From an uncultured virus (IMG/VR IMGVR_UViG_3300034358_000003) (Duplodnaviria; Heunggongvirae; Uroviricota; Caudoviricetes), in the IMG/VR virus record IMGVR_UViG_3300034358_000003: a DNA stretch of 64,000 bases; one strand, written 5' to 3'. Below, in pieces: positions 1-64,000 of the stretch. The translations under genes and the position numbers were made by a program. The notes under the pieces were generated by a model. That model was not told the origin of the DNA and made no database searches. It worked only from the letters and a program-made list of their open reading frames with translations. Numbering within the stretch: position 1 is the first letter of the stretch; each line of letters starts with the position of its first letter.

Positions 1-220
1 AGTCATAATCGACCAACGTCTGTACGTCCTCCTTGACATTGAAACGATCAAGGTAGGCTTTAGTCAGCTTGGGATTGTGTCCCCAAGCTTTGCCCATCAA
101 ATCGCTTTCCACATACAATATCTCATTGCATGGGGCTTGTGTAGTCCACTCTGTATCTGTGGCAATCACATAGCCATTGCAGGAAGCGAAAGAACACAGA
201 GTCAGGATAAGAGCGTACAT
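1..220 (-). CDS. hypothetical secreted/membrane early protein (runs off window)
   Basis: Manual translation MYALILTLCSFASCNGYVIA..., open to position 1; start overlaps the upstream stop (TAATG). Confidence 0.65.
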   Translation of the reverse strand, partial: MYALILTLCSFASCNGYVIATDTEWTTQAPCNEILYVESDLMGKAWGHNPKLTKAYLDRFNVKEDVQTLVDYD

Positions 221-315
221 TATTTTACACCTTTTGCTAGGTTGAACATGGTTATCAGGATGAATGCAGACAGGCTGATAATCGCGATATTGATAATCAA
301 GTCAGTGAAGTTCAT
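220..315 (-). CDS. 31-aa membrane peptide
   Basis: MNFTDLIINIAIISLSAFILITMFNLAKGVK; RBS-like sequence upstream; below ORF-track cutoff. Confidence 0.6.
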   Translation of the reverse strand: MNFTDLIINIAIISLSAFILITMFNLAKGVK

Positions 316-320
316 AGCCT

Positions 321-533
321 TTAAGCTCCTTTGCACATTTTGCCAGCGTACATTATATAGCTTGTCTTGCCTTCTTCACAAGCTTTAATATTGCTCTGAT
401 GTTGCTTAGCTTCGAACAATACAGATGCGGCCTTTGCCTCTTTAGCACGATGGATATCACCCACGATAGGGGCCACTTGATAGATTGCCATCATGGAAGT
501 GAAAAACAAGACAAGGCCAGTGAAGAAGTTCAT
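321..533 (-). CDS. small membrane protein
   Basis: N-terminal hydrophobic helix; AAAGGA RBS; directly downstream of a promoter. Confidence 0.7.
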   Translation of the reverse strand: MNFFTGLVLFFTSMMAIYQVAPIVGDIHRAKEAKAASVLFEAKQHQSNIKACEEGKTSYIMYAGKMCKGA

Positions 534-566
534 TTGCTTGCATCCTTTGTTAGTTGGTGTGAGAGC

Positions 567-596
567 ATTCTACTATGCTTCGAATGCTCTGTACAA
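567..596 (-). promoter_or_regulatory. sigma70-like early promoter
   Basis: TTGTAC/TGTACA ... TAGAAT; 9-bp inverted repeat around -10. Confidence 0.6.
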
Positions 597-603
597 CACT
601 TAT

Positions 604-795
604 TTAGTAGTCGAAGCCAACGAAAAGCATTGTGCCTTTCTTAACCCACACCTCGCGGCAATGGTCTTCTGTGTCAACCAACGAGTAGCGTTTTGTAACC
701 TTGTCATAATCGCCACGGGTGAACACACCTTTGGCATCGGCCTTGCGCTTTACAAACTCGCCTTTCTTGATGGTTTCGACAGCTTGAGTATTCAT
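604..795 (-). CDS. hypothetical early protein
   Basis: Start moved to MNTQAVET, downstream of a promoter at ~829-857. Confidence 0.75.
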   Translation of the reverse strand: MNTQAVETIKKGEFVKRKADAKGVFTRGDYDKVTKRYSLVDTEDHCREVWVKKGTMLFVGFDY

Positions 796-864
796 TTTGA
801 AAGCCTTGTGTTGTGTGGGTGTGAAGTCATTGTATCGACTAATCACACCCTGTACAACATTTAT

Positions 865-1338
865 TTATTCAGCTTTCAAATCTTTTATCAGCTTTTCGAG
901 GTTGGCGATATCCCATTCGATATGATCCGCCACCTTGACAGCCTTGCCCACTTGTGCGTTACCATTAACCACTTTGGAAGCATTCGCATTTGCGAACTGG
1001 ACACTATTCCACTTGCTTGCACCTTCGACATTCGTCCAAGGCCATTTAGCGTTTTCGGCTTCGAAGTTGATCGGCATAGGGTGTTCATCACCACACACGA
1101 CCATGAATTTGTTGGCATCGGTGGTATTTAGAATCGCTTTCAATTCCACCACACGGGCTTCAAATTTGGCGATTGTGTCGGCTTTCAACAGTGCAACAGC
1201 TTTATCTGCTTCGTTCATTGCTTTGTATTCCTTGTGGGCTGTAATCAATGCACCTTTGAAGACAACACGATACGTAGTGTTTACACCAGTGCTCATGATG
1301 AAACGAGCTTCTTTGTGTGCTTGGGCCATTACGTTCAT
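865..1338 (-). CDS. hypothetical early protein
   Basis: Start moved to MNVMAQ (AAGGTG RBS); TTGACG..TAGAAT promoter at ~1388-1415. Confidence 0.8.
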   Translation of the reverse strand: MNVMAQAHKEARFIMSTGVNTTYRVVFKGALITAHKEYKAMNEADKAVALLKADTIAKFEARVVELKAILNTTDANKFMVVCGDEHPMPINFEAENAKWPWTNVEGASKWNSVQFANANASKVVNGNAQVGKAVKVADHIEWDIANLEKLIKDLKAE

Positions 1339-1698
1339 GCTATCACCTTGGGTTAGTTGGGAGGCTGTTTGCTTTCCCTTGACGCCCATTCTACAGAAGC
1401 CACAACACACGTCAACAACTATTTTCAGTCTTGCAGAAGAAAAACTACAGGCGTATTCCAAGGTGCCCACCAGTGTTTAAGTCTTGCTGTCAAGCTTTTT
1501 CTGTTATAGTTGTAGATCAGAACCATTCTCATTATATATCCTTTGGCTCATACGGCCAACCTTGACTATCCCACGCTTTAAATCTTGATTCCACGTCTCG
1601 AAAGTGTTTCATGTTATACACTTGACCGGACGTGAACACTTTACCATGCCGACCAACCTCTACACGCTTCTTTTCACGAATGAGAACTATTTCTATTC

Positions 1699-2106
1699 TC
1701 ATGTAAACAGGCTACCTAGGACACTGACAACGGCAGTCATAGCCCCGGACGCTTGACAACCTGTCAAGGCTAAGCCCATGCCAGCAAGGGCAGCGATTCG
1801 CCCTAGGCGTGACGAAAGGTCGGGCGTTGCACCGTAGCACGTTGCCATATCCCTCACTTTGACACAATGCAAAGCAGCTTTGACAGTTGCTGTAATGTCC
1901 TTTGATTCTTGCCCGTACACAATGAAGCCTTGACGGCCACCAATCCAGTTAAGTCGCATGATGTTACGGCCTTGAGCATTCTGGATATAGCAGCGAGTGC
2001 CGTGGCCTTCCATCTTGTGGCCTTGCCCTTTTTCAGCATAGTACATTGCTTTGCGAATCTTGGCAATCATGGTTGGGTGAATCAAGCTAGTGACAGTAAC
2101 GGACAT
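1699..2106 (-). CDS. hypothetical protein with C-terminal hydrophobic segments
   Basis: ORF with AAGGA RBS; TTGCAT..TAAGAT promoter upstream. Confidence 0.75.
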   Translation of the reverse strand: MSVTVTSLIHPTMIAKIRKAMYYAEKGQGHKMEGHGTRCYIQNAQGRNIMRLNWIGGRQGFIVYGQESKDITATVKAALHCVKVRDMATCYGATPDLSSRLGRIAALAGMGLALTGCQASGAMTAVVSVLGSLFT

Positions 2107-2187
2107 CAGTGCAAATCCTTAACAGCGTTGGTGTGGTAGGCATCTTAACAATACCGCTCAAGCTATGCAAGCGGCATTAGTAAGAAT

Positions 2188-2388
2188 CTACAGCTTTTTT
2201 AGTGAGGCTTCCCGGTCATAGTACAGACCATCAAAGCACCAACTATGCCCATCGTTAAGCTTGACAGCAACGCGATTGCCTGTATCTTCTAGAGACAGTT
2301 CAAGCGACTTTCCGTCACGGTCGAAAGCTTCCCAACCGACCACAACACCTTCGCCGTGGTCTGTCAACACTTTATCATTCAGATTCAT
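2188..2388 (-). CDS. hypothetical small beta-barrel protein
   Basis: Start MNLNDKV overlaps the end of the upstream gene. Confidence 0.65.
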   Translation of the reverse strand: MNLNDKVLTDHGEGVVVGWEAFDRDGKSLELSLEDTGNRVAVKLNDGHSWCFDGLYYDREASLKKL

Positions 2389-2614
2389 TCGGAACATCCT
2401 CCAAGGCATAACCGCCAATGTCTACCAGATTGCCGCCCCCATAAGTGGGGTTAGCTTTCATGTATTCAGCCATGCGAGCGTGACCAATGTCAAGCAAAAG
2501 CACTTGCATATCATGCTTGCCAAATTGACAAGCGGCGCCACGCATAGTGGCGTAGCCTTTCGGGTTGCCTTGAATCTTCCCGTTGGCGTCACGAATGAAA
2601 ACACGTTTCATCAT
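2375..2614 (-). CDS. hypothetical protein
   Basis: ATGA coupling to the upstream gene. Confidence 0.7.
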   Translation of the reverse strand: MMKRVFIRDANGKIQGNPKGYATMRGAACQFGKHDMQVLLLDIGHARMAEYMKANPTYGGGNLVDIGGYALEDVPNESE

Positions 2615-2910
2615 ACCACCTTTACAGGGTTATAGTCGGCACCTTTCCACACCAAATCAATGATGAACGCATAGCCGGAACTGTCAGGCATACCGCCACC
2701 AGACACGACACGAAACTCAAAATCGTCTGTCGGGTCACGCTTCTTGTTCAGTTCGAAGATATAGAAAGCAGCGGCCAAAGCGTGGTTTTCTTCGCTACCA
2801 ACTGAGCTATCCCACAATACCAGCTTGTTACCCATCCAACCCTTGACAGAAACACGGGAAGCGCGTTTGTCAGTTGGGCCTACGAATTTGGTGATGATTG
2901 CTTGTGCCAT
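2611..2910 (-). CDS. hypothetical phage protein
   Basis: AGGAG RBS; TTGCAC..TAGAAT promoter at ~2951-2978. Confidence 0.8.
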   Translation of the reverse strand: MAQAIITKFVGPTDKRASRVSVKGWMGNKLVLWDSSVGSEENHALAAAFYIFELNKKRDPTDDFEFRVVSGGGMPDSSGYAFIIDLVWKGADYNPVKVV

Positions 2911-2985
2911 GATTTGCAGCTCCTAGAGCGTTGTTTGTTTGTGTAGGGCCATTCTATCAGAGTGAACAGCCCGTGCAAGCTTTAT

Positions 2986-3351
2986 TTACACTTCAGTGTA
3001 AACAGAAGATGCTTGATAAGTCTTCAAGTGTTGTTCAAGCGTGGTAAGCTGCCAGTTTGCACCACGTACAGCCCATTGCGGAGGATTCGATTTAAGCATA
3101 CTATCCAAGCTTTCGGCAGACACGCTAGCAGCTTCACCAAAACCCCAACCTGTGCCAGTGCTACGGGGTTGGTCTGTCTTGTAGTTGCCGCTAAACTTGA
3201 AACCGCCCAAATCAAATTGGAAACACACGACACGGCTACCAGCCTCATCAGTGTAGAAGCCATAAGTGCCACTCTTAGCAATGAACACACGAAAGCCAGC
3301 GGCCTTGATTTCTTGTGCCAGTTGTGCGACAGCTTCTACTTTGTAAGACAT
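2986..3351 (-). CDS. hypothetical phage protein
   Basis: AAGGA RBS; TTGACG..TAGAAT promoter at ~3399-3426. Confidence 0.8.
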   Translation of the reverse strand: MSYKVEAVAQLAQEIKAAGFRVFIAKSGTYGFYTDEAGSRVVCFQFDLGGFKFSGNYKTDQPRSTGTGWGFGEAASVSAESLDSMLKSNPPQWAVRGANWQLTTLEQHLKTYQASSVYTEV

Positions 3352-3547
3352 GGTGCGATTCCTTTTAGTGGTAAGGCTGTGTGCCTTTGATGTTGGTCAT
3401 TCTACAGCGTTGAATAGTCACGTCAAGCGTATTTCAGGTAGATAGCGAAAATAGATGCTATCCAAAGCACGAACAATGTAATGAGAATGATTAACAACAA
3501 CCTTTCAACCTTTGTCATGGTGCACACTCCTGGCCTAACGTGTGACG

Positions 3548-3574
3548 AAAAAGCCCCGCTTGTTAGGCGGGGCG
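3548..3574 (-). terminator. intrinsic terminator after the DGQHR gene
   Basis: GCCCCGC/GCGGGGC stem followed by a T-tract on the minus strand. Confidence 0.8.
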
Positions 3575-3585
3575 AGTGGTGTAGC

Positions 3586-5052
3586 TTATGCCGCGTCTTC
3601 CACCTTTGGCGCCGTGCGGCTTGGTAGCTTCAACTGCCAGCGGATCATGTCAGCAATGATCGGATAAATGTCGTTGTGACGTGTGCCGAATTTCATCCAC
3701 TTGTTTTGTTGATCGAAGTGGCCGATATCCCGGCTAACGTCGCCATTGTCTGGCAGATAGTCCCGCAAGCCGTTCAACTTCGCTTTAATGCGTTCCTGTT
3801 CGGTCATTTCATAGAAGCGCCAGACCGGGTTAGTGTGGCTGAAATTGACTTGAGCCAGATTATGCAGAAGCTTTTCCAAGTCTTCAGCGGCGTTAGCGTC
3901 ACGGCGACGACCGAACCCTAGATCGTAGACCAGCTTCGCAATGGCCTTCACGACTACAGGTTGTGCCAGTACAGTGTTTGCCTTTGCCCCTTGCTTGCCA
4001 AAGCCGGGAACGTTGGCGATAGCGCCCCACATACGGTATGCAGTGGCTTGCTTTTCTTCTACGTCTTTCGGCGTAGCACTGGCAATGCTGGTTTTGTTCA
4101 AAAACAGGATGGCATTAACTGCCGCCAAGTCTCGAAACGTCCAACGGCCTGTATCCTTCTGCCAGTTGGATTGGTCCCCGTCCACTACGTCTTCCCAGTC
4201 CAGAATGTTAGGCAGCAATTCATTCTGAATAAATTGGTTAACAGGGTTTGCACTATCGAATTTCAGTGCTAAACTGCGCTCCACTTTCTTAGACAGGTTG
4301 TTCAAGTCGTGGAAGAGTTGTTGTTCTTCACGAACGCCAAGCCCGAGGTGGATTTCCACGGCGATCTTGCAAAAGCCGCGTGCTACTTCGTCGCATTCGT
4401 CCCACGCCGCGAGTATATCGTTTTCGATAGTGGCCTTGAAGTCACCTTCAAAGAGTTTTGGCTTGCGTGGGTATTTCCGATTCAACCTGATTTCAGTCAG
4501 GAATTCGAAAACCAAATCCATCGCATAGCGTCTGTGCTGGCCGTCGATCACGTACAACAAATCACGTTGGCCGAGGTACACCTTGAAGCATGCCGTTTCG
4601 CCGTCCGCTTCCATGCGTTTGCCTTCAATACCAGCTCCACCGGGTTCAACCGTGCGAAGGTTGGCAATGATCGGCTGTAGTGACATGTAGGTTTGTGGCC
4701 CCATCACCTTTTGCAGCTCGTTAAGCGCTTCGCTTGTGGATTTGCCATTCTTGGCACGATACTCGATTGCAGCGGCAACCAGACCACGCAAGATATACTT
4801 TGCGAGCCCTGTAGCGTGTGCCTCATTGAGTGGGCGTTGTGTGGCTGGCGTGCCGTCCGGTTGCCGCTCGTTGGCTACCTTTGACATAGCGTAGAAGTCT
4901 TTCATGGGAATGAGAGCCAGAAAGGTACGATGGCCGAGGTTGTGACCAATGAAAACCTTTTCAGGGCGAGCGCTGCTATCAGCTTCTTTCAACAGGTTGT
5001 CGATAGAGGTGATAGGGGTTGGCAAATGACCTTCGTTAGTGTGAGCAAACAT
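3586..5052 (-). CDS. DGQHR-domain (DndB-like) protein
   Basis: Motifs TQRPLNEAHA, YVIDGQHRR and EEQQLFHDLN typical of the DGQHR/DndB family; 488 aa. Confidence 0.85.
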   Translation of the reverse strand: MFAHTNEGHLPTPITSIDNLLKEADSSARPEKVFIGHNLGHRTFLALIPMKDFYAMSKVANERQPDGTPATQRPLNEAHATGLAKYILRGLVAAAIEYRAKNGKSTSEALNELQKVMGPQTYMSLQPIIANLRTVEPGGAGIEGKRMEADGETACFKVYLGQRDLLYVIDGQHRRYAMDLVFEFLTEIRLNRKYPRKPKLFEGDFKATIENDILAAWDECDEVARGFCKIAVEIHLGLGVREEQQLFHDLNNLSKKVERSLALKFDSANPVNQFIQNELLPNILDWEDVVDGDQSNWQKDTGRWTFRDLAAVNAILFLNKTSIASATPKDVEEKQATAYRMWGAIANVPGFGKQGAKANTVLAQPVVVKAIAKLVYDLGFGRRRDANAAEDLEKLLHNLAQVNFSHTNPVWRFYEMTEQERIKAKLNGLRDYLPDNGDVSRDIGHFDQQNKWMKFGTRHNDIYPIIADMIRWQLKLPSRTAPKVEDAA

Positions 5053-5107
5053 GGTGCATCTCCTAGAGGGCTTTCTAAGCTTTGGCGTTGTTGCCTCGCT
5101 TGATTGA

Positions 5108-5137
5108 AAGATTAGCCCTAGAGAAAACCCCTGTCAA
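5108..5137 (-). promoter_or_regulatory. sigma70 promoter of the DGQHR gene
   Basis: TTGACA-17-TAATCT with AT-rich UP-like sequence. Confidence 0.7.
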
Positions 5138-5160
5138 CACATATTTGAAAATATTTTGAG

Positions 5161-5188
5161 AAAAAGAAAGGGCGACATAATCGCCCTT
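5161..5188 (-). terminator. intrinsic terminator
   Basis: AAGGGCGA/TCGCCCTT stem plus T-tract. Confidence 0.75.
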
Positions 5189-5206
5189 ACAATTCAACCA
5201 CTTAGG

Positions 5207-5491
5207 TTAGTCGTGATAGTCAATATCCACGTCGTTACCTTGGGTCAGTTGTGACAAGAAGGTGATTTGCGTTTCTTCTTGATAGTCATTCAACTGAGCT
5301 TGAAACAGAAGCGGTGACACTTGGCGTAGCACATCACCGGGGGCAAAGGCCACATTGCAGACGATTGCATCACCGTAGCTATTGTTCAACACCTTGACAA
5401 ATTCGTCAGGCGTGACCTTTACAATCCAGTCATTAACAGCGTGACCACGAAAAGATTTGACATTCCCCAACGTCAGTACAGCTTTGCTCAT
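5207..5491 (-). CDS. hypothetical protein
   Basis: ORF downstream of a TTGACA..TAAGAT promoter (~5570-5598). Confidence 0.65.
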   Translation of the reverse strand: MSKAVLTLGNVKSFRGHAVNDWIVKVTPDEFVKVLNNSYGDAIVCNVAFAPGDVLRQVSPLLFQAQLNDYQEETQITFLSQLTQGNDVDIDYHD

Positions 5492-5619
5492 TGCACCCAA
5501 CTTGTGACACTCCTATATAGCTTTAACGAGTGTCCAGCCTTATGGCTGGTTTCTTCCCCGTTGGCGTACATCTTATGGATTAACTCCTAGGCTGTCAACC
5601 CTTATTGCTAATCGCTTTA

Positions 5620-5985
5620 TTAATTAGCGTAAAAAGTTTCATGCTTATAACAAGCGGCGCCCGCCATTGTTTGAAATAGACTAGGATACCAATCAACTCC
5701 CCACACTGTCAACTGTGCTTGAAGCATGCGTGTATAGCCGTTCCCTTGGGCATGGGGCGCAGTTTGCTTATAGTAGATTTCCCCATCAGGCTGTACGATA
5801 ACGCCGCTTACACCACTGTCAGGCGCATTGTCAAGGAATAAAACGATACGGTGAAAACCTTTATGATCCTTGTATAGCTTGATTTGTTTGCCGTCTGGCA
5901 GTGTTTCACACTTGACAAGTGACTCTAAACCAGTGGTTGTACACTGATTCAGCGCGTTATAAATAGTGGAATTCATGCGAAACAA
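5620..5985 (-). CDS. putative GNAT-like acetyltransferase
   Basis: TAPHAQGNGYTRML resembles the GNAT acetyl-CoA motif A (Q/RxxGxG). Confidence 0.5.
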   Translation of the reverse strand: MFRMNSTIYNALNQCTTTGLESLVKCETLPDGKQIKLYKDHKGFHRIVLFLDNAPDSGVSGVIVQPDGEIYYKQTAPHAQGNGYTRMLQAQLTVWGVDWYPSLFQTMAGAACYKHETFYAN

Positions 5986-6029
5986 TCCGAAAGAGTGGCG
6001 CCATGCCTAGAGGCTGGCGCCTTATGCTG

Positions 6030-6707
6030 TTAGCCTTTGGCGATTAGATCAACTGTCTTTGCCGCTGTACCGTGTGCACGAAAGCCAATGATATAGTTCC
6101 GGTCTGCAATCTGGCACAAGCCACAAGACAAGCAATCCACTTTGTCTGTGTTTTCGGCTGGACAAATCACAACCTTATTACCGGCTGGCGTGTGACTAAC
6201 CTTTTCGGAATCACGCGGCATAATCACAACAACGGGACCAACGTTCAAAGCTTTGAGCTTGTCAGCGTGGTTAACGTCATTGGCTGACAGGTTGACTGTG
6301 AAACCTTCGGTATTAGCTTGATGCACGGCCATCATATTGGGGATTGTATCCATTGGGTAATGCGTGTATGTAAAGCCACGTTTACCACGATTTGCATTAA
6401 CCAGTTGACTTAATGCAAGTGTGTCAATTTCATTGTTAGAGCCGTTCAAGTCGCCAGCTTGATTATGACGCCACAAGCTACCACGTTGAATGCGTTTGAT
6501 TTGGGTTAGGAATTCTGGCCAGCTTGCGGCATTCTTCGATTGACCGGCGTCAAGTTTACGCCAGTGCATGCCGACAGGGCCATACTTTGCATAGCAGCCT
6601 TTAAGCTTGATAGGGCAAGCGTCTGGGCAAGTTGCGGAATTCGAAGTGGATACTGGCATTGGGCCAGTCTTAGAGTTGCTGGATACTGGATTAAGAACGT
6701 AGAACAC
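6030..6707 (-). CDS. Cys-rich, radical-SAM-like phage protein (Gp88/DUF7227-like)
   Basis: NSKTG..CPDACPIKLKGCYA; RHNQAGD; C-terminal CPA..CLSCGLC. Confidence 0.65.
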   Translation of the reverse strand: MFYVLNPVSSNSKTGPMPVSTSNSATCPDACPIKLKGCYAKYGPVGMHWRKLDAGQSKNAASWPEFLTQIKRIQRGSLWRHNQAGDLNGSNNEIDTLALSQLVNANRGKRGFTYTHYPMDTIPNMMAVHQANTEGFTVNLSANDVNHADKLKALNVGPVVVIMPRDSEKVSHTPAGNKVVICPAENTDKVDCLSCGLCQIADRNYIIGFRAHGTAAKTVDLIAKG

Positions 6708-6769
6708 TGCTTACCCTTACTGCTAAGAACGTTTAAGATGCGAGAATTATAGACTATCTGATTCTTGTG

Positions 6770-7162
6770 TCAAGGCTTGAAGCTAAGAATTTTCCAGATA
6801 ATCAAGAAACCTAATACACAAAACAACTTGATATGCCAGCGTTTGTATTTTGTTGGACCTTTGGACATCCGACGTTTAAGGTTGATTGTCGTGGCCTTGT
6901 CTGGCTTCACGTATCGCCCTGTAGCCTTGTCTAGTGCTTCTGTGGCCTTTGCCTCACGAACGTTTAGAGCTTCGTGGCAATCTAGATAGGTGTCGTATTC
7001 CAGTTGGTCTAACTCGTAAGCTTTCTCAAGGTCACGACGTAGGTCATAAATCAAATCAAGCTCAGTTGCTCCACGTCCTAAGATACGACGGTGCAAAGGA
7101 ACTGGCGGTTTAATCACCTTGACCTTAATTTCAGGTCGCGGCGCCCTTCTTAGCCTTGCCAT
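6770..7162 (-). CDS. hypothetical protein with C-terminal TM anchor
   Basis: Start MARLRR; hydrophobic C-terminus. Confidence 0.65.
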   Translation of the reverse strand: MARLRRAPRPEIKVKVIKPPVPLHRRILGRGATELDLIYDLRRDLEKAYELDQLEYDTYLDCHEALNVREAKATEALDKATGRYVKPDKATTINLKRRMSKGPTKYKRWHIKLFCVLGFLIIWKILSFKP

Positions 7163-7164
7163 GA

Positions 7165-7281
7165 TTAGTCCCGAATTACATACCAAATACGATTAATACG
7201 ACCGACTTTGCAGCTACCTTTGTCGGCTGTCGCTTTGAAAGCTTGTACAGCGTTGGTGAACACTTCGCAATGCTTAACCAT
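7165..7281 (-). CDS. 38-aa peptide
   Basis: MVKHCEVFTNAVQAFKATADKGSCKVGRINRIWYVIRD; AGGAG RBS; first ORF after a TTGACG..TATAAT promoter. Confidence 0.6.
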   Translation of the reverse strand: MVKHCEVFTNAVQAFKATADKGSCKVGRINRIWYVIRD

Positions 7282-7309
7282 TTGCCTAACTCCTTGAGTT
7301 GATAGGGTG

Positions 7310-7354
7310 ATTATAGACATAACAAAAAGCCCCGTCAACTAGGACAGGGCTTTT
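7310..7354 (-). terminator. terminator overlapping a sigma70 promoter
   Basis: AAAAGCCC..GGGCTTTT hairpin containing TTGACG, with TATAAT downstream. Confidence 0.7.
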
Positions 7355-7357
7355 ATT

Positions 7358-7555
7358 TTACAGAAAGTCAGCTCGAAACCTTAAATCAAACGCCTCTAAG
7401 CACTTATCAGCGTAGGCCGTCGCCGTGCTGGCAGACTTACAGTCATTTGCGTTTGCAGTCAAGGCCCAAGCGTTAGACCACACTTGGCGGCGTTCCCGCT
7501 TGTATTGTTCCGGCTTGCTTTCTTGTACTGGTTTTGCTAGGTTCAAGTCAGTCAT
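7358..7555 (-). CDS. hypothetical protein
   Basis: Start MTDLNL with AAGGAG RBS; TAATG coupling. Confidence 0.7.
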   Translation of the reverse strand: MTDLNLAKPVQESKPEQYKRERRQVWSNAWALTANANDCKSASTATAYADKCLEAFDLRFRADFL

Positions 7556-7695
7556 TATTCTGACTCCTTCCAAACGCCCCACGCACCTGTACCACGTCGC
7601 CCACTTCGACGGCCAATTTCAGACCGTCGGGCTTGACGCTTTGCCGCTTGATACTGGTAGTCTTTGCCGAATTCGTTAGCTTTCACAACACGCAT
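7555..7695 (-). CDS. 46-aa Arg-rich peptide (paralog of 11738-11884)
   Basis: MRVVKANEFGKDYQYQAAKRQARRSEIGRRSGRRGTGAWGVWKESE. Confidence 0.7.
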   Translation of the reverse strand: MRVVKANEFGKDYQYQAAKRQARRSEIGRRSGRRGTGAWGVWKESE

Positions 7696-7707
7696 TTGAT
7701 GCCCTTA

Positions 7708-8034
7708 TTAGTCTTCAAAAATATATTCGGTGCCGTCGATCTTTGCCCGCGTCATTTTAGACAGCGTGACGTTAACCCACGGAAAAGGATTATTATTTGC
7801 CAGCTTAGCAGGATCGGCGGCGGTGTAGTTGTCTGGATTGTGTGCCGCTGGATTGGCTTGCACAATCTCATTAGTACCACTTGCAAGGGCTTTATTCATC
7901 CATTGCTTTAGCACACGTTCTGTGGTGCTACCGTCTTTCTTCTGCCACGTTACGGAAAACATCTGGCCTTTGTTGCCGTCCAGAATTTCACGTTTACGTT
8001 GGATCGAAGCGCCTTTGATGATCAGAGTATTCAT
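7708..8034 (-). CDS. SH3/WYL-like beta-barrel protein
   Basis: FSVTWQKKDGSTTER motif; paralog of the adjacent gene. Confidence 0.7.
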   Translation of the reverse strand: MNTLIIKGASIQRKREILDGNKGQMFSVTWQKKDGSTTERVLKQWMNKALASGTNEIVQANPAAHNPDNYTAADPAKLANNNPFPWVNVTLSKMTRAKIDGTEYIFED

Positions 8035-8099
8035 GATGCAAACCTTCTTTTGTGTTGGTGTGGACATGATTCTAGGCCCATCTTTAGGCGCTGTCAACC

Positions 8100-8399
8100 T
8101 TATTTAAAGAACATTTTGCGACCGCCCATCGACAGGCTGATAATCGTTTCCATGTTCACATTGCGGAATTGTTCCCGGCCTTGAGAATCTTTCTCATTAA
8201 GCACAATGGTAACATACTTTTCAATATGGCCGGTTGTGTTGTGGCCGTTTTGACCTTCCACCTTGCGAACATGGCCGTTCAAGGTGCGGGTAGTGCCGTC
8301 CTTCTTAACGAACGTCACACCGAAAAACTTAGAGCCATTGGCACGGATCATGCTTGCTACGGCCTTGCTCACTGCATCAGTCTTTACTACTTGTTGCAT
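8100..8399 (-). CDS. SH3/WYL-like beta-barrel protein
   Basis: FGVTFVKKDGTTR...FRNVNMETI; start moved to MQQVVK. Confidence 0.75.
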   Translation of the reverse strand: MQQVVKTDAVSKAVASMIRANGSKFFGVTFVKKDGTTRTLNGHVRKVEGQNGHNTTGHIEKYVTIVLNEKDSQGREQFRNVNMETIISLSMGGRKMFFK

Positions 8400-8409
8400 T
8401 TGGTTCCCC

Positions 8410-8553
8410 TTAAAGATTGCGGTTATTTTGCCAGCGACTTGAAGCGTTAGCGCTTTCTTCATCGATATCGTAAAGTTCTATTGCCTGTTCTTCGTCATAA
8501 TCGACGTAAGAAAATTCATCATCGTCTTCAGGCGGGTCAAGCATCCAATCCAT
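8410..8553 (-). CDS. 47-aa highly acidic peptide
   Basis: MDWMLDPPEDDDEFSYVDYDEEQAIELYDIDEESANASSRWQNNRNL; directly after a promoter. Confidence 0.6.
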   Translation of the reverse strand: MDWMLDPPEDDDEFSYVDYDEEQAIELYDIDEESANASSRWQNNRNL

Positions 8554-8621
8554 ACAACTTTAAACCTTGTGTTTCGGTTGGGACATTCTACACTTTCTAG
8601 AATGTCCGTCAACCCTTTATT

Positions 8622-9884
8622 TCAGATACGTTTAACTTTGTGTTGATCGGCCAGACCGAAGTCAAGCATGGCAACTTCACTTTGCACGCCTTGCAGTTGG
8701 CTTTGCAACTCTGCAATTTGACGTTCAATGTCTGCTTTCTTGGCTACCTGTTCGGCAATGGTAGACAGGAACTCTGATACAGAGCGAACTTTAAACACAG
8801 ACTCACGGTCAACCTTGACAATATAATTCAAATCAATGTCGGTATAATCGTCTTTGTCAAGCAACTTGTGGAAGCTTGGCGACATCGATTCATCATCACG
8901 ACGGAACACCCAAAACGATGGAACGTCACGGCGAGTATACCGGACAATATCGCCAACCACAAGGCCGTTGCGGAATGCTGGCGTTTGACGTTTAACCATG
9001 TCGTCAGACCACTTATCAGATTTGATAATGTCGATCAACTGGCCCAACTGAGTCAAGCGGTTAAGGCCGTAAGCTTCACGCCACTTGTTAGAGTGACGGG
9101 TAAAAGCGTTTCCTGCATCACCGCCAGTAGGGCATGGTACAGGGTAAGTGTAGTTGCCGCTATAGATTGGAGTAACACGGATCAAGTTTTCTTTCACTTC
9201 TGACATTTGGCTAGAGTTAGCCCCGGCCATATCAGAGAAACGGTCGATGTTATCGCAAATCCCGTATTCCCCGTTAAGGCGAGAGTCCAAACCTTCACGG
9301 TGACGCAAGGCAGCATCATACATACCCTGAAAAGTATTGATTGCAAGTTGTTGCAATTCAGTGTAGACAACTTGCAGCGGCGCTTTGTCCAGAGTCAAAG
9401 CCGGGGCCACTGATACAGGCAACAATGGCGGGGCCAGCTCTAAGCAAGGTTCCCAAATATCACCGCCTTGGCGCTGGCCTTCAGAGTCAATAAGGTGATA
9501 AGTTGTGTCTTCAAAGCCGCGAAGCTTGAAGTCTGTCACGGTCAACACAGTGCCAATCATCTCAGGCCCGAAACCCCAACCGCTGTTAACAACTTTAACG
9601 CTTGAACCTACAGGAAACTTTGGCACGGCTGTCAGTTGTGGGACGGCTGGCACTGGCGCCACTTCTTCAATAATCGACATGTCACGTACATAGGCACAAA
9701 AACATTCCACATCGCCATGCTCTGACTTGAAGTATGGGCAGCTTGAGCCATCATCATTAGACAGAATCCAAACCTTAGATTTGTATTCTGTTTCACTGTA
9801 ATCACCATCGTTGCCGGTCAACTTCAGGCGGGTAACGTTTACGATGAAACCTGCTTTCTGTGCTGGGGTTTGCTTAGTAGTCAC
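8622..9884 (-). CDS. multidomain early protein (repeated SH3-like modules plus C-terminal coiled coil)
   Basis: KFPVGSSVKV and GLVVGDIVRY modules; heptad-rich C-terminus. Confidence 0.8.
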   Translation of the reverse strand: MTTKQTPAQKAGFIVNVTRLKLTGNDGDYSETEYKSKVWILSNDDGSSCPYFKSEHGDVECFCAYVRDMSIIEEVAPVPAVPQLTAVPKFPVGSSVKVVNSGWGFGPEMIGTVLTVTDFKLRGFEDTTYHLIDSEGQRQGGDIWEPCLELAPPLLPVSVAPALTLDKAPLQVVYTELQQLAINTFQGMYDAALRHREGLDSRLNGEYGICDNIDRFSDMAGANSSQMSEVKENLIRVTPIYSGNYTYPVPCPTGGDAGNAFTRHSNKWREAYGLNRLTQLGQLIDIIKSDKWSDDMVKRQTPAFRNGLVVGDIVRYTRRDVPSFWVFRRDDESMSPSFHKLLDKDDYTDIDLNYIVKVDRESVFKVRSVSEFLSTIAEQVAKKADIERQIAELQSQLQGVQSEVAMLDFGLADQHKVKRI

Positions 9885-9930
9885 TGCTCATTACCTTAGC
9901 CCGTCTGGGGCGTTCTGTTTATGTGCCGCC

Positions 9931-9958
9931 ATCTTAGCAAATCCTTACAGCACGTCAA
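9931..9958 (-). promoter_or_regulatory. first leftward early promoter
   Basis: TTGACG..TAAGAT with AT-rich upstream tract. Confidence 0.75.
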
Positions 9959-10054
9959 CCACTATTTTAAATCTTTTTCAAAATAGTTTTTCTATCCAGC
10001 GAGCGCCTGCGGCTAGGCGTGCGAATACCACAAGAAAATATTTTTATCAAGTGG

Positions 10055-10082
10055 TTGTATTCTCTGTTCAAAGGAGTAGAAT
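10055..10082 (+). promoter_or_regulatory. rightward sigma70-like promoter into non-coding DNA
   Basis: TTGTAT-16-TAGAAT with AT-rich upstream tract. Confidence 0.55.
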
Positions 10083-10158
10083 CATACACAGCAGGCAACG
10101 CAGCCCCGGAAGGGCGAGCACTGGAGACAAACAGGGAGGGTGGGCGTCATTCTGGTAA

Positions 10159-10225
10159 TACGAATGCTTCTCAACTCCCGATGCAAACGAGATTGATTGT
10201 CAACAGCATATGAGAATGATTCTCA
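10159..10225. promoter_or_regulatory. cluster of three Fur-box-like 7-1-7 palindromes
   Basis: TGAGAAT-G-ATTCTCA (10211-10225, perfect); degenerate copies at 10159-10173 and 10188-10202. Confidence 0.5.
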
Positions 10226-10345
10226 ATCGTATTCACTGGGGCAGTGACGTGCTACACCAAAAACTTGTAGCACGTCTGAACCCCCTAGATTTTCTCTGTA
10301 TCTGGGTAGATTTACATCTCTGTAAAAATCTGTCCGGGGATTCGG

Positions 10346-10391
10346 CTCCATAAATTTCCAGCCGTTTCTCCATAAATATCTACCCGTTTCT
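10346..10391. repeat. tandem imperfect direct repeat CTCCATAAAT..CCGTTTCT x2
   Basis: Read directly from the sequence. Confidence 0.7.
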
Positions 10392-10616
10392 TCAATCCCA
10401 GTTGAAGATGGAGCCTACCAGCCCGCCTACAACGTCTGCCACTTCCACAGCAGCAGTCACACCAGTGTAGACTAGAGCCACGTCAACGGCTGTCTCAAGC
10501 ACTTCACCGATGAGGGATGGTCTGTTAGCTTCACAGCCAGCCTTTGGGCAAGCATAGTAATCACGGGCTGCGATGTAAATGTGACCGCAGCAGCGGCATC
10601 TCAGATTGTAAGCCAT
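10392..10616 (-). CDS. zinc-ribbon protein with hydrophobic C-terminus
   Basis: CRCC..CPKAGC; AAGGAG RBS. Confidence 0.75.
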   Translation of the reverse strand: MAYNLRCRCCGHIYIAARDYYACPKAGCEANRPSLIGEVLETAVDVALVYTGVTAAVEVADVVGGLVGSIFNWD

Positions 10617-10745
10617 GTTGGTATTCTCCTTTGTTGGTTGATGTTGTGTATCTTACTGTAAGAATCCGTCCGTGTCTACCTTCACACATAAATCATTTGG
10701 ACAAATTCCCATATCGAAACCTTTTGGCGAATACCCTGCCGCCGT

Positions 10746-10822
10746 AAAAGTAAGCTGTAGAGTGTGCCGGTGCGAAAAGTAAGGATAAAAGTAAGCCCCA
10801 CCTTAAAGTAAGGCAGGGCTTG
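10746..10822. repeat. four AAAGTAAG repeats and a terminator hairpin
   Basis: Copies at ~10747, 10776, 10788 and 10805; AAGCCC..GGGCTT stem. Confidence 0.65.
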
Positions 10823-10912
10823 GGATACAGCGTAGCTGCTATTTACAGAAGCACCAGACTACAAATGCCCAGAAGGTTAGCTGTGCTACATACATGATAG
10901 TTTCGTTGTCCA

Positions 10913-11095
10913 TTATTCATCTCCTTCAATATGTCGTTTGAGTGCAGGGAGTGTCGAGAACTCATCACTGCGGATTTTACCTTCGCACCCTCGGGGTCTA
11001 TAGTGCCAAGCTTTACCTTCATTGTAAATCCGGCCAAGCTCCTTCTTGTGCCACTTCACCCGGATGTACTCTTCTTTCTGTTCGTAGTTGATCAC
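10913..11095 (-). CDS. hypothetical protein
   Basis: GTGA-coupled ORF. Confidence 0.7.
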   Translation of the reverse strand: MINYEQKEEYIRVKWHKKELGRIYNEGKAWHYRPRGCEGKIRSDEFSTLPALKRHIEGDE

Positions 11096-11328
11096 TCTTC
11101 CTCACCCTCAAAGTCATCTTCCAGTGGAGAACAGATACCCAGATCAGCGTAGGTCATAGCTTCAGGCACCATGATTGCGTCAGGGCCAGAGTCCATACCT
11201 TGGTAGTCTGTATCTTCGTCAATGACACGTTGAGCAAGCTCACGGTCAAAAGTGTATTGGACATAGGTGTAACCATCAGAACCGCCAGCAATGATGTACA
11301 AAGGCTTCAGCTTAACTACGATGGACAT
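11092..11328 (-). CDS. acidic protein, homologous to the N-terminal domain of the vWA protein
   Basis: DGYTYVQYTFDREL vs DGSQSIQYTFDAEL. Confidence 0.75.
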   Translation of the reverse strand: MSIVVKLKPLYIIAGGSDGYTYVQYTFDRELAQRVIDEDTDYQGMDSGPDAIMVPEAMTYADLGICSPLEDDFEGEEE

Positions 11329-11473
11329 TTTGTTTCCTCATTTGTGGTTGATTTGCCTTATCAGGCTGTGTGACTCATTCTACAGGAATACCCAGCCGGG
11401 TCAAGTCTTTTGTGAAATTCTTTTCTACTTTACTTCACACAAAGAAAAGCCCCGCTTACGCAGGGCTAAAACA

Positions 11474-11671
11474 TCAATACCACATTTGTGTACGTTCATA
11501 CATTGCCAAGCGAAGCTCATTAATACGAGCTTCAAGCCACATTCTTCGTCTTGGGATTGTGCAAATCCTTAGACATTCCTTGAAATCGGCAAGCTTGACT
11601 TTGAGAATTCTGATTTGCTCTTTGGCGTAGTATGCTTCCAGTGCGTCAGGTGTATTTAGATCAGCCATCAT
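11474..11671 (-). CDS. hypothetical protein
   Basis: AAGGAG RBS; terminator downstream (~11443-11467). Confidence 0.7.
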   Translation of the reverse strand: MMADLNTPDALEAYYAKEQIRILKVKLADFKECLRICTIPRRRMWLEARINELRLAMYERTQMWY

Positions 11672-11737
11672 TGGCTCCTTATGTTAAGAACTCCTTCTCT
11701 ACACTAATTATACACCCTTTGTCAAGCCCTGTCCATC

Positions 11738-11884
11738 TTATTCTTCGTCTTGGATGTCAGCAGGTTTGGCTTCCCAAACACCACGACCAGACTTACGGCG
11801 GTCGCGGCTCTTACGATCTTCCTTGCGTTGTTCGCGCTTGGCCTTGTCGTACTCCCAGCTATTGCCAAACTCTTCTGCTTTCAT
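11738..11884 (-). CDS. 48-aa Arg/Lys-rich peptide
   Basis: MKAEEFGNSWEYDKAKREQRKEDRKSRDRRKSGRGVWEAKPADIQDEE. Confidence 0.7.
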   Translation of the reverse strand: MKAEEFGNSWEYDKAKREQRKEDRKSRDRRKSGRGVWEAKPADIQDEE

Positions 11885-11889
11885 TGCTT

Positions 11890-12117
11890 TCAAACTACAT
11901 CTCCTTTCAAGGGCAATTTACGTTTTACTTCCATAATCACTTCAATGTCGGCACTGAACAGTCGGAACATCTCTACATTGATTGTCATGTCAGCATTCCA
12001 AGCCGCTAAGATACCACGTACAAAGCAGGCATGCCCTATAGCATCACGATATGTCTGTGAGGCTACAATCAGCTTCATGAACGACTGGATGTACGCTATC
12101 TTTTGTTCTGTTGTCAC
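11890..12117 (-). CDS. hypothetical protein
   Basis: Coupled ORF with RBS. Confidence 0.65.
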   Translation of the reverse strand: MTTEQKIAYIQSFMKLIVASQTYRDAIGHACFVRGILAAWNADMTINVEMFRLFSADIEVIMEVKRKLPLKGDVV

Positions 12118-12329
12118 ACCTTACCTCCAAGCACAGAGAACAGCCGGTGGTCGGGAGTGATACCCTCCATCGCCAAACGTTTGTTGATTCGAAACTGAAT
12201 CAGGTCATCAGCGTTCTGATCACCCATAGCTTCACGCACTTTGTCTTGACAGTCCCAGTGACACTTTAACAGACCATGAAATACCTGTCCATCAGTCATC
12301 GGGAGATTGCAGCCGGGGCAGTTAGCCAT
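12114..12329 (-). CDS. small Zn-binding protein
   Basis: CPGC..CHWDC. Confidence 0.65.
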   Translation of the reverse strand: MANCPGCNLPMTDGQVFHGLLKCHWDCQDKVREAMGDQNADDLIQFRINKRLAMEGITPDHRLFSVLGGKV

Positions 12330-12330
12330 A

Positions 12331-12660
12331 TCAATTACTCTTTGTGCAGATTGCATCAGTGCCAACAAGGCGACTGAAGTATTTCTGGGATTCAGGGTAG
12401 ACGTAAGCTTGTTCAGTCACGTCCCATTTGCTACCAATCACCACGTTCTGTGCCTTGGAGCGAGAACAGCTCAAACGCTGATCCTTCCAGACGTAACCGC
12501 TTTTCACCTCACGAAGAGTCACCTTGCTGTTGCTCTTAGAGGTCAGGTAGACACTCTCAACAACCATCGTGGTGCGTTTCTCACTCAGAAGATTGGGCTG
12601 TTCACAGCCAGCGAGCGAGATTGTAGCCATGATCAGTACAGCAGTCAACAACTTTTTCAT
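12331..12660 (-). CDS. lipoprotein
   Basis: MKKLLTAVLIMATISLAGC lipobox. Confidence 0.75.
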   Translation of the reverse strand: MKKLLTAVLIMATISLAGCEQPNLLSEKRTTMVVESVYLTSKSNSKVTLREVKSGYVWKDQRLSCSRSKAQNVVIGSKWDVTEQAYVYPESQKYFSRLVGTDAICTKSN

Positions 12661-12751
12661 TTCTTCACTCCCACAGTAGCCATTGCATAAGCCCACCAAG
12701 CGAACATTAGGATAGGTCCACAGAACGCTACCGCAAATAGGATAACTTCCA

Positions 12752-13144
12752 TTATTTGGACGCCTCAATTCGTTTGATTGCTTTGTCGAAGATTGCCCGA
12801 CCTGCTTTCAGACCAACCACACCCAGAGCTTCAAACTGGTTCTTCATCTGGTTTGCAGCGTGGCAGCAGGCTACAACATTACCCTTCACATAACCTTTGG
12901 TGCCGTCGATACGGTCAATTGTGAAGTCACTCAGCTTCAGTTCGTCCTCTTTGCCAGTGCTCTTAGTCAGGATGATACCTGTGTAGAAGCAGCGTTTGGC
13001 ACCCAGCAGGTTCTTCATCGAAGTGTGTGACAGACCGAATTCGATGTTACGTCTCTTGGCGTTCTCTGCTTTCCAAACAAGATGCTTGGCAGCGTAGAGG
13101 TCGAATTCGTTCTCGGTCATGTTGTATGGGCGTTTAACAGCCAT
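12752..13144 (-). CDS. HNH-like (beta-beta-alpha-Me) endonuclease
   Basis: CFYTG..TIDRIDGTKGYVKGNVVACCHAANQMKN. Confidence 0.7.
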   Translation of the reverse strand: MAVKRPYNMTENEFDLYAAKHLVWKAENAKRRNIEFGLSHTSMKNLLGAKRCFYTGIILTKSTGKEDELKLSDFTIDRIDGTKGYVKGNVVACCHAANQMKNQFEALGVVGLKAGRAIFDKAIKRIEASK

Positions 13145-13167
13145 TTTGAATCTCCGTTTTGATTATA

Positions 13168-13737
13168 TTAGAACTGAGTCTTAACGCGATCAAGAGTAGC
13201 CAGAATCTGGTCTTTAGTCAAGTCACCCATACGCAATTCTTTGATGATACGATCTGCTTTGATGTCGATCTTCTGTTCAACCTTTGCAGTTTCGAAGGCC
13301 ATCGAGACATACTTGAAGGCTGCTTCAGGGCTGGTGATGCCCACCTTGATTAGTTGACGTGCAGCACGATTGAAAGCTGGCTGTACATCAGAGATGTCCT
13401 TGATACGACCATCAAAGAAGTTCGTAGTTGTTACGGGAGTTTTCTGCTTACCAACATGCTCGCCAGTTGCAGCAGGAGCAATCCGAATCACGCCCATGTC
13501 AACCTGTTCCTTCCAGAAGCTGAAGCGTGCGTAGTGACGTTGGTATTCAACGCGATCATCACGCCCACCAGCAATGAATTCTGCGATCTGCGAACAGTCA
13601 AGCTTCAGTGCTACACGCAAGGCGTTCAGGCTAACGCGATCCTCAACTGAGAAGGCAACACCGTTGGAGCAGGGAACAGCACGTTTCTCAGCGGCAGCGT
13701 AGGTGGATTTCAGTTGGCTTTTGGTGATCGAGGTCAT
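13168..13737 (-). CDS. hypothetical protein
   Basis: GGAG RBS; own TTGACA..TAAGAT promoter (~13769-13797). Confidence 0.8.
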   Translation of the reverse strand: MTSITKSQLKSTYAAAEKRAVPCSNGVAFSVEDRVSLNALRVALKLDCSQIAEFIAGGRDDRVEYQRHYARFSFWKEQVDMGVIRIAPAATGEHVGKQKTPVTTTNFFDGRIKDISDVQPAFNRAARQLIKVGITSPEAAFKYVSMAFETAKVEQKIDIKADRIIKELRMGDLTKDQILATLDRVKTQF

Positions 13738-13800
13738 TTAGTAAATCTCCGTGTTGGTTTGTGTGGTCTATCTTACAGTGTTTAGGTTTTGTGTCAACAG

Positions 13801-13944
13801 TTATTTGTTGAAAATTACAGTCATCATTAGAGCACCCGCAACAGTGCCAAGCAGGTTTTGCACTTGGGTGAGTTCAAAGCCGGGAGTGATTACCGCAGCC
13901 ATCAAAATACCCCAAGCTATAGATGCCATCAAGCCCCGCATCAT
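13801..13944 (-). CDS. 47-aa two-helix membrane protein
   Basis: MMRGLMASIAWGILMAAVITPGFELTQVQNLLGTVAGALMMTVIFNK; ATGA coupling. Confidence 0.6.
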   Translation of the reverse strand: MMRGLMASIAWGILMAAVITPGFELTQVQNLLGTVAGALMMTVIFNK

Positions 13945-14084
13945 TTACCCTCCTTTGCAAGCCAGTAGTGACCTACAGCAGCGACACCACATACGACAGC
14001 CATCAAGGTGTTGGCTGTATACAAGTTGTAGACACAGCAGAGTGCAGTGATGACAGCCAATTCGATTCGGTATTCTTTGAACAT
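13941..14084 (-). CDS. 47-aa membrane protein
   Basis: MFKEYRIELAVITALCCVYNLYTANTLMAVVCGVAVGHYWLAKEGK; TAATG-coupled to the NTase-like gene. Confidence 0.6.
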   Translation of the reverse strand: MFKEYRIELAVITALCCVYNLYTANTLMAVVCGVAAVGHYWLAKEGK

Positions 14085-15052
14085 TAGTAGTTCTCCCCAG
14101 TGTAAGGTTTCAGCAGGTGTTGGTTCTCGTTGAACCGTTTGATGTAGTCATCTTCGCCTAGTTCGTTGTACAGGTCAAGAACTTTTTGATAATTTTCCCA
14201 AGCATACTCACGGAACCAACCGCTGGTGATGCTTGTGCACACCTTCATCAGAGCCATCTCAAAGCTCCAGCGAGCCGATGGGCCACCTTCCTTACCCAAG
14301 CCATGAGGAATCTGGGAACGCTCCAGAGCGAGCACACAGGACTCTTCATAGACACCGTAGATGCGGGTGACTTCAGGACAAGCAAAGAATTTCTCCTTGC
14401 TGGTCATCACTTCACTGCCATCTTTCATATAGAAGGTGTACGCAGGCCGAGGGTCACGCTTATCAATCAAAGCAACAGCCAAGTGGATACTATCATGGTC
14501 ATACACATACTGAACACCATCGCCATTGAAGAAATCTTTCGAGGTGACATCCAGTTTAGGGTGTGCATACGTGTATGTTTCAGCTTCACGACGCTTGAAC
14601 CAATCTTGGTCTTCTGGCAACCACTTGCTGAAATCATTCATCATGTTCTGTAGCCCACTGTTCTTCTCACGAAGATAACGAATGTCACTCATAGTCTTCA
14701 AGAAGTGTGGCGAGTTACGCTTGTAGCGATGGCTCATCTTCAGCATGAACAGATCGAAGTTGCTTGGAACCATTGGATATTCAGCTTTATCGGCGTAGTT
14801 CCAATCAAGCATTTCCTTTGCAGTGGTGCCTTCCCAAGCCAACTCAAACTCGTAGTTCATGCCGTCTTTATCACGTGCATGGTAGTACTTACCACCCTGA
14901 GTTGGTACGGCGAATTGCAGGTTGGCTTTGTTGGCCTTGTGCCACGCTTTGAATTGATCCAGAGTGCAAATGAAGTCCCAATCGACCGTAGGTCGTACAC
15001 CTACCAGTTCAGGATTGTTCGCTACTAAAGCACGGCTACCGACAAGCAACAT
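14084..15052 (-). CDS. nucleotidyltransferase-like protein (DUF7275-like)
   Basis: Pol-beta-like hG[GS]..DxD signature (LLVGSRAL..VDWDF); C-terminal YDHDSIH and CTSITSGWFR motifs. Confidence 0.7.
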   Translation of the reverse strand: MLLVGSRALVANNPELVGVRPTVDWDFICTLDQFKAWHKANKANLQFAVPTQGGKYYHARDKDGMNYEFELAWEGTTAKEMLDWNYADKAEYPMVPSNFDLFMLKMSHRYKRNSPHFLKTMSDIRYLREKNSGLQNMMNDFSKWLPEDQDWFKRREAETYTYAHPKLDVTSKDFFNGDGVQYVYDHDSIHLAVALIDKRDPRPAYTFYMKDGSEVMTSKEKFFACPEVTRIYGVYEESCVLALERSQIPHGLGKEGGPSARWSFEMALMKVCTSITSGWFREYAWENYQKVLDLYNELGEDDYIKRFNENQHLLKPYTGENY

Positions 15053-15063
15053 GGTGAATCTCC

Positions 15064-15579
15064 TTAAACTGGTTGAATTCCGTTACGACGCATTACACGT
15101 TCGTAGTTAGAAGCCTGAGCCTGAAGCTCTTTGATTTGTTGAGAGACATTCTGCCAGTTGGCTACTGCTTCGTCAAGCGATACTTCAGGAATATTGGAAC
15201 TTGGGAGTGGGTCAGCGTGCTCAATGTCATCGACATGTGCGTCCCAGTCTTCTTGATTTGGGAAGTCTACCGTCAAATCACCGCCACTTTGCAGGTGGGC
15301 AACAACACCAATATCACCAACACGCACTTCACCTCGGCCATACGCAGGATCATGTGAAATCATACGGACACGATCACCAACCTTGAACCCACGTGGAGTG
15401 GTTGGCGTAGCTTCTTGGAATAGCTCAAACATCGCTTCATCGTAGCTGCCTCCTTGGCCTAGCAAGCCGATGGCGTCACGACCCAAATTGCCGGTAACTT
15501 CGTACACACCACCTTCAACAACTCCATTGAAGGAGCCGCGAACACGCTTTACGATATCGCCAACTTTGAATTTACGCAT
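15064..15579 (-). CDS. tandem SH3-like domain protein with coiled-coil tail
   Basis: KFKVGDIVK and GFKVGDRVR repeats. Confidence 0.75.
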   Translation of the reverse strand: MRKFKVGDIVKRVRGSFNGVVEGGVYEVTGNLGRDAIGLLGQGGSYDEAMFELFQEATPTTPRGFKVGDRVRMISHDPAYGRGEVRVGDIGVVAHLQSGGDLTVDFPNQEDWDAHVDDIEHADPLPSSNIPEVSLDEAVANWQNVSQQIKELQAQASNYERVMRRNGIQPV

Positions 15580-15608
15580 TTATGAATCCTCGTTTGTTTG
15601 TGTGGGGC

Positions 15609-15651
15609 TATAATAGAGAAAGCCCGGCACCCTGTCAAGGGGTCCGGGCTA
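15609..15651 (-). promoter_or_regulatory. terminator hairpin overlapping a sigma70 promoter
   Basis: AGCCCGG/CCGGGCT stem; TTGACA-17-TATTAT. Confidence 0.65.
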
Positions 15652-15657
15652 ATTCTT

Positions 15658-15894
15658 TTAGCAGCTTTGCGAAGAGGCATTCCAGCCAGCAGTGGTGTAG
15701 CGGGAGCCGTGATCCTCTACATACTTCTCAGAGTAGTAGGTTCCGCCCATGCCGTAGCTACCAATGTCCAGATCGAACTCAAGGCCATGCTCATCAGCAA
15801 GGTTCTCAGCTTCCCAGATAAGGGCTTGGGCATCGTTCACAAGCCCTGCAATCTTTTCCAGTGCACCACGCTTTACAGCGTCTTCAGTCCACAT
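15658..15894 (-). CDS. WxSSxC-tail family protein
   Basis: Ends GWNASSQSC; TAATG-coupled start (alternative start 15906). Confidence 0.8.
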   Translation of the reverse strand: MWTEDAVKRGALEKIAGLVNDAQALIWEAENLADEHGLEFDLDIGSYGMGGTYYSEKYVEDHGSRYTTAGWNASSQSC

Positions 15895-16298
15895 TACACG
15901 TTCCAACCGTAGTCATAGCCTTCTTGTGCAGACTGTTCCCACTCAGAGCAAGAGCCAGACGCTTCCCACAGGCTAGCTGGGGTGTATGTTTGGTTTCGGC
16001 CAGAGCCGTCAGTGTAGGTGAAAGGAAGCTCAGCATCTTCAGAGATATCACGTGCCCAATCTTTCAAGAGGGCTTCCAGATCATCAGCACTCAGTTCAAG
16101 AGCACCTTCTTCTGGGATGTTCTTCAGCAACAGAGCCAGATTGGAAAGAGCCTCCACGCCCTCACCAAGACCCTCAAAGGTGTGGGTGTTGTAGAAGGCA
16201 GTGCCACCATTGTAAAGGTCATAAGTGACAGTTTGAGCGATCAGCGAGATAGAGCCCAGCAGTACAACACGTGCAGTTTCAGTCTTAACGGAAGCCAT
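15894..16298 (-). CDS. acidic protein with internal LWEASGSC and EWEQS motifs
   Basis: Start MASVKT with AGGAG RBS. Confidence 0.8.
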   Translation of the reverse strand: MASVKTETARVVLLGSISLIAQTVTYDLYNGGTAFYNTHTFEGLGEGVEALSNLALLLKNIPEEGALELSADDLEALLKDWARDISEDAELPFTYTDGSGRNQTYTPASLWEASGSCSEWEQSAQEGYDYGWNV

Positions 16299-16311
16299 TT
16301 TGTTTCTCCTA

Positions 16312-16779
16312 TTAGCAGCGGGAACTATCCCAATCAGAATTTTCGTCGAGGTTTGCAACACCAGCAGGCATGCGGCAAGAGTACGGCAGGTCAGCTCCAC
16401 GACTCAAGGCCATTGCTTGCTCAACTGCATCGTAGGCTGTTTGGTTCAGCTCTGCGATGAGTTGCAACACTTCCTGCCGTTTGGCTTTGGTATCAGCCAC
16501 GTAGGTTGGATTAGCTTCCATGAACGCGAAGAACTCATCACGATCAACGGACTCAAAGTCGCCATACTCACCTTGAATCTTGAACTCGCCGTTTGGTTCG
16601 AAGCTCACTTCATACTCAACAACACGACCGTTGGAGTAGGTGTAAGTCTCACCAGTTTTCCAGCCTTCGATGACCACTTCGTGGTCATTCACTTGGCGGG
16701 CTACGGCATCTTCAGGCCAGAGGTTGTAGTCAATACCTTCAGCGTCAAACTGTAGTGCCAAATACTTTACAAGTTCCAT
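16312..16779 (-). CDS. WxSSxC-tail family protein
   Basis: Ends DWDSSRC. Confidence 0.8.
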   Translation of the reverse strand: MELVKYLALQFDAEGIDYNLWPEDAVARQVNDHEVVIEGWKTGETYTYSNGRVVEYEVSFEPNGEFKIQGEYGDFESVDRDEFFAFMEANPTYVADTKAKRQEVLQLIAELNQTAYDAVEQAMALSRGADLPYSCRMPAGVANLDENSDWDSSRC

Positions 16780-16794
16780 AAATCCCCCTTTGTG

Positions 16795-17235
16795 TTAGCA
16801 ATACATGGAACTGGAATCCCAATCAACTGCGTCGATCAGACGGAAGTCGTTGGTGTATTTACCCACCTTGATATCCGCTGGAATGTTATACTCGTTAGCC
16901 AGAGTCAACAGCTCATTCATAGCTGGCGACACTTGAGCAATCAGCTCAGCTACGCGGGCTACAGCCTCACGGCGTGCCTTTTCGTAGGCCATATGCTCAC
17001 CAGCAAACGGACCATCGATATAGGCTTGCACTTCTTCGACGGTGAAGGTGTGATCCTCCAGTTCGAAGTCGTACTTGTCTGGCCCGAGGCGTTCGCTGTC
17101 CAGATAGTGTTCATCTTTGTACTCACGACCGTTCTTGACGTAGACACATTGGTTGTCAGTCTCGACAGTGGTGCCACCTTCAAGATCAAGGTTGCCCTGT
17201 ACAACTTGGATTGCAACGTAGAGAAGAGTCTTCAC
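16795..17235 (-). CDS. WxSSxC-tail family protein
   Basis: Ends DWDSSSMYC; GTGA-coupled to the MazG-like gene. Confidence 0.8.
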   Translation of the reverse strand: MKTLLYVAIQVVQGNLDLEGGTTVETDNQCVYVKNGREYKDEHYLDSERLGPDKYDFELEDHTFTVEEVQAYIDGPFAGEHMAYEKARREAVARVAELIAQVSPAMNELLTLANEYNIPADIKVGKYTNDFRLIDAVDWDSSSMYC

Positions 17236-17645
17236 GCTTTCTTACCTCCATCAGCCAATCGGGCTTCAATTTTGTGGTCTGCACGTTCTGCATTGTAATA
17301 CAGCTTGGCGATGATCGCACCAGACAAATCCCAACCTTCGTGTCCAGCAAGGTCGAATGCTCGGATGATGGCATCTGCCAGTTCAACCTCAGCCATTGGA
17401 CGATCTTTCAAGTGGTCATCCATCAAGCCTTTGCGAACACCCTCAACAGCTTCAGACACTTCTGAGTGAACCAGTGCAAGCTTGGACAACACCAAGGTTA
17501 CATCACCTTTAGGGTGAGCAACGCCTGTCTGGATGTTCTTCCACCAGCCAGCATCCACGTTACCACGATAGATGATCTGTTGCAAGTGGGTCAGCGAATC
17601 CATGATCTGTGCTACTTCAAATATTTCTGCGTTGTTAATACTCAA
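17232..17645 (-). CDS. MazG-like NTP pyrophosphohydrolase
   Basis: LVHSEVSEAVEG..EVELADAIIR..AKLYYNAER; TTG start after AAGGAG. Confidence 0.85.
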   Translation of the reverse strand: MSINNAEIFEVAQIMDSLTHLQQIIYRGNVDAGWWKNIQTGVAHPKGDVTLVLSKLALVHSEVSEAVEGVRKGLMDDHLKDRPMAEVELADAIIRAFDLAGHEGWDLSGAIIAKLYYNAERADHKIEARLADGGKKA

Positions 17646-17656
17646 TGTGTTCTCCT

Positions 17657-17869
17657 TTATTTGTTGTACCAATGTACGTGCGTTGCACCTTTCTCTTGGG
17701 CTTCGTGCACAGGGATACTCCAAACACCCAAGTCGAAGCTGTAGGCGTTTTCGGTTCCGTAGAAGCCACTGCCGTCGTCTGGAATGAAAGCACCACAGAC
17801 GACAGCTCCAGCAAACTCTTTGACAGTAAAGAGGTCGCCATACTCATCCTTCTCTTGATCGAACATCAC
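17657..17869 (-). CDS. hypothetical phage protein
   Basis: FIPDDGSG..ATHVHWYNK; RBS. Confidence 0.75.
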   Translation of the reverse strand: MMFDQEKDEYGDLFTVKEFAGAVVCGAFIPDDGSGFYGTENAYSFDLGVWSIPVHEAQEKGATHVHWYNK

Positions 17870-17878
17870 AGCTCCTTA

Positions 17879-18064
17879 TCAGCAGTTAGACGAAGCCCAG
17901 CCGTACTGTGGCTCGTATTCGGCAGTGACGTTGTAGTTGCGGCCACCTTCCAGCTCCAGATCAAACGGAATGCTGTATTCATCCGACAGAGTGCGTGCCT
18001 CAGCGTGAAGCTCTTGAATGCGATCAAGAATGGTTGCGATGCGATCTGCTGCGTATTGCGACAT
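17879..18064 (-). CDS. WxSSxC-tail family protein (minimal member)
   Basis: Ends GWASSNC. Confidence 0.8.
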   Translation of the reverse strand: MSQYAADRIATILDRIQELHAEARTLSDEYSIPFDLELEGGRNYNVTAEYEPQYGWASSNC

Positions 18065-18066
18065 GA

Positions 18067-18300
18067 TTACTCTCCTTTAACGTCTTTGATGGTTGCGAAA
18101 GTGTAACCCTTGTTGCCATCAACAATCAAGGGAAATGTGCGGAAACCTAACATGCCGATTTCTTCCAGCTTGTCCATCAGGTCTTCCATTGTGTAATCTT
18201 GGTCGAGCACCTTGTAGGTGAACTCAATGTTGCGAGACTTTAGCACAGCTTTGGACTGTTCGCAAGACCCACATTGTGTTTTTCCGTAAATCGTTACCAT
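18067..18300 (-). CDS. glutaredoxin/NrdH-like redoxin
   Basis: IYGKTQCGSC and RTFPLI; close to nrdAB. Confidence 0.9.
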   Translation of the reverse strand: MVTIYGKTQCGSCEQSKAVLKSRNIEFTYKVLDQDYTMEDLMDKLEEIGMLGFRTFPLIVDGNKGYTFATIKDVKGE

Positions 18301-18440
18301 TAATAGTGTTCCTCATCGTCAACAAATGGATATTCATCGTCCCAATCATCACTTCCACCTTCGTCAGATTGGTCAGCACCGCACTCAGGACAAATCACTT
18401 CTTCCCAGTCTACACGTTCACCGCAGTCCCAGCAATACAT
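18300..18440 (-). CDS. 46-aa zinc-ribbon protein with acidic tail
   Basis: MYCWDCGERVDWEEVICPECGADQSDEGGSDDWDDEYPFVDDEEHY; TAATG coupling on both sides. Confidence 0.7.
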   Translation of the reverse strand: MYCWDCGERVDWEEVICPECGADQSDEGGSDDWDDEYPFVDDEEHY

Positions 18441-18634
18441 TATTGTACCCTCCCTTCCAGTTTGTCAATGCGTTTCTGCATACGCTTGATTTTGTCTTCA
18501 AGCTTCTCTACATCCTTTGCCAGAACCCACCGGCCGGTTTCGTCTTCGTAGCTCACAAGATCATGATACTCGTCGCCATCGTAGATTCCGCCAGCATAAC
18601 TAGTTTCGATCTTTACTGTGTGCCTTTTGAGCAT
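18440..18634 (-). CDS. hypothetical protein with coiled-coil C-terminus
   Basis: Start MLKRH. Confidence 0.65.
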   Translation of the reverse strand: MLKRHTVKIETSYAGGIYDGDEYHDLVSYEDETGRWVLAKDVEKLEDKIKRMQKRIDKLEGRVQ

Positions 18635-18677
18635 GAAAAATCCCTCGCTACCGTTTCTGATAGGAGGGATTCTACTC

Positions 18678-19037
18678 TTAGGCTGGGAGGCCGTCAAGCC
18701 CTTTTTGATAAGCATCGAAAGCAATTCGTGTCACGGCTTGTGTGTATGCACGTGTCACTAGGTCTTTCGTCAGAGCTTGGCTGTTGAAAGCGATAAGCTC
18801 CGCACCCATTTCAGTCTCAAACTGCCCTTGAAGGGTAGCCAGATTCTCAAGGTCACGTGTGTCCTCAGCGGTATCAAGGAAGGTAGCGTAGACGCGATCC
18901 TGAGCCGGTGTGAGGTGAATGGTGAAGTCAGGTGCAACGGTATCGCCACTCAGGACAAGAGTCGCCCCAGTGTTGTCTACAGTCGTCACAAGGCTACCAC
19001 CAGTTGCAAGCACGGTTGTGTTAATTGCAGGTGTCAT
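18678..19037 (-). CDS. hypothetical protein
   Basis: GGAG RBS; 119 aa. Confidence 0.7.
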   Translation of the reverse strand: MTPAINTTVLATGGSLVTTVDNTGATLVLSGDTVAPDFTIHLTPAQDRVYATFLDTAEDTRDLENLATLQGQFETEMGAELIAFNSQALTKDLVTRAYTQAVTRIAFDAYQKGLDGLPA

Positions 19038-19096
19038 TTCATTTCTCCATTAAAATGGGGCGTTGCCGCCCCTTATGCCGTTATTGGCAAACCAGT

Positions 19097-20827
19097 TTAC
19101 TGACAAACTTCACAAATCTCAATACGGGTGATTTCACCAGCCCCGCGCATACTGTAAATGTAATACAGCGACAGGATGTTTGGATCGTTGAATGCGATAC
19201 GGTGAATCTTGCCGATGTATTCTGGTGTATCGTTAGAGGTAAAGTACAGGTTAATACTTTGCCCTTGATCGATCCACTGTTGACGTTGAGAGCATAGACG
19301 CAAGTGATCTTCCATTGGAATCTCAAAAGCTGTTCTGTATACGGCCTTCTCAGAGTCTGTCAACCAATCCACAAACTGGACACTACCTTTGTGCTTGTTC
19401 ATATCCTGAACACATTGGTTAATATCCAACCCTTTACGTTTGATCAGTTCCAACAACACTTTGTTGATGCGGAAGAACTCACCACCAGCAGATTGTTTGG
19501 TGAAGCACATGGCAACATCCAAACCAACACCCTCAGAAGCTCCTGCCATCAACTCAGCGGTCGATTTGGTAGGTGGCATCATCAGCATTGTGGCGTTACG
19601 TTGATTAAGCCCTACGCAGCCGTCAGGCTCTCCCAGAGTTACAGCCAGCCAAGAGTTGGCAGCGGTAGCATCTTTAAAGATTCCACGGAACACTTTGGTG
19701 TTCAACATCATTGCTTCCATGCTCGAAACAGACAACATCTCAGTCTGCAACAGAGTGTGGAAACCTAGAACGCCACTACCCAAGGCACGGAAGTCTTTGG
19801 TGAACTTATAAATCTTCTGCATGGCACGCTTATCCATCGGCGTCATTTCATCCATGCACTCCAGATACTCGGAGATGTTGCAGTCACTCATAACTTGACC
19901 AACAAACACCAAGTGCTCAGGCCAGCTACGGTAAAGTTCCAAGTTGTAGTTCAGGATTACACAACTGAATGTGTACTCATGGTTTGCTGGCAAGTTTGTC
20001 TCTTGGCAAAGGTTGCTCGCTCTTGCACGCAGACCAGCACGTTTGAATGCTTTAGCCAGTTTGCGGTTCATCTTATCAATGAACGAGAAGTATCCTTTAC
20101 CACGTGGCATCTTAATGCCCAGCATCTTAGCAAACTTGCGAAGTGCTTCTGGGTCTTCAGCGTTCATCTGGTCTGTGAACTCATCGTCAATCAACCAGCC
20201 AACATTGTTACTCTCTGTGCGTTCGTATAGGAAGTCTGCAACTTTATCGAAGTCACCATGTTGCGGACGCAGGCTATAAGCACAGCTACCACGTCGTGGA
20301 CCTTGAGCCACTTCTTCCATAACGTTGATGATGTCTCTTACCAGTGGCATAAGCCCCTGTGAGCGTCCACCACGAATCTTGTCACCCTCAGCAGGCCAGT
20401 CATCAAGGCAGTATGAAGTGCCGTGGCTGTGCTTCGTCAGGATGGCAGCTTCTGTCAGGAAGTCATAACGGTCAAACAGGTTGTTACCAACGTTACCACC
20501 AGCACAACTTACAGTGGTTCCGCGTTTACGGATACCGCCGTTTGCCAGCAATGGTGTAGAAGGACTGATAAAGCCATCCCACATCGTTTGGAAGAACGCA
20601 TCTTCCCAAGTCTTACTCGCCCAGTAAGGGTTTGTATTCCACCATTCAGGATACACTTCAGGAGCGTGCTTCGCCATAGCTTGAGCTACAGTACGGAAAC
20701 GACTCTTAACAGTTTCGTTGTTGTACGAGTATTTGTCGTAGAACAACTGGATTCCCCCGGTAGTGTACCACGGTGGGCACACTCCATCTTCAATTTGTTG
20801 CTTTCTTAGTGTGCTGTAGTCGATCAC
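19097..20827 (-). CDS. nrdA: ribonucleotide reductase class I alpha subunit (compact, no ATP cone)
   Basis: SPSTP, VSC, SNLCQE (NxCxE), PTKST, DQGQSINL, SLYY and C-terminal CEVC. Confidence 0.95.
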   Translation of the reverse strand: MIDYSTLRKQQIEDGVCPPWYTTGGIQLFYDKYSYNNETVKSRFRTVAQAMAKHAPEVYPEWWNTNPYWASKTWEDAFFQTMWDGFISPSTPLLANGGIRKRGTTVSCAGGNVGNNLFDRYDFLTEAAILTKHSHGTSYCLDDWPAEGDKIRGGRSQGLMPLVRDIINVMEEVAQGPRRGSCAYSLRPQHGDFDKVADFLYERTESNNVGWLIDDEFTDQMNAEDPEALRKFAKMLGIKMPRGKGYFSFIDKMNRKLAKAFKRAGLRARASNLCQETNLPANHEYTFSCVILNYNLELYRSWPEHLVFVGQVMSDCNISEYLECMDEMTPMDKRAMQKIYKFTKDFRALGSGVLGFHTLLQTEMLSVSSMEAMMLNTKVFRGIFKDATAANSWLAVTLGEPDGCVGLNQRNATMLMMPPTKSTAELMAGASEGVGLDVAMCFTKQSAGGEFFRINKVLLELIKRKGLDINQCVQDMNKHKGSVQFVDWLTDSEKAVYRTAFEIPMEDHLRLCSQRQQWIDQGQSINLYFTSNDTPEYIGKIHRIAFNDPNILSLYYIYSMRGAGEITRIEICEVCQ

Positions 20828-21879
20828 TCAATTTCTCCTGTTTCAATATAACCACGAATAAAGCCAGATTCGTCCCAGCCACTTTCATACTCCATACCCA
20901 TACCCGGAGTAAAGAAGTCAACCATTTTGTACGAGTCAGTGCCCAATTCAAACCACTTAGTGATAGGAGAAGTTGCTTCAGGGAAAGGCAAGTCCAGTCC
21001 AATGCGTTCGGCAAACACGTTCAATCTTACTTTGATGTAGTTCTTGAAGTCCTCTTTAGTCATGCCATTGAGTGTGTCTTCAAGGAATGCAAGATCAATG
21101 ATCAGACATTCATGCTCGTATGCGTATTGAATCGCCTTGTAAATCTGCTCAACTCTTACAGTGTCCTCACGTAGAGGCTTGCCCAACTCTTTGTAGTGTT
21201 GGTTGATTGCCCAAGCAGCAGCAAACCCATGCAAGTCTTCGTCAATAGCAGACTGGTTAGTGCCACGAACAACTACTGGAAGTTTGTTATAGCCGTTAGA
21301 TTGGAAGCTCTTCAGGATTGCAAAGCTAGCAAACAAGAGTGCAGTCTCAGTCATCGAGAATACGATAACAGAAAGCAACTTGTCTTCACCAGTCAATACT
21401 TTCTCAAGCCACTCAACACGTGCAGCCAATTCAGGGTTGGCAGCGTATGCACGGTAATCTTCGTCTTTATCCAGACCAAGTTGTACATTAAGTTGGTTGT
21501 AGAAGCGGGCATGTACTTGCAACTCGAAAGCAGCAAATGCAGCAGCCATTGCTTTAGCTTCAGGAGTTGGGAACACCTTGATGAACAAGTTACCCCAGAA
21601 CTCTTCACCAACAATCATCTCGTACTTGAGGAATAGTTGGAGTACAAACTTAACAGCGTGAAGTTGTGCAGGTGTTAGGTCGAACAGAAGTTGCATACGA
21701 TCTAGTTCAACTTTCATTTCTGTGTTTGTCCAGAATTGTTTGTCAAACTGTTGGTCTGCGAACTCAAAGAATTGTGGGTAGATGGTAGCATAACTATCTG
21801 TTTCAGTCATGATACGTGTCTTTGCGTTAAAGTCGAACGGTAGCCCCATTACTACCGCTTCTTGTTCAAATCCTTGCAT
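20824..21879 (-). CDS. nrdB: ribonucleotide reductase beta subunit
   Basis: FWTNTE, ELQVHARFY, ETALLFASF, DEDLH, DFF. Confidence 0.93.
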   Translation of the reverse strand: MQGFEQEAVVMGLPFDFNAKTRIMTETDSYATIYPQFFEFADQQFDKQFWTNTEMKVELDRMQLLFDLTPAQLHAVKFVLQLFLKYEMIVGEEFWGNLFIKVFPTPEAKAMAAAFAAFELQVHARFYNQLNVQLGLDKDEDYRAYAANPELAARVEWLEKVLTGEDKLLSVIVFSMTETALLFASFAILKSFQSNGYNKLPVVVRGTNQSAIDEDLHGFAAAWAINQHYKELGKPLREDTVRVEQIYKAIQYAYEHECLIIDLAFLEDTLNGMTKEDFKNYIKVRLNVFAERIGLDLPFPEATSPITKWFELGTDSYKMVDFFTPGMGMEYESGWDESGFIRGYIETGEIE

Positions 21880-21881
21880 TG

Positions 21882-22226
21882 TTATTCCTGAATGTCAGTT
21901 GGAGATAGGGTGCCTTGATAGTTCATCTGACGCAACGTGTGACGCAAGCTCTTATCTTTGGTGGCTTCAATCTGAGCCTCCATACTTGCACATCCAGTTG
22001 CCAGCCAAGCCTTGTCAGTACGTTCGAAACCTTCAACACGAATTCCGTAGTATTCGATGTTGTTGATTGTTCTGTGGTTGCAAGCTACAAGCTCATAACC
22101 CAAGTCCACTTCAAAGCCGTTCGTCTGTAGGATTGCTTCGAATACTTTCTTGTTTTGTGTCTCGTATGCCTCTTTAAAGCCATCAACCATCATCAGGTCG
22201 TGGAAACTCAGTGCGTAATCAGCCAT
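21882..22226 (-). CDS. hypothetical phage protein
   Basis: Coupled between thyX and nrdB. Confidence 0.8.
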   Translation of the reverse strand: MADYALSFHDLMMVDGFKEAYETQNKKVFEAILQTNGFEVDLGYELVACNHRTINNIEYYGIRVEGFERTDKAWLATGCASMEAQIEATKDKSLRHTLRQMNYQGTLSPTDIQE

Positions 22227-23209
22227 TATTTAGCCTCGTATTTAGTGCAAACGTTATTCGGAATCAGTTGGCGGTGTTGAATCCAACCGATGAAATTGCC
22301 AGACCAGAGGTTGCCCGCACGGTCGATGTGTGTGATACCTTGTTCCCAGCTACCGACATACCAACCATCGTTAAGAGGTTCAATGTGGTCTTTGCTGTCG
22401 AAACCAGTGTTGTCTCCCAAGACAACATCATTGATTGGCGTGGCTTGGTGTTCAAATGGGCTGGCATGTACCGGCTCACTGTCCACAAGGCGCTTATACA
22501 CCATCTGGGCCTTCTCAAGCGTGTCATCCAGCTTACGGTAGCTCACTTGAGCACAGCAGCTAGAGGAGATTACCAGAGCGTTTGCAAGAGTGTGTCCAAA
22601 GCGGTCAACAGCAATGACAGGGCTCACTTCAAGGTTGTGCGAATGAATCCAAGCACCATCATTGTAGTAAGGAACGTGCCAGTCACCCGGATTCAACTTG
22701 TTAGGCGTACTCGCCTGAAGAGCTTCCCACATCAGGCGAGCAAGCTCTTTGATTTCAGGTTGGGCGTCTTCATGGTTACGCAGCCAAAAGAAGTTGTCCA
22801 TACAAGTTGCTGTCATGACAGTTTTCATTGTCTGGAATGGTTCAAGGATACGGTTTGTTGCTTGCTTGTGCAGGCCAATCTTTACTAGTTGTTCAGCGAA
22901 GAACGCAGCAGAGTTTGCTGCCTGTTTCCACACATACTTAGCCGATGTTGTCAAGGCGCGACTTAGGACGTTAGCAGCTTGCATACCCGCTTGGTTTTGT
23001 CCCCAATGGATTGGCATAGCTGGGTCGTTTCTAACTTGGTCTATGATCGTAGCGACAGGGATAGCCCGCGAAGAAGCAGCATTACGTGAGAACAGACGAT
23101 GAGTTAGAAACTCAGCATGGATAAACCTTTGGTATTGTAGCTCCCATGTGACAATTTGTTGCCCGTTCGGGGCGATAGAGTGTGCGATAATCTTTGCAGT
23201 GATGGTCAT
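22226..23209 (-). CDS. thyX: flavin-dependent thymidylate synthase
   Basis: HAEFLTHRLFSRNAASSRAIP and HASPFEHQA. Confidence 0.9.
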   Translation of the reverse strand: MTITAKIIAHSIAPNGQQIVTWELQYQRFIHAEFLTHRLFSRNAASSRAIPVATIIDQVRNDPAMPIHWGQNQAGMQAANVLSRALTTSAKYVWKQAANSAAFFAEQLVKIGLHKQATNRILEPFQTMKTVMTATCMDNFFWLRNHEDAQPEIKELARLMWEALQASTPNKLNPGDWHVPYYNDGAWIHSHNLEVSPVIAVDRFGHTLANALVISSSCCAQVSYRKLDDTLEKAQMVYKRLVDSEPVHASPFEHQATPINDVVLGDNTGFDSKDHIEPLNDGWYVGSWEQGITHIDRAGNLWSGNFIGWIQHRQLIPNNVCTKYEAK

Positions 23210-23637
23210 TTAGTCCTCCCTAATCTTGCAGAGTTACAACTCATACAAGCCATTTCAATATTAGAAGCGGAATGTGCCCCGCCTTCATTTAATTCCACCA
23301 CATGCTCTAGTGTCCTGTCTTCTTCATCTACGAAGAGTCCACACCAATAACAGTTCATGCGGCTATATAATTCTTTCAGAAACTTGTCAGTTACAGTTCC
23401 ATCATCGGTTGCTTTGATGTTAGACCTCCTGTTGAACTGGTGAATTCTGTGGGCAGCTTTCCACCTTTCAGGATGTCGTGCCCTGTATCTTGCTGTAGCC
23501 TCTCTGGCCCTATCTTTGTTCCTGTATTTATCTGCGAAGCATGGTCTACAGTACGCTGCGACTCCGTGTGTGCCCCGCTTTGCTGGGGAGAATTCTGTAA
23601 GCTCCTTCTCAACCTTGCAGTGTCTGCATTCTTTCAA
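23206..23637 (-). CDS. HNH homing endonuclease
   Basis: CRHC zinc motif; CYWC..TLEHVVEL..GGAHSASNIEMACMSCN. Confidence 0.85.
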   Translation of the reverse strand: MKECRHCKVEKELTEFSPAKRGTHGVAAYCRPCFADKYRNKDRAREATARYRARHPERWKAAHRIHQFNRRSNIKATDDGTVTDKFLKELYSRMNCYWCGLFVDEEDRTLEHVVELNEGGAHSASNIEMACMSCNSARLGRTK

Positions 23638-23656
23638 TAATCCTCCTTATAAGACA

Positions 23657-23685
23657 AAGGGAAACCTTTTAACGGGTTTCCCTTA
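23657..23685 (-). terminator. hairpin/terminator
   Basis: AAGGGAAACC..GGTTTCCCTT. Confidence 0.65.
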
Positions 23686-23715
23686 ATTAAGTGTTATTGC
23701 CTGTGTAGGAGGTTA

Positions 23716-24360
23716 TTATACCCCGACTTGCGGACGTGAGTCAACAAATTTTCCACGCAACATCAACTCTAGTTGAGCCAGAACACCAAAGGCTTCGTGA
23801 GCCTTGTGGAGCAAGCCACTCTCACCATCAACACAATCAACAATATCGAAGTCGTCTACAACACGTTGCTTGATATGGTCTGTACGGTGACGGCTTGCAG
23901 CCGCTGCCAACGCAATCTCAGCGTTAGGGAGGTTCTGCCAGTCGTGGTCTTTGTAACCCTTGGCAGTCTGTGCCCAAGTCATCACGTGTGCAACTTCACG
24001 CAGAGCGAGTGGGAAACCATCATCAACCAACTCTACACGAATCTTACCAACTTTGCGAGTCTCCAGTTCAGGACGATACACACCAAGTTCTTCAGCAGGA
24101 CGTGTGGTCTGTTCTTTGGCTGGCTTGACAATCAGCGGATGTTGCGTCACCTCAACAACACCAACTTCACCCTCTTCAAAGAATTCGAAAGCTCCGTTGT
24201 TGCCGTAGAAGTAGGCTACGCTAATCGTGTCGTCTCTATAAGCCACTCGACGTACAAGAGGTGTTCCCGCATCGAGGTGTCCGTATTGTTTCAGCAGTAT
24301 GGCGGCAGAGCCGTCAGGTTGTGCCAACATTTCATCAATGGTTAGTGCTCTCACGCTCAT
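23716..24360 (-). CDS. dATP/dGTP diphosphohydrolase-domain protein (DUF5664-like)
   Basis: GKIRVELV..ALREVAHVMTW..KGY..DW..RH..DGESGLLHKAH. Confidence 0.75.
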   Translation of the reverse strand: MSVRALTIDEMLAQPDGSAAILLKQYGHLDAGTPLVRRVAYRDDTISVAYFYGNNGAFEFFEEGEVGVVEVTQHPLIVKPAKEQTTRPAEELGVYRPELETRKVGKIRVELVDDGFPLALREVAHVMTWAQTAKGYKDHDWQNLPNAEIALAAAASRHRTDHIKQRVVDDFDIVDCVDGESGLLHKAHEAFGVLAQLELMLRGKFVDSRPQVGV

Positions 24361-24554
24361 TCATCTTTCTCCAAAACTGCGGTGATTGGTTCGTCCAGTT
24401 CAAGTGCATCCTCAAGGATAGCCTTTGCAGTTGCAATCTTGATCAACAGGATCATCAGTTTTTCAGGTGTGTCCCCATGATCGTTCAGAAGTCCTTGAAC
24501 GAACTTGTAAAGCTCTTCAGGACTCACCAAGTCCATTGCATTCACTGTGCTCAT
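24357..24554 (-). CDS. hypothetical helical protein
   Basis: ATGA-coupled. Confidence 0.7.
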   Translation of the reverse strand: MSTVNAMDLVSPEELYKFVQGLLNDHGDTPEKLMILLIKIATAKAILEDALELDEPITAVLEKDE

Positions 24555-24712
24555 ACTTGAGCCTCCAGAGTGCTCTCAATGCCCAGAAGGATCACCTTGA
24601 GGACATCTACTGCCAGCTCAGGATCATCTGGGAAACGATCTTGCAGGATGTCGAGAACATCGAATGCTGCCGTGGCTTGTTCAACGCTCAGTTTGAATTG
24701 TGGTTGTGTCAT
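24551..24712 (-). CDS. 53-aa helical protein
   Basis: MTQPQFKLSVEQATAAFDVLDILQDRFPDDPELAVDVLKVILLGIESTLEAQV; AAGGAG RBS. Confidence 0.65.
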   Translation of the reverse strand: MTQPQFKLSVEQATAAFDVLDILQDRFPDDPELAVDVLKVILLGIESTLEAQV

Positions 24713-24929
24713 TTGTCACTCCTTTCTCATTAAGTTTATTGAAATAGCGGCGGATCGTGTAACCACGTCCAATACTCCACACTGTACAGCCAACAGTGGC
24801 GACAGTCGCGGAGATTACAGGGTTTGACCACAGAGACAAGCAGCCCATCGTTATGAGCCAACTTCCCACCATGCCGACGCCTGTGTTCGTCATTGTCTCT
24901 TTGAGAGACTGTTTCTTACTTTGTGCCAT
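24681..24929 (-). CDS. small membrane protein (DUF7220-like)
   Basis: MAQSKKQSLKET..two TM segments..SIGRGYTIRRYFN. Confidence 0.7.
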   Translation of the reverse strand: MAQSKKQSLKETMTNTGVGMVGSWLITMGCLSLWSNPVISATVATVGCTVWSIGRGYTIRRYFNKLNEKGVTNDTTTIQTER

Positions 24930-24979
24930 ATAATCCTCCAATGAAAGAGGGGCCATCTTACGACAGCCCCTATTCAATG

Positions 24980-25753
24980 TCAAGCGTATTTTTTGGTCAA
25001 GAAGTCCAGCGAGACAGGGCATGGCAAGCCAAAACCGTCCTCTACTTCATTCAGCACCATGATGCCACGGAAGTGTTGGTTTCCTTGGTGGCCTTTGTAC
25101 GCTTCATCGTGAGGATAGCACGCACCGTTGATAATGCCAATACGGTATTTACCATCAAGTTGGTTATCAGCAATGGCAATATCCAGCACTTGCTTGTGTC
25201 CAACCACGAAAGAAGAGCCTACAGCCTTCAGTTGTGCAGCAGCGTTACCAGCACGTGGACGACCGTTCATTGGGTTAACCAGATAGTGGACGTAGTAGAT
25301 ACCGTCAATGCACACTGGTTTCAAGTAAGGGGCCACTTCCCAACCGTATTGCTCCAGACCGAGTGTAGCCAAGCCAACAAGGCCGTACAACTCTGGATTG
25401 TCGTTGGCGTAACGGTCAAACCGATCTTCGTGATTCCCCGGACAAAATACCATCTTAGGGCTGTAAACCTTTTTCTTGTTGGCACGTTGTTGCTCCTGTA
25501 GTGCGATGATTGGTTTCATCAGTCTGATCATACCGTCGTGACCAGCTTTAACGTCATCAATAACACGGCGCCCTTCCATCACTTTCTTGCCTTTGTCATA
25601 ACTGGACAAACTTGGGAAGTCCCAGTGGTCGCCAATATGGACAACAACTTCAGGACGCTTGTCAGCGATGTACTGACCAATATAACCCATGTAAGCCAAG
25701 TCTTCTTCTGGCTTAGCTTGTGTGTCCGCGATGATAATGTGTTTACGACTCAT
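24980..25753 (-). CDS. calcineurin-like metallophosphoesterase
   Basis: ADTQ, HIGDHWD, GNHEDR, VGHKQ. Confidence 0.9.
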   Translation of the reverse strand: MSRKHIIIADTQAKPEEDLAYMGYIGQYIADKRPEVVVHIGDHWDFPSLSSYDKGKKVMEGRRVIDDVKAGHDGMIRLMKPIIALQEQQRANKKKVYSPKMVFCPGNHEDRFDRYANDNPELYGLVGLATLGLEQYGWEVAPYLKPVCIDGIYYVHYLVNPMNGRPRAGNAAAQLKAVGSSFVVGHKQVLDIAIADNQLDGKYRIGIINGACYPHDEAYKGHQGNQHFRGIMVLNEVEDGFGLPCPVSLDFLTKKYA

Positions 25754-26079
25754 TTAACCTCCTTTGGTGCCCATAGTTTGGCGAATTTCAATACGTTTGG
25801 AACTGCGTCAGACTCGACTGGCAGAACAATTAAGCAACTACCTTTGCCGTCACAGATGGTATTCTCATGACCTTCCCAGTGATTCAATGTTGTCTTGATT
25901 TTGTCGTACTCTTTACGGTTCACGCGAAGAGTCACCTTACGGAAGGAATTATGAAACCAATCTCCGTAGTCAGAATCAGTTTTGAATACAGTGTGAGCAT
26001 TCAAGATGCTGTGTGCTACCAGAGTCGGCACCATGTAATCTGGTGCCTCATCCAGAACAGCGATGTACATTTTCTTCAT
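25750..26079 (-). CDS. peptidyl-tRNA hydrolase type 2-like protein
   Basis: KMYIAV..VAHS..W..FRKVTLRV resembles the Pth2 pattern. Confidence 0.55.
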   Translation of the reverse strand: MKKMYIAVLDEAPDYMVPTLVAHSILNAHTVFKTDSDYGDWFHNSFRKVTLRVNRKEYDKIKTTLNHWEGHENTICDGKGSCLIVLPVESDAVPNVLKFAKLWAPKEVK

Positions 26080-26309
26080 ACCAGAGTCACCTTGACATGT
26101 TGTCCAGTTGAGTCAACAGAGATGCAGACAACAAGATCACCAAGAACCTGCTCAAATGCCCTGTGGCATTGATACTCTAGTTCGTGGATACCTAATCCAG
26201 TGTTTGTGAACTTAGCACCAAGTGAAATTAGGTTGAAGATGTAGGATGCAACTGCGTTGGTCAACTGGTCTTCCATGTTCTTCGTGCTAACTGAGAAATA
26301 GTTGTTCAT
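26076..26309 (-). CDS. hypothetical protein
   Basis: ATGA-coupled. Confidence 0.65.
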   Translation of the reverse strand: MNNYFSVSTKNMEDQLTNAVASYIFNLISLGAKFTNTGLGIHELEYQCHRAFEQVLGDLVVCISVDSTGQHVKVTLV

Positions 26310-26860
26310 TTACCCTCCTTTAGTAGTCTTACCACCTGCTCACGCCTCTCTTTCACAAGACGTGCAGGAACCTCACCCCTTTGAGTAATCCACGACTTTA
26401 CCACAACCGCAGAACCTTTGCAAATGATAATTGCTTGTTTCTCTATTGCTGCGTCTTCGTGGCTCATACCTTGACGCTCAGCCAAAGTTTTGATCTTGTG
26501 ACATGGTTTACACAGGAATGCCAAATCCTCTTTACGAACGAACACAATGCCTTCCACAAACTTCTGAATGTCGCTCACCTTCTTGAGTGAGTGTTCACCC
26601 GTCTTGTGGTCAACTTCCATGTTCTTCATGATGTGTTCTTTCTTGCAAATCTCACATACCCCGCCCCAAACTTTGGGACGCCCTTTACGCAACTTCACGT
26701 TAGGGTTTGTGATCATCTTGCGAGCTTGCTTGACAAACTCAAGCTTCACTGGATTCTTCGACCAGAGGTAACGCCGGATTCCGCCACGAATCCAGCTTAG
26801 ATACGCCGACTCTGTTTTCCAAATCTCAGGGTATTCTTCCCAAGGTTTGTACTCACTCAC
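26306..26860 (-). CDS. HNH-family endonuclease
   Basis: CEIC..EVDHK..LCKPCHKIKT. Confidence 0.8.
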   Translation of the reverse strand: MSEYKPWEEYPEIWKTESAYLSWIRGGIRRYLWSKNPVKLEFVKQARKMITNPNVKLRKGRPKVWGGVCEICKKEHIMKNMEVDHKTGEHSLKKVSDIQKFVEGIVFVRKEDLAFLCKPCHKIKTLAERQGMSHEDAAIEKQAIIICKGSAVVVKSWITQRGEVPARLVKERREQVVRLLKEGK

Positions 26861-27086
26861 GGTCAAACTCCTTCTGCCGTAGTACACAGGCATCAGTGAT
26901 CTTTTGGATTGTCCCGTTTGTTACAACGTCACCCTCCCTGATCATCGGATCATCGTAACCCAAGTACCAATATGCCCAAGCAGCGTGTTGCCAAGCCAGA
27001 GGCCGATAGACGTTGTATACGCCGTCAGCCCACTGCTGGATATACTCCCTTGAAGGCTCAACTCCAAACTCTAAAGAGCGCTTCAT
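26853..27086 (-). CDS. hypothetical protein
   Basis: ATGA-coupled. Confidence 0.65.
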   Translation of the reverse strand: MKRSLEFGVEPSREYIQQWADGVYNVYRPLAWQHAAWAYWYLGYDDPMIREGDVVTNGTIQKITDACVLRQKEFDRE

Positions 27087-28120
27087 TGAGTCACCCCCAA
27101 CTTATCAAGTAACTCAGCCACAAGAATTCGGTCATCTTTCCAACGACGCATGAAAGCACAGTCGAAATACATCTGCATGATTTCAACAGCATCTTTTGTT
27201 TGCATTTGTCCCATGTGATCCATGTAGACAACTGGTTCAGGATACCAGAGTTTGAATTGGTTGTATACAGCAGTTACAGCCTCTTTGTCGTTCTTCGCGT
27301 CTTTGAGGATATTGAACGCTGCCACTTCACCAAACGTTACACTCTTACCAGCTTTGTCTTGTTGAATCTTCCACAGGTCACACCCGTGGTAATTGTCCAC
27401 AGAATCGCCGTAGAGAGCTTGGTAGTACAACCACATACGACCAGTACCCTTGATGCCTTTACCTTCCTTGTGCAGCTCACCAAAGCCTTTGATGTAGATT
27501 GGTTTGGTCATCTTCTGAGGGTTATACAGCCAGCCAGTACATTGCAGGGCGTCTTTGTCCTCAGTCACTTGAATGATGCGTGTCTTCGATAGGTGTCCGT
27601 CATACGCACGAATAGAGGACATATCATCCACTTCTTGATCGTTAACAACGATGGCTTTCAACTCACCAATCATGTACGAACGCAACTCTTTCAGTTGCAA
27701 CGGTCGAATTGTGTTCTCACGGTTCTCTTTATACGCACCACCAAGTTTACTCTGACCAGCCCACTTGCCAACTGTAGCAACGTGAGTCATTGGAAGCTCA
27801 AGCTTGTCTCGGAAGTTGTTCTCACCGCCGATGTAAATCTCACTAGAAGAGATTCCCAATTTGGTTTGGTGTCCTTTGATCATCTCACGAATCAGGCTCT
27901 TGCCATAACTTGAGTGGCGAGCTTCTTGAACGTCCGTGATAGTGTACATGTCCTCGGTGTGTGGCGTGTCCTTCAGGAAGGCACGGAACGCTGTACGATT
28001 GTCCCAATGCTCGATGATTCCCTTCTCAATGTGTTGTGTGCTGATGGTCTTTGTTTCGTTTGCCGCCGCCGCTTTGTAAGCAATGCTGTCTGCGTCAAAT
28101 ACTAGAATATCCTCGCTCAT
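27083..28120 (-). CDS. 5'-3' exonuclease (T7 gp6/RNase H-like)
   Basis: FDADSIAY, NFR, YKENR, EVDD, DKDALQ, GDSVDN. Confidence 0.9.
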   Translation of the reverse strand: MSEDILVFDADSIAYKAAAANETKTISTQHIEKGIIEHWDNRTAFRAFLKDTPHTEDMYTITDVQEARHSSYGKSLIREMIKGHQTKLGISSSEIYIGGENNFRDKLELPMTHVATVGKWAGQSKLGGAYKENRENTIRPLQLKELRSYMIGELKAIVVNDQEVDDMSSIRAYDGHLSKTRIIQVTEDKDALQCTGWLYNPQKMTKPIYIKGFGELHKEGKGIKGTGRMWLYYQALYGDSVDNYHGCDLWKIQQDKAGKSVTFGEVAAFNILKDAKNDKEAVTAVYNQFKLWYPEPVVYMDHMGQMQTKDAVEIMQMYFDCAFMRRWKDDRILVAELLDKLGVTQ

Positions 28121-28137
28121 ATGTTTTCCTCCAAATA

Positions 28138-28161
28138 GCAAAAAGGAGGCCGAAGCCTCCG
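28138..28161 (-). terminator. intrinsic terminator
   Basis: GGAGGC-TTCG-GCCTCC plus T-tract. Confidence 0.85.
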
Positions 28162-28172
28162 ATTTGTTTCAA

Positions 28173-28424
28173 TCAATATTTAGGCACGTCGTCATCGTAG
28201 CCAGTCAGCTCTTTGTACTTCGCTTCCAGAGCACGTGCTGCATCAGTCTTCTCTTCGAAGGCGTCATTCACGTGAATCTTAGCAGCGGCTTTCACCAGAC
28301 CGATATCAATTTTGTCGATACCTTTGGCCTTGGCTTCGTCTTGCAAAGCCTTGACGTTTTCTTTGGTTGCCATAGCTTCAAGCTCAAGGCTAATAAAACG
28401 TTCAAACAATTCAGATTCTTTCAT
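28173..28424 (-). CDS. putative dsDNA-binding protein (GapR/T4 DsbA-like)
   Basis: ERFISLELE..KENVKALQDEAKAKGID pattern. Confidence 0.5.
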   Translation of the reverse strand: MKESELFERFISLELEAMATKENVKALQDEAKAKGIDKIDIGLVKAAAKIHVNDAFEEKTDAARALEAKYKELTGYDDDVPKY

Positions 28425-29230
28425 TAAATACCTCCAGTACGGTAAGCGGTTGTGGCAGCAGAAGCTTGCATGTATGCAACTTCCATACCTTTGGTATCAG
28501 CAGTGAACCCACGGGTCATACCCGCAGCCAAACCGAATGTGTGACCTACAGCCACTTCATCAATGTTTGCAGCAAGGAACACAACTTGGTAGCCCTTCGC
28601 TTCAACCTGCTTAACAAGCTCTTTCACTTGAGCGGCGGTGAAGTCTGTAGAGACGTTTTCATAACCATCGGTGAAGATGTTGATGATTGCCTTCTCAGGA
28701 GCTTCACGCAATACTTTGGTGAGTGCCGTGCCGATTGCATCGTTCATTGCAGTGCCACCAGAAGGGCGATAGCTTTCATTGGTCAGGTAGTCCACTTGCT
28801 CAATGTCTACGTTGTCCAGTACCACTTTGACAGTATTTGCGAAGGTGATCAGAGTCACGTCAGCTTTACCTTCAACTTGCAGTTGGTCATCAATCAACTT
28901 GTTGAAGCCACCGATAACGTCAGACTGAAGAGAACCCATGCTGCCAGATTCGTCAATGACGAAAACGATCTTGATTGCTTCTTGAGCAAAGCTGTAGTTC
29001 TTGCGGTCGAGTACAGACCATTTGCTGATACCCAGAGATTCGATAGTGCATTGAACTGGCACTTGCAGGCGGCGAACTTGAAGACCGTCACCAGATTGGT
29101 AGCTGTCGCCCAGCTCATCTTGATTATCATCCATCAGTTGGATGAGTTCAGCATCGAAGGTGTATTGGATGCTTTGGCTGCCATCACCGGAATCAGTGAT
29201 AACCATGAAAAGTGTTTTTGTCTCGCTCAT
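28424..29230 (-). CDS. von Willebrand A domain protein with N-terminal extension
   Basis: MIDAS motif IDESGSM, GGTAMNDAI, FTDGYEN. Confidence 0.9.
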   Translation of the reverse strand: MSETKTLFMVITDSGDGSQSIQYTFDAELIQLMDDNQDELGDSYQSGDGLQVRRLQVPVQCTIESLGISKWSVLDRKNYSFAQEAIKIVFVIDESGSMGSLQSDVIGGFNKLIDDQLQVEGKADVTLITFANTVKVVLDNVDIEQVDYLTNESYRPSGGTAMNDAIGTALTKVLREAPEKAIINIFTDGYENVSTDFTAAQVKELVKQVEAKGYQVVFLAANIDEVAVGHTFGLAAGMTRGFTADTKGMEVAYMQASAATTAYRTGGI

Positions 29231-29290
29231 GTGTTGCTCCTTTGTATGTTTGGTGAAGAGGGCACATCATATAGACTGTGCCCATCCATG

Positions 29291-29710
29291 TCAACCGTTT
29301 AATGCTTCGCCATGTTCAACATGCCAGAGCGAATGACATTTACTGCACAACCACCTAACCTCAAGAGGCTTATCGTAGTCATCGTGATGTCCTTCTATAC
29401 CCAAGCTACTTGAACACAGTTCACACTGCTCTAACTTGACTATTGTCCCATTCTTTACAGCACGGTGAATTGCTTGATGAGCCTTGTACTTCTTAGGATT
29501 CTCAGCTCTGTACCTGCGAAGGTCTTCCGCATTCTGTCGATTGCCTCGTTTCCTATCATACTCTTGAACAGCAGGGTTAACTTTCCGTCTGGTTTTTACA
29601 TCAGTCTTCGTGCAGTCCTTACATTTATTCAAGTGACCATCAGCCATCATCTTGTGCTTGTAGAACTCAGATAGGGGCTTTTCAGCCCCACACTTGAAAC
29701 AACTCTTCAT
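29291..29710 (-). CDS. HNH-type homing endonuclease
   Basis: CFKC..CKDC zinc motif; CELC..HHDDYDKPLEVRWLCSKCH. Confidence 0.8.
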   Translation of the reverse strand: MKSCFKCGAEKPLSEFYKHKMMADGHLNKCKDCTKTDVKTRRKVNPAVQEYDRKRGNRQNAEDLRRYRAENPKKYKAHQAIHRAVKNGTIVKLEQCELCSSSLGIEGHHDDYDKPLEVRWLCSKCHSLWHVEHGEALNG

Positions 29711-30711
29711 CAGAATGGTACAGAGTCTTCATCGAAGTCATCACTATCAGGTGCCGGAGCACTTGGAGCGATGCCAGCTACAGGCGTTGGTGCCTGAGCA
29801 GGTGCAGCTTGGGCGTTACCACCCTCCAACGCTTCCAGCTCACCTTTGAGGATGGAGCCTTCGTAGTTGTTTGCACGCTTGATGTGGTTCTTAATGCACA
29901 CACGCAGTTGCTTCACAGCTTCTGCATCGTTAGGTGCATACAGGTTAACACCGTACAGAGTACCTTCTGGAGCTTCAGGCAGTGGAACACCTTCTGGAAC
30001 CATACCAACCAGCTTAACTACTTCAGTGAAGTACGATGTGCCAGCGGCTTTACCCGGTTTCATGTACACTTGGAACTGGAACTGTGCAACCTTACCCAGC
30101 AACTCACCGATGCGGTTCTTGGTGAACAGACCGTTAGCGTCCAGCAGGCCACAGGCGTCAGCCAGTTTGTGCAGGCCGTTGTTCTTGGCGAAAGCCCAAG
30201 TCGATTTACCACCACCCAGATCGTGTTTGGTTTCACGAATGTTGTATGGGGATGCAACGATTTTGGTCTTGTCACCCGGCAGAGTGAACTCACGGTTCAG
30301 CAACAGACGCAGAGGTTGCGGGTTGCTATTGCCGAAATACTTGCCCTTGTCAACCATCACTTGCGGGAAGTCAATGGTAACTGCCATTTGTTGTACAGCC
30401 TTTTGAGGCCAGCACTTCAGACGTGCCGGTTTACCCTTGTCATCGAAACCATCTTTGAAGTATGTTGCAGGCTTTTCAGCCTTTGCAGCTTCTTCAGCAG
30501 CAGCATCACCAAGGAACACTTGTTCAGCGTCGTCAAGGTTTTGCTCACCGAGGTCGATGATACCCGAAATTACGCCCGGTACAGAACGTGGTTTGTCTTG
30601 GGTCTTTGCCATTTCAATGACGTGGCTATTCAAGCCATCCCAGTCAACTTCACGCTTTTGTCCGCCAGCGGTTTGAGTAGTGGTAGTTGTTACGAAAGTA
30701 AAGCCTGTCAT
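29710..30711 (-). CDS. putative single-stranded DNA-binding/replication protein
   Basis: Acidic SSB-like tail DSDDFDEDSVPF; position in the replication module. Confidence 0.65.
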   Translation of the reverse strand: MTGFTFVTTTTTQTAGGQKREVDWDGLNSHVIEMAKTQDKPRSVPGVISGIIDLGEQNLDDAEQVFLGDAAAEEAAKAEKPATYFKDGFDDKGKPARLKCWPQKAVQQMAVTIDFPQVMVDKGKYFGNSNPQPLRLLLNREFTLPGDKTKIVASPYNIRETKHDLGGGKSTWAFAKNNGLHKLADACGLLDANGLFTKNRIGELLGKVAQFQFQVYMKPGKAAGTSYFTEVVKLVGMVPEGVPLPEAPEGTLYGVNLYAPNDAEAVKQLRVCIKNHIKRANNYEGSILKGELEALEGGNAQAAPAQAPTPVAGIAPSAPAPDSDDFDEDSVPF

Positions 30712-30785
30712 GTATATCTCCTATCTTAAAACCCACTATTGGGCGATGTGGGGCCACTTGACCCCGATGAACGCTAACCCGTCGA

Positions 30786-31235
30786 TTAGCGAATTTCTTT
30801 GACAGCAGCGTATTGGAAGATGCGAACACCTTTACGCTTACCACCGAGTGCCGACTTCAACTCACGTGCAAAATCACGATCTGCTGTAGAGGCATAGATG
30901 TCGTCATCAGCGTTCAGAACGCCGTAGATAACTTTGCTTGGCAGGGTTTCGTCCGAAGCTTCATCAGCTTCTTCAACGATCACTGGAGCCTTAACGGCTG
31001 GAGCTTCGACAACCACTTTCTTCTCGACAGCCTTTGGAGCTTCAACAAGATCGTAGTGCTCAGGAAGCAGATACTGGGTTTCGCCTTCTTCGTTACGGAA
31101 CAGCGACCAAGTACCACGGTGATGAGTACCGAAGTCAACGCCTTCAGAAGTAGCGAGAGCGCCCGCTTTGAACGAGTGGTCGTAAGTCTTTGCGGTATGA
31201 ACCTTGACAACAACACCTTTAGAAACTAAAGCCAT
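30786..31235 (-). CDS. hypothetical protein
   Basis: GGAGG RBS. Confidence 0.75.
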   Translation of the reverse strand: MALVSKGVVVKVHTAKTYDHSFKAGALATSEGVDFGTHHRGTWSLFRNEEGETQYLLPEHYDLVEAPKAVEKKVVVEAPAVKAPVIVEEADEASDETLPSKVIYGVLNADDDIYASTADRDFARELKSALGGKRKGVRIFQYAAVKEIR

Positions 31236-31267
31236 TTGAATCCTCCTTCGTATATTGAATGCGTATC

Positions 31268-31465
31268 TTACAACGCTTTTTCGTCAGTGTCAAGCAGTTC
31301 ATCGCTGATTAACTCAACTTGATCATCAGCGACTCTTTGCATAATACCACGTTCATTCTTGTACAAGTATGTCCCAAGAATCTCCGCTGAGCTAATACGC
31401 TCTATGATTTCTCCCAGAGCGTACATATGATAGCTGTCTTTCTTTAGAACCCTATACAGGCTCAC
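31268..31465 (-). CDS. hypothetical protein
   Basis: GTGA-coupled. Confidence 0.6.
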   Translation of the reverse strand: MSLYRVLKKDSYHMYALGEIIERISSAEILGTYLYKNERGIMQRVADDQVELISDELLDTDEKAL

Positions 31466-31743
31466 GCCAGCAATTCTTTGAAACGTTCAGCGACACGACC
31501 CAGACGGGAGTGAGACTCTTTAGCCGATTCCAGCAAGCGTTGACGCTTCTCGATTTCAGCTTCGTGCTCTGCGGTTTGCTTGGCAATTTCAGCCTGAGCA
31601 GTTTCCAGATTGGCTTGAGCCTGAGTGAAGCCCGCCAGAGCGTCATTCATCAGTTGCTCTGGAGTTTTGCCAGCTTTCTTGGCAAACATACCAGTGAAGT
31701 CGAAAGCCGAGGTGCCAACAGTTGGTTCGTTACGTTGAGTCAT
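31462..31743 (-). CDS. coiled-coil protein
   Basis: Heptad pattern; AAGGAG RBS. Confidence 0.75.
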   Translation of the reverse strand: MTQRNEPTVGTSAFDFTGMFAKKAGKTPEQLMNDALAGFTQAQANLETAQAEIAKQTAEHEAEIEKRQRLLESAKESHSRLGRVAERFKELLA

Positions 31744-31768
31744 TGTGTTTCTCCTTTAAATTGATTTA

Positions 31769-32161
31769 TTACAAGCCGAGTTTTACATCAATATCTGGCA
31801 GAATTGCCGATGGTTTGAATACCACCTTGTAACGATACACGCTTACGTTAGCTTCTTCCAGTTGCTCAGAGAAGAACGTCACGTTGTCAGACAGGCCAAG
31901 CGAGTGCTTCTTGTAGCTGGCAGGGCCAGTCTTACAGGTCACGTCAAGCTTTCGTGCATTGCTCACATCGAAAGAGCAGCGACCTTCAATCGACAGCAGG
32001 TAGGTGTCGGTCATACCGTTCACAAACACAATCCGCCGTGTGATTTGGAAGTTGTCAGCAGCCTGACTCAGGTTACGAGATGCCATGTTAGCATCATTGT
32101 CACAACCAGTCAATAGTAAAGCTGTTGCCAGTGCGGTTGCCATCAAGATTTTCTTGAGCAT
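31769..32161 (-). CDS. phage lipoprotein
   Basis: LLTGC lipobox; ASRNLSQAADNFQITRRIVF. Confidence 0.8.
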   Translation of the reverse strand: MLKKILMATALATALLLTGCDNDANMASRNLSQAADNFQITRRIVFVNGMTDTYLLSIEGRCSFDVSNARKLDVTCKTGPASYKKHSLGLSDNVTFFSEQLEEANVSVYRYKVVFKPSAILPDIDVKLGL

Positions 32162-32229
32162 TTTTGTTTCCTCTAGTTCGTTTCGATGTGGTGAATTGTA
32201 GGGGCTTCCATGCCCCGTGTCAACCCCTA

Positions 32230-34530
32230 TTAGTGAATATCGCTGTAACGATCACCAAATTGTGTTTGGCAGCCAAGCTTACGGCGAAGGTTGTAGTCCT
32301 TGTTTACCTTCTCCACAGCATCCTCAATGATCTTAGAGATTGCCGCACGGTTCTTCTCACTGTCACCCAAGCAGATAATACATTCGTCGTGGAACGATCC
32401 TGTCAGAGTCTTACGACCAAACATTTCTACCATCGCTGTAAGGATATTATCAACCCACATATCGAAGAAGTACGATCCTGTGCCTTGAGCCAGAGTCGAG
32501 AAACGGTCAGCCTCAGAACGCAAGCTGTAGCAGAACCCATTTACAGGGTTGATCAGCCACTTGTTGCCACGGCTGTCTTTAAACACCACCTGCTCTTCTG
32601 CAATGGCCTTCACAGACCAGTTCAGTTCCCAGTAGGCCGTGTGTAGCTTCTTACCTGTCTCAAGGCTCTGACCAGCGGCCTGTGCGATCTTAGCAGCACC
32701 CGCGTTATACACGGAAGCATAGTTTGTGGTCTTACCGTCCTTACGACCTTTCTTCACGTGAGGTGGATGACTACCTTTCGGGTCAGCCATAAACGCATCA
32801 AACTCAGACTGCGTAATCATCATAGCTGTCAATGCCATGAGGATGTGCGGGTCGAAGCCGTCAGCCTGCATTGTAGCAACGTAAGCAGGGTCATGTGGCA
32901 GCATAAAGTGGTGCTTTACACGGTCTTCCAGCGAAGACATGTCAGAGCCAGCCAGAATCTTTTTGATGCCTGCAATCAAGCTCCCACGAATGTCATAACC
33001 ATAAGGCTTATCAACACCCGGAAGGTTTACCAGTTCACGGTGCTTAACACGCAAGGTATTTGTAAACCCACCAATGCGAGCTTTCAACCACTTACCGTCA
33101 ACCATGTCACGAAAGAAACCCTTCAACACGTTACGGCGGTTCTCAGCAACCTTGTAGTGTGCGTAAACCTTAATCGCTGGCACTTCTTCAGCCAGATCAA
33201 TTAGAGAGTGGCACAGCTCTTTACCATCGTCACCACCAACCGAGATTTGTGGGATTGCACGTTCTTCAGGTCGGCTGTTCTTCCAGTGTTCCCACTGGCG
33301 ATGGTTGGCCTTGCCTTGTGGCTTGTTTGCGATCCAAGCGTCAAACGCAACTTCGTCTTTCTCGTACTTGAAGGACTGAGGAACCCAACCTTTCGAGAAC
33401 AAGAAGTCCTTAACCTGTGCAGGGCTACCCGGATTTGGCTCTTCGTTCTTATTCCATACGCGATAAGCTTGCTTGCCTTCAACTGGTTCGTCTTCTGAGT
33501 TGATGTACACCAGTGGTTTGCCAGTCTCAGGATCAACCTCACCAGACTCAAGCTGACGCATGGTTTCATCCCAGCGTACCCAGTGGCTGTTACGCTCGCC
33601 GTTCTTCTTGAATGGGTCGGCCTTTGGCTCAGTCTTCTTGACATATTTTGGAACCATCGGCATGACTTCGATCAAGCCTTGACGTGCTTCCAGTACAATC
33701 GCTTCCAACTTCTCAAGGGATACTCGGCAATGCTCAACGTCAACTTCCCAGCGAGTATCCTCCTGAAGTGCCACACAATCCATCTTGAACATCAAGAAGG
33801 TGAGGATACTGTCGATTGCAGAATCCACAGAGCGCCCAATCATATCGTCAATCGGAATCCACTCATCAGGGCTGATGCGAGTGCCACCAACGTTCAACAC
33901 TTTCTCAAGGTTGCCCTTCTTGTCACGGATTTCTTGACCGTTATCAATCAAACCCTGTGCGATTCTGTACATATCAACCAGACGTTCTTTGTGGTCTTCC
34001 CACAGAGCAACGTTGATCTTAACGTCTTCTGTACAACGGTGTTCCATTCGATCAAGGAACTCTTCAAGCGATTCGTCTTCGCCCTGTTCCCAGCTATCAA
34101 TCACTGGTTTTGCAATGCCGTAGTCATCGAAGAAGCTGTCCAGACCGTGTACGTTACGATCAGGACTCAAGTACCACGACAGAGCTAAGGTGTCAATCAC
34201 CATCAACTTATCAAGGTCAACTCCAGCAGCTTCCAACTCAGCAGCCAACAACATCTTGACCAGCTTGGCGTCGTAGCCAATACCGTTGTGCATCACAACT
34301 GGGATGCTGTTGTCAATATGATATTTGAAGAAAGCTACAACTTGAGCTTTGTAGTCACGGCCAGAGCGGTCAACCTTATCCCGGCGAACAGTCGCCTCAA
34401 TGAATGCCCCTTCTAGCTTTGGGCTCTTCATCTTGTAAGACATGACGTGCATTGTGGTCACGGTATCGAGCAAGCCATCTGCTTCAAAGTCGCAGACAGA
34501 CGCCAGATTCCAGTTAATGATTTGTTTCAT
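32230..34530 (-). CDS. DNA polymerase family A with 3'-5' exonuclease
   Basis: DFEADGL, HNGIGYD, DMSSLEDR (motif A), RKDGKTTNYA (motif B), FHDE (motif C). Confidence 0.95.
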   Translation of the reverse strand: MKQIINWNLASVCDFEADGLLDTVTTMHVMSYKMKSPKLEGAFIEATVRRDKVDRSGRDYKAQVVAFFKYHIDNSIPVVMHNGIGYDAKLVKMLLAAELEAAGVDLDKLMVIDTLALSWYLSPDRNVHGLDSFFDDYGIAKPVIDSWEQGEDESLEEFLDRMEHRCTEDVKINVALWEDHKERLVDMYRIAQGLIDNGQEIRDKKGNLEKVLNVGGTRISPDEWIPIDDMIGRSVDSAIDSILTFLMFKMDCVALQEDTRWEVDVEHCRVSLEKLEAIVLEARQGLIEVMPMVPKYVKKTEPKADPFKKNGERNSHWVRWDETMRQLESGEVDPETGKPLVYINSEDEPVEGKQAYRVWNKNEEPNPGSPAQVKDFLFSKGWVPQSFKYEKDEVAFDAWIANKPQGKANHRQWEHWKNSRPEERAIPQISVGGDDGKELCHSLIDLAEEVPAIKVYAHYKVAENRRNVLKGFFRDMVDGKWLKARIGGFTNTLRVKHRELVNLPGVDKPYGYDIRGSLIAGIKKILAGSDMSSLEDRVKHHFMLPHDPAYVATMQADGFDPHILMALTAMMITQSEFDAFMADPKGSHPPHVKKGRKDGKTTNYASVYNAGAAKIAQAAGQSLETGKKLHTAYWELNWSVKAIAEEQVVFKDSRGNKWLINPVNGFCYSLRSEADRFSTLAQGTGSYFFDMWVDNILTAMVEMFGRKTLTGSFHDECIICLGDSEKNRAAISKIIEDAVEKVNKDYNLRRKLGCQTQFGDRYSDIH

Positions 34531-34592
34531 TTGTACTCTCCTTAAAACGACGAAAGGGATCATACCTAAGCATGATCCCCCTGTCAACCTAC

Positions 34593-36500
34593 TTAATACT
34601 TCGGTTCGTAGCTGCCTTGGCTGTCGCCATCTTCACCACGCATTTCGTACTCTTGACGCTTGTCTGGGTTACGATCAAGGTAGTCTTCCAGATCGTGAAC
34701 CGTGTGAGTCGCGTTATCGTAGTAGTACTTCCCAGCGTTTGGAGATGTGTTACCAGTCCAACGACACTTGGTCATCTTCATGCTTGTGATGTTCCGCTCA
34801 ATCTCGTTCTCAGCTTCCTTGTTACGTGTGAACAACAGGTTACACGCAGCAGACTTAAAGATAGCAGAACTACCTTGGAAGTCCTCTTCAAACAGGTCAG
34901 CACCAGCCGAGTTTTGCTTGCCACCACCAGCGCTCTTACGAACGTGGTTAATCAGAATGAAGCTTACGTCATGGGATTTCACCATGCCTTTCAGCCACTT
35001 CATGAAGACAGCCTGCTCTTCGTTGCTCATACCGTCCATGATGTCTTGGAGAGGGTCAATGATAATCACCTTGCACTCACATGCAATGATCAGGTTCATG
35101 ATCTTCTCTTTGATATCGTCCAGAGAGCCGTCACGCTCTTCAATCAAGTGCCAGCGGTGACTGCCATCAGCTTTGAAGAACAACTCTTGTGCAGCGTCCT
35201 CAGCCTCTTGAGACTCAAAGAATGCAATCTTGTCAGCATCAGTCATAAGGTCAATTTTCTTGCCCATATGACGCGACAGCATCTTGTTCCCGTACTGTGC
35301 ACAGTCACTTTCAAGCGATAGAACACCCGGCTTGTGTGGACTATTGAAAATCCAGTGGTAGACACATTCATCTACGTGTGTGGATTTACCCGTACCAGAA
35401 GCACTACCCAAGTTGACAATCACTTTGAGTGGAATACCACCACCCATCATATCTTGAACACGGTGCATGTAACGTGGCAGTGGAATCTTTGGAATCACAG
35501 CCGCTGCTTTCATCAGTTTCATCAGGCTACCAGAACCGACAATACCCGATGGAGTGTAAGGCACAGCCTTATAGAACTCTTGAACGAAGGTGAACTCCTT
35601 GCCTACTGCTACGCCTTTATCCTTGTCCCACATGTAGCTGTTAGGGTCTTTCATGGACATTTCCATGACGTATGCCTTGCCCTTCGGCAGAGCCTTACAG
35701 ACCATCTCAGTAGCCTTACGTCCAGCTTCGTCGTTGTCCATGCACACGATGATGCGTTCGAAGCGGTTGAACCATTCGTACTGCAACACAATCTGCTTCT
35801 CACAGCCCGTCTCACCGATAGTAGGCGACACAACTGGAGTTGGGTCATAGCTTGTACCGTTCTTCGCGTTGGAGCGTGCGTTGCTGTCGGCCAACATCTG
35901 GAATGCAGACAGTTGGTCAACCTCACCACCAACAATCAGACAGTATTTACCACGCTGACGAATGAACTTGAACTGACCGAACAACTGACACTCACGTCCT
36001 GTTTCACCCAACGCTCCTTTAAAGTCTTTAGGGTGTTGCCGACGCTTGTAACCAGTAAGTACAAACCCGTGGTCGTTCTCAGCTTCCATCGTTGCTGGGT
36101 AATACTGGACGCTAACCGCACCTGTCTGAGTATCAAACTCATGACGTACACCAAATGCTGCTGTCGTATCCTTGCGAATCCCACGATACCCTTTCGAGTC
36201 AGTGGATGTCACCTCCTTCATTTTTGCATGGATTTCATCGTTAAACTCAGCACCCACAATATTGTACTCCTGCTCTTCTACCACACCATTTTCTTCCAGC
36301 CATTCCTCAGAAGGAATAGTGAAACCACCACAACCACCAAAGCAATGGGCGCCTTTGTGGCGCCCAACATCGTCACACCCATATACCATCAGGTTGTCAC
36401 CAGAGCGATCCATGCCCTTTTCTTCACACTTTGGACAGCCGACCTTTCCATATGTGTACAGGTCGATTCCATATTTCTCAGCTAGTTCAATACTTGTCAA
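34593..36500 (-). CDS. DNA primase-helicase (T7 gp4-like)
   Basis: CPKC zinc domain; TOPRIM GGEVD and DNDEAG; Walker A SGTGKS; IIDPLQD; NHVRK. Confidence 0.95.
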   Translation of the reverse strand: MTSIELAEKYGIDLYTYGKVGCPKCEEKGMDRSGDNLMVYGCDDVGRHKGAHCFGGCGGFTIPSEEWLEENGVVEEQEYNIVGAEFNDEIHAKMKEVTSTDSKGYRGIRKDTTAAFGVRHEFDTQTGAVSVQYYPATMEAENDHGFVLTGYKRRQHPKDFKGALGETGRECQLFGQFKFIRQRGKYCLIVGGEVDQLSAFQMLADSNARSNAKNGTSYDPTPVVSPTIGETGCEKQIVLQYEWFNRFERIIVCMDNDEAGRKATEMVCKALPKGKAYVMEMSMKDPNSYMWDKDKGVAVGKEFTFVQEFYKAVPYTPSGIVGSGSLMKLMKAAAVIPKIPLPRYMHRVQDMMGGGIPLKVIVNLGSASGTGKSTHVDECVYHWIFNSPHKPGVLSLESDCAQYGNKMLSRHMGKKIDLMTDADKIAFFESQEAEDAAQELFFKADGSHRWHLIEERDGSLDDIKEKIMNLIIACECKVIIIDPLQDIMDGMSNEEQAVFMKWLKGMVKSHDVSFILINHVRKSAGGGKQNSAGADLFEEDFQGSSAIFKSAACNLLFTRNKEAENEIERNITSMKMTKCRWTGNTSPNAGKYYYDNATHTVHDLEDYLDRNPDKRQEYEMRGEDGDSQGSYEPKY

Positions 36501-36667
36501 GCAGTTCCCTCCAGAATTGTAACCACAACTGCCAAAGCGGTCAGCTCAGAATACTCATCAAGAAGAGCACGCTTCGCATTAACTGCCTCGTACATGTAGT
36601 TGAATTTGATGATGTCGGTGGAAGAACCAAAGTCTGTGATCACCGTTACGTGCAATGTAACACTCAT
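36497..36667 (-). CDS. hypothetical protein
   Basis: ATGA-coupled at both ends. Confidence 0.6.
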   Translation of the reverse strand: MSVTLHVTVITDFGSSTDIIKFNYMYEAVNAKRALLDEYSELTALAVVVTILEGTA

Positions 36668-36993
36668 GCTGCTCTTGCCTCCGTGAAAGTTTGTTGCCAT
36701 ACAGACGTGCTACCCGGCGTACCACCACCCGGTGGAGTGCCATCAGGGCTACCATCAGGACCAAAAGGCTTTGGGCTCTCTGGTGGCTTGGAGCGCGCTC
36801 TTGCACCGTGAAGAATGCCCGGAATCGCCTCTTCCAATGCCGCTGTAACTGGGGTGGACAAGACCCAACAAGATTTTTCTGTTTGGTTGACAGAGAACTG
36901 AGTAAGGCCAGCGTCAACAGAGAAGTTCCAAGCTGCGTTGATCGTTGGGAACGGAAGCATAATCACGTTACTATTTAGTGTAGCCAACTTCAT
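36664..36993 (-). CDS. hypothetical protein with Pro/Gly-rich tail
   Basis: PDGSPDGTPPGGGTPG. Confidence 0.7.
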   Translation of the reverse strand: MKLATLNSNVIMLPFPTINAAWNFSVDAGLTQFSVNQTEKSCWVLSTPVTAALEEAIPGILHGARARSKPPESPKPFGPDGSPDGTPPGGGTPGSTSVWQQTFTEARAA

Positions 36994-37112
36994 TCGTTAT
37001 CACTCCTTTTGTGCTTACGTTTACGACGGTATTTGGTACGGTCGCGTTCAACCTTGGGGATGTTAACACGACGATTCGGTCCTGCCAAGGGGTTTCTGAT
37101 CTTATCACTCAT
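36990..37112 (-). CDS. 40-aa basic peptide (DUF7230-like; ArfA-like tail)
   Basis: RNPLA..VERDRTKYRRKRKHK. Confidence 0.6.
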   Translation of the reverse strand: MSDKIRNPLAGPNRRVNIPKVERDRTKYRRKRKHKRSDNE

Positions 37113-37320
37113 CGAGAATAATCTTCCTGATCCATTGGTGTGTGGCAGAGTCAACCTCATACTGATCATGAGTGCTTGCACTCTCGATGTGGATGATGTA
37201 AGTGGTATCCCCGCTTGGCTGTCTTGCTGCCTGAACACGCACAGACTGCGTGGAGTCACGGGCTTGAACACGCTTCTCCAGTTCATCACACATATTCAGA
37301 ATCTGACCTTCAGTGATCAT
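37105..37320 (-). CDS. hypothetical protein
   Basis: ATGA-coupled. Confidence 0.65.
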   Translation of the reverse strand: MITEGQILNMCDELEKRVQARDSTQSVRVQAARQPSGDTTYIIHIESASTHDQYEVDSATHQWIRKIILDE

Positions 37321-37661
37321 GCCAGTTCAAGCTCCTGTTCTTTTTGAATCTCTTTCTCTTTCAGAGGTGGGAGCGGCATTAGGTACTGTGGTTGGAAGTT
37401 GGCGATACCCGGATTAGCGCTGTAGATCGGTGGAGACGTTTTGCTGGTCACTTTGCAGCCGCTGACATAGACAGTCGGGCCTTTATTTTTGATAACAACG
37501 CTGTCACCCTTTAAATCATAATGGTGTGATACATCATCACCCTCGCTTGGGATTTCTTCAACTGTCACAATCGTACCAATCACATGAGCATTTTTAGGTT
37601 GAAAGCAACCAATGATCATTGCGAGTTGCCCAACCTCAAGCTTCTGATTAAAACCTTCCAT
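37317..37661 (-). CDS. hypothetical protein with SH3-like N-terminus
   Basis: KLEVGQLAMII; own promoter TTGACA..TACAAT (37691-37718). Confidence 0.75.
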   Translation of the reverse strand: MEGFNQKLEVGQLAMIIGCFQPKNAHVIGTIVTVEEIPSEGDDVSHHYDLKGDSVVIKNKGPTVYVSGCKVTSKTSPPIYSANPGIANFQPQYLMPLPPLKEKEIQKEQELELA

Positions 37662-37731
37662 TTCCTTTCCCTCTTGGTTTGTGTTGGCGAATTGTACACC
37701 ACTCTCATCATTTGTCAACCCTCACAATGAG

Positions 37732-37763
37732 AAAAGCCCCAACCGATGAGGGTCAGGGCTTTA
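37732..37763 (-). terminator. intrinsic terminator closing the coiled-coil/ncRNA cassette
   Basis: AAAGCCC..GGGCTTT stem plus T-tract on the minus strand. Confidence 0.75.
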
Positions 37764-37770
37764 ATAGGGT

Positions 37771-38116
37771 TCATGCTAACGACAGCTCGGTGCATTGCCA
37801 GCGTCCGTCACGCAGATACGTCTCAACGTGTATCCAAGATTTGGAGAAGCTTTGTATCGATACTGGTTACAACTTTAAAAGGTTGAAGTGGCTCATCTAG
37901 CCTCAACGGCTAACGTCCCTTAATCTTTTAGCTTTACACCTTTAAGCGTTGATCTTTGATCGTAGTCAATGCAGGAGTTAGGCGCCGTACAGCGACGGAC
38001 GCCAAACAATCATATGCAAATGATTAGATTTGGTTAAGATACCATTCTTAATAGGCTCCCCGGATATACCCCCGAGGAATGGGTTGCGTGAATTTAGGCA
38101 ATTCGTCGCAGCATGA
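37771..38116 (-). ncRNA. candidate ~345-nt structured ncRNA
   Basis: No minus-strand ORF; the two ends are complementary; several long-range and local helices; G-U pairs favour the minus strand; AAAG repeats. Confidence 0.65.
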
Positions 38117-38127
38117 GAAAACTTGTG

Positions 38128-38745
38128 TTACGCTTCGATTACAGTCTTGGCGTTAGCCTCGCTCAGAGCGAAGTCAACCTCAAACAAGAAACCGTTGATG
38201 TCGTTTTCCAGCTTCAGGATCACTGCTTCCAGCCCGTTAGGGTCAAGAGGTACGGTGATGTTCGAAGCGGTGTATGGCTTGCTGACAGCTTCCATTTCTT
38301 CTTGTGTGGCCTTGCGTTCCTTACCAACAGCAGCCTGAAGCATGGTGTCGATACGGCCTTGCATTTGAACGTTGTTGTGTTCAACCACCTTACGGGCTTG
38401 ATTCAACTGTTGGGTCAGTACAGACAGAAGAGCACGCTCTTTGTCGATGCTACCTTTGCGTTCAATAGCCTCAGCTACAGTCAGCTCTTTACCGTTGATC
38501 GTGACAGTAGCCACAGAGTTCGAACGGATGATTGCAGTCTTGACTGCCTGACGGCGAGAGATCAGGTCTTGAACCGATTGAAGGTTTGCCTTCAACTGAT
38601 TTTGAGCATCCTGAAGTGCAACACCATTAGTGGTTTTGCCACCAACAGTAACTGTTACGAAGACGCCCTGTCGAGTGGCTTTCTCGATGCGGTCGTTCAG
38701 GGATTTTACTTCAGCCAAAGCGCGTGTAATGGAAATCTGTGCCAT
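38128..38745 (-). CDS. coiled-coil protein (DIP1984/DUF6847-like)
   Basis: ISITRALAEVKSLNDRIEKA..TVAEAIERK..EVDFALSEANAKT; family recalled from memory. Confidence 0.7.
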   Translation of the reverse strand: MAQISITRALAEVKSLNDRIEKATRQGVFVTVTVGGKTTNGVALQDAQNQLKANLQSVQDLISRRQAVKTAIIRSNSVATVTINGKELTVAEAIERKGSIDKERALLSVLTQQLNQARKVVEHNNVQMQGRIDTMLQAAVGKERKATQEEMEAVSKPYTASNITVPLDPNGLEAVILKLENDINGFLFEVDFALSEANAKTVIEA

Positions 38746-38777
38746 TTTGATTCTCTCCTTTGATATTTGATTTGGTC

Positions 38778-38805
38778 ATTGTAGCAGGTTTTCACCTGCT
38801 GTCAA
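38778..38805 (-). promoter_or_regulatory. sigma70 promoter with palindromic spacer
   Basis: TTGACA-16-TACAAT; AGCAGGT/ACCTGCT inverted repeat. Confidence 0.7.
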
Positions 38806-38809
38806 GCAT

Positions 38810-39133
38810 TTATTTTGCGTTGTTCAGAATAGCGAAAGGGTTGTCGTCAATCCAGATGGCGACCTTCACACCTTGCTTTTCCATGTATGTTTGTTTTGCT
38901 TGGCCTGAAGTGTAATACACCTTGAAACCCTTGTCAACCAGAAATTGTAAATCTTCTGGATATGTTTTTGGGGTTCGCCATGTACACACAACCACGTGAT
39001 AACCACCCTTCTCCAAGGCCAGCATAACCTGTAGCCACAGAGGCTCATTATCACTGATCGTCTCATCATAATCTACTGCTATGACTGGTGCGTCTCTGCC
39101 CATGAAGTCAGTGCGTGCCCAAGGGTCTATCAT
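38810..39133 (-). CDS. HAD-superfamily phosphatase
   Basis: AVDYDETI (DxD), CTWR, WIDDNP. Confidence 0.8.
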   Translation of the reverse strand: MIDPWARTDFMGRDAPVIAVDYDETISDNEPLWLQVMLALEKGGYHVVVCTWRTPKTYPEDLQFLVDKGFKVYYTSGQAKQTYMEKQGVKVAIWIDDNPFAILNNAK

Positions 39134-39327
39134 CTTTCCTCCGTGAAGTACACAATTGTGTTGCAGCCTTGAAGCAGGCACTTGTGGGTATAGTACGACT
39201 CACGGTAATCACTTTCGTGAGTGAGGTCTTTACGCTGTGCACGGTACTCACTCTTACACTTGCTACAACAACCAGTATAGAACTTCTCAGCAGGAAGTTC
39301 ACCTGTTCTTGTCATCACCAGAGTCAT
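39130..39327 (-). CDS. zinc-ribbon protein
   Basis: CSKC..CLLQGC; similar to 41589-41777. Confidence 0.65.
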   Translation of the reverse strand: MTLVMTRTGELPAEKFYTGCCSKCKSEYRAQRKDLTHESDYRESYYTHKCLLQGCNTIVYFTEER

Positions 39328-39518
39328 TGGAACCTCCGCATAGCGTTCTCAAGCTCACGGACAATACCATCACTGGATACTTGACGCAAGACACGTGTGG
39401 CGAACTCACTGCCAGTCTCATGAACTGCTGGGTGCATGCTATAGCCCAAGTCCTGCAATACAGATGTACGCTCGCTAACACGCAGAGCTTTGAATGCCGC
39501 CATCAGTTCGTTGTTCAT
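39324..39518 (-). CDS. hypothetical protein
   Basis: Start MNNEL, ATGA-coupled. Confidence 0.65.
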   Translation of the reverse strand: MNNELMAAFKALRVSERTSVLQDLGYSMHPAVHETGSEFATRVLRQVSSDGIVRELENAMRRFQ

Positions 39519-39727
39519 TTGTATTCTCCATTCCTGAATTTGAGTACCAAGTGCATTCTCATACACTCATATCCAATCGGCATCCCGATATCACTGTGCA
39601 GCACCTTACCACTTCCTCCTGCTCTGATGCAAGCCATTTTCTGATCATCAAAGTGATTTGCACGTATGATGAACATGGAACCAAACATTGCAGAAGCGAA
39701 CAACACCAAACCGATTGTAAATTTCAC
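39515..39727 (-). CDS. small membrane protein
   Basis: N-terminal TM segment. Confidence 0.6.
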   Translation of the reverse strand: MKFTIGLVLFASAMFGSMFIIRANHFDDQKMACIRAGGSGKVLHSDIGMPIGYECMRMHLVLKFRNGEYK

Positions 39728-39764
39728 ACGTATACCCTGAACAGATCGTGCATTTCGTTGGTCA

Positions 39765-40058
39765 TTATTGCTCCTTCGCCCATTGGACAGCTCGTTTGAT
39801 TATGTCACCATGGCATGGTAGGGGTGCACAATAACAGGCGAGCCGTTTTCCGTCAAGCGCTACTAGCATTTCGATTGTGATTTCTCCTGCCTTGATCTTC
39901 TTCCAGAGCGTCCTTCTATAGAGAGTGCAGACATAGCCCCTACCTAATTCGTTCTTCATCTTATGGGGATTACCCCAGATGCTGCCTCTCCCAATGTACA
40001 CAATGTCAGGATCATTTATATTAACAGACATGTGTTTTCTGTTCACAACTTGGCACAT
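39765..40058 (-). CDS. DUF4326-like protein
   Basis: VYIGRGSIWGNP..LDGKRLACYCAPLPCHGD. Confidence 0.85.
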   Translation of the reverse strand: MCQVVNRKHMSVNINDPDIVYIGRGSIWGNPHKMKNELGRGYVCTLYRRTLWKKIKAGEITIEMLVALDGKRLACYCAPLPCHGDIIKRAVQWAKEQ

Positions 40059-40254
40059 ATCTTGCTCCTATCCAAAATGAGTTTCGTATTGTCGAGATAA
40101 ACCTATCCCAAGGTTTGCCATACGAATTGAATCGCCTCGACATGCCTTGAGGTTTATCCTGTGCTATCCAAAATTGAGATCGCAAGCCGGTGTCATGGGA
40201 CACTATAGATTGAGAGCCTTCCCCGTGAGGGTCATCGCTGCACTGTTCTCTCAT
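40021..40254 (-). CDS. hypothetical protein
   Basis: ORF only; weak support. Confidence 0.4.
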   Translation of the reverse strand: MREQCSDDPHGEGSQSIVSHDTGLRSQFWIAQDKPQGMSRRFNSYGKPWDRFISTIRNSFWIGARYVPSCEQKTHVC

Positions 40255-40350
40255 TCAACCTCAGTGGCCCCAACAGCTTACCTCTTCGTAGGGCGTGTTC
40301 CCGCAGGTCGGTGAGTGCTTTATAGACATGTCTCCCCTGCGACGTGATAA

Positions 40351-40410
40351 ATAGTAGCACGGAAACTTTTTCTGTCAAGGGGTTGACTCCATAAGATTTT
40401 GCTGTATTCT
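40351..40410. promoter_or_regulatory. back-to-back divergent sigma70 promoters
   Basis: Minus: TTGACA..TACTAT; plus: TTGACT..TATTCT. Confidence 0.65.
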
Positions 40411-40444
40411 CTGCCACCTCAAACACAAACAAGGAGATTTACAA

Positions 40445-41587
40445 ATGACTGAACGTTCTCTAGCTCGGGTTGTTCTGGTTGAAGAGTTGCTGCCAATCGA
40501 AGGCGCTGACCGTATTGAACTGGCTATCATCGGTGGCTGGCAGGTGGTTGTGCAGAAGGGCTTGTACGAGCCAATGCAGACTAAGGCTGTCTACTTCGAA
40601 GTGGACTCGCTGCTTGATACTGAGCGCCCATACTTCAACTCGCTGAGCACTCTGTCGAGCAAGCTTCTGCATGACGTTGATGGCCGGACACATGCACGAA
40701 TCAAGACCATGAAGCTGCGCAAGCAACTCTCTCAGGGCTATATGATCCCACTGTCTGAGACTGGCTTCAATGGTCAAGTTGGTGACGACATGACTAAGCA
40801 TCTCGGCGTAATCAAATACGAGAAGGCTGAAGAAGCGAGCATGAATAACACTGGTGGCATGGGCGTTAAGACTGGTACTTCTGCTTTGGGCTTTCCAAAG
40901 TTCGTCCCAAAGACTGACCAAACCCGTGTGCAAAACATCACTAACCTGTACTTGAAGGCTGTTGCCGATGGAGAAGAATTTGAAGAATCTTTCAAGCTTG
41001 ACGGAAGCTCTCTTACTGCGTTTATTCGTGACGGGGTGGCTGGTGTGGCTAGCCGTAACGTGGGCTTTCGGATGGAAGACGAAAAGCGTAGTTTCCTTTC
41101 TACTCTTTCTCGCTTCGTTGATCATGTGCGGAATCGTGGTCTACGTGCTGCAAAGTGGGAGCGTGTAATCAAGAAGGACGATAACACATTCACACAGATG
41201 GCAACTGAAGCTGGTTTGATTGAAGCGATTCGTCGTGATGGTCGTAACATCGCTATTCAAGGTGAGATGTGTGGTCCGTCTATCCAGAAGAACTTTGAAG
41301 GTCTTGACAAGAACACCTTCTTCTGCTACGACGTATACCTGATCGACGAACAGCGTTACATGCTGCCAGAAGAGCGAATTGAGTTCTGCTCTGATCAGGG
41401 CGTAAAGCATGTTCCAGTTAACTTCACTGGTAAGCTTCAAGCCCCAGATGTTGCTGGTGTGCTGACACGTGCTGACGGCCCAAGTGGTTTGAAGGGTAAA
41501 TTCCGTGAAGGGTTTGTCTACAAGAGCACCAAGCGTGACTTCTCGTTTAAGGCTATCAGCAATGCATACTTGCTGAAGGAGGAATGA
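40445..41587 (+). CDS. RNA ligase (Rnl2/DRB0094-like)
   Basis: N-terminal OB-like IEGADRIE; FPKFVPKTDQTRVQN; KLDGSS; QGEMCGP; REGFV; SFKAISN. Confidence 0.9.
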   Translation: MTERSLARVVLVEELLPIEGADRIELAIIGGWQVVVQKGLYEPMQTKAVYFEVDSLLDTERPYFNSLSTLSSKLLHDVDGRTHARIKTMKLRKQLSQGYMIPLSETGFNGQVGDDMTKHLGVIKYEKAEEASMNNTGGMGVKTGTSALGFPKFVPKTDQTRVQNITNLYLKAVADGEEFEESFKLDGSSLTAFIRDGVAGVASRNVGFRMEDEKRSFLSTLSRFVDHVRNRGLRAAKWERVIKKDDNTFTQMATEAGLIEAIRRDGRNIAIQGEMCGPSIQKNFEGLDKNTFFCYDVYLIDEQRYMLPEERIEFCSDQGVKHVPVNFTGKLQAPDVAGVLTRADGPSGLKGKFREGFVYKSTKRDFSFKAISNAYLLKEE

Positions 41588-41588
41588 T

Positions 41589-41777
41589 ATGGTTTCGGTT
41601 GTACAAGCTGCGCCTGCTAAGCGTGTTACTTGTTATCACTGCCGTAGTGTACTTGAGTACAGCTACTCTGACATTACTGAAGAGTACGTGCGTGACTATG
41701 GTGGTGGCGGTGATAATTACTATCGCATCATTTGCCCAGTTTGCTCACTGAAGAATAATGTAGGCAAGTGGAAATAG
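41589..41777 (+). CDS. zinc-ribbon protein
   Basis: CYHC..CPVC. Confidence 0.75.
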   Translation: MVSVVQAAPAKRVTCYHCRSVLEYSYSDITEEYVRDYGGGGDNYYRIICPVCSLKNNVGKWK

Positions 41778-41786
41778 AGTAGAAAA

Positions 41787-41822
41787 CAAAAAGCCCCGGC
41801 CAATTACTTGGTACGGGGCTTC
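41787..41822. terminator. terminator between convergent genes
   Basis: AAGCCCCG..CGGGGCTT. Confidence 0.7.
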
Positions 41823-42127
41823 ATTCTTTCCCTAACATCGTCAATGTCACGTTTAATCCCTTTAACGTCATCGTCCAGCAAGTCGGTTTTCTTGTTGCTG
41901 ATGAACTGCAAAGCAGTTAGTTGTTCTTGCAGGTTGTTAACTTTCGACTCGTACTTCCTATCAAGGTTCTGTAGTTGTCTTTGGTAATCCTGCTTTGCTA
42001 CTTCCAACTCTGACTGACCTGTTTTATTATTATATACAGGGAAGGCCAGCAGACACATGCAAACAAGGAGAGCTGCCAGAAGACCGCCAACGGCAGTAAT
42101 TAGAGGCCATTCCGTTTTCCTTGTCAT
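41804..42127 (-). CDS. TM plus coiled-coil protein (lysis-associated)
   Basis: N-terminal TM, heptads. Confidence 0.7.
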   Translation of the reverse strand: MTRKTEWPLITAVGGLLAALLVCMCLLAFPVYNNKTGQSELEVAKQDYQRQLQNLDRKYESKVNNLQEQLTALQFISNKKTDLLDDDVKGIKRDIDDVRERMKPRTK

Positions 42128-42140
42128 GTCACACCTTCTC

Positions 42141-42437
42141 TTATCTTCTTAGTTTAGCGTCCTCAAGTCTTGTCATAACTCGTTCTAGATATTTGTTCGT
42201 GATCTGCTGTTCAGCACGCAGACTCCCGATCTTGGTATCCATTTCAGAGCCAAGCCTGTTGATAGCGATATTCATCTTCTCTTCGGTTACAGATGTTGCT
42301 TGTAGCGCGTAGAGTCTATCGTCAAGCCTTGTGATCTGAGATTGTTGGTATCCGACAACACCAACACAAATCATCAGCAAAGCCCCGGCTACATAATTGA
42401 GTACGGCCTTCACCATATCATTTGTTGTTGTTGCCAT
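42141..42437 (-). CDS. TM plus coiled-coil protein (lysis-associated)
   Basis: N-terminal TM, heptads. Confidence 0.7.
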   Translation of the reverse strand: MATTTNDMVKAVLNYVAGALLMICVGVVGYQQSQITRLDDRLYALQATSVTEEKMNIAINRLGSEMDTKIGSLRAEQQITNKYLERVMTRLEDAKLRR

Positions 42438-42678
42438 AAAGTTTCTCCTGCTGTTTTAGCCAGTCTGTGTACGACTGGATTCTGTTATTGCATTTCCATA
42501 CTTCATATGTGTTGGTCACATAACCGTGAGCCAATGCACGAACAGTGTCTTCCGTAACACGTTCTGGTTTGCACAACTCCAAGTATTCACTTGGCGGGCG
42601 TAGCACAACCGTCTTTGTCACCGTAACAGTAGGCTGCGTCGAGCAAGCGCATAGTGTCAGGGCTAAGGCGATCATCAT
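42418..42678 (-). CDS. o-spanin (Rz1-like lipoprotein)
   Basis: LCAC lipobox; PPSEYLELC; overlaps the 3' end of the i-spanin. Confidence 0.8.
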   Translation of the reverse strand: MMIALALTLCACSTQPTVTVTKTVVLRPPSEYLELCKPERVTEDTVRALAHGYVTNTYEVWKCNNRIQSYTDWLKQQEKLYGNNNK

Positions 42679-43012
42679 CAGCAAAGCTCTGAGGCTTCGT
42701 AGGAGCTGCATTAGCTTTCTCCTTGATAGTCAGTGTGGGTAGGGCTAGGATCGAGTCACCAGTCGTTGTCTGTGCTTGCTCCAGTGCATGCTGTTCAGCG
42801 TAGTATTTGTTAAGGCTGTCAACCGTAATCAAACAAGATGCTTCTGCATCCTTCTTAGCCTGTAGATTTGTCTCAGCCGCTGTACGGTAAGTCTGCACTT
42901 CAAGGGCCATACTCTGTAGCTGTTTGTATTCATAGTAGGCGAACCCACCACACCCAATTGCAATCGTAAGCAAAATAGCTGCGATATAATTAAGCATGGC
43001 AGTGATCCACAT
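42587..43012 (-). CDS. i-spanin (Rz-like)
   Basis: N-terminal TM plus periplasmic helices; follows the holin. Confidence 0.75.
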   Translation of the reverse strand: MWITAMLNYIAAILLTIAIGCGGFAYYEYKQLQSMALEVQTYRTAAETNLQAKKDAEASCLITVDSLNKYYAEQHALEQAQTTTGDSILALPTLTIKEKANAAPTKPQSFADDDRLSPDTMRLLDAAYCYGDKDGCATPAK

Positions 43013-43220
43013 GTTCCATGTCTTCTAATTGTTCGTTGCCAAACTTACCAATAGCCCAGATTGCTCCGAACACAGCGGCGTTACCTACAAGCACAGGGGT
43101 TGTCAGCGACCCAGAGAAGACCCCAAGTACAGCGAATGCTGCTGTGGCGATTGCAATCATAGCGTTTGTTGCCATAACATAAGAAGACATATGCTGCTTC
43201 AAGTGTGCTTTGATATCCAT
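42990..43220 (-). CDS. holin
   Basis: Two TM segments; coupled to the endolysin. Confidence 0.7.
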   Translation of the reverse strand: MDIKAHLKQHMSSYVMATNAMIAIATAAFAVLGVFSGSLTTPVLVGNAAVFGAIWAIGKFGNEQLEDMEHVDHCHA

Positions 43221-43771
43221 TATTTTACTCCAGACATTACGTCGATAAAGTCGCCATCTTTGTAGGAGTCGAAAATCCTATTCGCTTCATCAATGGCTTG
43301 TTTGTTATTCCCAAGGCAAACTTCCATCTCAGCCTTTCTTCGGTTAGTTAGTCCTTGAACTGTCTTACCACCAGCCTTGTTATACTTCATCAGAAACTGA
43401 CAAGCTTGTACAGGCTTACCTTCGTTGAGAAGTTTAAGTGGTGTCCCTCTTTGCCAAGTTCCTTCACCTACGTTATACACAAAAGAAGTGAATGCAGCTT
43501 CTTGACCAACGGTCATTTCAACCTTCACATACTTCTTCATTTTTGTGTTGTAGTTGACAAGTTCTTGAGCAAGTTCGTCAGTACACTCATCATCAGTCTT
43601 AGGGCGAGTGCGATCAACGTTGTTAGTGTTCCCATAACACTGTGTCCAAACCCCAACGATGTCCTTATAAGCTACGTTCTCTTTACCTTCCCAAGGGGCG
43701 ATCAAAGTGCCCCCTGCAAGGATCAGAGAAGCAGACAGCCCTACGGCTGCCAGTCTCTGTTTAATACTCAT
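43220..43771 (-). CDS. endolysin, GH24 lysozyme (probable SAR type)
   Basis: Gly/Ala-rich N-terminal anchor; WEG..AYKDIVGVWTQCYG catalytic pattern; GLTNRRKAE. Confidence 0.92.
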   Translation of the reverse strand: MSIKQRLAAVGLSASLILAGGTLIAPWEGKENVAYKDIVGVWTQCYGNTNNVDRTRPKTDDECTDELAQELVNYNTKMKKYVKVEMTVGQEAAFTSFVYNVGEGTWQRGTPLKLLNEGKPVQACQFLMKYNKAGGKTVQGLTNRRKAEMEVCLGNNKQAIDEANRIFDSYKDGDFIDVMSGVK

Positions 43772-45210
43772 AGCTTACCTACCACAAACCAACTAGCTCG
43801 ACCAGAATACTGCCCGATGGCCGCGTAGCATACCAGTTGGATTCGAGAACCACTAATCATAACAACTTCAACACCGTCGGCAGCGTTGGTTGTAGCGTGT
43901 GCTGTTGCGTTCAACGAGTAGATTTCTGTCATTGCCAGTGGCAGGGTTACGATCAAGCTTTCAGCCGGAACGTAGTTGTTACCCCACTGAAACACTAGCC
44001 CGTTAGGCATAATCATGTAACCGGGGTTCGCAACTACTGAGTTGAAGTTGTGTGTCGCACCATTACCCAGCCCAAGGTTGTTACGGGCTGTTTGCTTGTT
44101 AGGCAGGTCAGACAAGTTGCTCAGGGTTTGAAGGAAGTCTCCAGTAGAACTAACAGATGCAGAACCCAACCCAAGGTTGGAACGGGACAGTACAACGTCA
44201 GTCAACCCAGCCAAGTTATCAGACTTCAGGAGGATAGAACTCAGCGGTGTTACTGCTGTGGATGTGAGCCCAAGGTTTGTACGAGCAAAGCCGGGGTTAC
44301 TCACATCAGCAAGGTTCTGTGCTGCTCTTAGGAAGTAGTTCTCAGGTTGAGTTGCCGTAGAGGTAAGCCCAAGGTTAGAACGTGCAGCGGACGCACTCAG
44401 GAGGTCGCTGAGGTTGTTTGCAGTTTGAGCAAAGGCACCAACATTCTGTGTGGCCGCTGTACCAAGCCCAAGGTTAGAACGTGCTGTTGCGTAGTTTGCC
44501 ATGCCAGAGAGGTTGCCAGACTTCTTCAGATAAACAGCATTACCCTTGAGAGGTGTGATAGCTGTCAGATCATCTGTACCAGTCTCTGTTGCACCAGTCG
44601 TGGCCAACTTAACAACACCAAGAGTAGACTCCGTAGCCTGTGTGAGCAAGCTAGAAACTTGACCAAGGCGTACAGCGTGCTCAGGTTGTGTCGCAACTGC
44701 TACAGCAAATACTTGAGCAGAGCTACCATTCAAACCTGCAAATCTTGTATCGCTTTCAGACTTGGAGTAGACAGACAAGTTGTTTCTTGCGGCTACCAAG
44801 TTTGCAACACCAGACAGTGTTTGGTAGTTGGTGATGTGTGCGGAGAGTGCAGCAGACACGACAGCAACACTTCCGTATTCCTCGAAAGCTACAGCCCAGA
44901 ACAAGTTGTTTAGCGTGTTAGCTGGGTCTTTGTTTGTGTTTGTTTGAAGGCATTTGTAGATAATACCATTGCTGCCTTGCGTATAGCTCAGAAGACCTTG
45001 GTATTCAGTTGCACTATCCCATTCTGGAATACCATGCTGACTGATGTGAGCAATGGCACGATCCTGACGGTTGTCAATCCAGTTTTGGTATTCATAAGGT
45101 GGGAGCTGTACAACCCACCCGATGTTGACCTTGGATGTACCCGGATCAATTTTTGTACCGCCGTTTGCCCAGATGTTACTTAGGCCAAGCGGTTTTGTAA
45201 TGTTAGCCAT
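43768..45210 (-). CDS. tail fibre protein
   Basis: ~33-aa NL..L...AR.NLGL repeats; C-terminal GYMIMPNGLVFQWG. Confidence 0.88.
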   Translation of the reverse strand: MANITKPLGLSNIWANGGTKIDPGTSKVNIGWVVQLPPYEYQNWIDNRQDRAIAHISQHGIPEWDSATEYQGLLSYTQGSNGIIYKCLQTNTNKDPANTLNNLFWAVAFEEYGSVAVVSAALSAHITNYQTLSGVANLVAARNNLSVYSKSESDTRFAGLNGSSAQVFAVAVATQPEHAVRLGQVSSLLTQATESTLGVVKLATTGATETGTDDLTAITPLKGNAVYLKKSGNLSGMANYATARSNLGLGTAATQNVGAFAQTANNLSDLLSASAARSNLGLTSTATQPENYFLRAAQNLADVSNPGFARTNLGLTSTAVTPLSSILLKSDNLAGLTDVVLSRSNLGLGSASVSSTGDFLQTLSNLSDLPNKQTARNNLGLGNGATHNFNSVVANPGYMIMPNGLVFQWGNNYVPAESLIVTLPLAMTEIYSLNATAHATTNAADGVEVVMISGSRIQLVCYAAIGQYSGRASWFVVGKL

Positions 45211-45222
45211 ATTTGAACCCTC

Positions 45223-45798
45223 TTAAATAGATTTATACGGATTGATCTTGGTTGTCATACCTTGACGTTCAGTCGATCCCACGTCTTTCGGCTCTGTCTT
45301 GAAACCAAGACGGATAACAAATGCACGCGTGCTAGACCATTCATGAACGAGGTAGAAACCGTACCACTTCTTGCCGTTGTTTTCTGTTGTAACGAATTGC
45401 CACCCACCTTCCCCAGCGTGGTCACGAACATGTTCATGTCCCTTGTATGTCACTGTGCTACCGTCAAGCGGGCAAGAGAACATACTGGTTAGACGCATAT
45501 TGTTAACTGGATTTCGAAGGGCAGCCCATGTGTACATTGAAATGAAGTGATCTACTGGAAGGCCGAACGGAGTGTTGGCAGCCCACCACAGACGCTTGTC
45601 ACCAAGCAATCCATCATAGTCATTACCAAACAACCACGCCCATTTGGGTAAGTTAGAAATCTTACGTCCATCGCTTAGTGAAGTCCCATCAACTCGGAAT
45701 GGAATCGCAATTGCTACGATTACCAGCCCGAGGATGTCGAGAATCACATTAGCCACAAACAGGAATAGAAACTGTGCTGCTGCTTTAATGTAATCCAT
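45223..45798 (-). CDS. Trp-rich protein with N-terminal TM (DUF7338-like)
   Basis: LPKWAWLFGNDYDG..WAALRNP. Confidence 0.6.
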   Translation of the reverse strand: MDYIKAAAQFLFLFVANVILDILGLVIVAIAIPFRVDGTSLSDGRKISNLPKWAWLFGNDYDGLLGDKRLWWAANTPFGLPVDHFISMYTWAALRNPVNNMRLTSMFSCPLDGSTVTYKGHEHVRDHAGEGGWQFVTTENNGKKWYGFYLVHEWSSTRAFVIRLGFKTEPKDVGSTERQGMTTKINPYKSI

Positions 45799-46655
45799 TA
45801 GCGTAGCTCATACCAAGATCCGAGGGAGCCTACGCTGATATCGACGCGGTATGTTGAACCGGGCGGGACGATCAGAACAACAGTTGCTGCCTGCGAGTAA
45901 CCAGCACCACCACTGTTACCAGTCCAAATAGTTACACCGTTTACAGCAGCACTCATGACGTAGTATGGATTAGAGTTGCAAACAGCGGAAAACATGATTG
46001 GCTTGCTACTGGTGTTAGTGTATGTAGTGCCGGCTGTTCGACTACCTGTCAGGTTCTGCCAAGTTTGTCCATATCCCATGCTCGACATAGCTGTAAGGGC
46101 TTGACCACCACACCCTTGTACAGTTGTTGGGGCTGTTGCCCAAGTTCCTGCTGTAGTTTGAGTGGAGTCAATTGCTCCAACTACACGGAACGGCACGTTA
46201 GTGCGGGCTACAAGAGAGTAGACAACACTTGCAGATGTAGAACCTGCCGTCAGTGCGGTTGTACTGATCAGACCAGACTCATCGAGGTTAGTACCGCCTG
46301 CAATGTTTACAACCGCAAGCTCAACAGTACCAGCGTTGTTAATTGCTAGGAGCACAATACGAGACTGGGTAGCGTTGATTGTTCCGAGTGTAGCTCCTGT
46401 TGGGATGGTCATTGTCAGGTTAGGAGTTGCAAGTCGTGTTGTGGCACCGATAGACAATGTGCTGCTACGGAAATCTAGAGTTGTAGCCGCAAGCCCTACA
46501 GTGAGGGCGTTAGAAGCTACAGAGGCTACGATAGATTTGATTGAATGTTCAATACCGAGGTTAATACCAGCGGAGTCGAATGTAACCATATCAACCCCGT
46601 TTACTTGCAGTGCTCCGAGCAAGCCGGAGGCGTCCGATCTTAGAGAACTAGACAT
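45798..46655 (-). CDS. tail fibre/receptor-binding module
   Basis: C-terminal GYGQTWQNLTGSR..YTNT..KPI..WYELR. Confidence 0.75.
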   Translation of the reverse strand: MSSSLRSDASGLLGALQVNGVDMVTFDSAGINLGIEHSIKSIVASVASNALTVGLAATTLDFRSSTLSIGATTRLATPNLTMTIPTGATLGTINATQSRIVLLAINNAGTVELAVVNIAGGTNLDESGLISTTALTAGSTSASVVYSLVARTNVPFRVVGAIDSTQTTAGTWATAPTTVQGCGGQALTAMSSMGYGQTWQNLTGSRTAGTTYTNTSSKPIMFSAVCNSNPYYVMSAAVNGVTIWTGNSGGAGYSQAATVVLIVPPGSTYRVDISVGSLGSWYELR

Positions 46656-46658
46656 ATA

Positions 46659-46961
46659 TTATTCCTCCGTCTTAGGGAATCGAGATTTGATTTCAGCAAT
46701 CTTGTCTGTCCATACTTTCTTCGTTACTTCCTTGCGTTGGTACTTGAAGAAGAGTGGGTCAGCTTCTACTGCGTACGCTGCCAGACGCTGAGCGTCTGCA
46801 ATTTCATTGAGAACTTCAATGGATGGCTTCTGAGCATCACGTGCTGTAACAAGTTCTTCTTCTGTTAGAAGCTCAAGGTCTGCACGGATATATTCATCTT
46901 GGGAGCCGTCAGCTTCATAGGCGAAGATTTCATTTGTTGTACGATCGATGTAATGTTTCAT
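46659..46961 (-). CDS. tail fibre assembly chaperone
   Basis: EIFAYEADGSQD..EADPLFF..IKSRFP. Confidence 0.75.
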   Translation of the reverse strand: MKHYIDRTTNEIFAYEADGSQDEYIRADLELLTEEELVTARDAQKPSIEVLNEIADAQRLAAYAVEADPLFFKYQRKEVTKKVWTDKIAEIKSRFPKTEE

Positions 46962-46973
46962 AATTTTTCCCTC

Positions 46974-47471
46974 TTAACGTGTTTCGATCCATTTACTAAG
47001 ACCGGGGGTAGCAGAGCTTCCAGAAGTGGAAACTGAATAGGTCTTACCTGCTGGGACAAGGAACGTGCGAGATAGGATAAAGCCTGCCGCACTCACCGGG
47101 TAAATTGTTCCGCCGCGAGAGACACCATCAACAGTTGGTGTAATACCAACCTGTCCAGACGATGTAGAGCTGAACAGCACTTCTACAAGGATTGGCTTAC
47201 CTGTTGTGTTGGTATATGTTGTACCAGCGACTCGACTAGCTGTTAGGTCTTGATCCGTTTGACCAGTCCCAAGAACACCTCCAAGGATGTTACCAATCGG
47301 AGTAATGTTGCCAGAGGCATCGACAGTGAAGATATCTTGTGTTGTAGCGCCCGCGTTCCCACGGGCTAGTTTCATTGTACCGTTAGCAGCTTCGGCTGTG
47401 ATTACAAAGTTGTTTGCTGGTGTACCGGACGTCCCAAGTTGGATGTTACTAGTTACGACTGTCATGCCCAT
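46974..47471 (-). CDS. short tail fibre tip module
   Basis: Same C-terminal domain as 45798-46655. Confidence 0.7.
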   Translation of the reverse strand: MGMTVVTSNIQLGTSGTPANNFVITAEAANGTMKLARGNAGATTQDIFTVDASGNITPIGNILGGVLGTGQTDQDLTASRVAGTTYTNTTGKPILVEVLFSSTSSGQVGITPTVDGVSRGGTIYPVSAAGFILSRTFLVPAGKTYSVSTSGSSATPGLSKWIETR

Positions 47472-47893
47472 GCCTCGAATACGATTTTAAAGTTAGTGTT
47501 TACCGTTGCAGACGAGATGACGGCGGCAGTTACCGGGTCTTGCAAGAAAATACCAGAACCGCCAATCCTGACAATCAGGTTTGTTGCATCACGTTTACAC
47601 ATGAACCCGAAGATAACCAAGCTGGCGTTGGCCTGTTCATAATCCAACTGCCAGAAAGTCTCATCCCCTACGGCGAAGTTGCCCGTTGCTACGGTACATA
47701 CAAGGTATGCAGTAACCAACTTAGGCTTTGCTCCGAGTCCATGTGGAAGTGTGAGACCGCCACCCCAAACAATAGTTTGTGGAGCGCTTACAAATTCTTT
47801 CGTAAATGGTGGTGTCCATTTCAGATCACCGATATCGACACTTGCGGGTGCAACAGTATCCACACCCAGCAGTCCATCAATTTTTGTTGGCAT
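47462..47893 (-). CDS. tail fibre-associated beta protein
   Basis: TLPHGLGAKP motif. Confidence 0.65.
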   Translation of the reverse strand: MPTKIDGLLGVDTVAPASVDIGDLKWTPPFTKEFVSAPQTIVWGGGLTLPHGLGAKPKLVTAYLVCTVATGNFAVGDETFWQLDYEQANASLVIFGFMCKRDATNLIVRIGGSGIFLQDPVTAAVISSATVNTNFKIVFEAWA

Positions 47894-47903
47894 TATATTC
47901 TCC

Positions 47904-49457
47904 TTAAACGATTGTCCAAACAGAACCGTTAGAAACAGTTACTGTGACACCGTTTGCGATTGTGATTGGTCCAGCGGACATTGCGTTCTGTCCTGTTGGA
48001 ATTGTGAAGTTTGCAGTGACAGTTTGGTCATTCATGTAGAAGACCGAATCGTTACCACCACCAGATGCACCACCAAGAGAGCCCCATGCTGTCCCATTGT
48101 TGATTTCAGCACGACTTGTGTCTGTGTTGAATCGGAACTTACCGGCACCGTTTGCAGGACGTTGAGCTGTACTACCAGCAGGGATTGCAGCAGCACCAAC
48201 AGCAGAGTCTTTATCAACTACAGAGAGAGTGATGTTCGCTGTACCGTCGAATGCAACACCTTGGATTGTACGTGGTGTTTGCAAAGCTGTTGCTGTTGCA
48301 GCGTTAATACCAGTCAGGGTAGATGGCAGGCGTGCAAGAGGAAGAGTCCCAGTTGTCAGGTTAGCTGCATCGTTAGAGCCGATTGTTGTACGGACAGTAG
48401 AGGCATCAGTGTCATCCAGAATGCTACGAGCAAACGCTGTCAAGGTTGTTGTAGCGCCAACGTTAGTACCAGTGTAGTAAATCATCTGGTTGGCTGCTGG
48501 GTTCAAAGCAGAGACACTTGTAAGCAGAGCATTCAGAGGTTGCTTAGTTGCCAGTCCGTTTGTAAGGTTGGTATCGCTCTCAGTTGTGCTGTATACACTC
48601 AAGGTGGCTCTTGCTGTGGCTGCGTCACCATCATCAAGAAGGGTACGGGCAAAGGTTGTAAGCGGTGTCGTAGTTGTTGTGTCTACGCCAGTCCAGTACG
48701 ACATAGTGTTGTTCGCTGTAGTTGTTCCAGCAAGGGCTGTCAGTGTCGCATCAAGTGGTTGCTTTGTAGCTAGGCCAGCAGTCAATGCGGCAGAAGTATC
48801 AACAGCGCTATCAACACCAAGAGTTGCACGCATCGCCACGGCATCAGCATCGTCTAGCAATGTACGAGCAAAACCAGTGAAGGTTGTAACTGCCATTGCA
48901 CCAGAACCAATGAAGTATGGTAGGTTGTTTGCAGAACCAGATACACTGGACAAGCCTGTCAAGTTTGGGTTGGATAGTTGTGCAGCGATAAGAGTTCTGG
49001 CATCAGCGGCATCAACAACATTACCAATCTGACGACCGAAACCACTGGACGCAGCATTACGTGCAACGCCAGAGCCATCAATATAAGATTGTGTATTTGG
49101 TGTTACAGCCAGAGGCTTGATAGCTTCAAGGTAAGGAGTGGAATCAACAAAAGCTTTAACCCAATCAAGAAGGGCGATAGGGTCAGAGTTTGTACTTGTA
49201 GTAGTTGCTTTGTAAACAACACCAGCACGTTGAACGTAAGACTTGTTGATAATATACTCAGTTGTAGAATCCCACTCAGGGAAACCCTTTTGAAGCATGT
49301 AAGCAATGTTCTGGTCTTGGCGGTTCTCAAACCAGTTCCACCATTGACGAGGAACTACTTCTACACCCCAACCGGCACGAATCTTACCAGAGTCAGGAGC
49401 AACAACGTCGCCAGCGACGGCCCAGATATCCGTCATGTCGTATTTAATCAGGTCCAT
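47904..49457 (-). CDS. tail fibre protein
   Basis: N-terminal domain homologous to 43768-45210; FARTLLDD repeats. Confidence 0.88.
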   Translation of the reverse strand: MDLIKYDMTDIWAVAGDVVAPDSGKIRAGWGVEVVPRQWWNWFENRQDQNIAYMLQKGFPEWDSTTEYIINKSYVQRAGVVYKATTTSTNSDPIALLDWVKAFVDSTPYLEAIKPLAVTPNTQSYIDGSGVARNAASSGFGRQIGNVVDAADARTLIAAQLSNPNLTGLSSVSGSANNLPYFIGSGAMAVTTFTGFARTLLDDADAVAMRATLGVDSAVDTSAALTAGLATKQPLDATLTALAGTTTANNTMSYWTGVDTTTTTPLTTFARTLLDDGDAATARATLSVYSTTESDTNLTNGLATKQPLNALLTSVSALNPAANQMIYYTGTNVGATTTLTAFARSILDDTDASTVRTTIGSNDAANLTTGTLPLARLPSTLTGINAATATALQTPRTIQGVAFDGTANITLSVVDKDSAVGAAAIPAGSTAQRPANGAGKFRFNTDTSRAEINNGTAWGSLGGASGGGNDSVFYMNDQTVTANFTIPTGQNAMSAGPITIANGVTVTVSNGSVWTIV

Positions 49458-49467
49458 TTTTGTTCCT

Positions 49468-50202
49468 TTATGTAATTAGGTTAGATAGGAATCCACCAAC
49501 AGATGGATCATTCAGATCACCAGTACCAACGGCACCGGGAAATCCATCTGTAGCAAATACCCTGCCAGCTTGGAATTCAGAGTATGAATATTTCACGCCT
49601 GCTGGTTTTGGTAGAAGTGTTCCAGCACCACCAAGGTCAAACAACAAACCACGCTCAACGTTGTTAAGAATCTTACCGATCCCGATCCTGACTTCAGCAG
49701 GAGCAGCCTCTTCGATTGTTACTTGAGATGCCCCAAACAGAAACTTGTATGCAGAAATAACGTCTTCCGGTCTTGCGAGTGTTCTGTTCTTGATGATCTT
49801 TGCTTTAAGGATCAGCCTGTATTCATCATCAGAAGGCTGACGACTGATGCCACGTGGGGCATCAATAGAGTACCACTGACCACCAACTGTGGAGTCTGTT
49901 GTAGAAGAGAAGGACGCAGCCTGCGCGTCACCATCGAAACCGAAGTAGTAGAAGATGTCAGAGGTAACGAGTCCGCGTGGGCGTCCTACAATCTCACCAA
50001 TAACATCAAGTTGTGCTCCAACTGCTGTGTCGAGAGAACGCAGTTGCATTGTATCTTTGATGACATTCTGTAGTTCAATCTTACCAGATAGTAGGAGTTG
50101 AATATATCTGTCATACACTGTCTTGCCTTTGAATTGTTCTGTGACACGCGAACGTGCCACATTCAAGAACTCTTCATCAACAAATGGATTGAGTTCGCTC
50201 AC
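49468..50202 (-). CDS. baseplate wedge protein (DUF2612-like)
   Basis: AVGAQLDVIGEIVG..YFGF..DDEYRLILKAKI..LPKPAGV. Confidence 0.85.
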   Translation of the reverse strand: MSELNPFVDEEFLNVARSRVTEQFKGKTVYDRYIQLLLSGKIELQNVIKDTMQLRSLDTAVGAQLDVIGEIVGRPRGLVTSDIFYYFGFDGDAQAASFSSTTDSTVGGQWYSIDAPRGISRQPSDDEYRLILKAKIIKNRTLARPEDVISAYKFLFGASQVTIEEAAPAEVRIGIGKILNNVERGLLFDLGGAGTLLPKPAGVKYSYSEFQAGRVFATDGFPGAVGTGDLNDPSVGGFLSNLIT

Positions 50203-50215
50203 ATTGCCTCCAGAG

Positions 50216-51673
50216 TTAGACGATTGTTACTGTGATATTGTCAGCAGTAATAACACCGACTTCATCGTAATCAATCGCAATATTTGCCATGCCAGTTGGG
50301 CTTGGTGCAGTCCCGATTGTAAGAGAGTTGACTGTGAACCCCGGCACACTGTTGATTGGTGTGTACAGACGGGAGTAAACCACATCGTCACCAATGAACT
50401 GGTTCTTATCGGAGTAGTCAACAAGCTTCTGTTTAACCTGAGCGTCTGCGTCACCGGGCATAGTACCAAGAGAGCTGATTGTCATCTCGATGTAAACAGG
50501 AACCTCAGTTGGTTGTTTGTATGAGATGCTGTGCAGGAAGCCTTGGCTGTCAGCAATCTGAACAGTTGTATCACCAATGGAAGGGATACCAGTTGGTTTG
50601 TTTTCCCAGATTGCTTGTGCAATGTCAGACGGCAAGCCACCAAGAACAATCGGCAAGAAGCTGTGAGCTGGAATACCAAGGGAGTCTACAACTCCTGTGT
50701 CATTCTCATACACGATTGCATCAGAAACTCCAGCGACGTTCTTCAACGCGTCAAGAATACCTTCAATGATGTTTTGAGATTGGAAGAACTTACTGTTGCG
50801 GAATCGCTCACGCAACTCTTCATCTGTCTCTGTGAGACGGCCAGTAGTAGCTGCTACGGGGTTTGCGACAGAATCCCACCCAGAGATTGGTACGGAGATT
50901 GTATCGATAGCAAGAGCTTCTTGTGGGAATGGGCCAACGGTGTCGTCAACTACAATCCCAAGCTTTCTTACCTTCTGCACTTGCAGGTTGACGCTCACTG
51001 CAAAGTCAGCGATTTGGAAAGGGTCAGTCCTAGTAATGTATAGTCTACCATTAGATTGGTAAGTTGTAAAGGTGGAACCGAACAAAGTGTCAACTTTATT
51101 TTGCAATCCGTCCATAATAGACTGCACAGTGTTTCCGCTTGGAGGCGTTGTGTAGATAGCATTGAGGTAGTTAACACCGTCAGTACTGTAACTGAAGCGG
51201 TAGTCAGCGTTGTTTGTAACTGTTACCGGGTACAGACCAAGACCAGAAGCAGCAGTAAGGTTCATCGTAACTGGGTTAAGGATAGAGAACACACGTTGTG
51301 TGCTTGAACTGTAAGCCTTGCCTTGTGGGGAGCTGATAATAATGTTCTGATCACCCTCAAGGATAACCTGTGCACGCGTTGCCTGTGCAGGAAGGCGTGT
51401 GATGCCACTCAGAGCAACGATGTTGTCAAGAGCGATACCCAGTGCCGTGGTTGGGTTGAAGCTGTCAAAGACTTGCTGTAGGGCTTCCCAGATGGATGCT
51501 TCAGCAGGAGCGATAACACCAATCATACGCCCAAGAGCACCAACATCTGTCACGTCTACAACGTCACCAGCAGGAACAAGATCAGAGAAGATAGATGCGG
51601 CATTTGTTTTATAGTCTGTTAGAACGTCATCCAACGTTTTGATTTCCAGACCTTGGCGAGAAAGACCAGCCAT
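50216..51673 (-). CDS. baseplate J-like wedge protein
   Basis: ALGIALDNI, ETDEELRER, IPAHS. Confidence 0.9.
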   Translation of the reverse strand: MAGLSRQGLEIKTLDDVLTDYKTNAASIFSDLVPAGDVVDVTDVGALGRMIGVIAPAEASIWEALQQVFDSFNPTTALGIALDNIVALSGITRLPAQATRAQVILEGDQNIIISSPQGKAYSSSTQRVFSILNPVTMNLTAASGLGLYPVTVTNNADYRFSYSTDGVNYLNAIYTTPPSGNTVQSIMDGLQNKVDTLFGSTFTTYQSNGRLYITRTDPFQIADFAVSVNLQVQKVRKLGIVVDDTVGPFPQEALAIDTISVPISGWDSVANPVAATTGRLTETDEELRERFRNSKFFQSQNIIEGILDALKNVAGVSDAIVYENDTGVVDSLGIPAHSFLPIVLGGLPSDIAQAIWENKPTGIPSIGDTTVQIADSQGFLHSISYKQPTEVPVYIEMTISSLGTMPGDADAQVKQKLVDYSDKNQFIGDDVVYSRLYTPINSVPGFTVNSLTIGTAPSPTGMANIAIDYDEVGVITADNITVTIV

Positions 51674-51675
51674 GT

Positions 51676-52041
51676 TTAACCTCCGATATTAATTGTGATA
51701 GGAAGGGACGCCGTGTTGTCAGCAACCCTAACTTGGAATGTCATGGAATACCCACGGTCATTGGACACTGTGGATTTGAAGGATAGGATTTCGATAACAC
51801 CCGGATCAGCACCAATCAAACCTTGGAAGATAAGGTCGATGGTGGATTTCTTTTTAACCTTTGTGAAGATTTGCTGAATGTACGGTACACCGATTGTGTC
51901 GTTCAGGAACCATTCACCATAGAATGTGTAGAGTGTGATGCGAAGTCTTTGAGCAACAACATCAGCCTGAAGTTGTGTGACGGGGCAAGCCCCGTTTTGG
52001 AAAACGAGGTCGCCTGTCGTTGTATCGATAAGCAAGTCCAT
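51676..52041 (-). CDS. baseplate wedge/sheath initiator
   Basis: QRLRITL..GEWFLN..GVPY. Confidence 0.8.
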   Translation of the reverse strand: MDLLIDTTTGDLVFQNGACPVTQLQADVVAQRLRITLYTFYGEWFLNDTIGVPYIQQIFTKVKKKSTIDLIFQGLIGADPGVIEILSFKSTVSNDRGYSMTFQVRVADNTASLPITINIGG

Positions 52042-52051
52042 AAGAATCTCC

Positions 52052-52849
52052 TTAACCAGCCACAGGGCCAGAATTACCAGAACCGGGAGTAACGCCGGAG
52101 TGGAAGTGTGTGTCGAACAGGACGCCGTTAAACTTGGCTTGTCCAGTCAATGTGTAGTTACCAGTTTGAGTATAATCACCGTTATGGGTTGTATTACCTT
52201 CGTGGGTAATGTCGCCAGTCCAAGTAGTTGTATTGGCATTTACATTCATTGTTGGTGTGTTGATTGTGTACGACTCTGTGGCGTTCATCACACCTGTCTT
52301 ACAGTTCACAGTGACAGCTTGCTCTGTGTTAATGATCAAGTTACCAGCTTGCTTCAGGACGATGTTAACCTCAGTGCCAGACGCAATGTTATGGGCGATG
52401 CACAAATCTCTGTTAGAGTCGTGTGGATACTTTCTGAGTTGTGGGTTGTTCAAGCTCTTACCGAACGGGAACAAACCGGGAATCGCAACTGCGTCTTGGT
52501 CGGAGAACTTTCGATAGTCGTTTGCTGTTGTAGGTTCTCCGCTACCGATCTTGAAGTTGTCCATAGATCGTTGAGAGAACACACACATCACAGTATCGCC
52601 ATTGTTAATTGGGAAGCTGATCAACGTTGTGCTGCTACCCGGAAAGATGACTGGGATACCAAGCATCTGCATACCCGGTTCACCACTACCATCTTTCAAC
52701 AGGTTATCTACAGATGGGATAACATCCACTTTCTGTTGTTTGTTGTCTTGATATACATTCACAACTTTGCAAGGCATCGCTGTGTAGACATCTGACATAT
52801 CAATCTTAAACTGTGTTCTGATGATATCCATAAAATCAATATCAATCAT
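52052..52849 (-). CDS. baseplate central spike (Gp138-like)
   Basis: N-terminal OB fold, beta-helix repeats, C-terminal HxH (THFHSGV). Confidence 0.88.
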   Translation of the reverse strand: MIDIDFMDIIRTQFKIDMSDVYTAMPCKVVNVYQDNKQQKVDVIPSVDNLLKDGSGEPGMQMLGIPVIFPGSSTTLISFPINNGDTVMCVFSQRSMDNFKIGSGEPTTANDYRKFSDQDAVAIPGLFPFGKSLNNPQLRKYPHDSNRDLCIAHNIASGTEVNIVLKQAGNLIINTEQAVTVNCKTGVMNATESYTINTPTMNVNANTTTWTGDITHEGNTTHNGDYTQTGNYTLTGQAKFNGVLFDTHFHSGVTPGSGNSGPVAG

Positions 52850-53769
52850 ACCAAATCCTCCGCTTGAACTTCAGAACAGAAACATTCAACATACCACTCA
52901 GTACCACGGAAGTCTCCGCTAAAGCGTGCAGTGTTGACACGATAGAAACCTGTGATCCACTTAGACTCAAGCTTGACAATCTTACCGGGAACAATGTCAG
53001 TGTTAAGCAATGCTTTAAATTGAACACCACGACGACGCTTCTTATCCTTCTTAGGCTTACGACCTGTTTCAGATGTATGGAATGGAAGGTCAATCAAACC
53101 TGTGTATGGATTGATTACAGGAGCGAGTAGTGTATCTTTGGAGAGAAGGCCGTTCTCTTCAGAGACGTTCAACACTCCAGAGTTGATATTGTACTCAAGG
53201 TTTTGTGCTTCACACAGTTTCATCAACATCTCTTTTGGACTACCTTTCAACCTCCAACCAAATACAATTGGGTTGTTCAAGTTGGTCCCAGTGTAAGCAC
53301 CACGTGCAACACCCGGCATCTGTTGTCTGATCTCTTCAAGAACATCAGCAACTGTTTTACCCGGACTCACCATCTTAGCAAGTTGTTCATGGTTAAGTGC
53401 TGTGTAACCTTCACCGATCTTCAACTGAGTCACGTAGTCGTTGCCACTCTTAACTGTAGAACTCTCTGTGACGTTACCCTGCACAAGAAGATGTGCACCG
53501 TTGTCTTTGTATCCAACAGACAGTGAAACCTCAAGGTAGTCACTTTCAAGGAGTTTGATCTGGTCGTCGGATAGGTTGTAAATCTCAATTACGGCAGAGT
53601 TACCGTTGTTTCGTTTGTTGTCAGCACTCTTGGAGACATCAAACTTAATCTCCCAAGGGTTGTCACTAACGAAACCTTGGGAATCAATCTTAGGGTTCTC
53701 AATCAGCAACCCATTGCCTGTCTTGTAATCTCCGACAGTTAGAGAGAATACCCTATCCTTCTGAGCCAT
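52846..53769 (-). CDS. baseplate hub protein
   Basis: IEIYNLS..VGY; position between spike and tape measure. Confidence 0.8.
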   Translation of the reverse strand: MAQKDRVFSLTVGDYKTGNGLLIENPKIDSQGFVSDNPWEIKFDVSKSADNKRNNGNSAVIEIYNLSDDQIKLLESDYLEVSLSVGYKDNGAHLLVQGNVTESSTVKSGNDYVTQLKIGEGYTALNHEQLAKMVSPGKTVADVLEEIRQQMPGVARGAYTGTNLNNPIVFGWRLKGSPKEMLMKLCEAQNLEYNINSGVLNVSEENGLLSKDTLLAPVINPYTGLIDLPFHTSETGRKPKKDKKRRRGVQFKALLNTDIVPGKIVKLESKWITGFYRVNTARFSGDFRGTEWYVECFCSEVQAEDLV

Positions 53770-53771
53770 GA

Positions 53772-54113
53772 TTAGTCCTCGACGTTGTAGACATAAAAGA
53801 AACTAAAGAACTCTGGCATAATGTCAGACTCTTCAGTGATTTTGTTGGAGATGGTCGAGTTCACTGGAAGTAGGATAAAGTAGCCAGTAAGGCCGTAGTC
53901 CTCCAAGTTATAATCAACCATCATTGGATACTGAGGAACTAGAGCATAACCAAGCACGATAGGTGTCTGGTCCTCCATCCTCAAATCCATGTGCCACTGA
54001 GAACAACGTGTGTTCCAGTAGTATGTAAATTGCCAAGACTGGCCTTCGAGACTCAATCCATAACGATACTTCAAGTCCGTGTATAGAGGAAGTTCGACAT
54101 AAACTGTTGTCAT
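53772..54113 (-). CDS. baseplate small protein
   Basis: YYWNTR..WHMDL; synteny. Confidence 0.75.
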   Translation of the reverse strand: MTTVYVELPLYTDLKYRYGLSLEGQSWQFTYYWNTRCSQWHMDLRMEDQTPIVLGYALVPQYPMMVDYNLEDYGLTGYFILLPVNSTISNKITEESDIMPEFFSFFYVYNVED

Positions 54114-54123
54114 AGATCACCTC

Positions 54124-54924
54124 TTAGCTGTTGTTCTTCGGTTTGATTGCATCAGTTGCTGCACTGGCAGCAGACGCATCCTTCTTTGTATTGCTTTGTG
54201 GGGCGTTGTCTGGAGGAACTTCAGTCTCTTTCTTCTTGGTTGTTGTTCCACTCTTACGCCCTTTGTTGGCTGTCTTGATCTTAACTGCAATCTCTTTAAG
54301 ATCAGTGAAGACAACTTCCTCAATGGTCATATCAGGGAAGATACCATCTCCAGTTGTCTCATCTTCTCTGAATGTCAGATTTGTGAAGACACATGGACCG
54401 TATGTTTCAATTACGAAGTCATCAAGGAGTTCCAGAACTTGAAACTCTTCTCTGTTGTTCCTCATACTGACAAGCTCACGTTTAACAGCCCTTGCAGTCT
54501 TGACTCTATCTTGCGGAGTCACAGTTGCCACAGGGATCGTGTCCTTTGTGAACTGTGCAATAACTTCTGGCAGCAGCTTGTTGATACTGCTACCACTCTC
54601 AATAGTTACAGGCTTGATAGCCCCACTGTTAGTTGTGTACTGCTTGTCAGTAGGTTTGTACAATCCATTCTCATCCACACTAACATGACCAAGGTCGAAG
54701 GTAGACAACTTACCGAGGTTTTGCGGACGGTTGATGTTGAAGTCTGCGTCAGTCAAAACCCCGTTAATGTTGATGATAAGGTTCTCATTTGTTGTGTGGT
54801 CAGATACATAACCACCTGTGGCGACAGGATGCTTGGTCACACTGGACTGATATGTCAACCCATATTGAGTGATAGCATCAAACCACATAATATCTCCGTT
54901 ACCTCTTCGAATAACAATTGACAT
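54124..54924 (-). CDS. tail tube initiator / Dit-like protein
   Basis: VTKHPVATG..SDH; follows the tape measure gene. Confidence 0.75.
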   Translation of the reverse strand: MSIVIRRGNGDIMWFDAITQYGLTYQSSVTKHPVATGGYVSDHTTNENLIININGVLTDADFNINRPQNLGKLSTFDLGHVSVDENGLYKPTDKQYTTNSGAIKPVTIESGSSINKLLPEVIAQFTKDTIPVATVTPQDRVKTARAVKRELVSMRNNREEFQVLELLDDFVIETYGPCVFTNLTFREDETTGDGIFPDMTIEEVVFTDLKEIAVKIKTANKGRKSGTTTKKKETEVPPDNAPQSNTKKDASAASAATDAIKPKNNS

Positions 54925-57287
54925 TATTGTCTCTCCGCTTGTTGTGCTCTGGCAGCCCCGAAAGCATCACGCAGGGCTTGCTTAGCTAGTTCTTGAACAT
55001 GTGGTGCCATCTGCTGTGCAATCTCTGTAGCGTTAGAACCCGGAGGTGCTTGAACTGTCAGAGTGATTCCACCTAGGTTGATTACTGGAGATTTTACGTC
55101 CATTGGAATCATACCCAATGGGCCTTGGCTTCCAGCATTTGTTTGTTGTGGCATTCCAGAGTTTTGTCTGTGGGAGTTCATCCAATCGCCAACACCATCT
55201 ACAGCACTGTTGAATCCGTCTTTGATCTTAGGTGCATAGAATCTTGCAGGAGCGAACAATGGGTTCTTATCAATCAAGATTTCTTTTGGACCCGGAAGAT
55301 TCTCTACAGCAGCTTTCCAATCACCACGCATAAGAGCGGCGATACGCTGCATCAAGCCTTCAATCATTTCAAGCTGCTCTCTAACCTTCTTCAGAGCTTC
55401 CAAGAATACATCATTCATGGTGACGTTTTCGAAGTTAAGCTCTTTCATCACAGGTTCTAGTGCATAGCCGATGTCCTCGATAGAAGCTTTCAATCCGTCC
55501 CATGCCTGAGACATGTTATCAATCTCAGTAATGGCACCCGGAGTTTCAGCTACAATCTTACCAAAGATGGAATCACCACCATTAAAGTAAGTAGCCAAAT
55601 CATCCAACACAAGAATCAAACCACCAACAGCCAAAGCAATCTCACCAAATGGAAGCATGAAGACACCGACAGTTGCAGCAAATGTTGCTAGAGCAGCTTT
55701 ACTAACTCCAAGCTTGTCAGCAAACATCTGCCAGTTCTCACCAAGGATACCAAGCAAGTGAATGAAAGCTGTAACAGGAGTCATCAAGATTTGGAACGCA
55801 GCACCCAACCCTTCAATCAAAGGTTTGGATCTTTCCATAGCTTCAGCAGTTGTGTTGAAGAACCTTGCCATACCTCTGTCGAAACCAGCATCAGAGAAGA
55901 TGGTTACAGCAACTTCGAACTCACGGTTCATACGCCCCTGAGCTACACGTGTTGTTTCCAGCGATCTTTTGTAAGCATCATTCTTCTCAGACAAGTCCTT
56001 CATCAACTTACCAAGTTCTGGTAGAATCTTTTTAGGGTCTGCCTTACCTTTCTGCATCAAATCGTTAAACTCTGATACAGTGCCGTTCTTAGTTTGACCA
56101 GCGTTCTTAGACGCTTGTGCTAGCAACGCCATACCATTAGGCATACGTTCAGCAAATTGCTGACGGGCTTCTTCAGACTGAATCTTGTCCTTACCAAACA
56201 TTTGGCTCAAGGCAACCATACTACCTTTCATAGACTCTTTAGAGAGCCCGTGAACAGTACCATACTGCATGATCCCACGGAACATATCCTGAGTACCTTT
56301 AATACCAACAGACGGAGCTGCGGCTTGGTAGATACTGGAGAACTGTGGTGCAACGTCTCTGAAGTTAAGACCCATTTCTTTGGTCATGTTCTTCAAGTAG
56401 TTGTTGTTGGAGTTGAAGTTCTCTTTGCTACCAGAGACGGCCTCCAAGCTGTTTGTAGCAGCCGTAACCTTCTGGTTGATATCGTTGATCTGGCTAACAG
56501 CGAACGCTGCTCCTAGACCCGGAATAGCGCCTCTGGCGAAGCCCATAGCAGCAGACAGTCCACGTTCACCCTGACGATACCCGCCACGGCCTTCACGTCT
56601 TCCACCATGACCACCAAAGTCTCCACGTGCACCAACACGGATAGAGAATTCATGGGAAGCGATTGCAGCTCTGATTTCATTGATTAGGTGTTGTTTGTCA
56701 ACAGCGAGTCTTACTTGTGGGTCTGCAACTCTGATCTTCAGTTTGCCTGCCGCACGACTGGCCTTTCTCAAAGCCCATCTCAATTTTGTAAGTAGTTCTC
56801 TTGTGTCAACATCAACTTGCAGTTTGATTGGATTTTCTTTGGAAGCTTTCTTGGTGGCAGCGCGTAGTCTCTTCTCAAGACCGCCCAAGTTGAGTTTGAT
56901 CGGAAGAACCATACTCATCTGGCCCATCATAGTCTTGATGAACTTCTTCTGGCCTACCAACTGAGCAACGTCAAACTTAACGTTCTTCAGGTTGATTGTA
57001 GTTTTGTCGAGGTAGTCTTGAATACGCTTGCCTTGCATACGGAGAGCTTCTTCAGACACATCAACATTCTTCAGGCTGATCTTTGTGTTTGTAGCTTTCT
57101 CAATCTGACTGCGGAGCGATCTGCTATCAAGAGCAACCTTTACTGTGAACTTCTTATTGGCAAGCGTCGAAAGCTCACGCAGCATATTGAGCACGCCGCC
57201 GAGGTTTTTCTGAAACGTTGTCAGTGGACGGTTGTCAACTTGGAATACAAGTTTACCCGTCAGGCGAGCAATTTCCTCTTGTAGCAT
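54924..57287 (-). CDS. tape measure protein
   Basis: 787 aa, helical; ALSQMFGKDKIQSEEARQQFAERMP. Confidence 0.92.
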   Translation of the reverse strand: MLQEEIARLTGKLVFQVDNRPLTTFQKNLGGVLNMLRELSTLANKKFTVKVALDSRSLRSQIEKATNTKISLKNVDVSEEALRMQGKRIQDYLDKTTINLKNVKFDVAQLVGQKKFIKTMMGQMSMVLPIKLNLGGLEKRLRAATKKASKENPIKLQVDVDTRELLTKLRWALRKASRAAGKLKIRVADPQVRLAVDKQHLINEIRAAIASHEFSIRVGARGDFGGHGGRREGRGGYRQGERGLSAAMGFARGAIPGLGAAFAVSQINDINQKVTAATNSLEAVSGSKENFNSNNNYLKNMTKEMGLNFRDVAPQFSSIYQAAAPSVGIKGTQDMFRGIMQYGTVHGLSKESMKGSMVALSQMFGKDKIQSEEARQQFAERMPNGMALLAQASKNAGQTKNGTVSEFNDLMQKGKADPKKILPELGKLMKDLSEKNDAYKRSLETTRVAQGRMNREFEVAVTIFSDAGFDRGMARFFNTTAEAMERSKPLIEGLGAAFQILMTPVTAFIHLLGILGENWQMFADKLGVSKAALATFAATVGVFMLPFGEIALAVGGLILVLDDLATYFNGGDSIFGKIVAETPGAITEIDNMSQAWDGLKASIEDIGYALEPVMKELNFENVTMNDVFLEALKKVREQLEMIEGLMQRIAALMRGDWKAAVENLPGPKEILIDKNPLFAPARFYAPKIKDGFNSAVDGVGDWMNSHRQNSGMPQQTNAGSQGPLGMIPMDVKSPVINLGGITLTVQAPPGSNATEIAQQMAPHVQELAKQALRDAFGAARAQQAERQ

Positions 57288-57297
57288 ATAGCCTCAC

Positions 57298-57600
57298 TTA
57301 GTTGTTATTGGCGTTGGCCTGTTGTTGCTGTTGAATACGTGCAACATCATCCATCTCAAACTTAGCATCAAGCAATTCAATGATGTTGTAGATGTCCTCT
57401 ACGTTGCAGATTGTTTGCAACTCGACGTAGGTTGGGAGTCCTCTAAGCTCGCTTGTGACGATCCTAAAGACTTCCCAATCTTGTGAGTAGCCCTCTTCAA
57501 CTTTCCTCAATCGAGGGTGTTGGTGATTAGCAACCTGTGGTTCCGCGTTAGAGGGTTGGGGTCCAGTTACAGGACGCCGGAACCTAGCATCTGAAAAACC
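57298..57600 (-). CDS. tail assembly chaperone, -1 frameshift extension (gpT-like)
   Basis: The -1 frame from GGTTTTT (57594-57600) is open into RKVEEGYSQ..., stop at 57298. Confidence 0.75.
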   Translation of the reverse strand, partial: GFSDARFRRPVTGPQPSNAEPQVANHQHPRLRKVEEGYSQDWEVFRIVTSELRGLPTYVELQTICNVEDIYNIIELLDAKFEMDDVARIQQQQQANANNN

Positions 57601-57926
57601 GATCCGTAGTTGAACTCCACAACTTCTTTAACCAACAGGAACAGTTTGTCGTATTCACCAGCGAACTCTACGTTGAAGTTGATTGCCATATTACCTTTTG
57701 TAGCACCAGTAACAAGAGCGATGATCAAGGCTTCAGAGTTGTCGTCCAGATTATCAAACAGAATCTCCAGAGCTTTGGCAACGCTAGCTTCTTCACCTTG
57801 CAGTGCAGCGAACGAAGGCCCAAGTGTTTTGATGAGTTGCTTACCAAGCTTCAAACCAACCATACCGTTGAAGTGGGTCAGAGTGTAGACTTCGCCTTTG
57901 ATTGTGATTTCTTTTTGTTGAATCAT
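57567..57926 (-). CDS. tail assembly chaperone (gpG-like)
   Basis: Lies between the tube genes and the tape measure. Confidence 0.85.
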   Translation of the reverse strand: MIQQKEITIKGEVYTLTHFNGMVGLKLGKQLIKTLGPSFAALQGEEASVAKALEILFDNLDDNSEALIIALVTGATKGNMAINFNVEFAGEYDKLFLLVKEVVEFNYGSVFQMLGSGVL

Positions 57927-57940
57927 TATATATCTCCTAA

Positions 57941-58474
57941 TTAAGAAAAGTAGCCAGCTACAGCATCAATACCGTTGTCAACAAGACCACCGATTTTAGA
58001 TGCAGCACCAGATAGTAGGTCCGCAATGTCAATCCCGTTAGAGGCGTTACCACCAATGTTACCGGAACCAAGTACGAACGATAGAATTTCGATTTCCCAT
58101 CTACGGGTTGTAATACCCTCGGCGTTGAAGCTCAAGTCTGGGAACGTGCGTAGGTAGGCACTCGATGTTGTGAATCGAGATGTACCAGATGAGTCTTTGA
58201 GACTTACTTCAAGCAGACCAGAGTGGGCTTGTGCGTCTTGCAGGACGATGCTTGTGAAAACATCGTTAGCTACAGAGGTTGGAAGTAGTTCGACAATGAG
58301 GGTGGAGTATCTGTCTGGACTGTAGACACGTGTGTGTTGTCCACGGATACCCTTGTGAACGTGGAACACTTCAGACTTCCACTGAAGGTTGAGGCTCACT
58401 ACGCCGGGGATAACGTACCCAGCAACAATAATAGTAACACTAGATGGGTCATACGTCAAGACAGAACCAGACAT
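57941..58474 (-). CDS. tail tube-like protein (paralog 3)
   Basis: TYDPSSVTII..LLPTSVAND..KDSSG. Confidence 0.8.
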   Translation of the reverse strand: MSGSVLTYDPSSVTIIVAGYVIPGVVSLNLQWKSEVFHVHKGIRGQHTRVYSPDRYSTLIVELLPTSVANDVFTSIVLQDAQAHSGLLEVSLKDSSGTSRFTTSSAYLRTFPDLSFNAEGITTRRWEIEILSFVLGSGNIGGNASNGIDIADLLSGAASKIGGLVDNGIDAVAGYFS

Positions 58475-58486
58475 AAATACTCCTTA

Positions 58487-58996
58487 TTAAATGATTTGGA
58501 AAGTTTTCAAAACTGGCAGAACAGAAGCACCAAGACCAAGGATAGAACTTAGGTCGGTATCACCATCACCGTTACCACCAATATTCACAAGTACGTCTGT
58601 TGCAGCGAAACGCCATGTTCGGGTTTCTAGTTGGCTGGAGAATGTAATATCAGGAATCTCTTCGATCCAAGCTGTAGCAGCAGTGAACATTGTGCTTCCA
58701 CTACCATCTTTAATGAATAGCGGGAATTTGCCCATCCCTGTAACCTTATCTACGTTCCAGAGAGTGGAGAGAATATCGTTACCACTGGACGACTGTGCGA
58801 GGGTGATTTCTACCTTCCAGCCAGTGTCTGGTGATTTAATGCGTGACATTGTTCCGTCCATTGCTCGGAGGGTTGTCACTTGTTGTGTGTCTTTTGTAAT
58901 CCTTACGAAAGTACCTTCAGCAAAGCCTGTAACAGAATACAGACCAGCGATAGTGATAGACACATCACTTGGGGAATAATTAAGTAGGCTAGCCAT
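58487..58996 (-). CDS. tail tube-like protein (paralog 2)
   Basis: YSPSDVSITI..LAQSSSGND..KDGSG. Confidence 0.8.
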   Translation of the reverse strand: MASLLNYSPSDVSITIAGLYSVTGFAEGTFVRITKDTQQVTTLRAMDGTMSRIKSPDTGWKVEITLAQSSSGNDILSTLWNVDKVTGMGKFPLFIKDGSGSTMFTAATAWIEEIPDITFSSQLETRTWRFAATDVLVNIGGNGDGDTDLSSILGLGASVLPVLKTFQII

Positions 58997-59010
58997 TTGT
59001 ACCTCCTAAG

Positions 59011-59047
59011 AAAAAGAAAAGGGGCCACCACGAATGGAAGCCCCTTA
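59011..59047 (-). terminator. terminator after the major tube gene
   Basis: AAGGGGC..GCCCCTT plus T-tract. Confidence 0.75.
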
Positions 59048-59062
59048 ACGAATGTGTTGCTA

Positions 59063-59587
59063 TTAAGCTTGAAGCCACTTAGCGGCGATTGTTCCACCGA
59101 GAGTTTCAATTGTGTTCTGATCTTCTGGAGTCAGGATTGCGTTACCACCAGCATAGCCGTCAAGGTTGAACGCTTGGATAACCCAGTCACGTGTCATCAT
59201 GCTGTTAGAGAAACCAGCGTTAGGACGAACACCAATGTAAGCATCGTCAGAGAAGTAGATAGAACGACCAGACGAATCTTTCACTTGAACCGAGAACAGT
59301 CCATCAGAGTTACGTCCGTCATTGGCAAACAACTGAGACAGAACATCGTTAGAGGCAGAAGTTTGTTGCAGGCTTACTGTCAGTGCCGCAGAGTTACTTG
59401 CGTTGAAGACACGTGTTCCTGTGTTGTCAGCACCAGTGTAAAGTGCATAACGAGGGCTTGTCCATTCGATGTTAACGATGGAGTCCTCAGAGTACCCGCT
59501 GATCTGGTGGGCAATACCAGTGCTCGATTGAGTGATGATAATACTAACATCATTCGGAGCAAACGTAGCAAGACGTTGTGTAGACAT
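59063..59587 (-). CDS. major tail tube protein (DUF3277-like)
   Basis: FAPNDVSII..LQQTSASND..KDSSG; follows the sheath gene. Confidence 0.85.
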   Translation of the reverse strand: MSTQRLATFAPNDVSIIITQSSTGIAHQISGYSEDSIVNIEWTSPRYALYTGADNTGTRVFNASNSAALTVSLQQTSASNDVLSQLFANDGRNSDGLFSVQVKDSSGRSIYFSDDAYIGVRPNAGFSNSMMTRDWVIQAFNLDGYAGGNAILTPEDQNTIETLGGTIAAKWLQA

Positions 59588-59617
59588 TGTGTTCTCCTAG
59601 TAAGGATGTAACCGTAA

Positions 59618-60901
59618 TTAAACGGTTACAGTTCCTGCGATTTTAACGAAGTGGATAGCACCGGCCAGACGAGCTTCGAATTTAATACCTTCGAAGATAC
59701 GTTGTGCACGGGCATTGTTGGATAGAGTCAGAACGTCTGGTACGTTTACTGTAGGAGCTGGGCTCGGAGCCAAACCACCAACACGGATACCATCGTTCAA
59801 CTGACCACGAATCTCAGCTTCAATGATAGCGGCACCAGCAGCAGTGAAAGGAATTTTCTTGCTGTTAGCCATACGGCTCCACAGGCGTTCCTTCATACGA
59901 GCTTCCAGCCAGTCAACAAAGATGATTACGTCGATCCACTCACCACCGAACATCTTAGCTCCGATAGTGCTGTTCAAGCCACCAACTGCTTCGTATGTAG
60001 AGGCGTTTTTGTTGTGTACGTTAGTAGCTTCAGTGTCGCTCAGAGTGCTAACAGTAACACCAGACAGAGCTTTGTAAGCCCATGTGTTGGAGCCCGGTTG
60101 TTCTTGAAGTTGGTAGCCAACCCAAGCACATTCTGGGAACTGTGTATCAGCAGTAGCGCTGTAAACACCAAAGGTACGTTGGTATGCAAGAGCTTTCAGT
60201 TGAGAGAATACATCAGTTGTGCTTGTTGTTTTAACAGCAGTAGCTTGAGAAGAAGTGGCGAACACTTTCTTCATTCCTTCAACCTGAGCAGCAACTGTCA
60301 AGATGTCAGCCTCAAGGTGAGACTCAATCATCACAGCGTACCAAGTGTTGTCGATCAGAGTGATTTCATTGATTGTGGTTGCCCAAGGTTCTACAGATGG
60401 GCTATTTGCCTGAGACATGTTTGCAGTTACTTTCAGAGAGTAACCAATGGCAGAAGCTACAGTCAGAGAGCCGTCAAGGTTGTCAGTTACTGTAACACCA
60501 GTGATAGGGGTTACGTTGTAAGCTGTTTTAAGTCCAGCAGCAATCGTGATCGCAGATGGAGTTCCTGTGGCAACGTAAGAGAAATCTGTTTCGTTGACTG
60601 TCATTGTGTATGTACCAACAGCAACAGTGCTAACGTTTACAGTGGAGCTTGGAACAAGTCTACGCCCGATTGTAATACGCGATGGTGTGAGTCCTTGTCC
60701 GAACAACTTCTGAGCAGCAATGTACGCAGTGTCAGTTGGGCCAAAGTCATTTGCCACAGCAACTAGGCTGGAGTACGAACGTGCACGTTCAGCAAACTTT
60801 GTGTGTGCAGAGACGAACAGAGGTACGTTGAAGTTTGTTTGAGTAACAGCAGCGGTTTCGCGGCTGATGTTGATTTCAATAATATCCGTAAGAACGGTCA
60901 T
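59618..60901 (-). CDS. tail sheath protein (DUF3383-like)
   Basis: PGSNTWAYKALSGV, GEWIDVI..DWL, KIPFT, LAGAIH. Confidence 0.92.
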   Translation of the reverse strand: MTVLTDIIEINISRETAAVTQTNFNVPLFVSAHTKFAERARSYSSLVAVANDFGPTDTAYIAAQKLFGQGLTPSRITIGRRLVPSSTVNVSTVAVGTYTMTVNETDFSYVATGTPSAITIAAGLKTAYNVTPITGVTVTDNLDGSLTVASAIGYSLKVTANMSQANSPSVEPWATTINEITLIDNTWYAVMIESHLEADILTVAAQVEGMKKVFATSSQATAVKTTSTTDVFSQLKALAYQRTFGVYSATADTQFPECAWVGYQLQEQPGSNTWAYKALSGVTVSTLSDTEATNVHNKNASTYEAVGGLNSTIGAKMFGGEWIDVIIFVDWLEARMKERLWSRMANSKKIPFTAAGAAIIEAEIRGQLNDGIRVGGLAPSPAPTVNVPDVLTLSNNARAQRIFEGIKFEARLAGAIHFVKIAGTVTV

Positions 60902-60911
60902 ACGTTATCTC

Positions 60912-61481
60912 CTAGGTAGGTAGAGTGACTTCAAAATGAGTCGTTATTGTGTAATCTGGAGGCTGGTTTGCATCGTGATAAACGCCATCGCCATTATAGC
61001 CAGTGGCGTACTCTTGTTCAGTTGTGAACTTAGCAGCGTAGGCGAACACAGCATCAAGTTGATAGATCATGTACATATCTGTGTCTCTCGGAAGAGGCAG
61101 TCTACGAAGTGTTGTGAGGTTGTACAGTGCCAGTTTATTAACAGCTTGCAACTCGTAACCTGTTGTAGACCTCAATTCAACTTGAAGTTGTTGTGCCATA
61201 TTGGCTACAGAGATTTGATCATCATACTTACCAACAAACTCAAATCTAACAGAAGCCTCATGATCTTGAATCGTGGTTTGAATTAGCTTTGTTCCATCTT
61301 CACCGATGGTTGGCGTTGAGTTATACTCTCGACCGCAGGGGTTCAATTTCTTAACGTCGATAACGAGGTAAGGGTTTGTTGGTTCCGCAGCGTTAGTGAA
61401 GGCAAACAGGATAGTCCATTCTGGATGCAACGCACTCACGATGTTGTAAAGAGAGTCTTCAAGGTCTTGGTAAATGTTCAT
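60912..61481 (-). CDS. tail terminator/neck protein
   Basis: Synteny. Confidence 0.7.
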   Translation of the reverse strand: MNIYQDLEDSLYNIVSALHPEWTILFAFTNAAEPTNPYLVIDVKKLNPCGREYNSTPTIGEDGTKLIQTTIQDHEASVRFEFVGKYDDQISVANMAQQLQVELRSTTGYELQAVNKLALYNLTTLRRLPLPRDTDMYMIYQLDAVFAYAAKFTTEQEYATGYNGDGVYHDANQPPDYTITTHFEVTLPT

Positions 61482-61846
61482 GTTAGTTCAACCCTCATGC
61501 ACAAGGCTTTGTAGTGGTTAAGAACACCCATGTCATAATCAATAACCTTCATAACTTCGTACAGATCACCTTTCCAGTAGAAGCGGTCAGCAGCATAGCC
61601 AGATGGCCCTTCTTTGCGTTGCCTCAGAGCAGCACCCTTCGTGTACACTTTAAGTGTCGCACGTGTTCGGTCAGCTTCTGGAAGCAGGTAGGTATCTGTG
61701 GATTTCAGTACCGGCTGTACGTTGCATACAACTTGAACAGTGCTCTCAGCTCCGGGGCTAGGACGCCCACGAATGATAGTCTCAGCCTCACGGCGAATAA
61801 TATCTAGAGTTGTGTGCCCAGTTAGGAGCAGTGGTGGATTTCTCAT
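61478..61846 (-). CDS. head closure (stopper) protein
   Basis: NVQP..LLPEADR..ADRFYWKG..YEV. Confidence 0.75.
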   Translation of the reverse strand: MRNPPLLLTGHTTLDIIRREAETIIRGRPSPGAESTVQVVCNVQPVLKSTDTYLLPEADRTRATLKVYTKGAALRQRKEGPSGYAADRFYWKGDLYEVMKVIDYDMGVLNHYKALCMRVELT

Positions 61847-61855
61847 TTTATACTC

Positions 61856-62323
61856 CTATCGGTGAATGTGGAATTTAACCGACTCAATCATCTTGCCAGA
61901 GTCGATTAGTGGTGTATCTCTACCACCCTTCTTCTTGATCGTAGCAGCACTGTTACCGCCAGCAGCAGCATATTGTTGGATACTAACTTGCATTAGCTCA
62001 GCAGCAATATGTCCAAGCGACTTCAACAGTCTGGTCGTTGCCGAACTTCCCTTGAGTATGTCAAGGAACACGGCCTTCATACCTTTAGCCATGTAAAACT
62101 GATTCATGTTCTCAGAGAACGTATCAGACATGAAAGGTCTTTGTGGGTTGTGCACAGTACCGAATTCGTTGTAAGCAGCTACAGTAGCTACAGGCAAGTT
62201 ATGATTCTCGGGGCCATATCTGTCCTCTTCAAAGAATCCAACTTCGACTTCCATACCATCTAATTTGTCCAGCCTCTTTATGAGAGCTGGGATTTTACTT
62301 TCGAACTTAAAACTGAAGCCCAT
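61856..62323 (-). CDS. neck/tail completion protein
   Basis: AYNEFGT..PQRPFM..TPLIDSGKM. Confidence 0.8.
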   Translation of the reverse strand: MGFSFKFESKIPALIKRLDKLDGMEVEVGFFEEDRYGPENHNLPVATVAAYNEFGTVHNPQRPFMSDTFSENMNQFYMAKGMKAVFLDILKGSSATTRLLKSLGHIAAELMQVSIQQYAAAGGNSAATIKKKGGRDTPLIDSGKMIESVKFHIHR

Positions 62324-62786
62324 GACCTGATCCTACACCGTAGCCATTAAGCTGATCGTAGTTGTACTGCCAGTTGCCACACCCAATACGGATAGGACGC
62401 TCAGTAGCCAACAGAACAGAGTTGTTGTCAGTGTTAATACGGTTGTTGTGCATGTCCTCACGACTAATACCACCAGCGTAAGGCATAGCCAAACTGATAG
62501 CTGCGTTAGGGTCTTTAAGCATCAATTCCAAAGCTCTGTAGAAGTTGCTGAAGATGTCTCCACCATAAACCTCAATGTCGCCTGTACGTTCACGTGTGAA
62601 GCGGGACAGGGTAAACAGAAGTGTACGAGCAGCATCTAACGTAGCACGGTTCTCATTGCCGTTATATTTGTCAATGAAATACTGATAATCTTCATCATGC
62701 AGCAATTCCATATCTGGCCAAATGTCACCTACGTTCAAACGAACGCGGTCAGTGGCAGAGCCAGCAGGGTTATTCGTGTATGGCAT
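62307..62786 (-). CDS. head-tail adaptor
   Basis: DRVRLNVGD..LHDEDY; PYAGGIS. Confidence 0.75.
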   Translation of the reverse strand: MPYTNNPAGSATDRVRLNVGDIWPDMELLHDEDYQYFIDKYNGNENRATLDAARTLLFTLSRFTRERTGDIEVYGGDIFSNFYRALELMLKDPNAAISLAMPYAGGISREDMHNNRINTDNNSVLLATERPIRIGCGNWQYNYDQLNGYGVGSGHGLQF

Positions 62787-62803
62787 GTTCTAGGCTCCTA
62801 AGC

Positions 62804-62829
62804 AAAGAAAGGGGGCACGAAGCCCCCAA
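62804..62829 (-). terminator. terminator after the major capsid gene
   Basis: GGGGGC..GCCCCC plus T-tract. Confidence 0.8.
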
Positions 62830-62835
62830 TTCTAA

Positions 62836-63891
62836 TTAGGCACCAACGATGCCTTTGATAACCAACTGTGGACGGCGAAGCACGTTCAGGAAGTTGGATT
62901 CAGTTTGGATTTCGATCATCTGACCACGGTTGTCGCCGTACTCGAAAGCGTACAGTTCTTGACCTTCAGTGTTAACGAAGTCGAAGTGGTCGGCTGGGCC
63001 GAAGTATTGCACGAAGTTATCGCTGCCCATGTCGCTTGGCAGGAAGTAGCATTCGTTTGCTGGGATGTGACGGTTGCCTTCTGGATCGATACCACGGTTT
63101 TCGATGTACGTGATGTTGCCGATTGTGAACTCGCGGTAACGAGAATCATAACCACTAGCAACCATACGGTCACGAAGAATCTGTGGAGCTTGGCTGTAAG
63201 CCATCCATAGCGCCTTAACGCTTGGGTGAGAGGTCAGCTTCTGGAAGAACTCTGGCGATGCAACAGCCCAGATTTCGCCACGTACAGAACCATCGTGAGC
63301 GTTGTCTTGCATTGCTGCGAATACTTGCTCAGTTTTAACGATGATGTCAGTTGTAGCAACGTTCAGTTGGAAGTCAACAACAACACGGCTAGCACCAAAC
63401 TCGGTGTACCAGTCGTAAGTTACGTTACCGTTAGGAGCGTAAGCAGTACCAGTACGGATGGTGTGCCAGATAGAGGCTTCGTGTGTAGCAGCCCAAGACT
63501 TACGGATCACTTCAAGCTTACGTGCACGCACGGCAGCAATAGTTTCCAGTTGGTCAACACCGAAAGCGCGTTTACCTTGGATGTCACGTGGAGTAATAGA
63601 AGCGTCCAGTGTGAAGTGAGGGATCGCAAATGCGTGCATTTTACGAGTTGGGTCACTGATCACAGTGTGACGTGCACCACGGTGAACATCTTTGATCAAG
63701 CCGTAGCCAGTCTTGATTTCTTCAACAGTGATGGTTTCTTGAGATGTTGTGTCTTTACCGAAGATTCCCAATTGAGTTCCAAGGAACCAATCGTTCGGGA
63801 TAATCATCAGTGGAGCGGACAGGTCGGTGTACTCGTAGTTGTTGTTAGCGTAGCTACGAACGGCCTGTTTAGCGAGTTGAACTTGAGACAT
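62836..63891 (-). CDS. major capsid protein (lambda E-like, HK97 fold)
   Basis: IPHF..I.P.DIQGKR; FGPAD..VNT.G..YA; TESNFL..RP. Confidence 0.9.
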   Translation of the reverse strand: MSQVQLAKQAVRSYANNNYEYTDLSAPLMIIPNDWFLGTQLGIFGKDTTSQETITVEEIKTGYGLIKDVHRGARHTVISDPTRKMHAFAIPHFTLDASITPRDIQGKRAFGVDQLETIAAVRARKLEVIRKSWAATHEASIWHTIRTGTAYAPNGNVTYDWYTEFGASRVVVDFQLNVATTDIIVKTEQVFAAMQDNAHDGSVRGEIWAVASPEFFQKLTSHPSVKALWMAYSQAPQILRDRMVASGYDSRYREFTIGNITYIENRGIDPEGNRHIPANECYFLPSDMGSDNFVQYFGPADHFDFVNTEGQELYAFEYGDNRGQMIEIQTESNFLNVLRRPQLVIKGIVGA

Positions 63892-63904
63892 TGAGTCCTC
63901 CTAA

Positions 63905-64000
63905 TTAGACGTTGTTGTAAGTAAGTTGATCAACTGCGAAGATGTTCTTCAGAGCCAGTTTATCAGTTGCTGTTTTGCGTTGAACGTCAGTAGTAACGTC
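63905..64000 (-). CDS. head decoration protein, 3' end only
   Basis: Open frame ..ALKNIFAVDQLTYNNV* directly upstream of the capsid gene. Confidence 0.6.
   Translation of the reverse strand, partial: DVTTDVQRKTATDKLALKNIFAVDQLTYNNV

Follow-up and report, generated by a model that had tools for sequence, protein, structure and literature searches.

The window, by which we mean the whole 64 kb stretch of DNA from an uncultured virus, a Pseudomonas phage, that was analysed, contains a single transcription unit made up of a promoter, a protein gene, an RNA and a terminator. This cassette lies on the minus strand, as do all of the features described below, and is found approximately 1–2 kb upstream of a primase/helicase gene in the window and in its relatives. 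The promoter (38778–38805; TTGACA-16-TACAAT) is of the sigma-70 type with an extended −10, having 11/12 matches and a TG ahead of the −10 hexamer. It is followed by the gene for a 205 aa helical protein, P0001 (38128–38745; an ORF with a profile match and a structure model), and by a 346 nt structured RNA that extends from the 5′ strand to the 3′ strand of the helix P1 (37771–38116) and is defined by its fold and covariation. An intrinsic terminator closes the cassette (37732–37763). Its full stem can be read in the sequence from 37763 to 37732, with a core at 37751–37737 and a T-run, and it has been kept in relatives though the stem sequences vary (alignment columns 413–445). Five promoter-like sites were found in the cassette region, compared with 1.9 ± 1.4 in shuffled sequence. 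No strong promoter is present between the gene and the RNA, where the sole match is a 9/12 site in the variable part of the RNA (38037–38009), and a further promoter with 11/12 matches (37691–37718) belongs to the next transcription unit, outside the cassette, and marks the cassette's end.

The sequence-only reading of the window had recognised the promoter, the gene, an RNA with paired ends and the terminator, and these were all recovered here, while two long-range helices that it placed within the RNA were not. Its view that the stretch beyond the gene lacks a minus-strand ORF also held. No conserved ORF was found in the homologous gaps of 31 relatives, in which the longest ORFs (18–87 aa) shift in strand and position and share no frame, and the gap lengths fall into the three classes modulo 3 as 13/9/9.

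The RNA region was found in 48 phage records, with 70–82% identity over 96–99% of its length, and annotation there is mostly absent. Covariation was assessed in 31 distinct relatives, and the core consists of six helices with 42 pairs, which are 99.3% paired across the 31 sequences. Compensatory changes on both sides were seen in 11 pairs (61 cells), a level reached by none of 500 shuffles, and pairing falls to 33–47% when the core partners are slid out of register. Folded as a single sequence, the RNA has an energy of −120.1 kcal/mol (z = −3.43; equalled by 0/100 shuffles). A covarying RNA downstream of the gene, the first thing that the sequence-only reading proposed should be sought among homologues, is present.

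The ends of the RNA are joined by P1, in which 38104–38116 pairs with 37771–37784 much as had been proposed, leaving a bulged U at 37778. P1 has 13 pairs, of which the innermost is an invariant G-U and four have changed on both sides, and 98.5% of its cells are paired in the 31 relatives. Nested within it are P2, formed by AUUGCC (38097–38102) and GGCAAU (37794–37799), and P3, formed by UCACGC (38086–38091) and GCGUGA (37808–37813). P2 is 100% paired and includes one CG-to-UA double change, with equivalent helices in other lineages, and three of the six P3 pairs have double changes (AU 18/UA 9/CG 3; CG 17/UA 14). Directly after the P3 5′ strand is an H-type pseudoknot, PK-A (38057–38084). Its first stem, ACCC (38084–38081) with GGGU (38071–38068), is invariant in near relatives, and its second, UCCUCGG (38078–38072) with CCGGGGA (38063–38057), covaries; the same knot is found behind the P3 strand in other lineages. 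The remaining long-range helix, Px, pairs CUUGG (37834–37838) with CCGAG (37786–37790). It is 100% paired, includes the variants GC/GU/AU and UG/UA/CG, and covaries between lineages as CCNNG/CNNGG. As Px crosses P2 and P3, the core is pseudoknotted. Several G-U pairs are fixed or nearly so (columns 20/384 and 54/61 in 31/31 sequences, columns 15/389 in 28/31), and as these never or rarely change, we conclude that the minus strand is the folded strand. The structured RNA is real, conserved and strand-specific.

The pseudoknot or switch proposed earlier was a different one, built from two helices that both fail in the alignment. The 5′ strand of the first (37992–38003 with 37800–37811) lies in a variable insert and is a gap in 23–29 of the 31 relatives, and its 3′ strand shares positions with P3, which covaries. 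The second (37967–37973 with 37791–37797) has no double-sided change, has two of its seven pairs broken, in 11/31 and 19/31 relatives, and would need the GGCAAU that is used by P2, a covarying helix. The RNA is nonetheless pseudoknotted, through Px, which crosses P2 and P3, and through the H-type knot. The proposed local hairpins fared unevenly. Within 37815–37834 there is a conserved 4 bp hairpin, ACGU-UGAG-ACGU (37818–37829), located between the Px 5′ strand and the P3 3′ strand and 98.4% paired, while the hairpin at 37833–37845 loses to the competing Px: a G to A change at column 331 breaks the hairpin pair (CA, 3 sequences) and is compensated in Px (AU, 3 sequences). The hairpins at 38008–38025 and 37898–37912 exist, but in variable regions. 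One such region (37961–38056) forms two to three hairpins and differs in length and sequence among relatives, with indel-rich columns from 75 to 190.

Six 7–8 nt repeats, recognised from their motif spacing, occupy 37918–37960 (AUCAAAG AUCAACG CUUAAAG GUGUAAAG CUAAAAG AUUAAGG). Across 30 lineages the spacing between AA[AC]G motifs peaks at 7 nt (36 times, 1.6 expected), and spacings of 8 nt (17 times, 2.0 expected) and 14 nt (22 times, 2.0 expected) were also found. The consensus is n-U-Y-A-A-A-G, present in 6–12 tandem copies at the centre of the RNA. In some lineages the motif is weak or altered, and the AA[AC]G counts in L074, L075 and L076 are 0, 3 and 2, respectively.

All 30 lineages examined have the gene followed by an RNA of approximately 300–440 nt. 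Features seen in these RNAs are P2 and P3 nested inside a long closing stem, Px crossing them, an H-type pseudoknot and a tract of 7 nt repeats. In these counts L070 was taken as L071 and L080 as L079, L041–L067 and L034 made one entry, as did the window and the 30 Otagovirus-type relatives, and the partial matches L081 (query P0153) and L115 (query P0146) were excluded. The cassette is present in Otagovirus/Flaumdravirus, T5-like, Vibrio, Bacillus and Klebsiella phages, in Erwinia and Xanthomonas jumbo phages, in a Clostridioides phage and in uncultured contigs, and the linkage of gene and RNA holds among phages whose remaining neighbourhood is entirely different. Direct adjacency is not strict, as a small extra ORF intervenes between gene and RNA in three lineages; in L084 and L089 the RNA appears to begin beyond an inserted small ORF.

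A descriptor combining P1, P2, P3 and Px scored above 66, the highest value among 300 dinucleotide shuffles, in 14/30 lineages and failed or was borderline in the other 16; on the reverse complements of the first 20 lineages it scored 0–59. The core was rescued only by eye in the T5-like phages, where P2 is bulged, and in L074–L076, and was not recovered even by eye in L096 and L078. A gap-free closing stem with 13 bp or more and a span of 280–460 nt was found in 20/30 lineages, compared with 12% of 300 shuffles. In 12 of the 19 lineages tried, an H-type pseudoknot directly after P3 scored no lower than the 95th percentile of the shuffles. At 15 of 20 distant loci, tRNA genes on the same strand lie within the 1–1.5 kb flanks, and in L087 a tRNA is nested inside the RNA. 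The link to tRNAs is not universal, as there is no tRNA gene anywhere in the 64 kb of the window.

The corresponding stretch of a T5-like phage, L059, is present in 13 RNA runs. In one RIP-seq library, assembled contigs cover positions 1843–1902 (depth 3833) and 1873–2207 (depth 831) of L059, the gene contig has a depth of 328 and the downstream contig 477; as assembled contigs, these cannot establish where the RNA truly ends, its strand or its level, and they may include some carried-over DNA. An adapter is joined at 1842 and P1 spans approximately 1848–2204; both ends of the piece seen in these infected-cell libraries, as assembled, fall at the foot of the closing stem.

When P0001 was compared with phage protein profiles, a full-length match to PHROG 1491 was returned (E = 3.2e-71; residues 1–204 on positions 2–208 of 211). 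The family is found in 746 phage records, and clustering at 50% identity gives 2195 representatives, almost all with a length of approximately 205 aa. Its label, 'tail fiber protein', is unsupported: the gene is found among early, tRNA-region or replication-region genes, and the helical dimer model has no structural match among solved tail fibres. The predicted structure is confident and all-helical (pLDDT 93.4), and the protein is predicted to be a homodimer. The dimer model scored 0.67, compared with 0.00 for the best control, with at least 97% of contacts agreeing between runs and a partner pLDDT of at least 89; the mark used is reached by 20/30 solved homo-pairs and 1/23 solved single chains. 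A likeness to the DIP1984/DUF6847 family, suggested earlier, is weak. The best Foldseek match in the PDB is 3KDQ, a Corynebacterium diphtheriae protein that we take to be DIP1984 (E = 6.9e-3, probability 1.00, TM 0.46/0.60), but there are 153 residues against 205, with an rmsd of 11.4 Å and 13% identity, a profile search returned 3kdq at E = 0.1, and P0001 has no Pfam or NCBIfam match at E values up to 1. PF20935 matches one of 60 family members (E = 0.0046) and occurs in 16% of the members of the Atlas cluster that ranked 30th (score 0.88). As neither protein has a known function, the likeness explains nothing yet. No RNA-binding domain was recognised in P0001 by domain, profile or structure searches, and the protein is not basic, the mean net charge over 60 family members being −1.4. 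The anti-retron protein Rad of T5-like phages is a different protein, of 189 aa with primase/helicase and TOPRIM domains according to the accessible portion of its preprint (bioRxiv 10.1101/2023.03.15.532788). The ORF71–75 numbering and 8 kb deletion given in that portion, which also describes an 'anti-defence island', could not be placed on the SP15 cassette, and ORF71–75 are not mentioned in the accessible portion of the Nat Commun version (PMC11555353).

When Rfam 15 covariance models were used to query the window and 22 other loci, no match inside the RNA reached the gathering score, as the sequence-only reading had anticipated. The matches returned were limited to flanking tRNAs and one skipping-rope RNA, outside the RNA, with the nested tRNA of L087 as the exception. 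Bacterial RNase P RNA (Rfam models, conserved P4 core) had no match in the window or the 22 other loci. A type III toxin–antitoxin system was also rejected, on the layout of the cassette. In ToxIN-like systems a terminator separates the endoribonuclease toxin gene from the tandem repeats of approximately 36 nt that precede it, whereas here the RNA is downstream of the gene, no terminator separates them and the 7 nt repeats lie inside a unique fold. No description of the RNA or the protein was found in the literature, and the RIP-seq studies listed there all concern defence reverse transcriptases. Six contig identifiers of cassette loci are absent from the six files of a csRNA catalogue (PMC10690425) that were searched, and the rest of the catalogue may still include the RNA, in whole or in part, as an unnamed entry. 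The RNA-plus-protein cassette matches no described RNA family.

As a conserved, strand-specific RNA outside Rfam is linked to the same gene across unrelated neighbourhoods, a functional coupling of the two is likely. We favour the view, with a probability of roughly 0.55, that the unit yields two cooperating products, a dimeric protein and a pseudoknotted RNA. We infer that the two bind one another, forming a new ribonucleoprotein. The 3′ part of the transcript would be cut at the base of P1, giving a stable RNA of approximately 345 nt, and the rigid core of nested P1, P2 and P3, the H-type knot and Px would present the central tract of 6–12 repeats. This tract could serve as a multivalent binding platform with the co-encoded protein as its partner, and the complex may act in trans, perhaps as a counter-defence, on a target that is universal in bacteria and tied to translation or tRNAs. 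What stands of the earlier interpretation is a structured RNA linked to the gene, without its helix model; the roles it named, as a cage, a decoy or an anti-defence factor, are guesses. One specific version of a ribonucleoprotein is a long shot: a new, ancient and widespread phage class addressing tRNAs, in which the scaffold and the dimeric protein would display the repeats as an antisense row that captures, shields or marks tRNAs whose anticodons start with UU, for instance against host anticodon nucleases. At 7 nt, the repeat is as long as an anticodon loop, and its invariant AAAG is complementary to loop positions 32–35 (C-U-U-U) of these tRNAs (Lys, Gln, Glu). If true, this would account for the residence in tRNA clusters, the nested tRNA of L087 and a host range that includes both Gram-negative and Gram-positive bacteria.

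It is possible, though on balance unlikely, that the RNA, by itself or together with a host factor, serves as a decoy or sponge, its 7 nt repeats titrating a host RNA-binding protein or nuclease, and that the gene is linked to it only by the shared promoter or by a 3′ fold that stabilizes the mRNA. Sponge RNAs of the CsrB/RsmZ type carry tandem short motifs on a folded scaffold in just this way, and both the near-neutral protein lacking a recognisable RNA-binding domain and the small ORF that separates gene and RNA in three lineages fit such an arrangement. However, gene and RNA occur together in every lineage examined despite wholly different surroundings, and as their pairing persists across these neighbourhoods shared transcription alone is hard to accept. 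For stabilization alone, a pseudoknotted core of approximately 350 nt that is conserved would also be unnecessary.

It is much less probable that the RNA belongs to the translation system as a strongly diverged tmRNA-like or tRNA-like molecule. The order of paired ends, long helices, pseudoknot and open tract with stop codons recalls a tmRNA, as do the location in tRNA clusters, a record (Pyxpy01) that calls a neighbouring 74 aa ORF 'smpB' and another that calls part of the RNA's 5′ domain tRNA-Cys. However, the 'smpB' ORF matches no Pfam family and nothing in the window corresponds to it at that position, the tRNA-Cys label was not reproduced by Rfam, and Pfam and NCBIfam searches with the partner gene returned no match to SmpB. 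ARAGORN found no tRNA or tmRNA in the window, and the Rfam tmRNA, tRNA and RNase P models had no match to its RNA at E values up to 10. The closing stem is 13 bp here and 12–21 bp elsewhere rather than 7 bp, with no conserved CCA after it, and no reading frame for a tag peptide is common to the 31 relatives.

Scarcely credible is an element acting as DNA, such as a replication origin, iterons or a packaging site, with the 7 bp repeats as protein sites. The position ahead of the primase/helicase gene would suit it, and short tandem repeats are typical of iterons, but the invariant G-U pairs become A-C mismatches on the opposite strand, compensatory changes preserve pairs up to 340 nt apart, the cassette is found elsewhere in tRNA clusters away from replication genes, and the stretch occurs in RNA libraries. 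There is a negligible probability that the gap represents a gene in decay or small protein genes that have escaped annotation, as the short hypothetical ORFs annotated there in Psxphi15, UNO-G1W1, 16Q and psageK4 vary in strand, frame and place, the indels are not multiples of three and the substitutions follow the paired helices.

To our knowledge, few large structured RNAs have a dedicated protein (RNase P, tmRNA, SRP and some others), and each of these pairs opened a field. The family described here spans thousands of sequence clusters and reaches the T5 group of model phages, in which genetics and biochemistry are easy. Recent work has treated tRNA-rich phage regions as counter-defence islands, and the cassette could be an overlooked factor in phage translation control or in evading immunity that targets tRNAs. 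The analysis also corrects common annotation, in which the gene is a 'tail fiber protein' and the RNA is left blank or labelled as a promoter, as a tRNA or as small ORFs that are spurious.

Among known systems, tmRNA also has approximately 350 nt, paired ends, long-range helices and pseudoknots, and works with a dedicated small protein, SmpB; at times it is phage-encoded among tRNA genes. The cassette RNA, in contrast, has no tRNA-like domain, T-arm, CCA end or conserved tag frame, and SmpB is a barrel while the partner here is predicted to be an all-helical dimer. T4 stable RNAs C and D (species 1 and 2) are likewise non-tRNA RNAs inside a phage tRNA cluster, presumably co-processed with the tRNAs, but at approximately 120–140 nt and with a tRNA-derived shape they differ from the cassette RNA, which is three times longer, is pseudoknotted and has a partner gene. 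The CsrB/RsmZ RNAs that bind CsrA, and the 11 triplet repeats bound by TRAP, share the regularly spaced copies of a short motif in a folded RNA, whereas the motif here is n-U-Y-A-A-A-G with a period of 7, on a larger pseudoknotted scaffold with a phage gene attached. ROOL and GOLLD, which occur in phages and prophages, and OLE resemble the cassette RNA in their large covariation-supported folds and their links to phages, and self-assembly into cage-like structures is reported for ROOL and GOLLD in the accessible portion of a preprint (bioRxiv 10.1101/2024.12.08.627333). Unlike these, the cassette RNA is smaller, has no match in Rfam 15 and is strictly paired with one protein family.

The cassette lies in the window upstream of a primase/helicase gene, a location shared with relatives, and the genes around it are on the minus strand throughout. 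Of the 46 phage records that match the region (best identity 85.7%), 45 are named as Pseudomonas phages, and most have P. syringae hosts; those inspected are classified as Otagovirus or Flaumdravirus. Signals for co-transcription of a gene and an RNA, proposed in the sequence-only reading, are present: a near-consensus promoter (TTGACA-16-TACAAT with TG, 38805–38778) precedes a 205 aa ORF (38745–38128, minus strand), and a terminator (core 37751–37737, full stem 37763–37732) sits just upstream of the next strong promoter (37718–37691). No strong promoter was found between the stop codon of the cassette gene and the terminator. In KIL phage records a promoter is annotated inside the RNA (L002:3299–3327, L021:475–504 and L032:543–571) at a place that varies among them; the best match in the window (9/12, 38037–38009) falls inside a variable hairpin. 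KIL1 (L002) also has a putative RNA ligase gene (1–75) approximately 2 kb upstream of the cassette, and on the corresponding side the window has a 380 aa ORF on the opposite strand (approximately 40445–41587, plus strand).

Downstream of the gene, 400 nt are conserved across nearly their full length in 48 phage records (70–82% identity), most of which annotate nothing there and some of which have inconsistent small ORFs. In phiPsa267 (MT670417.1/NC_073686.1) two places match the RNA (hits H72 and H77), on the strand opposite to that in relatives, which may be a rearrangement or assembly effect. Folded as a single sequence, the window RNA reaches −120.1 kcal/mol (z = −3.43), with 0/100 shuffles as good. 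We gathered 33 copies (16 GenBank records, 14 IMG/VR contigs, the window, and the Pyxpy01 and KIL1 loci) and removed two duplicates; a six-helix core was obtained with RNAalifold and manual inspection, and pairs were counted on the alignment of the 31 distinct sequences (A1). The pairing of the RNA ends proposed earlier is a covarying helix of this core, the closing stem P1 (38116–38104 with 37784–37771). Nested within it are P2 (38102–38097 with 37799–37794) and P3 (38091–38086 with 37813–37808), and the remaining helices are a hairpin (38078–38057), a small hairpin (37829–37818) and Px (37838–37834 with 37790–37786). As the 3' strands of P2 and P3 lie between the two Px strands, the core of this conserved RNA of approximately 345 nt is a pseudoknot. 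A pseudoknot or a switch had been anticipated, but via two other helices: one (37992–38003 with 37800–37811) lies within a window-specific insert, with gaps in 23–29 of the 31 sequences, and the other (37967–37973 with 37791–37797) has no compensatory changes and is in competition with P2.

Standard pairs fill 99.3% of the 1302 core cells, and pairing drops to 33–47% when the 3' partners are slid by 1–3 columns. Changes on both sides were seen at 11 core pairs (61 cells), values reached by 0/500 column shuffles. The structure is strand-specific: invariant G-U pairs identify the folded strand as the transcribed one. An H-type pseudoknot is also possible, through pairing of ACCC (38084–38081) with GGGU (38071–38068) in the hairpin loop; as these pairs do not vary among the 31 sequences, their sole support is recurrence in other lineages.

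The gene–RNA pair is deeply conserved. In all distant records opened (Pseudomonas phage Bitten, T5-like Spc35, Bacillus BM15, Vibrio AG74, Klebsiella NDO71, Erwinia Desertfox, Clostridioides phiCDIF1296T and Xanthomonas XaC1) the cassette gene is followed by 290–640 nt without an annotated gene. IMG/VR yielded 27 T5-like and 13 distant loci, then 33 more in 10 clusters, and we counted 30 lineages (20 + 10), with the Otagovirus and T5 groups as one each. An ungapped closing stem of 13 bp or more, with a span of 280–460 nt, was found in 20/30 lineages versus 12% of 300 dinucleotide shuffles, usually starting 7–63 nt past the stop codon; its last pair is G-U, as the inner ends read ...CG (5' strand) and UG... 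(3' strand). The core order common to lineages is P1-P2-P3 ... Px5'-P3'-P2'-Px3'-P1', and with a descriptor of this topology 14/30 lineages exceeded the top score (66) of 300 shuffles; the first 20 lineages, when reverse-complemented, scored 0–59. For the window (58) and Bitten (55), the helices retrieved were exactly those backed by covariation. Helix sequences differ entirely among lineages, Px for example being CCUGG/CCAGG, CCAAG/CUUGG, CUAGG/CCUAG, CCACU/AGUGG or CUUGG/CCGAG, while flanking AAAUCC and GGC-UG motifs are kept. The H-type pseudoknot, beginning 0–4 nt past the P3 strand and with an A-rich third loop, scored 25 (the 95th percentile of shuffles) or higher in 12/19 lineages tried; two further lineages were accepted on visual inspection, and the geometry in the T5 group is a variant one. 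Among the 28 T5-group copies, 23 of them unique, the RNA hardly varies; a single P1 pair seems to switch from A-U to G-C, with three sequences at each column and judged from counts only. In three related lineages, L098 (1–270 past the stop), L084 and L089, a small ORF with a lipoprotein-signal-peptide-like start lies between the gene and the RNA.

The RNA contains a heptad repeat tract. From one AA[AC]G motif to the next, the distance is 7 nt in 36 cases (expected 1.6), 8 nt in 17 (expected 2.0) and 14 nt in 22 (expected 2.0), with runs of up to six motifs versus a shuffle maximum of three. The unit is n-U-Y-A-A-A-G, most commonly UUCAAAG (17/135 instances), and AAAG-poor lineages have related units (UUCAAU or UUUAAG, for example). 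A tRNA-cluster setting is frequent, with same-strand tRNA genes in the 1–1.5 kb flanks of 15/20 distant loci; the 64 kb window has no tRNA gene. In the uncultured phage locus L087 (1663–2099) a tRNA (1821–1891; Rfam, 61 bits) is nested after the 5' domain and before the repeat tract of the RNA, which it lengthens to 437 nt; processing of this well-scoring tRNA would split the RNA into two pieces joined by P1–P3. The tRNA-Cys annotated in NDO71 (L037, 2177–2252) overlaps the 5' strands of P1–P3 and is probably a false call on the cassette RNA, as the Rfam tRNA model is silent there at the gathering score.

The protein family was found by tblastn in 746 phage records, and its 2195 representatives of 50%-identity clusters (E up to 1e-3) are nearly all of approximately 205 aa. 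The window protein matches PHROG 1491 ('tail fiber protein', E = 3.2e-71) and has no match in Pfam, NCBIfam or PDB sequences; of the likeness to DUF6847 proposed earlier only a faint trace persists, in 1/60 members and one Atlas cluster. The AlphaFold model, built from 60 diverse members, is confident (pLDDT 93.4) and has long helical hairpins and a small sheet. Its best solved structural match is 3KDQ, of unknown function (E = 6.9e-3, TM 0.46/0.60), and BFVD returned uncharacterised phage proteins only. The two-copy model scored 0.67 versus 0.00 for the control, with contact agreement of at least 97% and pLDDT of at least 89; the benchmark mark is reached by 20/30 solved homo-pairs and 1/23 single chains. 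With these controls passed, the protein is likely a symmetric dimer. With a mean net charge of −1.4 the family is not basic, but it retains 8 to 11 conserved Lys/Arg positions. Rad, the T5 anti-retron protein, is not the cassette protein. A 74 aa ORF immediately upstream of the cassette gene in Pyxpy01 (L001, 3103–3327) is labelled 'smpB: SsrA-binding protein'; the label looks wrong, as the ORF matches nothing in Pfam and lacks a homologue at the corresponding window position.

The T5-like locus L059 is present in 13 runs recorded as RNA. As coverage consists of assembled contigs (4/4 runs examined), RNA ends and levels are hints only. In a RIP-seq library the RNA forms separate contigs (1843–1902, depth 3833; 1873–2207, depth 831) beside a shallower gene contig (166–1871, depth 328) and downstream contig (from 2219, depth 477), with adapter joined at 1842. 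In a second study one contig ends with adapter at 2192 and the following begins at 2229. P1 spans approximately 1848–2204, and these ends fit, without proving, a discrete RNA cut at the P1 base.

The RNA may be released by cleavage at P1 and bound by the dimeric protein, most plausibly at the repeat tract, and would act in trans on a target shared by Gram-negative and Gram-positive hosts. That gene product and RNA form a ribonucleoprotein is slightly better than an even bet, and any particular role is doubtful. An RNA working without the protein, as a sponge or 3' stabiliser, is unlikely. A divergent tmRNA-like RNA is very improbable, as ARAGORN found neither tRNA nor tmRNA in the window, and a DNA element is more improbable still. 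Hidden coding is the least probable: the stretch from stop codon to terminator has no conserved ORF, and across 31 distinct homologous gaps (337–396 nt, mod 3 classes evenly filled) the longest ORFs (18–87 aa, either strand) share no common frame.

The RNA and protein had been proposed to form an undescribed ribonucleoprotein, and Rfam 15 gave no match in the 64 kb window at the gathering score; when matches as weak as E = 10 were admitted, 600 nt surrounding the RNA gave chance-level terminator-like or snoRNA-like matches only. Apart from the nested tRNA of L087, nothing matched within the RNAs of 20 distant loci. In the uncultured phage locus L076 a skipping-rope RNA (RF02924, 63 bits, 842–929), a phage-linked RNA of unknown function, lies approximately 270 nt upstream of the cassette gene. 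No description of the cassette was found in the literature. Six cassette contig ids are absent from the searchable files of a large catalogue of candidate viral structured RNAs (PMC10690425), three of whose files lay outside the search, and a piece of the RNA could be listed there. We put the probability that the RNA represents a genuine new family tied to the cassette gene at about 0.9.
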